A DNA stretch of 59,160 bases, counting the filler, from Dirinaria sp. TL-2023a (lineage: Eukaryota): the NCBI GenBank assembly GCA_051941275.1. It is 8 parts of 8 records of this genome, joined end to end, with 100 filler letters (N's around TTAATTAATTAA, not from the genome) between each part and the next. Parts side by side here need not be neighbours in the genome. Positions count along the whole stretch, not along the records: positions 44,478 to 51,770 come from JAVEBF010001328.1; 7 more parts are not named here. One strand, 5' to 3'. Both the position numbers and the translations under genes were made by a program. This document shows, in pieces, positions 1-59,160 of this stretch; position 1 is the first letter of the stretch, and the number at the start of each line of letters is the position of its first letter. The notes under the pieces were generated by a model. The model worked only from the letters and a program-made list of their open reading frames with translations, did not search any database and was not told where the DNA came from.

Positions 1-897
1 CCATCTCCGCCATCCATCGCCTCTCCCAGCATCATGCCACCCAGCAACCCTCCTCCCAGACCCAGCGCGGCACCACCTCCGGCACCTAGGCCGCCATGTC
101 GCTTTGGTGGGGCCTGCTGATAGCCTCCTCCATAGCCTTGGGGTGGATACCCTCCGTAGCCCTGCTGAGGCGGATAACCTCCATAACCTCCCTGCTGGGG
201 ATATCCACCTCCACCATAGCCTCCCTGTTGGCCATACCCCTGCTGCGCATACTGTGGCTGTCCTCCATAGCCCTGTTGTGGAGGATATCCCTGCTGCGGC
301 GCTCCCCCGTGCTTCCCTGTCAACTTCCCCAGCAGACCTCCCAAGCCCTTTGATTTCTGTTCCCGTGGCGGCAACTGCTGCTGGTCGTACGGCACATTGC
401 TTTGCTGCCCTTGGCCACCCGGATAGCCTCCCGTCGCTGAAGAAGGGCGTCCATAGTAGTCGTCGCTTGCGCCCCGGCTAGAAGGACGACCTTCAGCGCG
501 GGCGTTTTCTTCGGCTTGCAGGCGCGCTGCGTAGGCAGCGTCCGACTCGACGTTGCCTTGGCTTTTGGAGGCAGCATCGGATGAGTAAGGATTGTTGGTG
601 CTCAAGTGACCCTTCTCAGGGCCGGAAACGCCGCCGCCGGTGTACGAGGGTGGTGGGCCACCGGGAGCGGAGGGCGAGGATGGATAGACAGGGGAGTTAG
701 GGCGCTCCCAGGTGGATTGCTTTGTGTACTTATTGACGTAGAACCTGTGGAAGAAGGCATCAGTGGTGATAGTCGACGAGAGAGAAACGGATCAAGGTGG
801 TGAGATACCATTCTTTGTATTGATCATTGAAGACAGCTTTCCAGCCCTCGGGCACCTTTGGAGGTGGAGGGCCGGTTGGAGGGGCGAAATCGGCCAT
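1..897 (-). CDS. WW-domain, Gly/Gln/Tyr-rich protein (Wwm1-like), 3' end cut by the window edge
   Basis: ATG at 897; GT..CAG intron 808-745; spliced product [45 protein letters not shown] is a WW domain; followed by GYPPQQGY repeats and [17 protein letters not shown]. Confidence 0.8.
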
Positions 898-2047
898 TGT
901 TGGTGAAAGACCTTTAAGAGGTCTAACTATAGGTATGTGTAGAGATGTAAGGATAGGTTGGTGAAGGGATCGATTCAGGCTTTGGAGGTTGCCATCAGGA
1001 CTGTACTGTATGTCTTATTTAAGTACGAGAGCAAGGAAAAGAAAAAGAAAGAGAGAGAGAAAGAGAGAGACTGATGAGCTGACGCATGAACCAGTGAAGG
1101 GTGGGGGAGGGTCTTGGCATCATTTGATGGACGCCACAAGGTGGCGCAGCGATGACGACGACTCCAGGCAGCCCCAATATTCCCCCTAATCAACAATTGC
1201 TGCTTCCGTAGGTACTTGACTACTACTTGTAAAGTATTTGACATACAGGTCATTCGTTCAATTTCTTTCCCTTAGTTCGATATCATAAGCGTCGACTATA
1301 GTCACTGAAGATTGTAGCAGTGGAATGACATTTGTATCTTTGAGGACTGGTCAGAGACAAATACTGTACAGAGTCTTGAGGGTTCGGTCTCTCCATTCAA
1401 ACCCTAAATTGTAGCTAACCCTCTCTGTCGACTGTCGATGAGGAAGAACTTCGATCCCAACAAATAGCAACTCTCACAAAACGATCTCGACTTGCTCATG
1501 AATCTCCGTAGGCTGTGCTGAATAGTATTCACAGTCAAAAAAGTCTCGCCTCTCACAATCAGACAATGGGCAAGAGCGTTCCGGTCTAGCGATCTGTTGG
1601 CCGTTCCTTTTGAAAATGAACATCGCAGCAAAGTATTTGCTCACATAACCATATGCCCTCGTTGAAGCCGACTAGTCACACTTCCTTTACCTACCTAGCC
1701 TTGATTCAATAAACACTACCTCCTGGTTATGGGGTTGACGTGATCATTGCTGACGCCACTGATCGAGAATCCAGTCGTAGATTCGGGCCCCAGGTTGAGA
1801 GCGATTTCTTTTGTATTTGAAAAACTAATGTACACATTGGGGTAATTCGCGGTCTCTCATCATTCGACCACATGCTGACGTCGCGGGCCTATGAACATGG
1901 GTACTCGGCTGACCACACGCAAACTATGACGCTAATGAATCGCTGTGGAAATATGTTCCTTCCTTTGTACATGAACATGAAAAGCAGTATGACGGTGCAC
2001 TTTGTCCGTGCCCGTCAATTCGGATTCCCGATTTGGAGATTAGATTT

Positions 2048-5000
2048 TCACGAGTTCGAGGCAAGCCAGTCCGCCGCCTGCAAAGTTAGTCGGCATAATG
2101 CTACACTGTGAATTGATAGTGACAAGAAAGGAATCATACCTTATCGATGTTGTAGTCATACTTCTCCAAGGCTTTCACGGCCGCATCCCTCGAGTAGCCC
2201 ATTCCAGTTAACCGCTTCAGGATCGGGTCGTCATGCTCAGTGTCCTCACTTAGTCCGCGGTGCAACGACGGCTTCGAAGGCGTGAGGCCTCTAGCTTGCG
2301 TCTGCGACGGAGGCGGACCGGGCGGCGCCTCAAAAGCCTGCTTCTGAGCCGGGGGAGAAGGCGCAACGCCATTGTTCTGTGGAGTGTCAAGACCGGCGAA
2401 GATAGCGTCCCAATCATGACTTTGAGATGCAGGCTGGATTTGGCCTGTGACCTGGCGCGGTCCGTAGCCCTGTCCACCAGTAATACTGGACTCGAAGTCG
2501 TGGAAAGAAGTGTCGCGGAGCGTGTTGCTCGGAGGCTGGATGGTAGACTTCGTGGTGGCGGGAGAGTCGAAAGTGGGGTTGAACTCCTCAAACCCCTCTC
2601 TATGCGACGTATTCAGATCGTCTTCCGTCTTATCGTCTGCCTCTTTGGCTTCGGAAAGGTCATTGAACTCGTCGTCGAAGTCATCGAATGCGGTTTTGGC
2701 GGGTACAGCAGGGGGTGGTGCTTGCGTCTCGGATTGAATGGGGCCCGGGGGTTGGGACTGAGAGGCAGAGCGAGATGCTGCCTGAGAGGGAGGCTGACTG
2801 TAAGCGAAAGGGGCTGCTGACGCACCTGGGGCCATTGGTGATTGATGCTTTGATAGAATGTCTCCGAAAGTCGGGCCTATCGACTGCGGCTCTGCCCTAG
2901 TTCCTTCACCAAAGAAGCTTGAGCTTGGCTCGCCGCTGCCACTAGTTGGAGATGTGACTGTGGTCGAGACGGGACTCTTCACTGGAGGAGATGCTACTGC
3001 AGATGTCTGGTCTTCACGTGACGGCAAGAGACCGCTGTATTCGGCAGGGAACTGATTCGATCCAGATCGTTGGCCGCCAGTACTGGTCGGTGGCGGTGTG
3101 ATCTGATCGTAGGTAGGTGGCGATGTTTGGGCGCCAGGAGTTGGTAATTGACTCGTATTAGTTTCAGTGGACGTAAATGGGGGCCGTGCCAGAGCCGAGC
3201 TGCTCGACCCAGTCTCCAGTCCAGGCACTGTAGGATGTAATGTGTTTGTGGAGCCAATCCCTGGAGGGCGTGGAGGTGAGGCTGCTGTGAAATTATCATC
3301 GAAACCACGATCGCTGTCGCTGTCGCTATCGTCGTCAGCGCCGAATTCTTGAATCGGCGGGAATTCGGTCGCGGGGTTGTGCAGTTGTCCGTTACCGATC
3401 CCAGTCTGCCCAGGTTCCACAGCTTTGCCTGTATTACCAAAGCTTGCAAAAGCAGCATCAAAGTCATCTTTCGCTGATGGAGGAGTGCGCTGTTTCTCAC
3501 TAGCCATGGAGAATGGGTCGTTCTTCGCGTTCGAGGCAGATTGAGGTTGTGAATCCGTTGGGTGAAATGGCTCGTCCGAGGACTCGGAAGCTCGTTGTTG
3601 CGTTTGGACAGGTGGCGTCGCATCCCCAGGAAAAGCACCAGGAATGTCGCGAGACTCTTCACGCTGATTTGAAGGTAGACCCGTAGTACCCTGATCTGTC
3701 TGACCAACCCGTGGATCCATCACACCAGATGGAGGTGTCTGCGCGGCTGCTTCTGAGCTCGATTGACTCATATGAGTCACTGGAGATGCGTTCTCCTCAG
3801 CGGGCTTTGGAGCGTCGACCCTCGGATCTATGGGAGCAGAGAATGGCGCTCCTCTGTCTGTTGGCGTACTATAACTACTGCTTCCACTCATACGGCTTGC
3901 GGGTGGAGCGACTCTGACAGAGGAGCTCCGGGATTCCGGGCGATCGAGATCACTACGCAGAGGTAGGAAGCTGGAGGTTATCTGTCGTGACTGCGGAGGA
4001 GCTGGCGGTACAGTAGTAGATTGAGGGGTGTCTATGATAGGTGGGGAAGGAGTCTCTACACTCATTGGAACCTCAGAGCCTTTGGGAGATTTAACGACCT
4101 GACCGGTGAAAGTTGGCTCCTCAGGCATTTCCCGCTGCTGAGTTGGAGGGCTTGTCCCAAACGAGGTTGCCGGTACTCCAGAAGATTGGCTGGCTGGCTC
4201 CGCAACGGGACCAAAGAAGCTGTCGAAGGCATCATGGTTCGGAACGGCTGCGTTTTGAGGCGTGAATGGAGAGCTAACTCCCTTATCTGACGAACCGGTT
4301 AGGGCTCGCTGACGGAAAAAGGGATTCATGGAAGCTCCAGGGCTCGTGACGGCAGCCGGTGTGGGCTGTACAGCTTGGGCATCCAAGCTTCGCTTAGTCT
4401 GCTCAAATTCACGCTTTGCTTCATCATTCTCTCGTGAGAGCTGCTCATATTCTCCTTTGAGCCTATCTCGTTCAGCCTCCAGTGTCGCCAACTGCTTCCT
4501 GCTGATCGCGTTGAGTCCCTTTTGATGTCTCAAGTCCGATTCCATCTTTTCCAACTCAGGCTTCCACTGAGCCAGGTCAGCATTCATCTGTCTTAGCTTC
4601 TCTGTCAATGTGGCTTTGTGCTCCTGTTCTTGCGCTATGGTCTCTTCATTTTGGACGCGCCGATTTCTAACATCTTGGTGGGCGCTTTCAAGTGTTGCAA
4701 TTTCCTGCTGAATCTTACTGATATCATTTCCTAACTCCGCGAGCAGATTTTCGCCAGCTCTGAAGTCTCGCACCTCTTGCTCGTAGGTGGTTCTCAGCTG
4801 AGCGAGTCGATTCTCAAAGTCACGCTTCTGCGCTTGCAACTGTGATACGCGCTGATCATTTGAGCCTCGGTTGGTGGTGACTTGTTGCATCTGCCCGCTC
4901 AAGGTGCTCACCTGATTAGACAGATTCGCAAGGTCCGTAGTCTCTTGGGTAAGCTTCTGGCTAACTTCGGGATCATTGTCACCAAGCAAATCCTCCATGG

Positions 5001-6731
5001 CGGACGGTTGCTTTGACTGAGGCTGTACTCGTTGGCTTGGTACAGGACTACCACGATCGGAGCCCGTAGACTGGGGCTGCATGATTGTCTGTCCGAATGA
5101 TGAGGATGGGACGAAAGGCTTGAAAACTGAAGATTGCTGCTGTTGTGGTTGCGAACTTTGTTGAAATTGAGGTGAATCTTGGGCCCGTGAAGAAGTCGGC
5201 GTGTAGGTGCTGGAGTCACCAGTAGACTTCGGAGCGAGTGGCGGAGCCGAGGGTGACGACAAAGCGTCAAGGCCAAACAAATCATCAGATGCCTTCTTGG
5301 GAGCTGTTGCATTCGCCGCATTGTCAAAAGCTGGTGCGGTAGGCTGTGACGGTGCCTGGCCTTGTAGCCTCATGCTCGGTGGTATCAGATTCTGCGGAAG
5401 GCTTTGGGGAAGCACATCACGGCCATCACGCTTGCTGCGCTGCTGCCGTATAAGGTACATCGCTACGGCAAATTCATCCCGGTTCAACTGTCCTTCAGAC
5501 TTGATATCCGCCAAGTCCCAAATCTGTGCCAAGGCTTCTTCCGGTAGCCTTGAGTTGCTAAAGAAGGTGACAGCTTGGTCTCCTGTAATAAAGCCGCGGT
5601 TCGAGGTGTCGACAGTTGCGAAGATCTGGTCGAACTGGGCTTTATCCTGCGGGCTTATAGCCCATTGATCGCCAGTCGAAATGGACGGGTTCGGAGACGG
5701 TCCCTGAGGCAGACCCGCTAAGGGACTCGATACCCTCTGGAAATTTGATCCGCTGAACTGCCTCGGAACTGACGACGCAGTTTCTGGGCCTGGTCGAGTT
5801 CCCGTGTTTTGCCTCGAGATGCCACGCCGAGCGGCGGCTTCATAGAGGCCCGCAGGCAGAATTTGGGGCAAGGCGCGCATTGAGCCATTCTTGTATGATG
5901 CTAGCAAATGCATAGCAATGATGAATTCGGTCAGCCCCAACGAACCTCTTTGCTCCGTATCAGCGAGATTCCATATTCGACCTAAGACTTCGTTCGGCAA
6001 CTGGGCCCGCTCAAAAATCGATTTCGCAGATTCACCAGAGAGCATCCCATTCTGGACCCCAGACTCTTCGAACAAGGATGTATAGGAATTGACTTTGTCT
6101 GCAGTCAAAGGTGGCACTCGGATAGGTCCTGAGCCTGGTCCGCCACTATGCTGGGGACGTACTGGTCCTGCAAACGAAGACGGCGGAGAATTGGGAGTGG
6201 ACGGTCCTGGGATACCATCAAACTTTGGCAGAGGCCCGCCAGCTGGATGGTGACGATATTAGCGCCTTCCAGCTTCCAGATCTTCATGTGGACTCACGCT
6301 GCAATGCGAGATCTTTAGAGACTGTTCGACCAGCTTGAGCATACCCGATCAACCGGAGTACCATGCCAAAACCAGCAGGCGTGAGAAGCCCGCGATTCTC
6401 CGTGTCTGCTATCTGCCATATCTGCATGATCCGCAGTGTCAGCGCGTTCTTTCTCCACCGTCATTACGCAATTTCTGACCTCCCCTAACGCTGTTGGCGG
6501 CAATCTTGTTTTCTCGAAGAACTTCACGGCAATCTCCCCGGTAATCACCCCAATTTTGTCCGTGTCCGCTGCAGAAAAGAGCTGGCCAAAGTACCGCCTC
6601 TCTTCAGGGGTGAGATGAAGGTTCGGATGTTCTATAATCCTATATCAGCTTTCTATTCTCTGTCTTGTATTTAGCACAGTTGGTTTTGGGTGATGCTCAC
6701 GCTGTTCTTGGCTCCGGCCACTGTCCGCCAT
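2048..6731 (-). CDS. EDE1: EH-domain / coiled-coil / UBA endocytic adaptor (Ede1/Eps15 family), multi-exon
   Basis: ATG at 6731 (MADSGRSQEQ); three EH domains (ITGEIAVKFFEKTRLPPTALG, LPNEVLGRIWNLAD, LPEEALAQIWDLAD); coiled coil; NPF/DPF motifs; C-terminal UBA (LTGMGYSRDAAVKALEKYDYNIDK/AADWL); last exon stops at 2048. Confidence 0.93.
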
Positions 6732-7345
6732 GATCACTGCTCGGAGCTTCTCAGCTCAATAAAGATCCGTCTACTACTGTAACCAGAGTGTTTCCACAGT
6801 GAACAGTAGGAGACAATACGTATTAGAGACTGCACATTATTGACAAAGGAGACGCCGCATAAAGACCACAGTATGGGTATTAGGAAGGAACTGAAGCTCT
6901 GTGCTCACTGCTCAATATTACTTTGGGTGATGATGTCGCGATCCCATTCTCCCATTTTCGGCGCGACCGGGATCGGAATTTCCATAAGTCCGGCGTCCGT
7001 GGGCTTGGCATCCATCAGAATCTCTAGACTCTCTTAGGGAGAGATGGTCTATCCCATGGTTCATTATTCGAAGCCAAGAAGCTTTGCAAAGCTCTGCTAA
7101 ACCGAGATTTTTCAGGTCTTTTATTCAGTCTACAGCAGCTAGCTCCAGTACTATGACTGAGTACTATGGCAGGACAGGAGCCATTCATAATCCAAGATCT
7201 GGCCCAAAAGTAAGCTGCCGGCGACTCAACGACTCTCGATGCAGATCCGTTACTTTAATAGTACATCGTGAACGGATCCTAGCCATTGAAAGTCATTGTG
7301 CCCTGCATTGCCAATATCCCTCTCTTACCACCACTTATGCGCAAG

Positions 7346-7445
7346 NNNNNNNNNNNNNNNNNNNNNNNNNNNNNNNNNNNNNNNNNNNNTTAATTAATTA
7401 ANNNNNNNNNNNNNNNNNNNNNNNNNNNNNNNNNNNNNNNNNNNN
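7346..7445. other. Artificial contig linker (N44-TTAATTAATTAA-N44)
   Basis: Identical 100-nt spacer with stops in all six frames; occurs 7 times. Confidence 0.99.
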
Positions 7446-7553
7446 GTGGTGTAGGGTTGGGACTTTTTTTTGGATGGATGGATGGATGGACTTGTTTTCG
7501 GCTGATAGTCGGCTCTGGGGTTGGATATCTTGTCTCGGGCCGGGGATATTCCA

Positions 7554-7739
7554 TACTCGTTTTCACCTACTTTCTTGCCTCACCTACCTTAAGGTACTTT
7601 CTTGTCAGGGTTAGGGTTACACGCAGTTTTTCACCTAGGGTTGATGAAAGGTATTTAGGTTTGATGGGGTGAAAAATAGCCTGTAACCCTAACCCTGACA
7701 AGAAAGTAGGTGAGGCAAGAAAGTAGGTGAAAACGAGTA
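7554..7739. mobile_element. MITE-like foldback element flanked by TA (Tc1/mariner-type target), with TTAGGG-like motifs in the arms
   Basis: Left arm CTCGTTTTCACCTACTTTCTTGCCTCACCTAC...TTTCTTGTCAGGGTTAGGGTTACA is the reverse complement of right arm TGTAACCCTAACCCTGACAAGAAAGTAGGTGAGGCAAGAAAGTAGGTGAAAACGAG; TA at 7554-7555 and 7738-7739. Confidence 0.75.
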
Positions 7740-8103
7740 GTGTCCATTGCCCTAATTTTCTTGGCATATATTTTGCTTAGGTAGGGAATTACCTTACCTG
7801 ACTTCGCCTAGCATTGCTAGGGGATGGCGGGTGTTAAGATGCACGATGTACCATCATATGATGCACCTTTGGTGCATCTTCTATACAGTGATCTTTAAAC
7901 AGTGAGAAGCTATTGGAACTCAGTTTGACTTCGGGAAGGGGGAGAATTGACATCTCCCTTTCCTTGACGCTGTTGGCTGCGTCTACATAACGAACTAACA
8001 AATGAGTGTAGCTTAAGCCGAGGCCTTTTCTCTCTAGTGCATCTACTGGCAAGGTCCTCCCTTGAAGCAGGTTCTGTGACGACTCAACCGTTGCTTAGCA
8101 CCT

Positions 8104-9100
8104 TTAGCTTCGACTCCAGCTCTTGAAGTATGGCAGCAAGTACAAGGATGACATCCAGATATTCCACAATCTCCATGTTGTTTTATCGTCTTTGATTGTC
8201 CGCTTCGCGACTACTCGCCAAACCACCACCGCTCCCAGGGGCACAGCCGCTGAATATCCCCAAGGGTCCATTTCCCAAAAGGTTGGAAGAAGAAACGAAG
8301 CAGCAGTCATAGTCGTCGCTATTGTCCATCTAGCCGCCCCGTCGCCTATCACTAAAGGCACACTGTTACGCCCTCTCATGCGGTCTCCCTCCTGGTCAGG
8401 TATATCCTGCATGTGGACCGTTAGGAACACGGCCACGCCAATGGCGGCTAGCCAATTCCAGGCCACAGTATTGAGGGAGCCACCACCCATCGCAACCATT
8501 GTAGCGCCAGTAGCGAAACCCAGGTATAATCCTGCGTTAAGCATATTTCTAACAATACAGCTACGATCCGCGCCCCCAAGATTGTTATACAAAATACCGA
8601 GAAAGAACAGTATCAAGGAAGCTGGTAATGCGTGAAGCCACCAGCTGAAGGCGAAGGCTATCAAGTACGCGGCAACCATGATCCGCACTGCTGCACGGTG
8701 GGAGATTCTACCTGATGGCATGGGTCGCCAGGCTTTATTGACTTTATCTTCGAGCACCGCATCTGGCTGGCGCTGGTTGTTGATGTTGAAGGGTAGCAGA
8801 TTGATCCAGGCCCACAAAAAAACCAGTGGTATCCGTGCAAGGGTTTCGCACAACGGGAACCCCTGATTGCTGGACAGAATATCACCTGAGAGTGCGTTGA
8901 AAATTCCCAGGACGGTCTTGGGGACCACTATGGTCTTAAAGTCGCTTGCTGTGAAGAGAAACATAGTATACAAGTGCATCCGTAATTTACTTTGAGCTGA
9001 TTCGAATGTCAGATCTGCTGTCTAATAGTTTGTCAGTCCACCACTCTCCTAGGAGGGAAAGTGCAGGTTCACAAACTTCGCTTGGAGTCATCTTTAGCAT
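8104..9100 (-). CDS. UbiA-superfamily membrane prenyltransferase / Fma-TC-like membrane-bound terpene cyclase
   Basis: Multi-TM protein with NNQRQPDAVLEDKVNKAWRPMPSGRI and QDIPDQEGDRMRGRNSVPL motifs; probable short first exon (MLKMTPSE, ATG 9100) joined in frame by a GT..CTGAC..TAG intron to ORF 8104-8979. Confidence 0.85.
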
Positions 9101-9664
9101 TTTATTAGATGTTCTTTGCATCCGTGGCTACGTCAACTCTCGATTCTCTGCGTCACAAGCTCGCCTCGTACTTGCAGCAGGGAGACTTGGGGTGCTTCAG
9201 GCCAGGAACATCCACGATTATTTACCCGGGAGATGTACAGTAAAAGTCTCATGGGATGCATGCAAGGTAAGCACGTATATTCGCCACGAAGAAGAAATCA
9301 GCAACGGGAGGGCAATCCGATCTCGAATCCTACAGCCTTAAGGGCTGGGAATGACAAATGCAATATGTCTCCGAGCATCATATGCAGCAAGTTACACCAC
9401 AGCTCAGAGAAACACTAGCATTCCTTTGGGATTCTCCTCTAGTGCGTTGATGAATCCTACATTAGTGGCGAGAAATAAGAAATCTAAATTTCAGCTTGAA
9501 GACTGTTTTGATATCGTTATAGATTTCGGAAATACGGTTTTGGTAACATTTCCGAATCGTGAATTTTTCGCTCCTTTTAAGTTGCAAGTCGGCAAGGCAT
9601 AGATTCCTTTCTTCACTTTCTAAAGGACTGCGTTTGGAAAGTGGTGACAATCATAAAGCCCGAA

Positions 9665-11626
9665 ATGACTCAACTCATTTTTTTCAATAGCTGCATTGGT
9701 ATTGTCTCTCACTTGGCCTTCTACATTCGAGAAGAGCATCACCTTCAAGCAGCGGTTCTGCTGAGACTCTATGCGGTGGTTTACTTCATTATCTGGCTCG
9801 GCTGCATACAATTCAATGGAGAAACACCATATTCTGCCACCATCTCAAGTACAACTGCGGCCCTATCATATTGCTTGGGGCTCTTCGGCAGCATCGTGAT
9901 ATATCGCTTCTTTTTTCATCAGTTGAACAGCTTCCCAGGCCCGACAGGTGCTAAAGTCTCCAAGTTATGGCATCTATGGCAGGTGAGAAGTGCGAAGCAG
10001 TACCTGGTCCTGCACGAATTACATAATAAATATGGTGACTTTGTCCGGACAGGTAAGTCTAGTGCTAAGGGAGGATATAAAAGCAGCTTGTTTAACGTCT
10101 ATACAGGACCCAACGAGATTTGTGTGTTCCAACCGGAAGCCCTGAAGACCATTCATGGTTATAGTTCTAAGTGCACGAAAAGCGCATGGTATGACATGCT
10201 GAAACCTTATACGGCAATGAATACGACAAGAAGTAAACTCGAGCACGATAAGCGACGGCGAGCGTACGAATCTGGTCTCTCTGTTAAAGGTCCGTTATCA
10301 ACTTTAATATCGCGCTTGAAGCTGATATCTTTCAAAGCTGTGCGGGGATACGAGACCAGGGTTCTCCACAACGCGAATGATCTTAGCAGTGCATTTTTGC
10401 AAATAGTTGGGAAGCCAATAAATGTTTCAGTCTGGTTTCAATATTTCGCCTTTGATGTGATGGGTGAGCTTGGCTTTGGAAAAAATTTCAACCAGATTAG
10501 GACAGCAAAGTCACACTTTGAAACCGACTTCCTCCGCAACGGCATGTCCCTTCTTGCTATAGTCACCCCAATGCCTTGGCTCTATCACTTAGGGCGTAGC
10601 TTACCTTGTCTTACACGTCAATGGGACAAACTTCTGTCTTGGTCTGCTCGACAAGCAAAACACAGAGTCGAAGTGAGTCTGACTGATCAGTAATGTGAAC
10701 TTCAACTAATTTTGATGTTAGAAGCCAGCAAAACAACCCGATGTACGGTGGTCGATCCATGTATTAGACGTTGCTAATGTATGGACAGATTATGTCTGGC
10801 ATCATTGAGGACTGGCTGGACCAGGATGAGGCCACGCGAGACGTTCATTCGTTGGGCGGAGACGCTATTGCAATTGTGATTGCCGGCAGGTAAGTTATCA
10901 CGGCTCTACCTCATGGATCCGTTAACAACCTATTTTTTGCCCAGTCAAACGGTTGCAGCCGCTTTGGTCTTTGTCTTTTACCGGCTTGCTAAACACCCGG
11001 CCTGGGCGGACACGCTTCGAAAGGAGATCAGTGAATGCCCTGATTTAGATCCAGTACTTCTCCAGTCATTGAATTATCTAAATGCGTTTATATACGAAAC
11101 TTTGCGGCTCCATCCTCCAGTCCCTTCGGCTGGCTTAAGAGATACGCCGCCAGAAGGAATCATTATCGGTGGCCATCATATACCGGGAGGAACTACGGTT
11201 TTAACCCCTAATTATAGCCTTGGAAGACGTCCGTCTACATTTACAGTCTTGGTGATGTTATTGAAGGCTGATCAAACCGGCAGTGGAAAGTTGCTTTGAA
11301 GATGCGAGCCAATTTCGCCCCGAACGCTGGTGCACTGCTCCTGGCTTAGTCAAGAACAGCACTGGCTTCAGGCCTTTCGGTTTAGGTATATCGCTCGATT
11401 GTCTGATAATATGGAAAACTAATCCAGCGTAGGCCCATACTCCTGTGTAGGGAAGAACCTGGCTTTGCTGGAGATAAGGGCCGTGACAGTGGTCTTGCTA
11501 AAGAAGTACGACATCTCTTTTGCTCCTGGCGAGGACCTCTCTGCAATGTTTGAAGACTTACAAGATGTCTTCACTGCGTCTCCCGGAAAGTGTGAGCTGG
11601 TCTTCAAGCTACGCTCAGAATCGTGA
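9665..11626 (+). CDS. Cytochrome P450 monooxygenase (multi-exon)
   Basis: N-terminal TM segments, FPGP, I-helix AGSQT, ETLR (ExxR), PERW, heme motif PFGL/GPYSCVGKNLA; stop TGA 11624-11626. Confidence 0.93.
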
Positions 11627-13034
11627 GCCATAGCTGCAAACCTAGTAATGACCAAGGCATACTAGCCCAGCGAGTCTTAGGATGCCTGAAAGGCCCTTGT
11701 TATATTTCATCGTAAGTATACGCTCTTACAGCGGAGAACAAATCCGGAGCAACCATTAAAACCAAGATGGGGCCCCTCACGGCCTTCCAGACTTTTCTTA
11801 TTTTACAGATGGCACGGGTTCAGCATCTACTGGCTCTTACGCTCCGTCTGGGCTTCTAAACCATGCAGAACTCGGCAAATCCGGGCCAGTCGTACCCTGA
11901 AAGCTGCATAAGGATGCTAAGGATCAGCTAGGTGTAGGAGGCTTCAGACAACTAGATTCTGATACACCTCCTTAGAAAAGCGCCGCACTGAAACTGGCCA
12001 ATGTCAAGCATGTATTTGCATTGCCTCGCGTACTCGTATGTACCTCGTGTACTTCACAGTGCGACACGGGGAAGTGCATCCGATTCCGCTGAGAAAGTAA
12101 CGGTTGCTGATTTTCGCGTCCAGGGCAGCAGAGACCCCATATCGAAGAAGAAGTTCTGAAAGAAATCGCCAAAAGTCGCTTCCCCCATTGTGTACATTCT
12201 CTCATTGTTTTCTGTTTAGGTAAGTCGAGCTAGACAAAAGTATCGCTTACGATACGGTCTGTACTTGATCGGCTTACAAAATGCATCTGCCTTAGGTAAC
12301 AGATGTACTTTCTTATGGCAGTGACGCATCATTTGACTTTGCACAATTGAAACTTTACGGTATCCGATAAAGTACCTACTTTATAGCCGCTTCACCGCCT
12401 CGTTCGAGGCTCTCACTCCCCGCTACCAGCACGAACCACCCATCCACGCGTCCACCCACACACACATAAGCATAGTGGCTATAATTGCGTAATAATCTTC
12501 AGGGCCACCGCATTGTGCCGCCTTACGGTGCATCCTGAACTAAGGTAATGGGGGTGATGCACGTATTTCTGATGTCAAAAATCCCTACCTTCCTCTTCGT
12601 GCAAACTTGTTAATGGTCGCGCTAGGTACTTTTCCGTAGTTTCGTTAGGCTAACGAGCACGGTCAGAGATAAGGTACCTTATCCCGCTATCCGGAAATCA
12701 GCAATCGTAATAACGTAATTGAATATCTATAATATCTACAGCTGAACTTAGGAACCAGACCGATTCTTAGGGGCTGAGATGCTCCTTGTTATGACACAGT
12801 GCTCAAAGGCTTCTTCCGGACTTCCCAGTCTTCCCGAGTACCCTACGCTAGCTTTCTAGGTACAAGCATTCCTTCAATCATCGCCGGTCTTCTACCAATA
12901 TGCCTCGCAAAACATATCTATCTGGCTCTCAGGCCTTTCACTCCTTTATTAAGACATCAGGATTGATTCTATTTGGTCTGACGTCAAAACCACATGTTCG
13001 AAGTTCACCTGCGACGGAAAAAGAAGAGTAGAGT

Positions 13035-14450
13035 TCAGCATTGACTAGTCTCAATATCTATTGTTTTCCTAATATTTCCTGCTACACATTCATGGTTGTG
13101 AGTATTCGCTCTCGGTGCACTATCATGTTTGATCGAAACTTCTTGAAGCGGAATATAACGTGCCCCAGGTTTCCATGTTGGATGGTCAATCTCGGCCCAC
13201 GGGGCGGCATCATTCAAAATTCGTGAACGAGATCCATTCTGCCGAGATCCACTCTGGCGAGAACGTTCTTTGGATGACGATGGCTGCTGATTGCTAGACT
13301 TGTTCTTCTGTCCTCGAAAAATCTGAAAGAACTTTGGTAGGAAAATCACTGAACCGCATAAGACGACCGTTGCGAGTTCGGCAAGGCTGCAAGGTTGGTC
13401 AGTATCTCAAAGAATGCACGAAAAGATAATACAGACCCCCATAATGCTACTTGCATGAATACGTATGTCGCATCCCGCGTTTGAGCCCATTTGACTGTGT
13501 AGCATAGGCGGACAACGCTCGCTATGCAAGCACTAGATTTCTCAGCCTGGCAGAGCCACTGCGAGAGATCACTCACAAAAGCCCCGTTGCAAACACTGCT
13601 CCAACACTGACCTTTCTCCGCAAAGGCATCTTCAACTGCCAGATGGCGTAAAGAGGGAGAGCTAAAATAAGCGAATCGGATAATACATTCCAGGCTCCGG
13701 TCACAATGAAATTTGCAGTTTCATTGAGGCAAGTCCCTGGAAGCAAGAAATTCCATATCTTGGCCCGCGGCCGACATTGCAAAATAACGACGAGAGTGTC
13801 GGCGAAATAAAAGAGAAAATTGCCCCAAATCAGTGCGTGGATGGACCAATAAACTATTCCAGGCTTTTTGGTAGGTGTAAAGATGTGCTTGTACTGAAGC
13901 AACACCGAGAGTTTCGCAAGCCATATGGTCGGGCCGTAGACAATCTCAATTACGTTCCCTAACTGCATTGCGGTATAAGCTCGAGCTGGGAATCGATAGC
14001 AACAAGGGATTGCTGCCACCTTACCAGGCCTATTCTGATAATGCTTGCGACGGATACGTTCCACTGATGACGACCGGCTCCGGCATTCCCAATGGCTATG
14101 GCTATGCCGCAGTACGTTACAAATCCGACCTGCTGCCCTATCAGCGCTTGAAGAGTGGATTTTTTTATGTGCCGTCGAGTCGCACCCAACAAGCAGTAGA
14201 CGTATCTACATCAGAGGGAGTTAGCAAAGGTCAATGGTACAGGTGGAAGAATCTGACAGTCTTCTAGCTTCATCTTCTTATCGAATCGAAACCGGACAAT
14301 CAAACGCGCCGTCATCAGCAGCGTGGTCAAGACGACGCAGAGGGCCACAGTACCCAGAAGCGCATCATTCTGTGGGTTGTGGATGTTGAAATTCGATGTC
14401 TCCCCTGGAGGTGGCGGGAGTCCCGGCTGTTCGCTCAGCGGAACGTCCAT
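13035..14450 (-). CDS. PTH11-like (non-CFEM) fungal rhodopsin-domain integral membrane protein, multi-exon
   Basis: PGLPPPPGETSNF N-terminus, ARLIVRF..KLED, LAKLSVLLQY, QCRPRAKIWN..GTC, NVLSDSLILALP..IWQLKMPLRRKVSV..VFATG, ACIASVVRL. Confidence 0.85.
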
Positions 14451-14786
14451 TCCGACCCGTAAGTCTGCGCGGATTGTTCCGGTGATAATTTCGGGCTCTA
14501 ATCTGTGGAGTAGATATTTTACAGTTTACTCTATCATCTATCTCAGGATTGACTTTTGACAATCTCACTCCCTCTTCCCGTACTCGCTCTAAGTATTGCG
14601 CCGTGCTTTGTAACCAGCTCGTTTCAGGACCTATCTCTCTTTGTTCGGTCTTGGGGGCTTCTGTGCGACAGGGTATAGCAGAAGTTGGAGGTTCGGTAGG
14701 ATAGGGAAGGGGGACCGGCAATGGCAGGGAGGTTGGTGAGGTATGGCCGGACAAGTACTTATTCCTCCCCCGTCCCCTTTCTCCCC

Positions 14787-14886
14787 NNNNNNNNNNNNNN
14801 NNNNNNNNNNNNNNNNNNNNNNNNNNNNNNTTAATTAATTAANNNNNNNNNNNNNNNNNNNNNNNNNNNNNNNNNNNNNNNNNNNN
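14787..14886. other. Artificial contig linker
   Basis: N44-TTAATTAATTAA-N44. Confidence 0.99.
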
Positions 14887-15160
14887 GTTCCGCTCAACAC
14901 CTGAGCCCGCGCCTACGAAAATGAATCTCATCACTCCTCCTTTTCACATATCCTTCAAAGTGTCAGTGTGACATCCCGGTTCCTGTGTGTTGAATGTAGT
15001 GTGTAGATCTTACTTACAACACCCATATTGGTGGTAAATCATTTTTGTATATCAACCTCCAGAATCCCTCTCTTCCGAAGAAAGTATCTCGCATCTCCAA
15101 TTCTCTCAAAGTCACGTTTGAGCAGAGCAGAAGAAGAACAAGATCCCACAAAAATCGACC

Positions 15161-16438
15161 ATGGCGGATAAGAAAGCTCAACATACTGTTGAGCAAACGA
15201 AACCAAAAGGGATAATTACTAAAGATTCCGATCATACGAATCAAACGACTGGCTCGAGGTCTCAAACGGGTAATAGGAGCGCCAAGCAAGCACCTGTTTA
15301 TCAAGCGCATGAAAAGCCGGTAGTAAGGATGAGTGAATGCAGACGAAACCCGGCTTTACGACAGTCTGAAGCCGCGGCAGCTACTTCGGACAAAGCTCCA
15401 ATCGCGCAGGCTGAAACTTTCTCCGCCTCTACAACGCAAGCCACTTCGTCTCAAACCCATTGCCAGGCACCGGCAGAGCAGCCTGTCGAACTCTTTCCTT
15501 CAGAAGCCGAGTTCCGTGCGCAAATCCCACGGGACGGTATCGCGCCGTACGATCTCTGGCTCAAATACAAACACCTCATCGTGAATAAAGATATTATATA
15601 CCAATACGAGGAACTTGTCTACGCCACCACGCGCTACCACACGAAGGACAAAGTGTTAGTTGCGCGGATTCCAGACTTGGGTCCTTCTCTGCCCTCAGAG
15701 GCCGAAGTTCGAGCTCGGATTCCGCCCAACGATATCTTGCTCGACGACCTGCTTTCCGTGTATCGGGTTTCTTATTTGGATGCTGAACGACGAGAGCGGT
15801 TTATCCGAATGTTGGACGGCGTCGCGAGGTACGACAAAGAACTGGATTTGTACTTGCCATTGCCGCCTCTCCCCTCCGCGGATGAGCTGGAATCAAGCAT
15901 CCCGCCAACGGGCCTTTCGCTCGAGACCTTACTGAACATTTTCGGCGTCACTTTTGTTGATTCGAAGCGGCACGAGGACTTCATGAAACTGTTGGACCGC
16001 TTCACGAGGTACGAGGAAGAGTTGGATTTGTACCTGCCGTTGCCGCCTCTGCTGCCTTCTGGGGATGAGCTCATGTCCCGAATCCCGCCCGACGACATCC
16101 CGCTCGATACTTTGCTGACCCAATATCGGATTGCGTATGTGAACTATCATCCGTACCAGGCGTTCGTGGAGATACTGGACCGCGTCGCGCAGCACGATGT
16201 CGAGAGCGATTTGTACTTGCCGTTGCCTCTGCTTCCTTCGGCCGCTGCGCTTCGATCGAAAATCCCGCCTGAAGGAATCTCGGTACGAGACATAATAATG
16301 ATGTACAAATATGTTTTCGTTGGAGATGATGGAAATGCACGGAGGACGGCGTTCACCTCGTTGTTGAAGGCGAACACGAGGTACGACAAAGAGCGGAGGC
16401 TGCTGATGCCATTGGAGAGTGCACAGGAAGCTTCCTAG
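15161..16438 (+). CDS. Hypothetical 425-aa protein: disordered N-terminus plus five tandem ~60-aa repeats (putative TFIIF-alpha C-terminal winged-helix-like)
   Basis: Intact single-exon ORF; repeat consensus LPSxxELxxxIPPxGIxLxxLLxxY...xxFxxLLxxxxRYDxExxLYLPLP; repeats also visible in the DNA (GATTTGTACTTGCC-like motif near 15845, 16025, 16208). Confidence 0.8.
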   Translation: MADKKAQHTVEQTKPKGIITKDSDHTNQTTGSRSQTGNRSAKQAPVYQAHEKPVVRMSECRRNPALRQSEAAAATSDKAPIAQAETFSASTTQATSSQTHCQAPAEQPVELFPSEAEFRAQIPRDGIAPYDLWLKYKHLIVNKDIIYQYEELVYATTRYHTKDKVLVARIPDLGPSLPSEAEVRARIPPNDILLDDLLSVYRVSYLDAERRERFIRMLDGVARYDKELDLYLPLPPLPSADELESSIPPTGLSLETLLNIFGVTFVDSKRHEDFMKLLDRFTRYEEELDLYLPLPPLLPSGDELMSRIPPDDIPLDTLLTQYRIAYVNYHPYQAFVEILDRVAQHDVESDLYLPLPLLPSAAALRSKIPPEGISVRDIIMMYKYVFVGDDGNARRTAFTSLLKANTRYDKERRLLMPLESAQEAS

Positions 16439-17491
16439 GTAAATGACCTGACTCAGGGTGTTGCTCCATCTCGCCTTTTATGTGTAACAAGTTTTAGCGT
16501 GGTTCGGTTCCATGAAAGAAAGTTCTGATATCATAACATAAGGTTGAATTAGTACCATAATGCATGTTTGTTTAGTCAAGAGATTCTTCCCACGGCATTT
16601 CAAAACAAAGCTTTCATGTACTATCTTCAAAGACAAGCAGTCTGTTCTCTTTACTACAATGGCGTTGTGATGACTGTGTTACCAATAGTCAAAGTCCATG
16701 AAATGTAGCCCATGGGCCTCACCTGATCACGCTTCTGACAATAATGCAGTCTGCCGCTATGAGTCCATATCTCCAAAATTCGATATTCTTGCCACTGCTG
16801 AGAAACGGTCGGGACTTGGAGGATGGAAAAAAAATGAAAGTCGTCAATGGTAAAAGCGAATTTGAGGACAAAGAGATTTTGAAGGACCTTGAGGAGGCTG
16901 AGGCTGCGAGGCTGCGAGGCTAGCTCTCAAAGTCTAAGATACCAGAGGTGAAGATGTGAATGTGGATTACTGAATGGTTGATGACCGGTCACACTGTGCT
17001 CTCTTTTAGCACCCAATTCTTTCATGCCTCCCTGATCTTCCAGTAGCCGCATACTTCACATGTGGGCTCATGCCAAGAACACGGTGCTCCTTGGAGATGA
17101 CTCATGGATGATAGGGACCATGATGGATCTAAATACATACAAATGGCACGGATATTATCCCTTTTTCTCCTCTTTTGCCCCATCATTGGCCCTACTCGCA
17201 AAGCATCAAATGCCTGCACAGGCTTAAAACTGGGAGTGTTTGGGAATGCTGAGAGTAGAAAACACAACAAGTATGCCATCAATGTAACAGGAAAGATGTG
17301 GCTACATCAAGTATCCTGAGGTCATAGACTAGGACCTTTACCGCATAAGACGCAGCACCTTTCGGTAGAGTGCAGATGTTGGAATAGCTTATACCATCGA
17401 GAAACACCAGGTAGGCCATGTCTGCGATAGGAATAGTGGGAGTCTATGGAATTAGAGTCGTAAGTTGGCATTTGTTGTAAGCCGGTGTTTT

Positions 17492-19748
17492 CTACAAGAG
17501 GCTCGCCGGAGTCGCAACGGTTGGTGACATTTGCGGGCTCTCAGAGATCGGGGTTGGCGGCAATGACCGATTCAGGTCAAGCGGCTTGCGCATGTATGAA
17601 GCATATATTGCTTCTTCCAGATTCGATGTGACATTGGACTTGACTTCGGAACCAGAGTCTCTTGGCCGATTCGACGCGTCTATCACACTTTCGACACCTG
17701 AAGGATTGAAAGGTGATGAATTGTTCGTCTGACTGTTTCTTGAAATTCTTGTGGAGATGTAAATGCACCCACTCCTGGCCTTGCCCGTATTTATATTGCT
17801 TTCAGAGCCTCGGCGGATGCTCACTTCAGTCCCGATACGCGAATGTGTGTCTGTGGTTCCCAAATTGGCATTTTTACTAGCAGAGGAGAGATTTCCGGCA
17901 AACAACTCCACAATTCCGCTACCTGGTGCTTCACGGATGTCTCGTATTAAGCTATTGTTGCCAATCTCTCGAGCAGGCATGTCAATAGATACCCGTGGCC
18001 CCCCAGATAGCTCGTTTTGTTCTACATAGTCGCGGCCAATTCTAGTTTCTTCCTGCCTTCTGCGACGACGTCGTACCCTCCAGACTATAAGGACGACTAG
18101 CACCACAATAATCAATAAAAGCGAGCCAGCTCCAATGCTCGCACCTATAATAGTAATGTTTTGTTGGGAAGCGGGCTTAACGGTTGACGCGGTTGCGGAC
18201 GGGCTAGGATTGACTTTGGCAGGGACGCTATCTGTAGATGGTATTGGCACTAGCTCGCTAGGGGCGTTCTCGTCAAATCGGCTTTGTGAGACTGAAAAAT
18301 TGGACCGTTCATAATCAGTGATAAGGTATCTGATCAGGTAGGGTCAGCAAGGATTTCTCTCGCAAGAAAAACTAGTTAGACAAACGCTTCTTGCAAGAAA
18401 GTCCGACCCAAAGTATATTGCGATTCGTTGACAGCTTGTTGTAAGGGGAAATAGCGAGTACTTTTATTTTCGAAAGGATATTTAACTTCGAGGTCGAAGC
18501 TTGCGTACGGGAGGACAACCTCTACAGTCGGGCCTTTGGCGGTTGTATCTCCAATACTGAAGGTAAATGTAAGATTCGAGGATATCAGGCTCTCATGAAG
18601 AGTATCATTGACCCAGTACATTTGCTCATCTTCATTCCACGATAAGCCAAGCGTGCTTTCGAATCGCTCACACGCTTCGTAGGGAAGATATATATAGGGC
18701 AATGTTGAATCAATGAAAGTAAGAATCGGACTTGGCAACAGGGAGCGCTGCTGGGTATTCGAATGGTTTGTGCTTGTGGAAACGATCGAATTCAAACCAA
18801 CGACGAGATCTCGTGTGGCATCAGAGGCCAAAGACATAGACACATTGTTCTGTATCAAACGTGAACCATCGTAGCCGCCAAAAGTAAGGCTTCCAAAGAA
18901 CCCCTTGGACTCTAGGAGAGGTCAGCTGTTAGTCAATCTGCACTTGTGACGGATGAAACAGGTAGTCGTCTTGACGTCGCATCATCTATCATTCTATCTT
19001 TAGGACCGAGTTTCAAGCGGATGGAGCACGCATCATATCCATCAACATAAAATCAATGTACGATGTATGGGTGATTTCACTGAGCTCAAGATAAACTTAC
19101 GATACGGAGCACCTGCGGTGTATGCCCATGACAGACTTGGAATCAGATTCTCATTCCTCATCGCAGTCAGAAAGCTGGGATGTACATCAGTGAAGTTGCT
19201 GATGTTGGTGCCCTGATGTCCCAAGCCAAAAACGCCTAGATAAAAATCATACGGCGCAAAAGCTGAGACAACTTGAGAATGGATCGTGGGTCCACCGATC
19301 ACATCAGTAAATCCCAAAGCTACCGTGTCGAGACCTAAAGAAGCGGAATCGTCGTAGCCAAGGTTTACGTCCAGGTCCATCGTGTAGTTGCCGAAAGCCT
19401 TCCAAGAGCCCGATCGCGCTGGGTCAAAAACACCGCCGCGTGCCTGGCTGCATGACATCGGCTGTGAGGTTCCATTAGGGCATCCATCAGGGCTTACAGC
19501 CCATATCTGCTGGCCTGCGGTAGATGGTAGGACACGAATCACCTGTTCTGGGCTGCCAACTCGCAAGGCGAACGACGACCAAGAGCCGTCATCCCCATCC
19601 CTCAAACAATTGTTAGGTCTTCCTTAAACACTTTGCTTGTGAAGCTGTTCGGTCTCTTGTAGGTCAAGGAAGCATGATAACAGTATCTTAACAGACTTTG
19701 GACTTACCACCACTGAGATGGAGGCCAAGAAATCGGTCCAGGCACCAT
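17492..19748 (-). CDS. Pepsin-like (peptidase A1 fold) type-I membrane protein, probably catalytically inactive; start uncertain
   Basis: WDGDDGSWSSFALRVGSPEQVIRVLPSTAG, IPSLSWAYTAGAPY, GSLTFGGYD, FIDSTLPY, YTLGRTFLQEA; TM IIGASIGAGSLLLIIVVLVVLIVW followed by RRRRRRR; cytoplasmic tail. Confidence 0.8.
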
Positions 19749-21342
19749 TTTTGAAAATTGTAATGATGGTAGGGCTCAGAAAGGGTTGAAGATGATTCGA
19801 GATCGAACGGACGATATTTCGGTTGAGAAAGAATTAGTCAGGTCTAGAGCCTACATGAGAAGAATGAAGAAAAGCCTTTTAATCATTTAATGTGCCCATA
19901 TTTGACTTGAATGTCGCTGCTCTCGCCGTAAGTCGGAGATGAAGATGTCACAGAATCCTTACGGATTTATTACTCTTTTGCTACCTGATACTTTATCTTT
20001 CGTTTGCGCCACCCTGAGGTGCCTTGTCCACTTTCATCAAATAACAGGACCCTTCTACGTACTGCGGCATACAGACAGTGATACATGGGGCCAAAAATAC
20101 GAGAATATGGCAAGAGATCGCCAGGTTCTGTCAGGGCAACACGCCAGTACGCCTTGCCATGTAAGGCAACCAATACATCCGCAATTCTGCGGTACGGGAA
20201 AAGTCTGACACCAGCAACTTAACCTACACAAATCGATCACTTTATCGGGGAACTGATTCATGTTCCTCTACATTATATTCCTCTACCGATCTATTAGCCA
20301 AAGTTCGTCTTTGTCTATGAGCGAGTCCAGGCACATTGTGCATAGAGCGGCGCTACATATATAATTTTGAAATTTCATAAGGACGGCTTCCAATCCATGG
20401 GCGCTCGGAAAGCTGCACTTCTGCTTGTAGCAAGCACCGCCCACCTCATCTTCAGCTGTCTGGCCCCTGCATCGTATGCTGAAAGTTTCGGGATCATTAT
20501 CGTATGCGCTCAAACAGTTTCTATAGGCAACCCCAGAAACACAAGTTCAATCATCAATTCAGCCTCGCACTAGATCTTCATCTAGAAACAGCAGCAAATT
20601 TAAGTGTTCATGTTACGCTTTGAAAGGCCATATTTCGCGTGGCATATGCATAAGTCACATTCATTCCCACTTCCAAGCGCTGATTGTCGAGGAAGGATCT
20701 AGGTCCAGGTTACGTGTAAAAGAAATTTTCTTTACACGGTTTATGTGCAAAACAAATGATGGCCTTGTCGTTGCTAATTAAAGCCGTACAACTCTGTCGA
20801 ACACCCTTGATATAGTCGGTCTTCGGTCTTCAATCGAGTCATTTCTATCTAGAAACATTCTATCCGATGACAGTCGATCAGGGGCGGATTTTCGGCCTAT
20901 GGCAGCCATATTTGTTACACTTGGTTCCCGCGCCGCAGATATGTGCATAACTGTTGTTCAGTCTTGTCGCACAACCCCTTTTGTCATTTTGCTGCTGTGC
21001 CTAGTCCTTTCCACCGTTCTCATTTATTTTGAAATTATCAGCATCACGCAATTTATAAAGCTAGGTCAAGATACGATCTGGCGTCCTTAAAACAAAGCAT
21101 CAAGACCTCCCAGCGTGTGAGTCTACCTTCATATTGATGTCTTCGGTACCATAGTCCTACCATACTCTAAAACTAGTCATACTTTCTTACCTTACTGACT
21201 TCGTCCCTTCATTGAAAGTTTCTCTCTAGAAATATCAACTAACATTTGACTGCTAGACACTCTCGACTATCAGCCACTAGCGCATTCTATACCGCGGAGC
21301 GTGTACTTCATCATTGCGCCAGTCCGTCCTTGGAAGATAGCC

Positions 21343-21630
21343 ATGCCAACAAGGTCGACTCTACCTTTTCATCTCCGACTTCTCATTGCATTGATGTTTA
21401 TTGGGATCGTGAGCGCCTTGCCGCGGGCGAACTTCTCCATCTCTCACAACAATGGCACCAAACCCTTACTTAATGGTGGAGCGTCATTCACAGCACCTGC
21501 GGCAGTAGTGGCGTCAGCATCTTTGACACCACTGATATATTATAATGGGGGCTTTTTAATAAATTCTGTAAAACAGGTGTCCGGATCTTCGAAGCCTGGG
21601 AGACCCTGTGGACATCATTGCCCACATTAG
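21343..21630 (+). CDS. Possible small secreted protein
   Basis: MPTRSTLPFHLRLLIALMFIGIVSA|LP looks like a signal peptide; N-glycosylation sequons NFS, NGT; no recognisable domain. Confidence 0.3.
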   Translation: MPTRSTLPFHLRLLIALMFIGIVSALPRANFSISHNNGTKPLLNGGASFTAPAAVVASASLTPLIYYNGGFLINSVKQVSGSSKPGRPCGHHCPH

Positions 21631-22187
21631 ACGTCGCACAAACCTCGGCAGAAGCACCGACGTCCAACGACATGAGCATCACAAGAGATGGTCAACCCAG
21701 CACCAACCAGTATCCCTCAAGATCTGCCACAAATCTTCTGCAGAGGTCGAACAGCACCAGATGGTACCGGCACAAAGGATGATTATAAATCCGATCCAAT
21801 GTTTCCTATAAGATATGGCGATTTTGCTTTTGCTTTTGCTTTGCGAGGCAGATCATTCTTTTGTCCTTAGATGCTACGGCAGAGCCATGGTTTTGTTGCG
21901 CTGTTCTTTGTTTTTGTATCGCTAAGATTTTCCTAAATGTAATCTAGATCACCCCCGATTGCTAGAAAAACCGCACGGCTAGCTCGAACAAAGTGTGTCC
22001 CATAGCAACTCCTACATGCAATTCATATCGATCCAAGAGGGATCGACCCAGAGACTTGGGGACAAGAGTTTGTTCCCTAGCAAGTGCAAATCAGCACAGC
22101 ATAATCCGTTATACGGGATATCTCGGCTTAAATGAGCCCGAGCAGGAGACCCCATAACCGCCGCATATATGAGGCACAGAAACGGGT

Positions 22188-22287
22188 NNNNNNNNNNNNN
22201 NNNNNNNNNNNNNNNNNNNNNNNNNNNNNNNTTAATTAATTAANNNNNNNNNNNNNNNNNNNNNNNNNNNNNNNNNNNNNNNNNNNN
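22188..22287. other. Artificial contig linker
   Basis: N44-TTAATTAATTAA-N44. Confidence 0.99.
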
Positions 22288-23240
22288 ACGATGAATGTGG
22301 CCGACCGACTACTGGTTACTTATACAAGCTGAGTCGCTGAGGAAACAAGTTTCGAAATATTGTATTTGGGATTTTTTGGGACGAAGTTGTTCATTGGTTT
22401 CATGGCCTTGGCAGACTGGGGGGGGGGCGCTTACCCGGCTTAGGAGGATTAACATGGAACTGCCCTGCTAAGCGCGTTGGTATGAAACATACGTGTACTA
22501 GTACTATTTCCGCTAGATTTGTGAGATCCTTCCATGCACAAGCCGCGGCTGATTGCGTACCTTAGTGGCTTTTCGCATGTCCTTACCTTGATTCTGTAGA
22601 TAAGTCAGAGGACGGTCTATCTGCAGTGGGATGATTTTCTATGGCCGCAACAGTCGGGTTCTATTGCTTCGAACTAGTTCTTGCAATAATGTGAGAAGAC
22701 TATCAATATTGCGTCTTCAACCATCAATCTTGTATCATCTCTAATCAGTGAATGCATTTAATGCTGCATTCTTGGAAGGCCTTTCGGGTCAGATTCAGAA
22801 CTCACGTCACAGGCTCCAGGGTCCCATCCCTCGGTGTCGTGATCAACTCACTTCAACTGCACGTCTCCTAGCAGTCTCTATCGCGACCTTGCTAGGTTGA
22901 AAGCAAACGCGGCCTCCGGAGTAGATCAGAAATGTAAGGCTGTGAACTAGTCCATAAGGTCATCATAGAGTCTGCAGCATTTGCAAATTGCGGTGTATGA
23001 CGAGACAGTCGGCGGCACCGTGAAATTTTGGGTTACGGAAGTTCTGCGTCCAATTGTGCGCTTGTTACACCCTCAGAATCCTCCGCTGGACTCTGCCAGC
23101 AATTGCTGTTCATACTTGTCCACAAGCGAGTTTGCTTTCGGATGTTGGAGACAAGATATCACGACCATGCAGTTTCTTCAACGCAACAGCTGACAGCATT
23201 TGAAGCCAATATACCATTGCATCTATCACAAGGCCGGCCC

Positions 23241-24940
23241 TCAGAATTCCATAGGGTCACCATCTTCCCTTTCTCTTTTGATACCCTTCTGTTCTCTTAG
23301 GATCGCCGCGACGTGAGCCCTGAAATACTCCACATAAGGTTTCAAGCTTGTCTTCTCATAATCCTGCGTCTTCTTGAGCTCATCGTCTCCATCTAGTTTC
23401 TTACTGGCTGAATCCCAAGCATCGATTTCACCAAGCAGTTCTGTCACAGTGGGAACACCCAAGGGGTCAAATTTATCTAGCCTTCTGACGTCAATGGGCA
23501 CACAAACCCGCCCCGTGCCCGGATGGATAACAAAAGGCGACTTCAAAAGATGTATCTGCTTCTTGCTGACCTCGACATCCAGGCGAGGGTACGTGAACTC
23601 GAGCACGATATCCTGCTTCGCCTCTAGCAATGCTTTGCGGTCCAGGGAGTTGCTCGTTCCCGTCTTCGCAAGAGCATCGATATCGGCCCATTTGCTTGAA
23701 CTGGAGCGTCCGGGCGCTGAATCCCATTTCTTCCTTAGCGCCTCATTCAACGCTTTGTCAGGGAGGAGCTGTAGTAGACGTTCGGCCTTGGCGTTGTCTG
23801 CCCATGGATTCTGGTCCTCGAGGATGTCCTTCTGAAAGTAGCCCTTAAGTATATCGAGGCTGCGTCTGCGAGGCTGTGGATCAGAGAGAGGGAGGAAACT
23901 GGCTTCAAGAAAACTTACCCTAGGTGAGGGTGCAGTTCGCCACCAAACGTTCTCTTCAAATTGACCTTCTTACCACTCTGTGAGCCACCTTTCACCACCT
24001 CCAAATATCCCGCAAGAGCTTTCCGTCGCTGGTCATCCATTGTGCGCGCTCTTTTGTCACTGATCCATGCGTGAGCGCCTCTGCGGCCGGAGTATACCCA
24101 CACTATGTGCTCAAAGCCAAAGTCTTCTCTTAATGTAGCATCTACAACCTTTATAGCCATCGTGACGAAGTTCCAGCACTTCTGGCATATATTGGCTTTT
24201 TCACAACATGTTCTTATTTCATCATAGTCCGTCAGATCTATGTCAAAGACTAGTTCTTTTTCTAGAGGCCGAAATGCGCTAGACTTCCTGAGTGTCCTCC
24301 GGTCGCGAGGGTTGGTGGTGTAGACCGGACCGATTTCAAATCGCGAAGGATTGAGGCGTAAAACTTCTTTGCGGAGCCTTTGACTAATTAGTGACTTATG
24401 GACTGCTGGCGGGGACGTAAAAGAGGTTTACAGATCAGCGGTAGGAAAAGATTGGTATCTTAGATAGGCCTCGTTTTGAAGCGTGAACGCAAACTCTCGG
24501 TGGCCAAAGTCATTCGACGGCTTGATGGAGTGATTGAGCCACTGAAACAGATAGCGGAACGGGAAAAGACGCTGGTAAAAGGCTAACATGACCTCTGGGT
24601 CCGAAGGCTTTGCAGACGGCGCAAGTTCGCTGAACAGAAGCTTTAGTACACTGAAACAGCTGCATGGAATTGCGCATTACAGCAGTGGTGCAGGCGGGCT
24701 ACTCTCCACCTTGCCATTTGTCGGTGCAGAGCTTTGAAATTCGTCGTCATCCTCATCATCGTTGAAAATATCCTCTAGCCTGACCTCAGATTTCGTACCA
24801 AGTTTTGCTTTGAGTCCGATGCTGTCAATGTCAGAGCCATAGCCTTCGGTGTTGTCAAGAGCGTCCAACGGAGCGTCTGTCAAAATACTATCTTCTTGTG
24901 CTATAGTTGGTGCGACTGGAGGCGATATTGAGTGAGGCAT
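23241..24940 (-). CDS. PRI1: DNA primase small (catalytic) subunit, multi-exon
   Basis: FYQRLFPFRYLFQWL, REFAFTL, PSRFEIGPVY, ELVFDIDLTDY, YSGRRGAHAW, YPRLDVEVS, HLLKSPFVIHPGTGRVCVP. Confidence 0.96.
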
Positions 24941-25021
24941 AGCGCTTAGGAGAATCGGAGTCTAGCTCTGGATGTTTAAAGCCAGATGATGAGGAAGGTT
25001 GTGCAGTAACATTAAGTTCAG

Positions 25022-25054
25022 ACGCGCCCAGGGCGACGCGTTGCGGAGAACGCG
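25022..25054. promoter_or_regulatory. MCB (MluI cell-cycle box) cluster upstream of PRI1
   Basis: ACGCG at 25022, ACGCGT at 25036-25041, ACGCG at 25050, about 80-115 nt upstream of the primase ATG; typical of G1/S replication genes. Confidence 0.6.
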
Positions 25055-26048
25055 CTTGCCGCTTCAGGCTAGTGCACGACTGCCCCGGCCTTGGCATTAT
25101 TGAAAGGACAGCAACCTCCTATGTACGACGATATCTGAGTCCAAAAATTCAGTTTGAGTTGGGCGTCGGTCTAAAAGTACACGATAAGGACATGGTATCG
25201 GAGCGTTCTAGTTCGCAGAATCCGAATTAGCAACCTATGACGCTGTCACCAACAGATATGCGTAGTAACCTACATTTTCGCCTCATGTGTTCGATATCAT
25301 TCTCCCGGTTATTCTCACGTGCTTCCTCGAGCATTGTATCAATGCCGCGCTCCTTAAGTGCTTTCTACAAGCTTGCAGATTAACACACATTGCTTTGGTT
25401 AGAAAGGCTCTATTCTATTAGAACACCTACGGTCAGACAAGTTTGATAGTCCTTGAATAGATGTGCACAGTCGTCTGCCGTAGAGTCGCCACGTAAAAAC
25501 TCTGGCTGTTCAGTAAAACCTCTAGTGAATGGGAATTTGGAGACTGTACTTTCACTGTACCATTTCAGGAAGCACGAGTCGTAGCGTCTAGGCGTTGCTT
25601 AGTCCGCAAACTGTAGAGGAGTAATGAGTAATTGCTTACTCTTTGACCTGGTGGCACTCAGGAGCAAGTGACGATGACATCTTGAATGTTTGATATGATG
25701 TTCAGCCACTCGTGCATGCCTTGACCGATGTATCTAGCAGTCGAGGCAATAAAAGGTTTCTGCGATGATGTGGCGTTAGCATCGCTTGATCTGATTAGAT
25801 AAGCTTCTTTGAAAGCCTGTTCGGCCCGTTGTTTCCGCAATCCGCGACTTTGAGACAAACATTCAGAACATTTGAAGGTGTCAGTGGCAACTACCTCAGT
25901 GAGGATAATTTCACTAGTCGGAACATTCCGTCCATTGCAAACAGGTTCATCCAACGTAGTGTTAGTGAGGATTTCTCACCTTCCGCCGCTGCAGAAAGAA
26001 ATCATTGCTAAACGGATTTTACTTGGTGCTGCACCCAAATGGCTGGCA

Positions 26049-28665
26049 ATGGCGTTGAGCGGCACCTTCGAATCAGTGAAGGCTGGGATATCCCCAGCAC
26101 TCGTCAGTATAACTCGTACGGCCGGGAGAATCGCTGCAGAGGATTTGGCATTTCAACGCTCCATCAACCCCGCCGTTACACCGAAGCTTGACGGACAAAA
26201 TAGCAGGCTCCTTCATATTGCGAACCAACTTGGCAAGAACGCCGCTACCGGCACCGAGGCAACAGCGCCGCAACTGTCCGATGCAGACTCGCTTGAAGAA
26301 AAATGGCAAGGTCTTGTAGATGTGTTCGACAGCCTACTTGAAAAGGCAGATGCTTGCTTGGACGAATACACAGGCATCATTAAGAAGACCATTGTGTCAG
26401 GTGAAGCGTCCTCTACTGGGAATGCAGTGCTACCAAGGAAACCCTACCTAGCTCAAAGTTACCGTAGACAGACTCTACCGAAGCCTCAGCTACGTTTTCA
26501 AAGACTGCCTATGAACGACGACACGACACCCTTCAAACCACTACTGCTCTCAAAGCCTCATGCTATCGTTCCCTTGGAAGAGAGCCTTCGCCTTGAAGAC
26601 GTTGGAGAGGGCCTTAAACAGTATGACACTCTATTTACATATGCCCAAGCAATAAAGATTCTCATATCGAGGAAGCGGTTAACTCCTAAATCAGGTATGG
26701 TCATCCGTACGGGCCCGAGATTAACGCCTTGAAATACCCAGCTAGCGTTTACCAAGTTGCTACACCGGTACCTTTCCTTCCACTCGATTCCACAGAAGCG
26801 ACTTTCGTAGACTCTATGGAGGATGTCAAACTCATGCTGCAAGAGTTGAAAAACGCAAAAGAGATAGCTGTAGATCTGGAGCATCATGATGCCCATTCAT
26901 ACGTTGGTCTTACTTCCTTGATGCAAATTAGCACGAGAAACAAAGACTGGATTGTAGATACTCTTCAACCTTGGCGAGAAGAATTACAAATACTCAACGA
27001 GGTTTTTGCAAATCCCGAAATTGTAAAAGTAAGCAAAGGGCCTGAGATATGCGTTGCTGATCATTGACTTCCTTCCAGATCTTCCACGGCGCTTTCATGG
27101 ACATGATATGGCTCCAAAGGGATTTGGGTTTGTATGTTGTAGGCTTATTCGATACGTATCATGCCTCGAAAGCACTGGGCTATCGGAAGAATAGTCTTGC
27201 AGCATTACTGTCACGGCATGCCAATTTTGACGCTGCCAAACAATACCAGATGGCCGATTGGCGCTTACGGTTTGCTTGGTTCCTGGCCGCGTGAATGGGC
27301 CTCCGCTGATAGATATTACCTAGACCACTACCTCAGGAGATGTTTGAATACGCTCGTGCTGATACGCATTTCCTTCTTTATGTCTATGACCAATTACGAA
27401 ACGAGTTACTCGCAAGATCCGACAATTCAAACCCAGACGGAGACCTCATCGGCCGAGTTCTCTCAAAGTCAAAGGAAGAAGCACTGCAACGCTACGAACG
27501 GCCTTTTTATGATGTACGAAAAGGCATGGGGTCGAGCGGTTGGTTCACTCTACTTCAGTCCACTCCAACTCTTTTCAGTCGTGAACAATTTGCTGTTTTT
27601 CGAGCTGTGCATCAGTGGAGAGACTCCATTGCACGGAAAGAAGACGAGAGCGTCCATGCGATCATGCCGAAATATGTCTTATTGAATATCGCTCGTGAAA
27701 TGCCTTTAGACCTACCAAAGCTACTGGGTTGTTCGCATCCAATTTCTACGGCGGTGCGAGAAAGGACAGCAGAGCTGCTCGATATCATCAGGCAGGCCAA
27801 AATTGAAGGCGCAACAGGGCCTGATCTGAAGGAAATGATGCAAGCCATTCAACGGGCCTGTCCCAAGCCCGAGACTACGTTACCATCAAAACTTGAAGCC
27901 ACCCTGGCTGTGCCTGGACGATTACCAACGCCAGAAAAAGTCGCCAACGTAGATATGCCACCAAGAACGCTTCATTCGCTGTTTTGGGGTCCCACGATCA
28001 ACCCTGAGCTTTCGCAGCACAAAGAAACACGAGCTGCTTCGTCTTCAGAGGAGCTGCGTCTGGCGCTACCTATGCCTCAGCTTACTGCTGAGGTCTATGC
28101 TGATCCACGCGATGGCATGAATAGTAGCACAGACGTTGTTCGGCCAGACAGTGGTGCGCGGGTTGAGCACGCATATGTGAAGGAGAGAGAACCGAAGCAG
28201 GAGGATGTTTTTATTGTCAGAAATCTTGGTGCGCCAAGAAAGCGAAAGGCTGCATCTTTGGACGAACAGCCTGAGCAGTCATCACCAGACGGTGGGCAGC
28301 TAGGACCACCCGACAGCGACGATAACCAGAATCCAAATGACTGGAGTCTTACCATCAAGACCGCTGAGCAGCAAGCCGCTTACGACAAAGCGGCGCGTAG
28401 GGCAGAACGCAAGGCCCTAAAGAGAAACGAGAAACAACGCCGCCAACAGGACGAGCAGCAGCGGTTGAACGGGCACACTGAAGAGGATGAAGACAAGCCG
28501 TTCGATTATGAGAATGCGCCGTCAGTCCTTCATGCAGGAGGTGAGAACGAGGTTTCAGGATCAACCAAAGGGTTTGATCCGTATCTGAAGTCACTGGACG
28601 CCCCCAAGGGAGATCGCAAAGTTCGGATGGAGACGGCGGGGAGAAGTTTTACGTTCAAAAACTGA
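26049..28665 (+). CDS. RRP6: Nuclear exosome 3'-5' exonuclease Rrp6 (PMC2NT, DEDD exonuclease, HRDC), multi-exon
   Basis: [91 protein letters not shown]-terminal GRSFTFK. Confidence 0.96.
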
Positions 28666-29584
28666 TGACAGAAGCTGGAATCCTATCATCTGCATCTCCC
28701 AATCCTCCCACGCCAGACCCAACCGTTGTTCCAGCAAAGGCGGCTGCAGATCTAGCGTGCATATGCGAAGCTCCGGAGTTTGAAATAGTAGCATGCTCAG
28801 ATTATACAGTACGGTACTCCGTCGAGCAGACATGCCCGGGGTCCGATTGAGCAGCGCAGGAAGCGCGTGTCTCTGTGATGTTCGTGTTGTTGAATGGGGG
28901 ACTCGATTTGATGCGGACGGGTTAATCGATAATTGGAGTGTCAACGAGCCCTTCCTCAGGAGCCAAGACACCTCGGCACTCGTACCTAGTAAGTCCATAG
29001 TTCAGTGCTCTTGCAGGATGGAGGGATCAACCCAAACCATAATATTACTCCGACACCCACCAACGCTAAGGTACCCCGTCCTCTAAGGTACAGGTACATT
29101 ATGTACCTGTATTCAATTGTAAGATTACAACGTCAAAAGATAGTTTCAAATGCATTGACCTTTGCTCCCGAGTCCCGGGACTCCGGTTTCTCATTCGCCC
29201 AAAACAACCGTTTGCATGTCTATATTGTCTCATCTAAGCAGAGTCCTGACGACGATGCTCATTGTGTAATCAAACATGCAGTAGCATGAGGAATGGCATT
29301 AAATGCGAGCCATGGACCATGGTTCATGGTTACAATTTCCCATCCACACGTCGTCTCGGCAAGTCGAACCATCGATACCCAATGGATGGACGGCTATATT
29401 GAGTTCACCAACACCGGGATCTAGCGCCAGGTACTGAAGGCCACCGTTGCCTTTTCCCCCGCCGGGTATGGGACAATGGGTATCATAGGTAAATGTCATT
29501 CGTCAAACAACCTCGAGAGTTTTAGAGTGCAGCCTAGCGGAAAAGTCATGCAGAGTGCAGGTCATTAAGGCCCTTGCATTTAAC

Positions 29585-29684
29585 NNNNNNNNNNNNNNNN
29601 NNNNNNNNNNNNNNNNNNNNNNNNNNNNTTAATTAATTAANNNNNNNNNNNNNNNNNNNNNNNNNNNNNNNNNNNNNNNNNNNN
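29585..29684. other. Artificial contig linker
   Basis: N44-TTAATTAATTAA-N44. Confidence 0.99.
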
Positions 29685-31319
29685 AAGTTTAATGCAAGGG
29701 AAAGAAAAGATATCAATCTCGATTCTTCGAGATTGAAAATCGCGCTTCGTACAAGCTTCACATTTCTCAATTTGGCCAGGCTCATTCTCAGATCCATCGT
29801 CATCCGATGTCATCTCTGCGACCACCGATTCTCCGCTCATTTCAGAGACCGAGTCATCATCAATCTTTAAAAGTTCGACTGAGCGATAGAAAGGTACAAT
29901 GAGCATCACATCGAAATGTAGATGAAGAATTTCCCCATCATCCGACAACGCGTCTGCGTGATAGCGAAGATTGTTGAGCACCGCTCGCAATGTCGAGAGA
30001 GTTTCACAGAGCTTTGCAATCTCGTCCCAGCAAATCAATCCTCCCCCGGGAAATTCGGCCAGCGGGACCTCGGCCGTTAGCTGGCGTAGCTCGAGATACT
30101 GCAACTTGGGATGGTCCCCGATGATGCGGGACAGACCGGCTCTGCGGATGGGGAACCCCACCAGCGACAGCGACCGAAGGTTGGGATATTGATTGCCCAC
30201 AAGAAGGCTGTCGATGAAGAAGACGCCCCCGTTGGTGTCTTTGAGTTCTGCAGTCCCTGGGTGAACCAGCCGATATATATCATCCCAATCCCCGTTTCCT
30301 GGAAGCCGAATCGTCTGCAAATTAGCCAGTAGGCTCAGAGACCCACGATATTGGGTGGGGTAGATTGTTTGCGAAAAAGGCGCTGTTTCGGAGTTTGACG
30401 GGGTGATCCTCAGTTCAAGATCGAGATGTGTTGCAGGTGCAGTAGGTTTCTCCATCTCAAAGACTTAGCGAGAGTCAGAGAGTTGTCTAGAAGTTCGAGG
30501 CTTATGATATTAGGTAGGCTCTTATCGCGGACGTGAGCACACAGGTTTTCCAAGTTGAAGGATTCCATCATGCTCATACTTCTATGATGGAAGTCCATGA
30601 CATTCATGACATCGATATCTTCTTCTTCTCGTAGAAGGTTGAGAATCTGCTTAGTATACTGGCGGTACGTCGTTGAAGCTGTAAATTCGAGGTGATGTAA
30701 GTTTGGTAGAAGTTGGATAACGTTCCGAAGAGTGAGGGAACGGGTCTACGATTACTGTTAGTCCAGAAACCCATAGCTTATTTGAGGCAAGACATACATG
30801 ACTGAGTGTTTCATGGCTAAGAGGCACATCAATTTCTTGCTGAGTGCGAGGGATCGTGGATGGGTTGTTGGTTCTCCAGATCTGGCCTTGATATGGCTTG
30901 AGAAGCAGCGACAACATCTCCTCCGCTAGATCAGCTTCCGTCGAGTCGGTCTCTTCGTTAATCATCGACTTGACTCCTTGAGCAAACCGCTCTGCTCCTT
31001 CATAGTTGGGCTGTGTCTTCCATTGCAGACGCCGAACTTGAGATGCGAGATGCGGATACTTGAGCGCAAAGTCTCTCAAACGAAAGCCATCTTCAGAGAA
31101 GTATAACTCTTCGTCGTTAATCATGTTTTGGAAAAGAACCGATGCTCCTGCAGGATTCAGTCGTTTGCAAACTGGTCGAAGATTCTGTAGAGCCGTGGTG
31201 CTTGCAGGATCACAGTGGAAAGGATAACCCTCCCAGCTCTTGTTTTGAAGCTCTGCAATAATCTTGACGAGTATCTCATTCGGCATATCCATGAGAGTAA
31301 GCATCTTGGATGTCGACAT
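29685..31319 (-). CDS. F-box-like protein with LRR/RNI-like C-terminal region; 3' end cut by linker; needs an intron or frameshift near 30430-30580
   Basis: MLTLMDMPNEILVKII...LQNLRPVCKRL F-box-like N-terminus; LxxLxL repeats (LPNLHHLEF, YPNLRSLSLVGF, HPKLQYLELRQL). Confidence 0.6.
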
Positions 31320-31513
31320 GCTGTGTGAAAGAAAATATGCGAGACTTGCCCAAATGTATTTTGACGAAAAAGTTGAGCAGTTTTTCGTGCAGACGCGTTT
31401 TAGCAAGACGCGAGTTTCCAACGCAATTCATCTGAATGTTGTTGATCGTAAATAATATTTTTGAGCATGTGACAGTCGCTTAACTTCACAGCTCCAGTCC
31501 GTAGTCCCATGGC

Positions 31514-31825
31514 TCATTTGATGGCCCTGCTTATCTCATCTAGCTGGGTTCTCCCAGTACTAACCAGATATCGGATTTTGGTAGGATCAGTCACATTTCT
31601 ATTACGCTCGAACTCCTCCCTGGCAAATTTCTTCATTTCACTGCGAGCTGAAGAATCCTTGGGTATCCGGTTTATAGTACGTATCACATTCCGCCACAAT
31701 TCGAGTGCTTTCTTGCGGAGGAGAAAATCCGAAAGAGTTAGTCCAGATATCCTGTCAGCGAGATGGGCTAGGAAGGATGTAGACTTTGTATAAAATCGAG
31801 CCCTGAGCATTGTATGAGGTATCAT
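31514..31825 (-). CDS. Mitochondrial LYR-motif (Complex1_LYR, LYRM2-like) protein
   Basis: LTLSDFLLRKKALELWRNVIR...AREEFERNRNVTD..KIRYLVSTG. Confidence 0.85.
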   Translation of the reverse strand: MIPHTMLRARFYTKSTSFLAHLADRISGLTLSDFLLRKKALELWRNVIRTINRIPKDSSARSEMKKFAREEFERNRNVTDPTKIRYLVSTGRTQLDEISRAIK

Positions 31826-32212
31826 TTTGGGACCGATGGCGATGTCTCATAGAAGATGTAGTTGCAGGTTAAGACTCTTTCTCCTGTCTATAAGTCAACG
31901 GCAGTGGGACGACTTTCCTCAGTATTTATAGTGTTTATCGGGTGAGTGGCTGAGAGAAGTCATTTCATATGGCTGAAGTCGCTCAATGTCTATCAGATTC
32001 TTCAGTTTAGGGTTTGATGGAAGTAAATCAACCCTAAGGTAAGGTACCTTAGCTGCCTCGGACCAGCTTAATCCTCAACCCAATGCGAGCCAAGATAGGT
32101 ACACAGCACAGTATGTACCTTAATTGATCGGTTCCTAGAACCTTCAGTAATATCAACTCTTCAACCATAATGTCTCTCTCATTACCCCCATATTGTACTT
32201 ATTCGATCCTCT

Positions 32213-33076
32213 ATGCCCTCCCTCTCCGTCAAGCGGAAGCGCTACAGCTCTCCTACAGCCTTGGCTCCCAGGAAAGAAATCGATGCTCAATGGAACGCTC
32301 TGCCACTCTCAGACTTTCGCCAACGCCTACTTCCAAAACTGCCCCTTGACAGTGATCAAGGCTCCAAGGAGGCCAATGAAGCGCACACCATCTCCATTCA
32401 GCCTTCTTGCTCGACTGCAATATCTGCTGGGCAACCGACCCACGCGCCCTCAAACACTGCCCCTCAGTCAGGCATACAAAATCGCTCTACTGCTCTGGAA
32501 GCCCAATCACCCTCAAAATACGCTCTCACGCTCTCGTCTGCAGTTACGATGTCAGAGACAGACCTGCATGCATGCTTCACATTGATCGAGTCCACTTCTT
32601 CGGCGGCCTATCAAGCTTCCTCGACAGGCTGGCATCCGCGAAAGAAGAAGGCAGAGATGAAACTCTTGGACATGAAGTACCTGCTCTTGCGTCCAATCCA
32701 GCCACAAGCCTCTTATGTCAGCGCGGGAGCGTCCATTGGGGCCTTCCTCTCGTTCATGCTGACCATAGAAGACGACTACTTCGTCGCTTACATCTACGAG
32801 ATTCATATCTCACAGACTTTGCAGGGGAAGGGTGTAGGCGCGTGGATGATGGACGTCGTGGAAGGTGTGGGCAAGAGGGCAGGGTGTCACAAGGTGATGT
32901 TAACAGTGTGGAGGAGCAATGAAGGCGCAAGAAGGTTCTATGAACGGCTGGGGTGGGGAGAGGATGAATTTAGTCCCGGTCCGAGGAAAATGAGGGGAGG
33001 CCGGGTGATGGAGTGTGAGTATGTGATCATGAGCAAAGAGTTGCGGGACGATAGTGTGGAAAAACTAGTAACTTGA
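32213..33076 (+). CDS. NAT4: N-alpha-acetyltransferase 40 (NatD, histone H4/H2A N-terminal GNAT)
   Basis: CFTLIESTSSAAYQASSTGWHPRKKKAEM, YIYEIH, acetyl-CoA motif QGKGVG, KVMLTVWRSNEGARRFYERLG..DEFSP. Confidence 0.85.
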   Translation: MPSLSVKRKRYSSPTALAPRKEIDAQWNALPLSDFRQRLLPKLPLDSDQGSKEANEAHTISIQPSCSTAISAGQPTHAPSNTAPQSGIQNRSTALEAQSPSKYALTLSSAVTMSETDLHACFTLIESTSSAAYQASSTGWHPRKKKAEMKLLDMKYLLLRPIQPQASYVSAGASIGAFLSFMLTIEDDYFVAYIYEIHISQTLQGKGVGAWMMDVVEGVGKRAGCHKVMLTVWRSNEGARRFYERLGWGEDEFSPGPRKMRGGRVMECEYVIMSKELRDDSVEKLVT

Positions 33077-33180
33077 AGGTGGGAGAGGGGCAAAGAAGAA
33101 AGGTAAACGCAGAACCCGTCATCAATAGAAGTCGATGGCTGTAGTAGTTGGATCGAATATATATGGAATCTCCTTGGGTA

Positions 33181-34572
33181 TCATATCTGTCTTACGTCCC
33201 GCCCCCGCATTTCTGGCCTTTCCACCTCCCACTCGTCTCGCAAGACCGCGAACAGAGAATCCGTGACTATGAGCGACAGTCCCAAGCTCCATACCAATGT
33301 GATGGCGTAGAAGAAATTTGCATTGCCCGATCCGGCGTAGATCCAGAGGTAATAGAACGCTGGTCCTAGCAGTGTGGCGTAGAGCAGGGTCGCCATGGCG
33401 AAGAAAGTATACCGCATCACTACGTAATCTGATTAGTTGACTCTTAAGGCGTGAGGGAAAGGGCGAAGGAAAACGCTTACATGGAAAAACATGTCTATAA
33501 CACGGCAACAACGCGAAAAACAGACTTGTATCACTGATACTTGGATAAGGCTTGAATATTGCGCAAAGTCCCAACAATAGCGTAATCACAAATAACGGCT
33601 GCCTTCGTATCCTGAAGCAAAGGCCACCTACGTAGCCACCTAAATGGAGCCAAAATACACCAAGGAAGAATTCCCGAAAGGAATCGAACATCTCGATGAA
33701 GAAGTACCACCAAAGCCCTGCATTTGGAGTCAGATCAGGGAGCAGAAGGTGGATTCCGTATGTGGAGAACATGAATTCCCAAGAGCGGCCTGTGAGGAAA
33801 TAAGACTCGAAGAAAAAGGTTGCCAGCGAAGTTGAAAAAGCGCTTGCATGATACAAAGCGAAATGAGGGAGGGTGCTGGAGGACTTTTTGTCTCGGCACA
33901 AGTGGTCGTAGCTGAGTAGTACCAGGGGCGGTAAAAGGAGCGTCGGGTACAAGGAGAGGTAGGATGAGAGGCCTAGAGCTATCATTGCCGTGAGTGGGCG
34001 GGAGGTACATGCCATGGCTATGGCGGAGAGGATGGCGCAATTTGTGAAGACACTGGTTGGGCGCCCAAGACACGTCGCGATTGTGAGAGGGTTGAAGAGG
34101 TATGCTGCGGCCACTGTTATGCTCTCCCATCTGAGATCTCGCCGTGGAGACTGAAATAGTCGTGTGCTTCGCGATTCATCGGAGTCTGCTATCTGAGCGA
34201 GGAAGTGGGCGCAGAGGAGGTCGAGTGAGATATAGAGGATGCTCGTTGCGAGGGAGAAGATAGGGGCAGGAATGAGAGCGAAGAGGGAAAGGAGCAGAGG
34301 GGCTTGGTAGAAGACGCCGCCATCGTAGGGTGAGACATTGTGCGTATAGAGGAAGAGACCTTCTTGTACTAGAGGAACGGAAATATTAGCACAAGGTGCG
34401 ATTGTAATGGTGATTACATCAGATATTCACATCTCTTAAAGCTCGTAACCGGCGTTGATATCTCAACTCGCCCAGTCAATAAATCTGGCAAGGGAGGAAA
34501 AGCAAGGAACAGGAAGAGGCGTAAGAAAGCTGCAGAGCCGAAGACGATGGCTTTCCGTCGGTCAATGGTCAT
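33181..34572 (-). CDS. GAB1: GPI transamidase subunit PIG-U (Gab1/Cdc91), multi-exon
   Basis: RVEISTPVTSFKR, SPYDGGVFYQAPLLL, YLFNPLTIATC, DLTPNAGLWWYFFIEMFDSFREFF, FKPYPS, WIYAGSGNANFFYAITL. Confidence 0.95.
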
Positions 34573-34816
34573 AATTTATCGGGTGTTACTAGTAGAGAAA
34601 AGCTGGAGCTCATCTCACATCTCTACTTACTCAAAGCCACTGTCGAGGGCGTATGTACAATGATTTCGGCAATTCGGACTTTTGGTTTTGCCGGCCGGAG
34701 ACTTTTCAGCCCTGTGAGAACTAGCGTGGAATTTTTACCGAGAGGAAATTCGAGATTCTCGAAAAGCGCACAATTCAATCGATAAATGAGAGTCGGCTTC
34801 GTCGTACCTGGTCGAA

Positions 34817-36981
34817 ATGGCTCGTATCAAAAAACGAGGTAGCCGAGTCCCAAATAATATGAGCCCAAATAATATGAGAATGATCGCTGAAATATGCTAG
34901 GTACCTCCGGTCAAGCTCGCAATTTCATTACTAGAACCCAAGCTGTGCGCAAGCTCCAGATATCACTGCCGGACTTCAGACGGCTCTGTATCTTCAAAGG
35001 TGTGCCTCGTAGACCATCTACCTAAGATCCCAGACACCAATTGAAAATTTATCCACAGGCATCTACCCTCGAGAACCGCGCAATAAGAAAAAAGCCTCCA
35101 AATCCTCGACTCCCTCCACTACCTTCTACTACACCAAAGACATCCAATATCTCCTTCACGAGCCCCTCCTCAACAAGTTCCGTGACCACAAAGCTCTCGC
35201 GAAGAAGATCGCAAAGTCCCTCGGGCGAGGCGAAGTCAGTGATGCTGCTCGGCTAGAAAGGCAAGAGCCCAAGGTGACTTTGGACCACATCATCAAAGAG
35301 CGCTATCCGACCTTTGTCGATGCCCTGCGAGATCTCGACGATGCGTTGTCGATGCTCTTCCTGTTCGCCAATCTCCCTTCCACATCGACCGTGCCACCGA
35401 AGACCATTACAGTGTGTCAGCGCTTATGCCATGAATTCGAGCATTACCTGATCACGACGCATTCCCTCCGTAAATCCTTCCTCTCGATCAAAGGCATCTA
35501 CTATCAAGCCACTATACAAGGGCAAGACATACTATGGGTAGTACCGTACAAGTTCGTGCAACGAGTGACGCGAGACGTGGACTTCCGGATCATGGGCACA
35601 TTCGTGGAATTCTACACCACACTACTGGGATTTGTCAATTTCCGGTTGTACACCACGATCGGGCTGGTCTACCCGCCGAAATTCAACGCAGCTAGCGAAG
35701 AGAAGGGTGGAGAACTTAGCGCGTTCACCCTCGAAGGAAAAGGCGTGGACGAAGACTCCATGACATTGGAGAAAAGATCAGACGATTTAATTGAGAACAA
35801 TCCCCCATCGGCGCCGCCAGAAAACGCAGCATTGCAACAGCGTATCGATGCCATGCAGCTGCCGAACGGAGAGGATCCACAAGGGCAAGACACACAAGCC
35901 CAAACCCTACCAGACACCAGCATACCTCCAGACGAAACCGCTTCCGACGCAGTCGACACCTTTGAACCCACCGGTCCAGATGCGGACATCCTGCCCCTCC
36001 CCGAAGCCCTAGACACAGAGCTCACTTCGCTCTTCGCACCATTTTCCTTCTTCCTCTCGCGCGAAACTCCGCGACACCCTCTAGAATTCCTCCTGCGGGC
36101 CTTCGGCTGCAAGCGGCTATCCTGGGACGCCCCTCTCGGCGACGGGGCCTTCACACACAACGAATTTGACCCCTCAATAACGCACCAAGTAGTCGACCGA
36201 CCACCTGTGGCTCCAACACCGGATGACAACAATGAAGGCAGCGGCGGAGCAAGCGCCCCAAAGACACGCATGCCGGGCCGAACATATATCCAGCCGCAAT
36301 GGGTATGGGACTGCATCAACGAAGGGAAATTGCTGCGCCCAGATCTCTACGCTCCGGGAGCGACGCTCCCGCCTCATCTGAGTCCGTGGGTGAAACCTAC
36401 AAAGGGGGGATATGATCCGAGCGCGCCGCTGGCCGAGCAAGAACGGGAAGGGGAGGCGGAGGCTGCCGCCTCCAATGACGAAGAAGAGGAAGAAGAAGAC
36501 GAAGAAGAAACAGACCAAGCAGCTCCTCAAAACCAACAACAACCATCATCCTCCAAGCCCTACGAATCCGAACTCGATCCGCACGGAATGGCAATCGCAG
36601 CCTCAGCCTCAGATTCCGACCCAGAAAAAACCTCAAACCCGGCTTCCTCCTCCTTCTCAGGCTTCGTTTCCTCCCCCTCCCCCTCCCCCTCATCCTCATC
36701 CTCAACCTCCTCAACCACGCATCACCAGCGCGAACTCGAAGCCGAAGCCTTGGGGCTGAGCTATTCCGCTCCACCCACCACCACAACCACCCCAAAGAAC
36801 AAAAAAGCGGAACAGGGGAAACGGAAACGCGAGAAAGAAGAAGAGGAAGAAGAGATGGAAAGGAGGAAAATGATGCTGGGCCGCAAGAAGCGGAAGATGG
36901 TCGAGAAGATGCTGTTCTCGAATCGGAGGCAGGAGGAGCAGGCGGAGAGGTTGAGGGGGAAGAGGAGGCGGATTGAGGTTG
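34817..36981 (+). CDS. NOP7: Pescadillo homolog (PeBoW complex; BRCT domain), extreme 3' end cut by linker
   Basis: [103 protein letters not shown]. Confidence 0.97.
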
Positions 36982-37081
36982 NNNNNNNNNNNNNNNNNNN
37001 NNNNNNNNNNNNNNNNNNNNNNNNNTTAATTAATTAANNNNNNNNNNNNNNNNNNNNNNNNNNNNNNNNNNNNNNNNNNNN
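36982..37081. other. Artificial contig linker
   Basis: N44-TTAATTAATTAA-N44. Confidence 0.99.
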
Positions 37082-38181
37082 GTGGTGGTGGTGGTGGTGG
37101 TAAAACTCGCAAGGGGTACGAGCGGGAATTGCAGCATCTGCCTGATGCGCTGGCGTTGGAGCTGGGGGAGAAATATGCGATCGTGGGTTGGTTCCTGGTT
37201 TCTTTTTTCCCCCTTGTTTCCTTGCTTTTCTACTTTTATCATTTCGTATGTAGTTTTTCATACGTAAGGGGACTTTTTGCATTGCGGGGACAACAGCTGA
37301 AATGGGGATGAATTTGTTTTTTTTTTTTGAATTGAATTGAACTATTAGCATATGGCGAAGCTGCTTCGGTGGTTCTCGATCTCGCCCAGAAGCCCATGCC
37401 GAAGCTCTGCGCCCTCGTCGCCTATTACCCCGAAACGCTGCCCAATCCTGCCAATGGCTTCCCACCCAGCCTCAATGTCTGCGTGCATCTTGCTGCTTCA
37501 CAAGGCATGGCCTCGAGGTACAAATCGTATGTCTATCCGTTGGCTGAGCCTGGTTTCGCGGAGGCGGATCTCGAGGAGTACGATGAGGTGAGCGCGGGCT
37601 TAGCATGGACAAGGAGTCTGGCGGTGGTCAGGCGGGGCTTTGAGATGGTGGTTGACTTGGAAGCGGTCCGGGAGGAGCATGTCGCGGCGGAGACTGCTGA
37701 TGCAATGATGTCGACCATGGTTTCAGAGCCGTATGCCAATTATATCCCGACCCTTACGGGCGGTATCGGGTACAAGGATCTTCACCGCTTTTACCGCGAT
37801 TATTTTCTACCAGGACATCCTCCTTCCTTCCGAATGCGCCTGATTTCGCGCACCATCGGGACAGATCGGGTTGTTGACGAAATGTATGTTTCGTTCCGGC
37901 ATACCCAGGAAGTAGCGTGGATGTTGCCTGGCGTCCAGCCAACGGACAAAGAGGTAGAGGTTGCGCTGGTCGCAATCGTGTGCATTCGTGGAGGAAAGCT
38001 CTACCATGAAAATATATACTGGGACCAAGCCACTGTACTGGCACAGATAGGCTTGATAGACGCCAAATTAGTGCCTGGTGGGAAAGTAGCACAGAGGCTG
38101 CCAGTCGTTGGTAGAGAAGGCGCGAGGAAGGTTTTAGATCAAAAGAGCTCGAAGAGCAATCAACTGATACCCGCATGGTAA
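37082..38181 (+). CDS. Dienelactone hydrolase-like / SnoaL(NTF2)-like fungal protein, 5' end missing
   Basis: Exon ...LELGEKYAIV, intron 37187-37348, then AYGEAAS..LVAYYP, GFAEADLEEYDEVSAGLAWTRSL, MSTMVSEPYANYIPTLTGGIG, ISRTIGTDRVVDE, LYHENIYWDQATVL. Confidence 0.85.
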
Positions 38182-38356
38182 TCCAAACGATGCCTAATAT
38201 AATAAGCACTTCGAGCCGCTGTACATATTGGTCAAAGCGTCGTCACAGTAAGGTATGAATGGACCTACTTACAATTCAGCTAGAGCTGTATTGTCGCAGG
38301 CAAGAAGCACCGTGACTCTTTGATGAATTTGCATTCGGCCCCTGAGCAAAAGTAGT

Positions 38357-39631
38357 TCAGCCAGTAAACGAGCAGATAGGCAGCTTGTATTCTTTGAGAG
38401 CCCAATACGGTCTTCTCATGGCCCTCCATTCATCCCTTCCTTCCAGATCTGGAACCTGGAGTGTTTCCCATTCGGTATCGAAGCCTGCTTCGAATAGGTC
38501 CATCTCGACTACCTTGCCGTATACATCGTAACAGATTTGCCGATCTGCTCCAAGTCCATTGAAGAAGCTCCATTTTCCGCCGTCTTCGAGAAGGCCAAGT
38601 ACGAAATCACTGAAGAAGTTGCGTAGAGCTTTGTAGTCCTCTGCATACGTATCGAAATATATCACGTCGAACATTTGGCCCCCTTCCATGATTTTCGGAG
38701 CAACATCTTGCCATTTGCCTTCATGTACCGTGATGTTGGGCTTGTCGTACCAGCCCTCATCTCTCATTCGTGACAGAATGGCAGGGTGCGCCTCAACGAC
38801 ATGGTGAGCACTAGGCGCCTTCTGCTGGAAGAGCTCGTCGATTATCCCCATACCATGGCCTATATTAAGGATGCGTAGACCCTCGGTAGGAACGAGCAGA
38901 TCGACAGTTCGCTTCATAATATCTAATTCCCAGGCCATCATAACACCATTTCGCTGGCCATCTAATATTCGGTCATCTTGAAAATCAAGACTGGAGCGGA
39001 GAAAATCCTCATTGCGATATCCTGGTTCATCAACAGTTTCGGTCGCTGGATGACCCTCCAAAGGAGTTTCAGTACTGGCTGCCTGTGCTGGATCATCTGC
39101 GTTTGCCGACCCTTCAACACCAGCCCCCTCACTATCGCCATCCGCGCCGTCGGCTAATTGCTCGTATTCGTCCAAGCGATTGAGCAGCAGCTCTGCCCTT
39201 ACACCAGCGTCGACCATGATCTCGTACAAGCTTTTCAGCCCTAATCTCAGGGCCAGGCATCCAGGTGTTTCATTCTTGCTGTCAACATCGTTCCAGATCG
39301 CACCCTGCTCTAACAGTAGCTTCACCGTCTTTGTTGCCGCCTGTACCTCGTCATCCGGCATGATTGATGGGTCCTCGTTTCGATTGCCCCCATCGTGGCC
39401 ATTGTCCTCGTATCCATTGGCTTGGATGCCGTTTTGCACAGGCGAGTCTGAGGGTCCGCAAGCAGCTATTGCGGCATGGAGCGGTGTGAATCCTGTTTCC
39501 GAGTCCTGAACACTCGCGGAGCCGTTACGTAATAGAATACGGAGTTGTGGAACATCATGTTGGGAGGCTGCCAGGAGTATCTGCTGGATTTGCAGGTCAT
39601 CGTCAGGTTCTGCTGCTGCTAAATCCTCCAT
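38357..39631 (-). CDS. RMT2: Protein arginine N-methyltransferase 2 (ankyrin-like N-terminus + SAM-dependent MTase)
   Basis: GFTPLHAA, GAIWND, DAGVRAELL, NGVMMAWE, LNIGHGMGIID, EAHP, YFDTYAEDY, FFNGLGADRQICYDVY. Confidence 0.95.
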   Translation of the reverse strand: MEDLAAAEPDDDLQIQQILLAASQHDVPQLRILLRNGSASVQDSETGFTPLHAAIAACGPSDSPVQNGIQANGYEDNGHDGGNRNEDPSIMPDDEVQAATKTVKLLLEQGAIWNDVDSKNETPGCLALRLGLKSLYEIMVDAGVRAELLLNRLDEYEQLADGADGDSEGAGVEGSANADDPAQAASTETPLEGHPATETVDEPGYRNEDFLRSSLDFQDDRILDGQRNGVMMAWELDIMKRTVDLLVPTEGLRILNIGHGMGIIDELFQQKAPSAHHVVEAHPAILSRMRDEGWYDKPNITVHEGKWQDVAPKIMEGGQMFDVIYFDTYAEDYKALRNFFSDFVLGLLEDGGKWSFFNGLGADRQICYDVYGKVVEMDLFEAGFDTEWETLQVPDLEGRDEWRAMRRPYWALKEYKLPICSFTG

Positions 39632-40347
39632 TTCAGAATGAGTGATTATCGCATCGCGCTTCCAAAGGCAGTGAAATGGGATGCTAGCTCGAGGTACGTT
39701 TATGCTTGGCTAATGGCTAAAAGAAACGTGCGGCAGCTACGGAGTACTGGGCCGTTATCATAGTTAGCGTGGGGGTGCAGGAAGCCCCATTAATTCGGTA
39801 CAACGTCTTCCCTCGGGCCTCGGCCCTACCTTAGGTAGTCTGTACTTTAGGTAAAGGTTTAGGCGGCTAAAGGTACCGGAAGTAGCCCGGGCTACCTATC
39901 GGCCACCCGAAATGTACAAACCTTCTCAGCCATATGAAACATAGGGATTTGCCGCCAGACTTGTATCCTATTCATTTCAGAAAATCCCTTGATCTACACA
40001 TGCAGTAAACAATGTTGTTTGGTTGCTCATAGAGAATGGAAAGTTGGACAGATGATGACCTGAAACTCAATTGTGGAAGAGCGGAGTTCTCGCATCTCCA
40101 GAAGCATCAGATTTGAAACGTGCTGGCAAGATGATGGGTATTTTCAACGCTAAGTCTGCCGCTCAGCTAAAGTATATAAAAGCATTTGTATGCAAAATCA
40201 ATGATCGCATTGATACCCGCTTTGAAGACGGCTCAATTTCAATGTACTTTTTTTGAAAACAATTATGACCGAAAACATATTGCATTTTGTTCCGCATGCT
40301 GTGTTCAGGACAGATCATCTAAAACCGAAACTCAGCATTCGACGCTA

Positions 40348-41931
40348 TCAGTAACGATTTTTCGGCGGAAACTTACAGCCCTTGGTCACGAAGTATTGGA
40401 CCTCCGCGCTTCCAGTATATTGCTTCCCATTGACAAGCCCACCTGTCGCCTTTCCCAGTGCATTGGTATAACTCCCAATAGGGAACGTCGAGCCCTGCGC
40501 TTGTGTCGTGTCAAAGGCGAATTTGTACTGCTGCCCGTGCTTATCCACGAAATCGATATCGACCCCCTGCGGCGCTAGGAAGGGAAGACCCGTCACGTTC
40601 CGAGAGCCGGTTCGCGTAATGGTGGTCATGTCCTTGGTACGTTGACATAGCCGGTTGCACTCGTTGACCAGCAAACGACCGTGCTTCGCGAGATAGCCAA
40701 TGGTTGCGAAAGCCTTGGGCTCGCCTGGGGGAGCGACTGACCAGAAGGCAATGTCATATGGGCCTACGGTTGTGAAGCTGTAGATGAATCGGCTGTAGGT
40801 TTGCTCGTAAGGCGGCCCGTAGCTGGTTTCGGCTTCAAATCCGCCTTTGAAGTCGAGAATCGTGCCGTTGATGTTGGCTTTTCTAAGATGGGGTTCAGTC
40901 ATATACCACAGCAAGAGGACGCTTGCCAGGAAGAGGTCTAATTACACTTACACCTCAGCTTGACCGAGAGCGAAGTGTGCCCAGTTTGTATTCTTGTACA
41001 TGTCGATCTCAGCCGGGGTAGAGGATTTCGTGATCAACGTCTCAAGGTTCGTCCCCGTACCGGGTCCACAACCCCAAGCTGGAGGTCCGGTAGAGTGCTT
41101 TAATGTCAAAGACCCGGAGGCCTTTTGGGCGGGAGAGTCTACCTTGGCGACGACCGATTCCCAGTTGAAGAAGCCTTCATAGCTGGCCAGACCCCAATTC
41201 CCGGAATAATCCGTTGTCGAGATTGTGTCATTTGGAGCCAGAACATATTGAGAGAATGGAACCCCGGCTTTTCCACCAGATACGACGACAAAATACTCGC
41301 TCGGAGCGAAAGAAGGTCCGAAGAAAGAGCCTAAGCCAGAGTTTTAGCACACGGTACTATTGGTCCAGGGCTGAGCCCAATCTATCCTCCGCCTATTTGA
41401 TAGCGAGGAGCAATGAATGCACTTTGTTCAGCTGCCATCGCTCAAATGTTCAAAAATCGATGTGAGGATGTTGCACGTGAAGGGTAACGCCTGTTTATCA
41501 TGTATCTAGAGGATCTACTGGCGGTGCGCGTTTCCAGAACAAGCATTGTACCAGTAATCTGAACCCTAAGATGTGATTGGAGAGGAGGAAGGTTACAAGA
41601 TCCAGACCGATCTCTTATGCAATTAGACCACTAAAAATTTCGTGCTGGCTTACCGATTTGGAAAGAAAGTTGGAACAGATCGGGAATGCCGTTCGTGAAG
41701 GTGTTTGACTGGGCGGCAAAGAAGTATGTTTGTGTCAGGTTCTGGGGATTGACACCTTGGGCGGCTTGCCGACCGACTGGAGGCTGAGGGATGAATGCTG
41801 ATGCTGCAGAGCCTGCATGGGTTAGACAAGCCTCCTCACGCATTTAGAAGGATCGTGTCCCCACTCAGAGAGGCCGTTAGAGCGACCAGAAAGACGGTTA
41901 TCTTCCTGACGCTAACGGTCGCTGTCGACAT
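40348..41931 (-). CDS. Secreted protein of the CrtC/hydroxyneurosporene synthase-like / fungal Diels-Alderase-like beta-barrel family (divergent), about 4 exons
   Basis: Hand-spliced: signal peptide MSTATVSVRKITVFLVALTASLSSAASA, ..TYFFAAQS..LSFQIGSF.., GSLTL, ANINGTILDFKG, VGPYDIAFW, GYLAKHGRLLVNEC, TGGLVNGKQYTGSA; first donor GTGGGG is weak. Confidence 0.55.
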
Positions 41932-43295
41932 CTTGCTTTCTATGTAGTAGGTAACTACACGACGAGCTTTTCGAACAGCGAAAATTTCCAACTAATGTTA
42001 TGCCGTCAGCCTTCGGTAGTACAACAAGCTCAAAATCCTTTTTGATGGAAGCCGGGTTAATGTCCGGGTACGTACCTTAGGCTTGGCTGGGACTTGATAA
42101 AAGTAGCCCTAGTGATGCTTCATTCGAAGTTCTATACGGAGTACTACCACCTAAACTACCTTAGTATATGCGAAGATGTGTCGAAATGAAAGGGCGAGAA
42201 CTCGTGAGCACGACATTAGAGAACTTGTCATAATTTATACCTTCCACTTGACTTGATGATGAAAATCGCTTCTCATAGCTGACGCCATTGTGCATGTGCA
42301 ATCCTCTTCTTGCCGCAAATGGGAAGCATCTTTGTACAGGAGTGACCTAGGAGTGATCTAGCGCTGACCAATGAAATCCCACCAACCTGCTTCCCCTTGG
42401 CATATCAAGGATGCCGTATATCCCCGAGGCTGCAGGCACGCAAACTCAAAATAATGAGAGCAAGATCTGGAGATGGTCGGATTAACCCAATAACCTTGCC
42501 CCCCTTAGGTAATTTTCCCCCACGCTTGCAATAACGGCCGGGCACTGCCCATAATAATGTGATTGCCATGTCTCTCAATACGCAAGGCCTTGTATCAAGC
42601 CATTTCACCACCTGCACACACGATGGTGTCTTTTCTCTTGATTGATTTCAACAAGGGGCCAGCAGGCGAAAATATGAACAATACTTGAAAAAGAGTATTG
42701 GGTTTTCAATGCGAGCCAAAGCTGTCATGAAGACTAAAATACCTGTGCGACTTCTTTGGACAGGAAATCTTCCTTCTCCCTTAGACATCCCGTTTCCTAA
42801 TAGGAAGAATCACAGCTCACTCAACCGAGCACGATGCGTTTCGCCTCTTGCAGACTTGGTGGTTTGGAAGTCTTGCACACCTGTTTTGCTGGTAGAAATA
42901 TCAGGCACTGCTTGATGGGTGTGTGGCCTGCATGGTCTTCAATAGGGCATTTCCACAAGCCTAAGTGTACTCTATACAGAATCCATCCCCATTTTGAGCC
43001 TGAAGATTGACCAGCTGCCTGATCGCCTGTTGGCTTGTCAGTCTGAGTGATTAAAGAACACAGATTTACCACTTCAGGGTATTGTTCACTCTTCTCATGC
43101 CGAGACCCGAGACAACAGATTCCATGAAATGATTAAAACAGTGTAATGAGACCGTGTGCTCGGCGAAATAATCAAATTTGTTGAGGAAAAAATCCAAGAA
43201 CACATTTAATCCCACACACTCCTCAAGTAGTAAATTCCAGTATCCACGATTCCTCATCATTCCTCAAGCTAAAAAACATTCTGCATACGCACATC

Positions 43296-43845
43296 ATGAC
43301 GAACAACGCCGAGGCAGACTATCTGGCGCGCTTTGCGAACTTTACGCAAGACGCAAAAGCTACCGCATTGGGCACCTTCAATAAATTGGCCAAAATACAA
43401 GGCTGGGCTCCAGGAAGCGAAGAATATGAGGACGAGCGGATTACCTATCTTTTATCGGCGTACGACACCCACGTCGGGTGTCTTTTCCAAGAAAACATGC
43501 TGCAAGGTTTGCAGCAGCTGTGTCGCGAGCTAGGCGTAGACACAGTCCCTGGGTCGATAACCAAATGCAAGCAGGTATGGCACTCGTGGAAACGGTTTTG
43601 CAGCATGGCAAAGTATTCCCATTCTAATCACAATGCCATTCTAGATTCTCAAAGGGCAGGTCCATGTCAACATAGTGAATCTTATCGACAGTCGCCGTTG
43701 TAAACAGAAGCCGAAAATTTTCGCAACTGCGGCGGCCCTGAGGAAGTATACCAATAGCAAAAAATTGTTTTTTCCAATTTACGAAGCGAAAGGACGGCCA
43801 CTTCTCAAGGTTCTGCTGCGCCACATGTTTCGAAACAGCAAATAG
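43296..43845 (+). CDS. Conserved fungal hypothetical protein (2 exons)
   Basis: FNKLAKIQGW..LQQLCRELGV..VPGSITKCKQ/ILKGQVHVNIVNLID..F..LRKYT..FFP..AK..LLKVLLR; GT..CTAAT..TAG intron about 43574-43644. Confidence 0.75.
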
Positions 43846-44271
43846 GAAGGACTTATTAAGGGATGTAAATGTCGAGCGGTGGATGATAGTGTAGCGAGCT
43901 GTATTGCATGCCTGTCTGTCTTTTGAGTTGTAACTGTAGCTAGCCAAGCAATACTACAACTCCACTCGATATGAGGAATTTCCTTCCATGCGAAAAGCTT
44001 AGAATTGAAGATGTGAAAGTGGTGTGTATGACAGTACTGTAGTGAAGATCAAGCAAGGTGAGTTCTGACCTGATCCTCTGGCAGCCTAATGTCGATAATC
44101 GATAAGATCACATGAAGATAAAGCACCTATCATATTCATTCGAACAGGACATCCGCTCGTCACATGACCTGATTCAAATCAAAAAGTGCCTTACCTCAAG
44201 CTCCTCTAACATTATTATTCAATAAGGTACCTGCCTACAGTATCAGATTCACCTCGCCTCAAAAGCAACCC

Positions 44272-44377
44272 TCAACCAATTCCCAACTCCTTCTTTGCCT
44301 TTCGCAAAACGCCAACCAATTTCTCCTCCCCAATCTCCATCTCCAAACCCACCTTCGCAAAAGCCCATCCCACCCAC
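44272..44377 (-). CDS. Possible 3' end of a gene cut by the linker
   Basis: Open frame WVGWAFAKVGLEMEIGEEKLVGVLRKAKKELGIG* running in from the contig end. Confidence 0.25.
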
Positions 44378-44477
44378 NNNNNNNNNNNNNNNNNNNNNNN
44401 NNNNNNNNNNNNNNNNNNNNNTTAATTAATTAANNNNNNNNNNNNNNNNNNNNNNNNNNNNNNNNNNNNNNNNNNNN
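44378..44477. other. Artificial contig linker
   Basis: N44-TTAATTAATTAA-N44. Confidence 0.99.
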
Positions 44478-45714
44478 GCTTCTGAGCTTGAAAAGGCTCT
44501 CATCAACGCTACCTTACTCTCTGAACTCTGAAGCGCAGGGCTGGTACTCGGGACGAAGTCCCTAAGAGGACCCTGATCGCCATCGCCAGGAAAATCCACA
44601 ATGGAAGCAATCTGTCCAGCAGACCTAGATTCTGAAACGTAGAGACTTTGGTGGCTGGTTCGGTCATCTGATGCCTTTCTCAATCCACATCGGTCGATTG
44701 AGTCGGGTCAATAGGTCGAAAAAGTCAGTCAAGGAGCTTCTGTGGTGTTCATGTGCACATGATTCATAGCATCGGAAGCCTCCCTACTGAACAATCATCA
44801 GAGAAACCTTTAACTGTAGTACTTAAAACCAAAAGCTCGCGACTCAAGTCAGTAGCTCTGTGTCCGTACCTCTAAGTCGCCAGAACAGATCCGTACGCGA
44901 ATATCCCTAAAGCGGGCAGAAAAGAGTGAGCGGTTCGCCGCGGACCAAGTATGAATATATGTGAACTTGAAAGGGAATTTATGTATCATATACTTGGCTA
45001 TCAGAGAATTTCTGCTAGGATGATACCGGAAGCTTCGTCTATGCCATATTAACTGCGTACAATGACGAAAAAAAAAAAAAAAAATTTGAGCATGAACGAA
45101 CGGATCTCCCCAGAAATCGGCGCAGAATTTGCAGTGAGGCGGGGACGTATTCGCAATGTATGTAGCGCATGTACTGTTCAGACAATGTTATGCTGCCTTT
45201 TTTCTTGTCGCGGCAAACATCGGGCGTCTCGATCGTATCCCCAGCTTTTTTGCGCAGGACAGTTCAAAAGCTGGGGGAATTTCACTCATGCTGTGAAGGA
45301 CAGATGGGCAGAGTTTATATACTATAGAATAAGCTTGTTTGTTTCGTCCTGTGAGAACTTCGCTGCTGTTGTGGTGGCGAATTCTGTGGATGTTAGTGGT
45401 AAGGTGACTCAGGGTATGTGTAGCAGCGGAGGAAAGCCACAACAAAGAAACTATTCCTCCACAAGAACAATACTACATTAGATTCTCAAGTAAAGCACGT
45501 TTTGATCAGTCAATCTACAAGAAAGTAATCGTATGTACGGTACACCTCCGTCGAAGCGCTGAACGTCGTGCTTTCTGAATCGGAATCCAAAGTCGCTCAC
45601 CCTTATGGGAGAAATTTCTTTTTCATAGCGATCACGCTGATGGGGCCAATGGTGCTGGGATTGGACCTCTGTATAGGTGTTAGCGTATATTGACATGAAA
45701 CGCTGTGGCGAGAG

Positions 45715-47010
45715 TTACGGGACTTCATCCATTGACTTGACGGTCACTTCCTTCCTCGCGTTCATTGTACGGCGCAGCTTGCTGCTTGCTGGATAGACTA
45801 TAACTCTTGGTCAGCTAATACACTCAAATCCTGATCTGTATCTACTTACCAACGCGACGAAGTCGGTTGGGAGACCCTAGGGGCTGCATCGATTTTAGGC
45901 CCAGCCACGGATCGACACGCATATGATCTTCCCAGAAAGACTTCAATTCGTAGTTGAACGAGTCTTGCTTGGGTATCTCCAGCCTTGCAACAGTCTGCCA
46001 TGGGTATTTCTCGGGATCCCAGATCTTTCCCGCATACTCGACCGGCTGATCCACCAGATTCTCGCAAAGCTGGAACTGTAGGAGGTATTCGGCATCGTGG
46101 GCGGAATGGAAATTCGAGAGCCATTTGCTGAGGATATCCGACTCGTGTTGGTCGGGCTTGACAGTCTCGTCGTACAGTTTCCTCTGAGTCTCTGTCGAAG
46201 GCACTAGACAGTATTTCGCAACATAATCGCCAAATCGGTAAGCGGTCTGCGAGTATTGTCTTGTGCTCTCTAAATGCGTATTCCTAACAGTGTCCCTCGC
46301 CTTTTGCAACTGTGTATCATTCCGAGCATCCAATTTCTTGTAGAGCTCAGGCTGGTTGCCGCCATATTTGATTCTGAGACCGATAATCTCCTTGGTGGTT
46401 TTGGCGTCTGCGAGGTCGAGGGCGGGGGTAGAATTGAATTCGATATCGTGGGTTGGCGCATCTTTTCCAGCTTCGAACATCTCGCCAGGGACATCGAAGA
46501 CTTTCAATGCAAAGCCTCGAGGCTGTGGGATGCGGTCCTGTGGCCAACTCGTTAGCAAGAAGAGTATGTGAGCCAGAGTTCTGGCTCACATCAAGGCCTG
46601 GGTCACCCGGCTCGCTACTGTACCGAGCAACGACCTGATACTCCCCACCATGTTGAAAGAGGCTCTGTTTTAAGTGTTTCGGTAAGTCGTCAGGTACCAC
46701 CAGCTTTCCCTTAACCAGGCCCTGGGTACGAGCGTGAGTCCCTGCCGAAGTCAGCCCGACTTCTACGACGGCCAGATTATTTGGTACCAGTATAGCAGTG
46801 GCGATGATTGTTCCATTGCATCTTCTGGAGGTCGTTGATCATGTCGGCTACCGCTTGAATGTCCTCGGCTTCGTTTGGTGGCACTTGCTCAACACCCTCC
46901 GCATCCCAGCGTATATAAGTCCTCTTGGACATGTCCTCCTTTTCACCAGCAGGCCGGTTCGAGATCTCCATCCCGGTGGGAGGGGCTTCCTTTTCCTCGT
47001 AACTCGTCAT
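45715..47010 (-). CDS. Small catalase-like heme protein (catalase superfamily, y4iL-like), 4 exons
   Basis: Distal His in GTHARTQGLVKG, VARYSSEP, PRGFALKV, NSTP, YSQTAYRFG, proximal PLGSPNRLRRVVY. Confidence 0.88.
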
Positions 47011-47309
47011 TTTGCCTAGGAAAATATGGTTATACGGTTATAGAAGGCTACGAGAAGTAACTGATGTAAGGTTTTGTTCATAGAAGTAAGAGATCGATGT
47101 CATATCTTGAATTTCTAATATTTATCTCGTCAAGCAGTCGATCACTGAAATAAAGGATGATGAAGATGATGATGATGTCGTAGCGGGGATGAAGAGCTTT
47201 GACCCCAAGTCTAGATCTCCAAACCCCGCAGCCATTGGGGCCAATCGTTCGGGTGTGCGGGTGGAAGGAGACATTGGGTCGCCTGGAAGGATAAGGCGTA
47301 GGCTTACCT

Positions 47310-47735
47310 CTCTGTAGTCATAATCACAAAATCGATTACAAAATGTTCAAAATCATAATCTGATTATGGTTTTGCACTCAAAATCAGAAATTGATTTTTC
47401 AAATTATTAGAAATCGATTTTGGATTTGATTTCTGATTTTTGGAATCGAGTAATCAAACGTATTAGTAAGCAGCTTACTAAGCGAGCTAATAAGCAAATT
47501 AGTAAGCATTAGCTTAGTAATACTTCTTTTAACACTGTTGTTCGTTTTTTATGTATTATCACTGGAACGTTCACAAACTTATAAGCTTACTAATAAAATC
47601 AGAAATCAAATCATAAAATTGATTTTAAATTCTGAAAATTATAATCGATTTTGAATATAAGAAATCAGAAATTGATTTTGAAAATTTTCGAAAATCGATT
47701 TTAAAATTGATTTCTGAATATTCGTTACTACAGAG
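47310..47735. mobile_element. Non-autonomous hAT-like element (MITE), 426 bp, AT-rich
   Basis: Terminal inverted repeats CTCTGTAGT / ACTACAGAG; 8-bp direct repeat GCTTACCT at 47302-47309 and 47736-47743; many internal AAAATCGATTTT / AAATCAGAAATTGATTTT motifs. Confidence 0.85.
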
Positions 47736-48227
47736 GCTTACCTAGAGGCAGTTGCACGGTATTCATAGCTTCACTTAGCCATTGTGAATAGTGGACAGTA
47801 CGAAGCGTGATTGATGAGAGAAGTGGTTGAGTGTCCTCTTCTAAAGAAAACGCCACAGCTCACAGCCACAGTATTAAAATACTTCATACTTTTATACCCT
47901 TCTTATTCATGATCATACTTGGGTAGGCGACCGATTTCACTCCTCATATCATACTCATGGACACTATGAGCGAAGGCCAAGACGATACCTTACTACATCC
48001 AGATCGCCGAATGCCCGTAGCCGTAGCAATCGCTATGACTGACATAAGAATGCAGCAAGGCAGACTGGCCGCTCTCAGCCTTGTCCAGGTCATTCCTGAT
48101 AAACCACCTGTCAAGGGCTTAAACCTGAATCGCTATTCTGAACAAGCTTACAATCGTAACGTAGGCTAGTAGTGATCGAGTAGGGATCGCTCTACTACAT
48201 TGAGCGACAGCGCTCCGACGTCTGGTT

Positions 48228-50880
48228 ATGGAGCCACTATCCATCGGGGCATCCGTGGTGGGCTTGTTGGCAGCCGCCGCTAAAGTCTCGAAAACGCTGA
48301 CAACCTTCATCAATCGCACCCACAAAGCGCCAAAACTAGCCGAGAATGTTCTCATCCAGGTCTGTGATATCAGGACAGCTCTCACCCAGCTTCAAACTTT
48401 CATCAATGATACAACGACCGCGAATCCCTCTCGTAAACGCATGCTCATGCTGGATCAAATTGTTGTGACCATGACTCAATGTGTATCGGTCTTCTCGGAT
48501 CTCGAAGCTATTGTCAACTCCTTGAATACCGAGGATCCGAAACTGATCTGGGCTCGAGTGGCTTGGACGAGACAAGAAAGCCAAATTACTACGCTCTTGG
48601 AACGATTGCAGTGGTCCAAAACGTCGTTGAATTTGATGGTCTCCACCTTAACTTGGTGAGTTCGAATGAATTTACTCTGTACGTCGAGTGACTGAAACTC
48701 CCTAGCGATGCAGTGGGTGAAGCTGCTTCTGCGGTCGAGAGTCTATCGGCCCTTGTGCAACAAGTGCTGCAAAGCAACCAAGACTTGGCGTTACGCCTTG
48801 GTAATCTCGAAAGTTCATCTAGGAGCCACATACGGTCCTCATTCACCACACATAGAGGCGAGATTGGCGACGGCGTCTCAACCATCACTCCGGAACCACG
48901 AACGAGCTCCACTGCTGCGGAGAACATTGAACAGCGTAGCTTTGCCTTTGACTTTGACCTTGACTTGTACCAATCATGGGTCTATATTCGTGCAATGCGA
49001 CGCAAATCTCTTGAATCATTGCCGTCAACCGCAGAGAAATCCTTTGTGTGGTCCTGTCTCTCAGATTGGAGTCTTGATCAAGTCACCAACCTCTCAGTAA
49101 TATCGCTCCCCATCACCCGCGACCATGTGTCAAACAAAGACCATTACGCATCCGCAAAACCTCCAACATCCAATTCAAGTACTCCTAGGCCAATGATCAG
49201 ACCTGGACTGGGGCGTGCTCCTAGTGTATATCCCCCTAAGGCGTACTCTCAAGTCTTTCCTACCATCGATACTCCTAAGAAACGCATTGCGCTCTTGGGT
49301 ACGTATCATTCTTAGTTTACATGGTTCAGAATCAATCAATTTTCAAAGAATCGTTAAAGTAAATGTACCACAGAATATAGTTGTGACACTTTTGAATCTA
49401 ACATACTACATGTGCACATGATTGCTAACGCGCTCTGGAGGAACTCGATACTCTGGCAAAACGACGTTCAGCAGACAACTTAACTTTCTACACGGATATG
49501 AATTGTTAGACGAAGAACGTGGGAAGTTTCGTGATGTTATTACGCGCAACGTATTAGAAGCATTTGCATCGATCGAGTGTGGTAAGAGCTTTTCATATAA
49601 CAAAATTATGACGAATTTGCGCTTACAACACGTTGAAACCAGATAACGGGTTGACAGTCGAAGAGGTTCAAGTATATAGATTAGCTGCAATGCAACGAGA
49701 ACAGCTGATAGCTAATTTACAACTTTTCAGAATATCCACACAATCAAAGCGCATACAAGCTTTCTTGAGTCAATCGATCTCGAACAGCCACCGAACCAGG
49801 ATGCAGTAAGGGCTGCTCGAGCGCTAGCTCCTAATCCTTCAATTCGACGGCAAATGCAATTACAGGATGGCACGGGTGTCAACGCCAACATCAAAAGGTT
49901 GAAGACACCTCTCTACAATTATTTCGTTCTGAGACTCACAGAACTTGCAGCTTTTTGAACGATTTCGACACTCTTTCTTCTAGGGGATTCCTGGCTTCAG
50001 ATACGCAGATACTCCGTGCGAGGAAAAGCACGAATCAGATATCGAGCTCGACCGTGAAGTTTGACTCCGTCTATTATCGAATTTTGGATGTTGGCGGAGC
50101 ACGCTCTCAACGTTCCTATTGGCAGGACCATTGTATAGGTGCCGACCTTATCTTATTTACAGTGGCTTTAACAGGATACTGCCAATTCTTACCTGAGAAT
50201 AATGGCGTCGTAAGTTCTCATTCAGCCAAGCCCCTGCTTGCATCGTTGATAAGAAGCAGAGCGATCTAGAAGACTCGATGAACGAATTTCACATGCTGAT
50301 CAACAACTATTCATCGCCGATCATTCTTCTCTTCACGAAGCTTGACCTTCTAGGAGAGCGTCTTCGACACTTCCCATTCTCCCATTATTTTCCAATGTTT
50401 GGAAGTTCTATGCCTGATTGTTTCCCACGAAAACAGCTGGACTGCGTGACAATTTGCGAATTCATGGCAGACGAATTCAGTAAAGCGATGGCGGTCAGAA
50501 ATCCACACCGGTACATCTTTTTTACAAGCACAGTCGAAACGTCTTGCTTCAGAAAGACATTTGAGGACATTTGTGCCGTGGCGCTTTCACGCATCGAAAA
50601 TCAGCTTTCAAGCATCGGATATCATTTTTCAGATGAGCTGCGCCCATATGTTTACCGACAATCGCCGATCGACGCTCTTCAACGACTGAATACACCATGG
50701 CCTAATCTCCGCACTCGACCAGCTGAGAATAAATGGCGCATTTTGTTCGGTGCTTCGTTCAACCAATCCGACAACCTGCAGAGACTACCAGTGGGGTATT
50801 CGGATTTCGCAGCTGGAGGTAGCCCTAGTGACGTCGACACATTGAGTACAAATTACTTTTTTGAGGAGGAACGGGTATAG
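48228..50880 (+). CDS. Fusion of a fungal HeLo-like/PigL-N (STAND N-terminal-type) domain with an atypical heterotrimeric G-protein alpha domain, multi-exon
   Basis: MEPLSIGASVVGLLAAAAKVSKTL...ARVAWTRQESQITTLLERLQWSKTSLNLM; FDFDLDLYQSWVY linker; G1 LLG/TRYSGKTT, G2 ILRARKST, G3 DVGGARSQR, G4 LLFTKLDLL, G5-like FTSTVET. Confidence 0.8.
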
Positions 50881-51770
50881 TTTACTGGCTGTTAGATGAT
50901 GGCGGGATTTTCTGTTTTTATTCTCAGTCGTGGCGACATGGATGATATCCACCTGTTACGGAATGACAACGCGGAATGTCTAGATAACCCTCATCATTGT
51001 TCTAGAAGTTTCAGCAACAACTGATGTTATGTTTTCACTTTCAGAAGAGAAATGTGATTAAGTAAAATCTACATCGAGCATGCCATTATTAAAGATGCCT
51101 ACAAAACGACAATTTCCCAAATCAACATCGAAGCCAACCACAGACACAAATTCTCAGGCCAAACCAGGCCGCTCAAGAGGAGAAAAAAAAAAGCTGCTCA
51201 TCTAGCACCAGTCTATAACCGCGAAGAATCTCACGGTGACTCAAACGTGAATCTCAGCGTAGTTCCTGCTTCAATCATACATACAATCAGGATTGTACAT
51301 GCTCTAAACAGTATTATCTTCTCAATCTCTCTTTCTTTTTTAGATTCCATAATCTTGCACTAACATCAAATCTATAAGAATCTATCAAGACGACATTCAA
51401 CTCGGAATCAGTGAAGCATCCCGCGGGAAGAAATGATTAATATCGAATTATTTCAGTAGAAATATGGATTTAAAAGCAGCTAGTCGCTCCTGCGGCGGAA
51501 ATTGAAATTTCAGTCGAGTTGAGAAGATGATATTTGATCGGATGATTTGTAGATTCTCAAGCCCAATCTCGAAGAGCGCTTCGAAAATACAGGTCACATT
51601 TTCAAAGAAAAATGGTGTATATAATGATAGCTTAACTCGCTTCGACCTTTCTTATATATTGCAGGTAGGAAAAACATCAACAGTGCATTACGTAGACTAC
51701 TAGAGTCTCGATCTCTTTACGTGAAACTTTGTGCTCGGCGTTCAGGCAGGAAAGTTCAATGAAGTTGGAT

Positions 51771-51870
51771 NNNNNNNNNNNNNNNNNNNNNNNNNNNNNN
51801 NNNNNNNNNNNNNNTTAATTAATTAANNNNNNNNNNNNNNNNNNNNNNNNNNNNNNNNNNNNNNNNNNNN
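51771..51870. other. Artificial contig linker
   Basis: N44-TTAATTAATTAA-N44. Confidence 0.99.
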
Positions 51871-51976
51871 CATTGATTGAGGTATTATTGTTTTGAGGCG
51901 TAGAGAGTGATGCTGCTGCTGCCAGAGCTGCGGAAAGGAGGAGGAGGAGAAGAGGGAGAGACGCTGCCGACCGCAT
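51871..51976 (-). CDS. 5' fragment (signal peptide) of a secreted protein, cut by the linker
   Basis: MRSAASLPLLLLLLSAALAAAASLSTPQNNNTSIN open to the contig end. Confidence 0.55.
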
Positions 51977-53688
51977 CTTGCTGAGGTAGAACTCCTGCTT
52001 CGACGTTTGGGAGGATGGTTGATGTAGCTGTCTATGACGGCGAATATGAAAATTTAGGAGTCGAGAGAATATCGTTATTTTGTATTGGTCGGGTTGTGGG
52101 TTACGTTTGTGTACAAAGAAGGGTAGAACAAAGAATCGTGTTTGCGCTTTGAGAGCTTGTTGGCTTTGTTTTTATAGTCGGCCAGCATTGGTACAATAGT
52201 CATTGACAAACAAAGTTCTTGTTTCAGCTCTCAAAGCGTGGGCTAACAATGTGACTCTTGATGTGATTTGTAAATCATAGCATTTGCCGAGCGCTGTATA
52301 TTTGGTTTTGGAATGATGTGAATACTGAATCAGTAGTAGATGCTGTTCCTAGAGTGTTTCCTAACGAGTCCGCAGCGTGTGAACAACTCACTCCATCATG
52401 TTTTGAAAGGTACCTTCACGTGCCTTTTTTTCTATGCTACGAATGAGTTCTGACCTCGTCAAATCTGCTGCGCAGTGGCTTGGACATTACCTTCAAATCC
52501 TTGCTGTGGATTTTTGAGGACTGCGATGTCATTCAATAGTGATACATCTCTTGTGACTGCGTCTGGACAAATTTTACATCTTAACAAGTATTGTTCATCA
52601 AAGCACTGAATTGCGCTCTTGCGAGACCCAGCAGAGCTGGAACCTTGCTGCGTACTCCATGCCTTTCTGAGCTATCGAACGAGGTTGAGAGTGAAAATTT
52701 GTATAGATGTTTCTCCTAATGTTCGGTTAGCTGATGGCCAAACGTTCTAAACACGATTTTCTACATTGGTTTCTGAGAGGTGAGCCAAGTGGCCGAGACT
52801 GTTGCCAGCCCTACCTTTGCGGGAATTATACAAACCCTACTATAACCCTACTTATTATCTAGGTATGACTTGTCTTATCTATGAAACTAATTTCCTGCAC
52901 TCACCTTCTGTAGGTGTCTAGGTGACTTTAGTAAACTGTTTCGACCGGCCAGAGTCCGACTCGTCAATGGCCTGTTTGTCAATTCCACCATGAGTCCCTT
53001 ACCACCTCTTATCTTATTAAAGAAGTACCAAGCTCCACACGGGCACTTCGGTCAGGCACGGATCACCGAGATATCAGCCACCAACAAGCCACCCTGAATC
53101 CTCCATTAATCATATTAATCATATTCCCCGCCTGCACTTATATAATTCATTCGTCTTGAGCCTTGATCCAGCGGGCCCCTGAAAGAGTGCGCGTTACCAT
53201 GATCCGTCCGCGGGGAATGCTACTCTCCGTCACAGTCTCGTAGCCAACCGCTATTGGCGATAGCTGTATTTACTGAAGCTCAGACTCGCGATCATGAGCC
53301 TGAAACCCAGCAACGAGTTCCATTCGAACATGAGTAGCAAGATTCGATGCGCCCGTGAAATACTGTTAAGCCGCGACTCTGCGCATGCGAGGCGTCAGTT
53401 AAATGACATCAAGCCTACGATCGGCAGGACTTGGAGGCATCATATTTTCTTCGACTTTGATTGGCTAAAGTTCTAGGGATTGGCAATCACAGGCACAAGA
53501 CTTCAAGGATGATTAAGAAGCTTTACGAGCAGGATGCGGTAGGATCGCTACTAAACGAATGCGACCGACTCTCATGATCCCTTGCAGGCCTTATTTCCCG
53601 ACCATGCTTTGTATACACATACACATCGGCCGCGCTTCATCAACGCAACGTCCACGGTAGTCTTCACCTTACACTACAGTCATCCAGA

Positions 53689-54928
53689 ATGCACTTTACC
53701 CGTTACTACTCAGCTTCGGCCCTGGCGCTCATTGCTGCGATATGCGCGGCAGCTGCTGCGCACAAATCTAAGGCAACTTTTTCGAAACCCGCCTCTACCG
53801 TTAGTGGCGATTCGAGATGTTTCGAGCAGACTATCAAGGTCAATGCTGTTACAAATAATTTCAAGATCCTCATGGATTCGCCTGCCAACCAGACCGCCGT
53901 CACTGAAACCTTCGTAGAACTGCTCCAGAACAACTCCAATCTCTTTGCGAGGGTCAACGGCGGACGAAACACGATCCAGGACACTTATAATATCTATGGA
54001 AAGCTTTGTATCCCATCCAGTCCTAAAAGTTCAGAGATGATCAACACAATACAGTTCCTCACTCACGGAGATACGTTAGACAGTACCTATTGGGATATTG
54101 CCCCAGGTTATAGTTATATAGACGCGGTAGTTGCTGCAGGCTACGCCACGTTCTCTTACGACCGGATTGGCGTTGGTCGATCAGAGCATCCGGATCCATC
54201 GCAAGTCGTGCAAGCACCACTCCAAGTCGAAATCGCCCATGCGCTTGTTGCTCTAATCAGAGATTCGAAGATCGGACCCTATTCGTTCAAGAATGTTGTT
54301 GGTGTGGGCCATTCTGCTGGCTCGACTGTGACGCAAGGTGTTACTACAAAATATCCACAAGACTTCGATGCAGTGATCCTTACTGGTACTTCAACCTCTG
54401 CGGGTTTTGTGAATACGGCTGTCGCCTCATTCGATCTCACCATTGCGAACCATGATCCTTCTCAGAAATTTTCTGGCCTTCCAAACGGATATTTGGTCCA
54501 GCCGCTTGCACAATCCATCCAATTCCCATACTTTCGCTTCCCTAATTTTAATCCAAAGAGTGAGTTTTGACCTTGCTAGGCTGACCATTACCTTCACTAA
54601 CCCCACCCAAGTTCTTTCAATAGAAGTCGCAAACAAGCAAACTCAGACCTTCGGCGAGCTCCTCACACTGGGGACAATCGTCGCTCCTGCCACACATTTT
54701 CGAGGGCCTGTGGATGTGGTGCTTGGCGAGAATGATCTGGTCTTCTGTGGCGGTGATTGTACGCAGCCCCAAGACCAGTCAGCCTTAGTTGTACCCGTCT
54801 TCTATCCTGCCGCAAGCAAATCACAGCACTACATTGTTCCGGGGTCAGGGCACGTTATATTCGCTCACTATTCCGCGCCCCAAGCTTTCGCGCACATGAC
54901 CAGTTTCTTGAAGACGAATAATATGTGA
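53689..54928 (+). CDS. Secreted alpha/beta-fold hydrolase (2 exons)
   Basis: Signal peptide; QFLTHG, GYATFSYDRIGVGRS, nucleophile motif VGHSAGS, GEND (acid), GSGH (His); intron about 54560-54611. Confidence 0.88.
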
Positions 54929-57437
54929 TAGGTGGCAGAATGGTTTCATTCTACAGGCACAACATGCATAGCAAGCGGCGCCTAATGTAGAATCCCTGAA
55001 ACGGCCTTGGTTGTCTCGAAATCGGGCCAGCGCCTGTCTATTCCTCCCTCTCCGAGACTTTTATTTACAGGATATTATGCACAGGTGTTCATTTTCTGCC
55101 TGCACTTTACTCCTGTTTCTCTTTATTACGGCACCAAGTAGTGTTCCTGGTACTAGTACCAGGTGGTTTTTCTAGCATCAAGCATCAAATTTTCGATCAA
55201 TACCCTACTTTCTCGTGCCAATGGAGAAGCTATTGGGGCTAGTGCGATCGCAATATCAGTCTTTTCGCCTGGCTACGGCGCGAATCTCCTTCTCAAGCAC
55301 TACCAAGCACCTTGAACACAAACGAAGCCTTTTCCGCCGCGTCATACACGCAGCTAAAGAATATAGCTGGACGAAGCGCGTTCAAGCGGACTTACTATCA
55401 TGCTGCCTCATGATTCATTTCGTGCGGTTCGGTCAATCGCGATCTGGGGATCTTCTCATTACTTCGTACCCAACATAGCACCGGCTTTGCGTTCGTACTG
55501 CAGAGCATCCAGTATCGGCGAGTAGCATATGAAGAGACGTTTGCCTACATCTACGCGTACCTATACCCTAAAAGACGGGTGGTCTGATATCCTATCACTA
55601 AAGGGAACGGCAAGCTAAAGGTGCCGCCTATCGCTTTCCGAGAGAGCCCCTCAGCCGCCCGTGCGGCTGAGCTAGTCATTCATCTCGGGCGCAAGTACGG
55701 GGTACCTTGCAGTACTCCGTATATTACTTCCAGGCGAGCGGGGAAGCCTTTGCCGCTCGCTGCCGCTAGTTGCCAACCTTTATTCAAACCGCCATCGTAA
55801 TCCGTTCATTCACGAATGACTCCCACGCCGCCTTATAATGACGGTAAGGAATCATCATTGGCTATGTGGTGGCGTTGGCGCCCCTCGATCATGCAACGCT
55901 GCACGCTGATCGCTACATTCCAATCAGAGCACATACGAGTCCGAGAATTTAAACGGACCTTCCTAACACGAGGTCTGGTCTGTGCCCTTCCTTTAGTATT
56001 CTACACATACAAGAGCGAAACGGAGACCAAAGACTATCTCGTCTGTCCTTGGAAGCTCACGCCGGGGCATTATATGTCCTTCAATGCTTTACGAAACATA
56101 TGTGATATTCAGCACGAAGACGCTCGTATAGAAGAAGATTCCAGCGTTGAGTATAATCCGTCAATGGCAACGAACGCAGATCGTTTCGAGCGGCCTGCTC
56201 GACATTTTTCCAGCTCTAGCCAACCTTATAATTAAAGCACGACTAAACATTCTACGTACTAGTCTACGTTATATCATTTCTCCTTTCTTCGCTCAAAAAA
56301 TAGCATAAGCACCGGTGAAACTAGGTTAGGAGGCTTCTCGCTTCCAGAAAAAGCATCAACAGGCATTCCTGTTCTGGTCAGGCCAAGCAGCCGCCTATTT
56401 GGTCGAAAAGGAGCTGGACAATGTCGAAGCGCAGTTTGAGAGCCGCTTTCTAGCGGCGGTAGACGAAATCAAGAGCGCTATTCATAAATTTTCTTAGCCG
56501 TTGGGAAAAGCTAAAAGCTGTCCTACTACCAATGAAGCTAGGTATGGAGCGGACGTTCAAGATATATGTCCTCCGAAGAGATGCGCCAGGGTTGCTATCG
56601 AGCGCGAAGTATAGGCCTATGTGGAGAAGGTTTTGGTCTGTCAGTTTGGAGAACGTCTTCTGCCCATCATTTGAGCTCTGATGGACATAGCGAGAAGAGG
56701 CGGACTTGAACGATTGGGAAGGATTCAGATAGTTGGTATTATTTTCTTGTGCTCAAAAAAAGAGTGAGAGAATTTGCTCGAGGGGAGTCGATTGCCGCAT
56801 TCGTTGGATCCGCCAACGAATCAATCAGGCTCGATTCTTTTGTAGAAGCGGTAAGCCACCGATACTATTCCCCGGCATCAGCCGAATAGAGAATATCGTG
56901 GATTTCCCACATACCAACCAAGTGGAGGAGGGAAAGGGCGACCTAGAGCAATTCTGACGAGCTGTATTCTGTTTTGACGACTTGTGTCGGATCATCGAGA
57001 AAGCTTCTGCCTTGATATGGGTCAAAGCGCTTAGCATAGACTCTGATTGATGTTCCATATCGCACTGCTGATTTTTCATTTCGATAGTCTCTCAGTTGAG
57101 ATATCAAGCAAGTGGTTATGAGATCTTGACATCGATACAGGCAGATTAAGGCTGACGAGAGCGTTTTGGGACACATGCGCTGGCAGTGCGGGACAATCAC
57201 AGGGGTTGCAACATTAGTGCCGATTGGCTAACTGATTTCCCCCGCCTAAGTCGATCCACTTCAGCCTCGTACTCGCCATCACGAACTATGTGAATATTGA
57301 CTGAACGACTACAACTTCCGAGGCAATCTCACGCGGGATCTCAGTTGAGAAAATTTTGAGAGTCATATCGCCTTGATATTCCTTCTGTGGATTCTTTAGC
57401 GACGATTTGCAATATTGCAAGGATCAACAAGCCCACG

Positions 57438-58354
57438 ATGGCATGGCAATCCCCTCCCGAACTGGATGAAGCAAAGTTGAGCCCTAGAGACCAACTGGCG
57501 GAAAATGTGCTGAGGTAACAAAACGCTCCCTTCACCGCTTGAGACGAGCACGCAGACGTACTAAGAGTGTGGTGCAAATCAGTCTGTTCAATTCAAGCGA
57601 GTACTCCGACCTTACGATTACATCTCGCAATAAGACGTTCAAAGTACACAAGGCTTTGGTCTGTTCTCGATCCGAGTATTTCCAAAAGGCGTGTAAGCAA
57701 GGGGTGTGGAAGGTATAACAGCAATCTATAGAGACGGCTCGGTGCGCTAAGACCGTCTTATAACAGGAAGGGCAAAATGCAGCGATCGATCTGCAAAAAG
57801 ATGAGGATATGCCTGTACAGATGGATGATCCCACTTTGCTGGAATACATGCTGCATTATCTCTATGGTCTAGACTACATGGAAGAGGAAAAGCCTAAGGA
57901 ATCCACGTGGGCCAGCAAGAGAGGTTCAAAGAAACACTTGAAGAAAAGAATGCCCGTAGAGTGGTTTGAGGACGAGCAGACCCCGCATGAAGAAGAGCCG
58001 ATACCGAGCAACTTCGAATCCGACGGCTCCAAAGGGATTTCTCTCGGCGGCAATGCTGCAGTACATGCACAAATGTGTGCAGTTGCAGACTTCTATGGTA
58101 TTCCTGATTTGCAAGAGGTTGCGCGGCGTAAATTCAGGATCGCGCTCGACAAGATTTATGACAGCCCGGGCATTGTCGAGGTTTTCAAACTTGTCTGCAA
58201 CCCCGATTTCCGAAGTGATGAAGTACTTCGCGAATGTATGGTAGACAAGATCGCGACAGATACCAACCTACTGGATGTGCCGGATATAGCGGAAATCCTG
58301 CAGGAGGATGGGCAACTAGCCCTAGCCATCATGAAGTGCATGCGCTTGAAGTAA
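57438..58354 (+). CDS. BTB/POZ-domain protein (3 exons)
   Basis: LFNSSEYSDLTITSRNKTFKVHKALVCSRSEYFQKAC..WK/EG..IDL..DDPTLLEYMLHYLYGLDY..HAQMCAVADFYGIPDLQEVARRKF. Confidence 0.88.
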
Positions 58355-59160
58355 TTTTTGCGAGTCGTTCTTTGGGAGACAGACTGCTTGGTCTTGCGCT
58401 GACGGCCGTATTCGCATTCAAAGCCTCTACTGAATGTGCTGTAATGATATTTCAATACAGATAAGCGTGCTTCTGATTGGATCTCTAATTAACGATCTAT
58501 GTGGATTCTCGAGGAATCCGAGATCTGACCAACTGTCCGCTCAAAACGGACGGCTGAAGGGGCGTGAAGAGAAAAGAGAAGTCGACACCGAGAAGTAGCG
58601 GAATACATCTTCTGTTGTAGCAGAATATACTCAAAATCAACCAACAATACGAAACTTAATTCCGTGGCAAAGCACGATCTGTCAATTGACTCAATGAAGT
58701 AGGCGTATTCCATGAGCGATCCACACACAAGTTAAAAAGAGAAGTGTCTGGATAGATGCTAAGATAGTACGTACATGCCTGCATACAATTACTTCACACT
58801 TGCATATGAATATCATCTCAAGTGATAATGCGTCATATCGACATTACAGAAGAAAAAGATATCCGATTTCTTCGCTCCAACTGAGGTCCGGTCGAATATA
58901 CTAGCCCCATACAGAACGGACCTTTTTCCTCAAGCCACTTCTTTTCTTTTCTCTCTCGTGTTTATAATATTAAATAATATTTAGAAATACATTCATCCTC
59001 TGCCCCTCCATATTAAACTAGCTAGTCAGTATAAAACCATGCCCAATACCTTGTTGATTCACTATACATATCATATCACAAAATCCCTCAGCTCAACTCT
59101 GTATATAACTCATACGCATACAAAAAAAAATCATCCATCTCCCTCCCGTCTCCCCCTGTC

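Follow-up and report, generated by a model that had tools for sequence, protein, structure and literature searches.

Gene structure of the locus

The locus occupies positions 48228–50880 (+ strand) of the window, the whole 59,160-nucleotide stretch of DNA from Dirinaria sp. TL-2023a that was analysed. Conceptual splicing yields seven exons totalling 2238 nt, which encode 745 codons in a single frame whose sole stop is terminal (Table 1). The six introns measure 50, 142, 61, 59, 53 and 50 nt and each runs from GT to AG, the intron-5 donor GTTGAA at 49898 being the weakest of the splice signals. One intron splits the codon of Gly341 (49298 / 49441–49442). The preliminary description had pointed to an 'unusual GAG acceptor' at 49440; the signal is an ordinary AG (49439–49440) with G at −3, but the acceptor site itself stands and is also used in the NCBI protein P0001.

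P0001 (Dirinaria sp. TL-2023a, 472 aa) matches exons 1–5, including exon 4 and the 49440 acceptor, and its residues 1–142 are encoded by exon 1 with full identity. The NCBI model leaves the donor at 49898 unspliced and consequently ends at 49958. Exons 6 and 7 are assigned to the same gene as exons 1–5 because three lines of evidence agree. Successive positions of the Pfam G-alpha profile are matched by P0001 residues 334–385 (profile 19–72), exon 6 (144–227) and exon 7 (232–330); tblastn matches of P0003 and P0005 are collinear on exons 1, 2, 6 and 7; and the exon 5/6 junction aligns without gaps to P0002, P0003 and P0005. Judged by its sequence, the lichen fungus Dirinaria carries a single intact gene here, with a predicted protein of 745 amino acids. 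Splicing, Pfam and alignments therefore bear out, as a whole, the earlier observation of a single gene in which a helical N-terminal domain of PigL_N/HeLo-like type is fused to a G-alpha.

The N-terminal module occurs in one copy only in the window, where an HMM of it found no second, and no adjacent NLR was found there. The other ORFs tested in the window are housekeeping or metabolic, and a look for tandem repeats around the gene gave nothing notable.

Table 1. Exons and protein features of the fusion gene, in positions of the window and residues of the predicted protein.
Feature	Nucleotides	Strand	Residues	Content or basis
Exon 1	48228–48655	+	1–142 + 2 nt of Cys143	Start codon; hydrophobic N-terminal helix MEPLSIGASVVGLLAAAAKV, then first portion of PigL_N/HeLo-like bundle
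Exon 2	48706–49298	+	143–341	In order: bundle end, low-confidence linker, conserved motif, low-confidence linker to P-loop
Exon 3	49441–49581	+		P-loop G1 GTRYSGKT (to 49463), start of helix alpha-1/helical domain; Pfam G-alpha profile 32–72
Exon 4	49643–49671	+		29 nt; helical domain; also present in NCBI model P0001
Exon 5	49731–49897	+		Diverged helical-domain core; donor GTTGAA 49898 skipped by NCBI model
Exon 6	49951–50209	+		Switch I and G3/switch II; Pfam G-alpha 64.5 bits, profile 144–227
Exon 7	50260–50880	+		G4, G5-like, helix alpha-5, C-terminal tail; Pfam G-alpha 48.2 bits, profile 232–330
Stop TAG	50878–50880	+		End of exon 7
PigL_N/HeLo-like helical bundle	48228–48838 (intron 1, 48656–48705, inside)	+	1–187	Pfam, AF2, fold matches
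Post-bundle conserved motif	48950–49162	+	225–295	FAFDFDLDLYQSWVYIRA ... WSCLSDWSLDQVTNLSVISLPI; no Pfam family
G1			339–349	LLGTRYSGKTT
Switch I Arg477	50021–50023	+	477	Gi-alpha-3 alignment
Switch I Thr480	50030–50032	+	480	Gi-alpha-3 alignment
Ala503	50099–50101	+	503	In catalytic Gln position of G3/switch II DVGGAR
G4 TKLD	50335–50346	+		Motif table
G5-like FFTSTVETS	50515–50544	+		Motif table
C-terminal tail	about 50590–50877	+	~95 aa	No recognised domain

The N-terminal module

PigL_N (PF17111) matches residues 1–180 at 26.2 bits (E 6e-6), and the family is listed for P0001 in precomputed annotation. The similarity to PF17111 that had been proposed is thus present, but it falls 1 bit short of the curated cut-off of 27.2. 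In the AF2 model, the bundle has block means of 83–98 over residues 11–180 and comprises helices at residues 6–30, 36–60, 75–98, 106–142 and 146–187. Hydropathy over the 19 residues from residue 3 onwards is 1.52, among the protein's top three values. The bundle is followed by a conserved motif, in which F226, L230, S233, Y236, S247, S265 and S270 are near-invariant across 107 sequences and residues 261–290 are modelled with block means of 75–89. An HMM of this N-module built here scores exon 1 at 191.6 bits and exon 2 at 138.9 bits (positions 143–297); exon 2 gives no hit in Pfam at E ≤ 1.

Searches with the N-module model in VIA returned MLKL 4btf (Z 9.5, rmsd 2.7, 100 aa), MLKL 6zvo (Z 9.1, 115/145 aa), further MLKL matches (Z 8.9 and 8.7) and plant CC and CC-R domains (Z 7.6–8.6; NRG1.1 CC-R 8.6, NRC2 CC 8.2), all of which lie below Z 13, the value under which VIA cautions that a helical-bundle match may mean merely a common arrangement. 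IncA (Z 10.9) and a dynactin p150 segment (Z 10.6) outrank MLKL (Z about 9). The HeLo domain of HET-s is absent among the matches listed in both VIA searches, an absence that does not speak for a different fold. The proposed AlphaFold and Foldseek comparison had a divided outcome: the bundle is modelled with high confidence, but Foldseek returned no match to the N-module model in the PDB at E ≤ 1e-3.

In the passages available from the literature, PF17111 is described as a HeLo-like, MLKL-related pore-forming domain that acts via an N-terminal helix with transmembrane propensity, and such domains are described as capping fungal NLRs. Together with the MLKL matches (Z 9.5 and 9.1) and those to plant CC and CC-R domains, these passages support the earlier claim of kinship with HeLo-like/MLKL-type four-helix-bundle cell-death domains. 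The ESM Atlas places the protein, with a score of 0.97, in Ascomycota protein clusters shared with fungal HeLo-like proteins, and 39% of the members carry PF17111.

A divergent G-alpha with an incomplete catalytic pair

The G-alpha part spans residues ~334–650. In Pfam scans of the exons taken individually, and not of the whole spliced protein, exon 6 alone passes the curated PF00503 cut-off of 48.8 bits (64.5 bits), with exon 7 at 48.2 bits and exon 3 at 26.4 bits. This result, and the order of the profile positions across the exons, supports the assignment to PF00503. Furthermore, the G-alpha can be aligned over its full length to P0003, P0005 and P0002, whose own PF00503 scores are 124–141 bits.

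Switch I, ILRARKST, aligns with VLRTRVKT of Gi-alpha-3, and Arg178 and Thr181 are retained; G3, DVGGARSQR, aligns with DVGGQRSER, and Gln204 is replaced by Ala503. Residue by residue, this comparison confirms two statements of the preliminary description, that the catalytic Gln is lost in DVGGAR and that the switch I Arg and Thr are kept. Its reading of G4 as TKLD is likewise correct, as is the absence of an MG myristoylation start, since the G-alpha is internal in the protein and has no N-terminal Met-Gly. The motifs of nucleotide binding are all present (GTRYSGKT, Thr480, DVGG and TKLD), and the catalytic pair of Gln and Arg finger is incomplete (Gln to Ala503, Arg477 kept). TKLD is also the G4 motif of Rac1, and its presence in G4 is not necessarily a defect. 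The G-alpha appears complete but divergent; the kept motifs suggest that it likely binds guanine nucleotide, and the replacement of the catalytic Gln by Ala suggests that it would be unable to hydrolyse GTP normally.

The alpha-N helix is absent, the Pfam match beginning at profile position 19, past a linker (residues 304–335) with pLDDT < 50. A helical insert had also been claimed. The spacing of 123 aa between G1 and switch I is the right length for one, and AF2 predicts helices at residues 348–359, 364–388 and 393–411 (block means about 57–82), but a search with exon 5 alone, which encodes the core, found no Pfam family at E ≤ 1, and the core is therefore very diverged. Only for the orthologue P0162 does the model show the helical domain in full. 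Residues 326–624 of P0162 align to residues 33–343 of Go-alpha, and its model matches solved G-alpha structures with a target TM of 0.81–0.85 over about 320 columns.

A conserved family of fusions

A search with residues 1–~295 as the N-module query gave 1531 matches at E ≤ 1e-3, and the query aligns to most of the 150 listed. By our own count of these best 150 of 1531, PigL_N matches 75 at E ≤ 1e-4 and 48 over the Pfam cut-off. Among the same best 150 of 1531, a G-alpha is present on 13 and a G-alpha, Ras, RhoGAP, Cdc24-like or CRIB domain on 47; partners that are not NTPases include CRIB (4), LIM (2), SH3 (1) and Cdc24-type CH/DH/PH (15), and neither NACHT nor NB-ARC occurs on any.

Homology searching with the G-alpha region of P0015 recovered 19 proteins, every one a fusion protein and none a canonical fungal G-alpha, all from Teloschistales, all with a G-alpha (19/19) and nearly all with PF17111 (17/19). 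Every named G-alpha fusion comes from Caliciales or Teloschistales, and P0009, P0010, P0023, P0085, P0120 and P0129 pass the PF17111 cut-off. From these sequences, the fusion is a conserved family in these two lichen orders. In JGI metagenomes, 157 pattern matches to related DNA loci gave none that was confirmed.

Loss of the catalytic Gln runs through the family. DVGG or DIGG is found at G3 in 20 of the 26 rows of the motif table, and the tetrapeptide is followed by Ser, Thr or Ala in 20/20 and by Gln in none; in the Teloschistales orthologues, the catalytic Gln position holds Ser or Thr. The six remaining rows have neither tetrapeptide: P0002, P0003 and P0005 are degenerate, P0085 reads SFSGR, and P0023's G1 and P0174 are gapped. 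Where switch I is aligned in Teloschistales, the position of Arg178 is His or Tyr and Thr181 is retained in 19/20 rows, and NKAD is found in all 20 rows with G4 aligned. The C-terminus of the Teloschistales orthologues is strongly conserved and of canonical length (...VQEKIIHTTLKY); in G-alpha proteins this is the receptor-contacting part. Switches I and II are degenerate in P0002, P0003 and P0005, the three closest full relatives among the matches listed, so the Caliciales branch may be drifting from nucleotide-dependent function.

Similar losses occur on other partner domains. The Arg finger is missing, by eye, from 6/7 RhoGAP fusions, and its loss in P0043 was confirmed by alignment to p50RhoGAP; the Ras domain of P0089 lacks Asp57 and Gln61; and none of the eight Ras fusions ends in CaaX. 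Partner labels on the N-module tree require 23 changes, compared with a shuffled mean of 58.2, and 0/200 shuffles got down to 23; the 26 tree rows with the G-alpha fusion architecture form clades. As partner type follows the N-module tree, these are stable architectures and not chimeric gene models. Taken at the level of sequence, there is a wider Pezizomycotina family in which the N-module is wired to G-protein and Rho/Ras/Cdc42 parts that are often catalytically dead.

Proposed mechanism and alternative readings

We propose an MLKL-like design, at a probability of roughly 0.45, in which a membrane-acting helical module would be governed by, or targeted through, a pseudo-GTPase. The predicted protein runs from a HeLo-like/PigL_N bundle with a hydrophobic first helix, through a motif of ~70 residues and a divergent G-alpha, to a C-terminal tail. 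The four-helix-bundle module, presumed to act on membranes, would be restrained or directed by the C-terminal pseudo-enzyme, a slow or non-hydrolysing G-alpha that may serve as a conformational latch, a docking module or both. Candidates for docking are parts of the G-protein machinery (G-beta-gamma, RGS, receptor or effector), and the G-alpha would not act here as a catalytic timer. The analysis shows how the gene is built, which domains it encodes, which residues are substituted, how far they are conserved and how the family is organised; from there we infer that the G-alpha binds nucleotide without hydrolysing it, that the N-module acts on membranes and that one part regulates the other. 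When AF2 modelled the whole protein, the linker between the domains came out at low confidence, and the model therefore lends no support to a contact between the N-module and the G-alpha.

A bolder extension, which we regard as unlikely, is an undescribed, NLR-independent fungal surveillance or execution system. An MLKL-like killer module would be fused to dead copies of signalling hubs that serve as baits or activation-state sensors, disturbance of G-protein or Cdc42/Ras polarity signalling would free the membrane-attacking N-terminus, and the G-alpha version may police G-protein signalling in the thallus. The hub copies in question are the G-alpha here and Ras, RhoGAP, Cdc24, CRIB, Spa2-SHD, LIM and SH3 elsewhere; the disturbance might be caused by an effector of microbial origin, by a symbiont or by an incompatible partner; and the thallus-policing version would be that of Caliciales and Teloschistales lichens. 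A role of the G-alpha as bait for toxins acting on its catalytic Gln or Arg was also considered, and was rejected because these residues are themselves replaced across the family.

It is possible, with a probability below that of the MLKL-like design, that the protein is instead a non-lethal signalling paralogue, a lichen-lineage G-alpha that serves normal signal transduction, such as sensing linked to symbiosis, and in which the N-module is a membrane or polarity-site anchor replacing the myristoyl/palmitoyl N-terminus. Loss of the Gln would then give a slow, long-lived 'on' switch or, as in plant XLGs, a nucleotide-independent scaffold. The missing CaaX of the Ras fusions (0/8) and Met-Gly of the G-alpha fusions fit the N-module as a localiser, and the conserved Teloschistales C-terminus, the housekeeping neighbours and the lack of a nearby NLR also favour the paralogue reading. 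There are precedents in the five divergent MAG C paralogues of Cladonia grayi, for which the available part of PMC6652019 suggests symbiotic signalling, and in XLG2, which according to the portion at hand of bioRxiv 10.1101/795088 keeps nucleotide-independent interactions. However, the N-module groups by family and fold with HeLo-like/MLKL-type domains, which are described as membrane-permeabilising, and the alpha-N helix through which a canonical G-alpha binds G-beta is missing. Decay or mis-modelling of the locus, as an incipient pseudogene or two neighbouring genes falsely joined, would account for an NCBI model that stops after exon 5, a weak intron-5 donor, a helical-domain core with no Pfam family and degenerate switches in the Caliciales relatives. 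We consider it very improbable, given seven exons with consistent phases, 745 codons and no internal stop, collinearity with full-length homologues, a gapless exon 5/6 junction, Pfam profile coordinates in order, and an architecture shared by 26 G-alpha rows in tree clades.

In the preliminary description, the G-alpha replaces NACHT/NB-ARC as the nucleotide switch or decoy of a fungal immune or cell-death-type protein; in an NLR-like protein, such a switch would drive oligomerisation according to the bound nucleotide. PF17111 does cap fungal NLRs in the passages available, and the G-alpha retains its nucleotide-binding motifs, but this reading is improbable. None of the best 150 of 1531 N-module relatives carries NACHT or NB-ARC, the CRIB, LIM, SH3 and CH/DH/PH partners are not NTPases, the protein lacks a C-terminal WD40, ANK or TPR repeat sensor, and switches I and II are lost in P0002, P0003 and P0005. 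To our knowledge, nucleotide-driven oligomerisation is not known for any G-alpha. Of the earlier interpretation, the single fusion gene, the motif states and the HeLo-like kinship hold, but the replacement of a NACHT/NB-ARC domain finds no support in that form. Given the varied partners and the 0/150 count, the G-alpha looks like an interchangeable signalling-derived sensor or targeting module, and by analogy its role looks closer to the logic of the MLKL pseudokinase than to that of a NOD.

Among the executioners of regulated cell death in fungi, HeLo-like/MLKL-type domains are understood best, and they have been studied on NLRs or amyloid-controlled effectors. If the MLKL-like design is true, coupling to a GTPase-dead G-alpha would be a third mode of controlling a HeLo-like domain; in sister branches the HeLo-like module is coupled to dead RhoGAPs, Ras-like proteins and Cdc24/CRIB modules, and fungal cell-death machinery would be tied directly to G-protein and polarity signalling. 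At least some of the additional G-alpha genes noted as 'unique' in lichen fungi in 2019 would then also have an identity and a hypothesis that can be tested. Should the N-module be no more than an anchor, the family would still offer naturally occurring pseudo-GTPase and pseudo-GAP scaffolds that can be compared with plant XLGs. A literature search outside subscription journals found no paper that joins HeLo-like/PF17111 domains with G-alpha, RhoGAP, Cdc24 or heterotrimeric G proteins; the earlier statement that no functional study of this architecture was known agrees with this search.

Comparison with known systems

In canonical fungal G-alpha proteins of groups I–III (GNA-1/2/3, MAG A/B/C), the fold and the order of G1–G5 are the same, and so, by prediction, is the presence of a helical domain. 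In contrast to these proteins, the Dirinaria protein has no Met-Gly start or alpha-N helix, has Ala for Gln204 and TKLD for NKxD, and carries a 330-aa N-terminal extension and a C-terminal tail of ~95 aa. Armaleo et al. 2019 (PMC6652019, available in part) reported five divergent MAG C G-alpha paralogues in Cladonia grayi and the same in Endocarpon (data not shown). Like these, the present gene is an extra, divergent lichen-fungal G-alpha outside the three standard fungal groups; an N-terminal HeLo-like domain or loss of catalytic residues is not mentioned in the available part of PMC6652019. These paralogues are prior work that the preliminary description had overlooked.

Plant XLG1–3 also combine a long non-G-alpha N-terminal extension with a divergent G-alpha lacking residues for normal nucleotide hydrolysis. 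The XLG N-terminus is a Cys-rich/NLS region. The N-terminal domains are unrelated and the origins independent, and the Dirinaria protein, unlike the XLGs, has retained the P-loop, Thr, DxxG and [NT]KxD. In the available portion of bioRxiv 10.1101/795088, XLG2 is described as a 'decoy' G-alpha without the residues for nucleotide binding and hydrolysis.

HELLP effectors and NLR N-termini with HeLo-like (HELL, PF17111) domains share the PF17111 match, here at a borderline score, and the hydrophobic first helix. They differ in that the Dirinaria protein has no NACHT/NB-ARC and repeats, and has instead an extra 70-residue motif and a signalling-protein domain; nor was a C-terminal amyloid motif recognised in the general analysis. 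Pfam scans of all exons and of P0001 give neither NACHT nor NB-ARC at E ≤ 1, and no WD40, ANK or TPR repeats in exon 7 or the tail.

The comparison with MLKL concerns design and not membership, as neither the exons nor P0001 match a kinase family in Pfam. The N-terminal helical bundle has its best-covered structural match in the MLKL executioner (Z 9.1–9.5, rmsd 2.7–3.2, 100–115 aa), in a range that VIA calls common for helical bundles. In both proteins the bundle is followed by a conserved connecting segment (the brace helices in MLKL) and then by a C-terminal enzyme fold that has lost catalysis, a pseudokinase in MLKL and, by prediction, the G-alpha in the Dirinaria protein.

Gene structure

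The seven exons of the locus, joined by coordinates from window positions 47600-51500, give a coding sequence of 2238 nt and 745 codons in which the sole stop is terminal. All six introns (50-142 nt) are bounded by GT..AG. The acceptor at 49440, previously described as an unusual GAG, is an ordinary AG with G at -3, lying 11 nt downstream of a CTAAC branch-like site; the weakest splice signal of the model is the intron-5 donor, GTTGAA.

The protein deposited at NCBI for this locus (P0001; 'MAG: hypothetical protein Q9191_006915 [Dirinaria sp. TL-2023a]', 472 aa) shares exons 1-5 exactly with the present model, down to the 49440 acceptor and exon 4. P0001 ignores the intron-5 donor and reads on to a stop, and switch I, switch II, G4 and G5 of the G-alpha domain are therefore lost from the deposited model. 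Exons 6-7 are assigned to the same gene because the Pfam G-alpha profile stays in register (positions 19-72 in P0001 residues 334-385, 144-227 in exon 6 and 232-330 in exon 7), because tblastn with the full-length homologues P0003 and P0005 yields collinear matches on exons 1, 2, 6 and 7, and because the exon 5/6 junction aligns without gaps to three homologues. The locus is thus one gene, as the preliminary description held, with splicing predicted from sequence and homology.

Coordinates of features in the window
Feature	Position	Strand	Remark
Exon 1	48228-48655	+	
Exon 2	48706-49298	+	
Exon 3	49441-49581	+	
Exon 4	49643-49671	+	29 nt
Exon 5	49731-49897	+	
Exon 6	49951-50209	+	
Exon 7	50260-50880	+	
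P0001 read-through	49898-49958		Deposited model ends at 49958
Post-bundle motif	48950-49162		aa 225-295, about 70 residues; seven nearly invariant columns in 107 sequences
UbiA prenyltransferase and P450 ORF fragments	8104-10693		8-10.7 kb
AsqO_C-like ORF	40348-41343	-	
N-run sites	7346-7445, 14787-14886, 22188-22287, 29585-29684, 36982-37081, 44378-44477, 51771-51870		

The N-terminal module

Residues 1-180 of P0001 match the PigL_N profile (PF17111) with 26.2 bits and an E-value of 6e-6, a borderline match for the proposed HeLo/PigL-N identity, as the score falls one bit below the curated cut-off. HMMER, run in full against 1.84 billion representatives, returned 1531 matches at E<=1e-3, of which 83 reached E<=1e-30. 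Among the best 150 of the 1531, most align from query residue 1 as far as about residue 295, so the conserved unit (the N-module) is longer than the Pfam domain. It consists of a helical bundle followed by the consensus motif F.FE.DL..SRVY.R ... WS.LSGLSL..IS.ISV.ALPI, which matched no Pfam family. The brace in MLKL and the prion-forming region in HET-S occupy the same place. PigL_N is detected at E<=1e-4 in 75 of the best 150 relatives, with 48 reaching the cut-off by our own count. In the ESM Atlas, residues 1-300 fall with Ascomycota clusters that carry the PigL_N label (best score 0.97, with PF17111 on 39% of members); SesA or Ses_B is a further label in some of these clusters.

AlphaFold2, run on a 107-sequence alignment, predicts a confident bundle (block means 83-98 over residues 11-180) with helices at residues 6-30, 36-60, 75-98, 106-142 and 146-187. 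Foldseek found no match to the N-module model at E<=1e-3. The VIA aligner was applied to 48,161 representative chains and, in a second run, to the 992 best from Foldseek. The top hit was IncA (Z 10.9); the other matches include a dynactin p150 segment (10.6), the MLKL structures 4btf (9.5; rmsd 2.7 over 100 aa), 6zvo (9.1; 115 of 145 aa), 6ux8 (8.9) and 6d74 (8.7), the plant death-signalling bundles NRG1.1 CC-R (8.6), NRC2 CC (8.2), Rx CC (7.8) and MLA13 CC (7.6), and CAMP factor (8.3), all in the range below about 13 that is common for helical bundles. The first helix of the window protein, MEPLSIGASVVGLLAAAAKV, ranks with its three most hydrophobic stretches of 19 residues. Two publications describe PF17111 as the HeLo-like, MLKL-related domain that forms pores, an action for which it needs an N-terminal helix with transmembrane propensity (PMC9815663, PMC10197012). 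The VIA matches, obtained with a predicted model, are consistent with this view and do not prove it.

The G-alpha domain

Exon 6 alone scores 64.5 bits against the Pfam G-alpha profile (PF00503; cut-off 48.8), in agreement with the assigned identity. In the alignment to Gi-alpha-3, ILRARKST pairs with VLRTRVKT and DVGGARSQR with DVGGQRSER; both switch-I residues, Arg and Thr, are thus retained, and Ala503 replaces the catalytic Gln, as had been read from the sequence. G1 is GTRYSGKT, G5 is a diverged FFTSTVETS, and the reported change of G4 from NKxD to TKLD recurs in the motif table. As Rac1 uses TKLD, this change need not disable guanine binding. The domain is a G-alpha in which the nucleotide-binding motifs are kept and the hydrolytic Gln is missing. 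Because Gi-alpha-1 Q204L and Gs-alpha Q227L are GTPase-deficient, hydrolysis of any bound GTP should be very slow.

The domain is internal and has no Met-Gly lipidation start, a further point on which the preliminary description was right. The alpha-N helix, which binds G-beta, is absent: a low-confidence linker precedes the Pfam match, and that match starts at profile position 19. The helical insert has the right length (123 aa from G1 to switch I) and is partly predicted helical, but its core in exon 5 matched no Pfam family. A Pfam scan of the approximately 95 residues after helix alpha-5 found no recognisable domain.

Partners of the N-module

Among the best 150 of the 1531 matches, the N-module is joined to Cdc24-type CH/RhoGEF/PH_10 (15), G-alpha (13: nine above the Pfam cut-off and four truncated models), Ras family (8, one also with ankyrin repeats), RhoGAP (7), CRIB/PBD (4, one also with a beta-lactamase fold), LIM (2), ubiquitin (2), Spa2 SHD (1), SH3 (1) and TPR (1). 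P0004, P0009, P0036 and P0045 look like truncated models of full fusions, with G-alpha scores of 23-43 bits. The proteins come from Leotiomycetes, Sordariomycetes, Dothideomycetes, Geoglossomycetes and Lecanoromycetes.

Many partners have lost catalytic residues. By eye, the Arg finger is absent in six of the seven RhoGAP fusions (P0016, P0022, P0038, P0043, P0099, P0135, P0140), and alignment confirmed the loss in P0043 (IFTLN vs IFRRS in p50RhoGAP). The Ras domain of P0089 reads VTSGW where R-Ras2 has DTAGQ, losing both Asp57 and Gln61; DT[AT]GQE is kept in only three of the eight Ras fusions, and none of the eight (P0037, P0056, P0068, P0089, P0106, P0107, P0109, P0134) ends in a CaaX box. 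Elsewhere in the family, the partners of the N-module are interchangeable, derived from signalling proteins and often dead.

On an N-module tree (124 rows, 314 columns, quick IQ-TREE method), partner type requires 23 changes, compared with a shuffled mean of 58.2, and none of 200 shuffles reached 23. Partner type thus tracks the tree, which indicates stable gene families, not chimeric gene models.

A G-alpha fusion family in lichen-forming fungi

The G-alpha label requires three changes on this tree (shuffled mean 24.0), and one split, with support 98, unites all 26 G-alpha rows with nine rows that have no recognised partner. The fusion may have arisen once or twice. A search with the G-alpha region of the homologue P0015 returned 19 proteins, all with G-alpha and 17 with PF17111, from the Teloschistales (Polycauliona, Squamulea, Flavoplaca, Gyalolechia, Gallowayella, Xanthomendoza, Haloplaca, Variospora, Wetmoreana, Caloplaca, Letrouitia and Teloschistes). 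All taxonomically named G-alpha fusions belong to this order or to the Caliciales (Dirinaria, Physcia); Dirinaria is a lichen-forming genus of the Caliciaceae (Caliciales, Lecanoromycetes). Sequence comparison thus identifies the fusion as a conserved family.

In the motif table (26 rows, Teloschistales clade and Caliciales branch), the Teloschistales proteins have G1 as G[IV]S[NS][AS]GKST, keep Thr181 and have NKAD in all 20 rows with G4 aligned. G3 reads DVGG/DIGG or DVSG, and the residue after it is always Ser or Thr instead of Gln; in 19 of the 20 rows with switch I aligned, His or Tyr stands at the Arg178 position. In one homologue, P0162, residues 326-624 align to Go-alpha 33-343 (LCAHIMT vs LRTRVKT; DVGGTR vs DVGGQR), and its AlphaFold2 model matches solved G-alpha structures with target TM-scores of 0.81-0.85 over about 320 columns.

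Most Teloschistales fusion proteins end in the conserved C-terminus ...VQEKIIHTTLKY. At the extreme C-terminus, ...FQNAWRQVQEKIIHTTLKY hardly varies between genera (P0015, P0160-P0169 and others), in the same proteins in which the catalytic Gln and Arg are replaced. This suggests selection on the end of helix alpha-5 that contacts receptors or partners.

The Caliciales branch (the window protein, P0002 from Physcia, P0003 and P0005) is more derived, and the window protein groups with P0003 and P0005 on the N-module tree (SH-aLRT 95). All four have G4 as T[KR]LD. Within the branch, only the window protein keeps the switch-I Arg/Thr and DVGG; the other three are degenerate in switches I and II.

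Genomic surroundings

The window holds one N-module copy. The ORFs tested encode an EH-domain protein, UbiA, P450, primase, Rrp6-like, GNAT, PIG-U, Pescadillo and an alpha/beta hydrolase, with no NLR among them. The UbiA, P450 and AsqO_C-like ORFs may be secondary-metabolism genes; they lie amid housekeeping genes (EH-domain protein, primase small subunit, Rrp6-like, PIG-U and Pescadillo). Paired 44-base N runs, about every 7.4 kb and 616 N in total, look like masking or record joins, not biology; the longest contig recorded for P0001, at 7293 bases, agrees with pieces of this length.

Possible functions and comparison with known systems

The window protein is a variant of two known protein types, the HeLo-like effectors and the atypical G-alphas. 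The pairing of PF00503 with PF17111 is visible in precomputed annotations, so the architecture was already present in databases. Full-text literature searching found no paper on it or on its sister architectures, in line with the earlier statement that no study was known.

A decaying or mis-joined locus is very improbable, given the intact 745-codon frame and the collinearity with homologues. The original proposal that the G-alpha stands in place of NACHT/NB-ARC also has a low probability, slightly higher than that of decay: some N-module partners are non-NTPases, and neither NACHT nor NB-ARC, nor any NLR architecture, occurs among the best 150 of the 1531 relatives. A better candidate, though still an unlikely one, is a non-lethal signalling paralogue of the lichen lineage, with the N-module merely an anchor, as in plant XLGs. 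It would fit the divergent G-alpha paralogues of Cladonia grayi published in 2019, a report whose accessible part mentions neither an N-terminal domain nor catalytic losses (PMC6652019).

The preferred reading, given a probability of 0.45, is by analogy a design parallel to that of MLKL, in which the N-module would work at a membrane and the role of the G-alpha would be that of a latch, of a docking module for G-protein machinery, or of both. There is a small probability that the whole family forms a new NLR-independent bait-plus-executioner system. MLKL pairs a four-helix-bundle executioner with a brace and with a switch formed by a pseudo-enzyme, and the layout of the window protein may be parallel.
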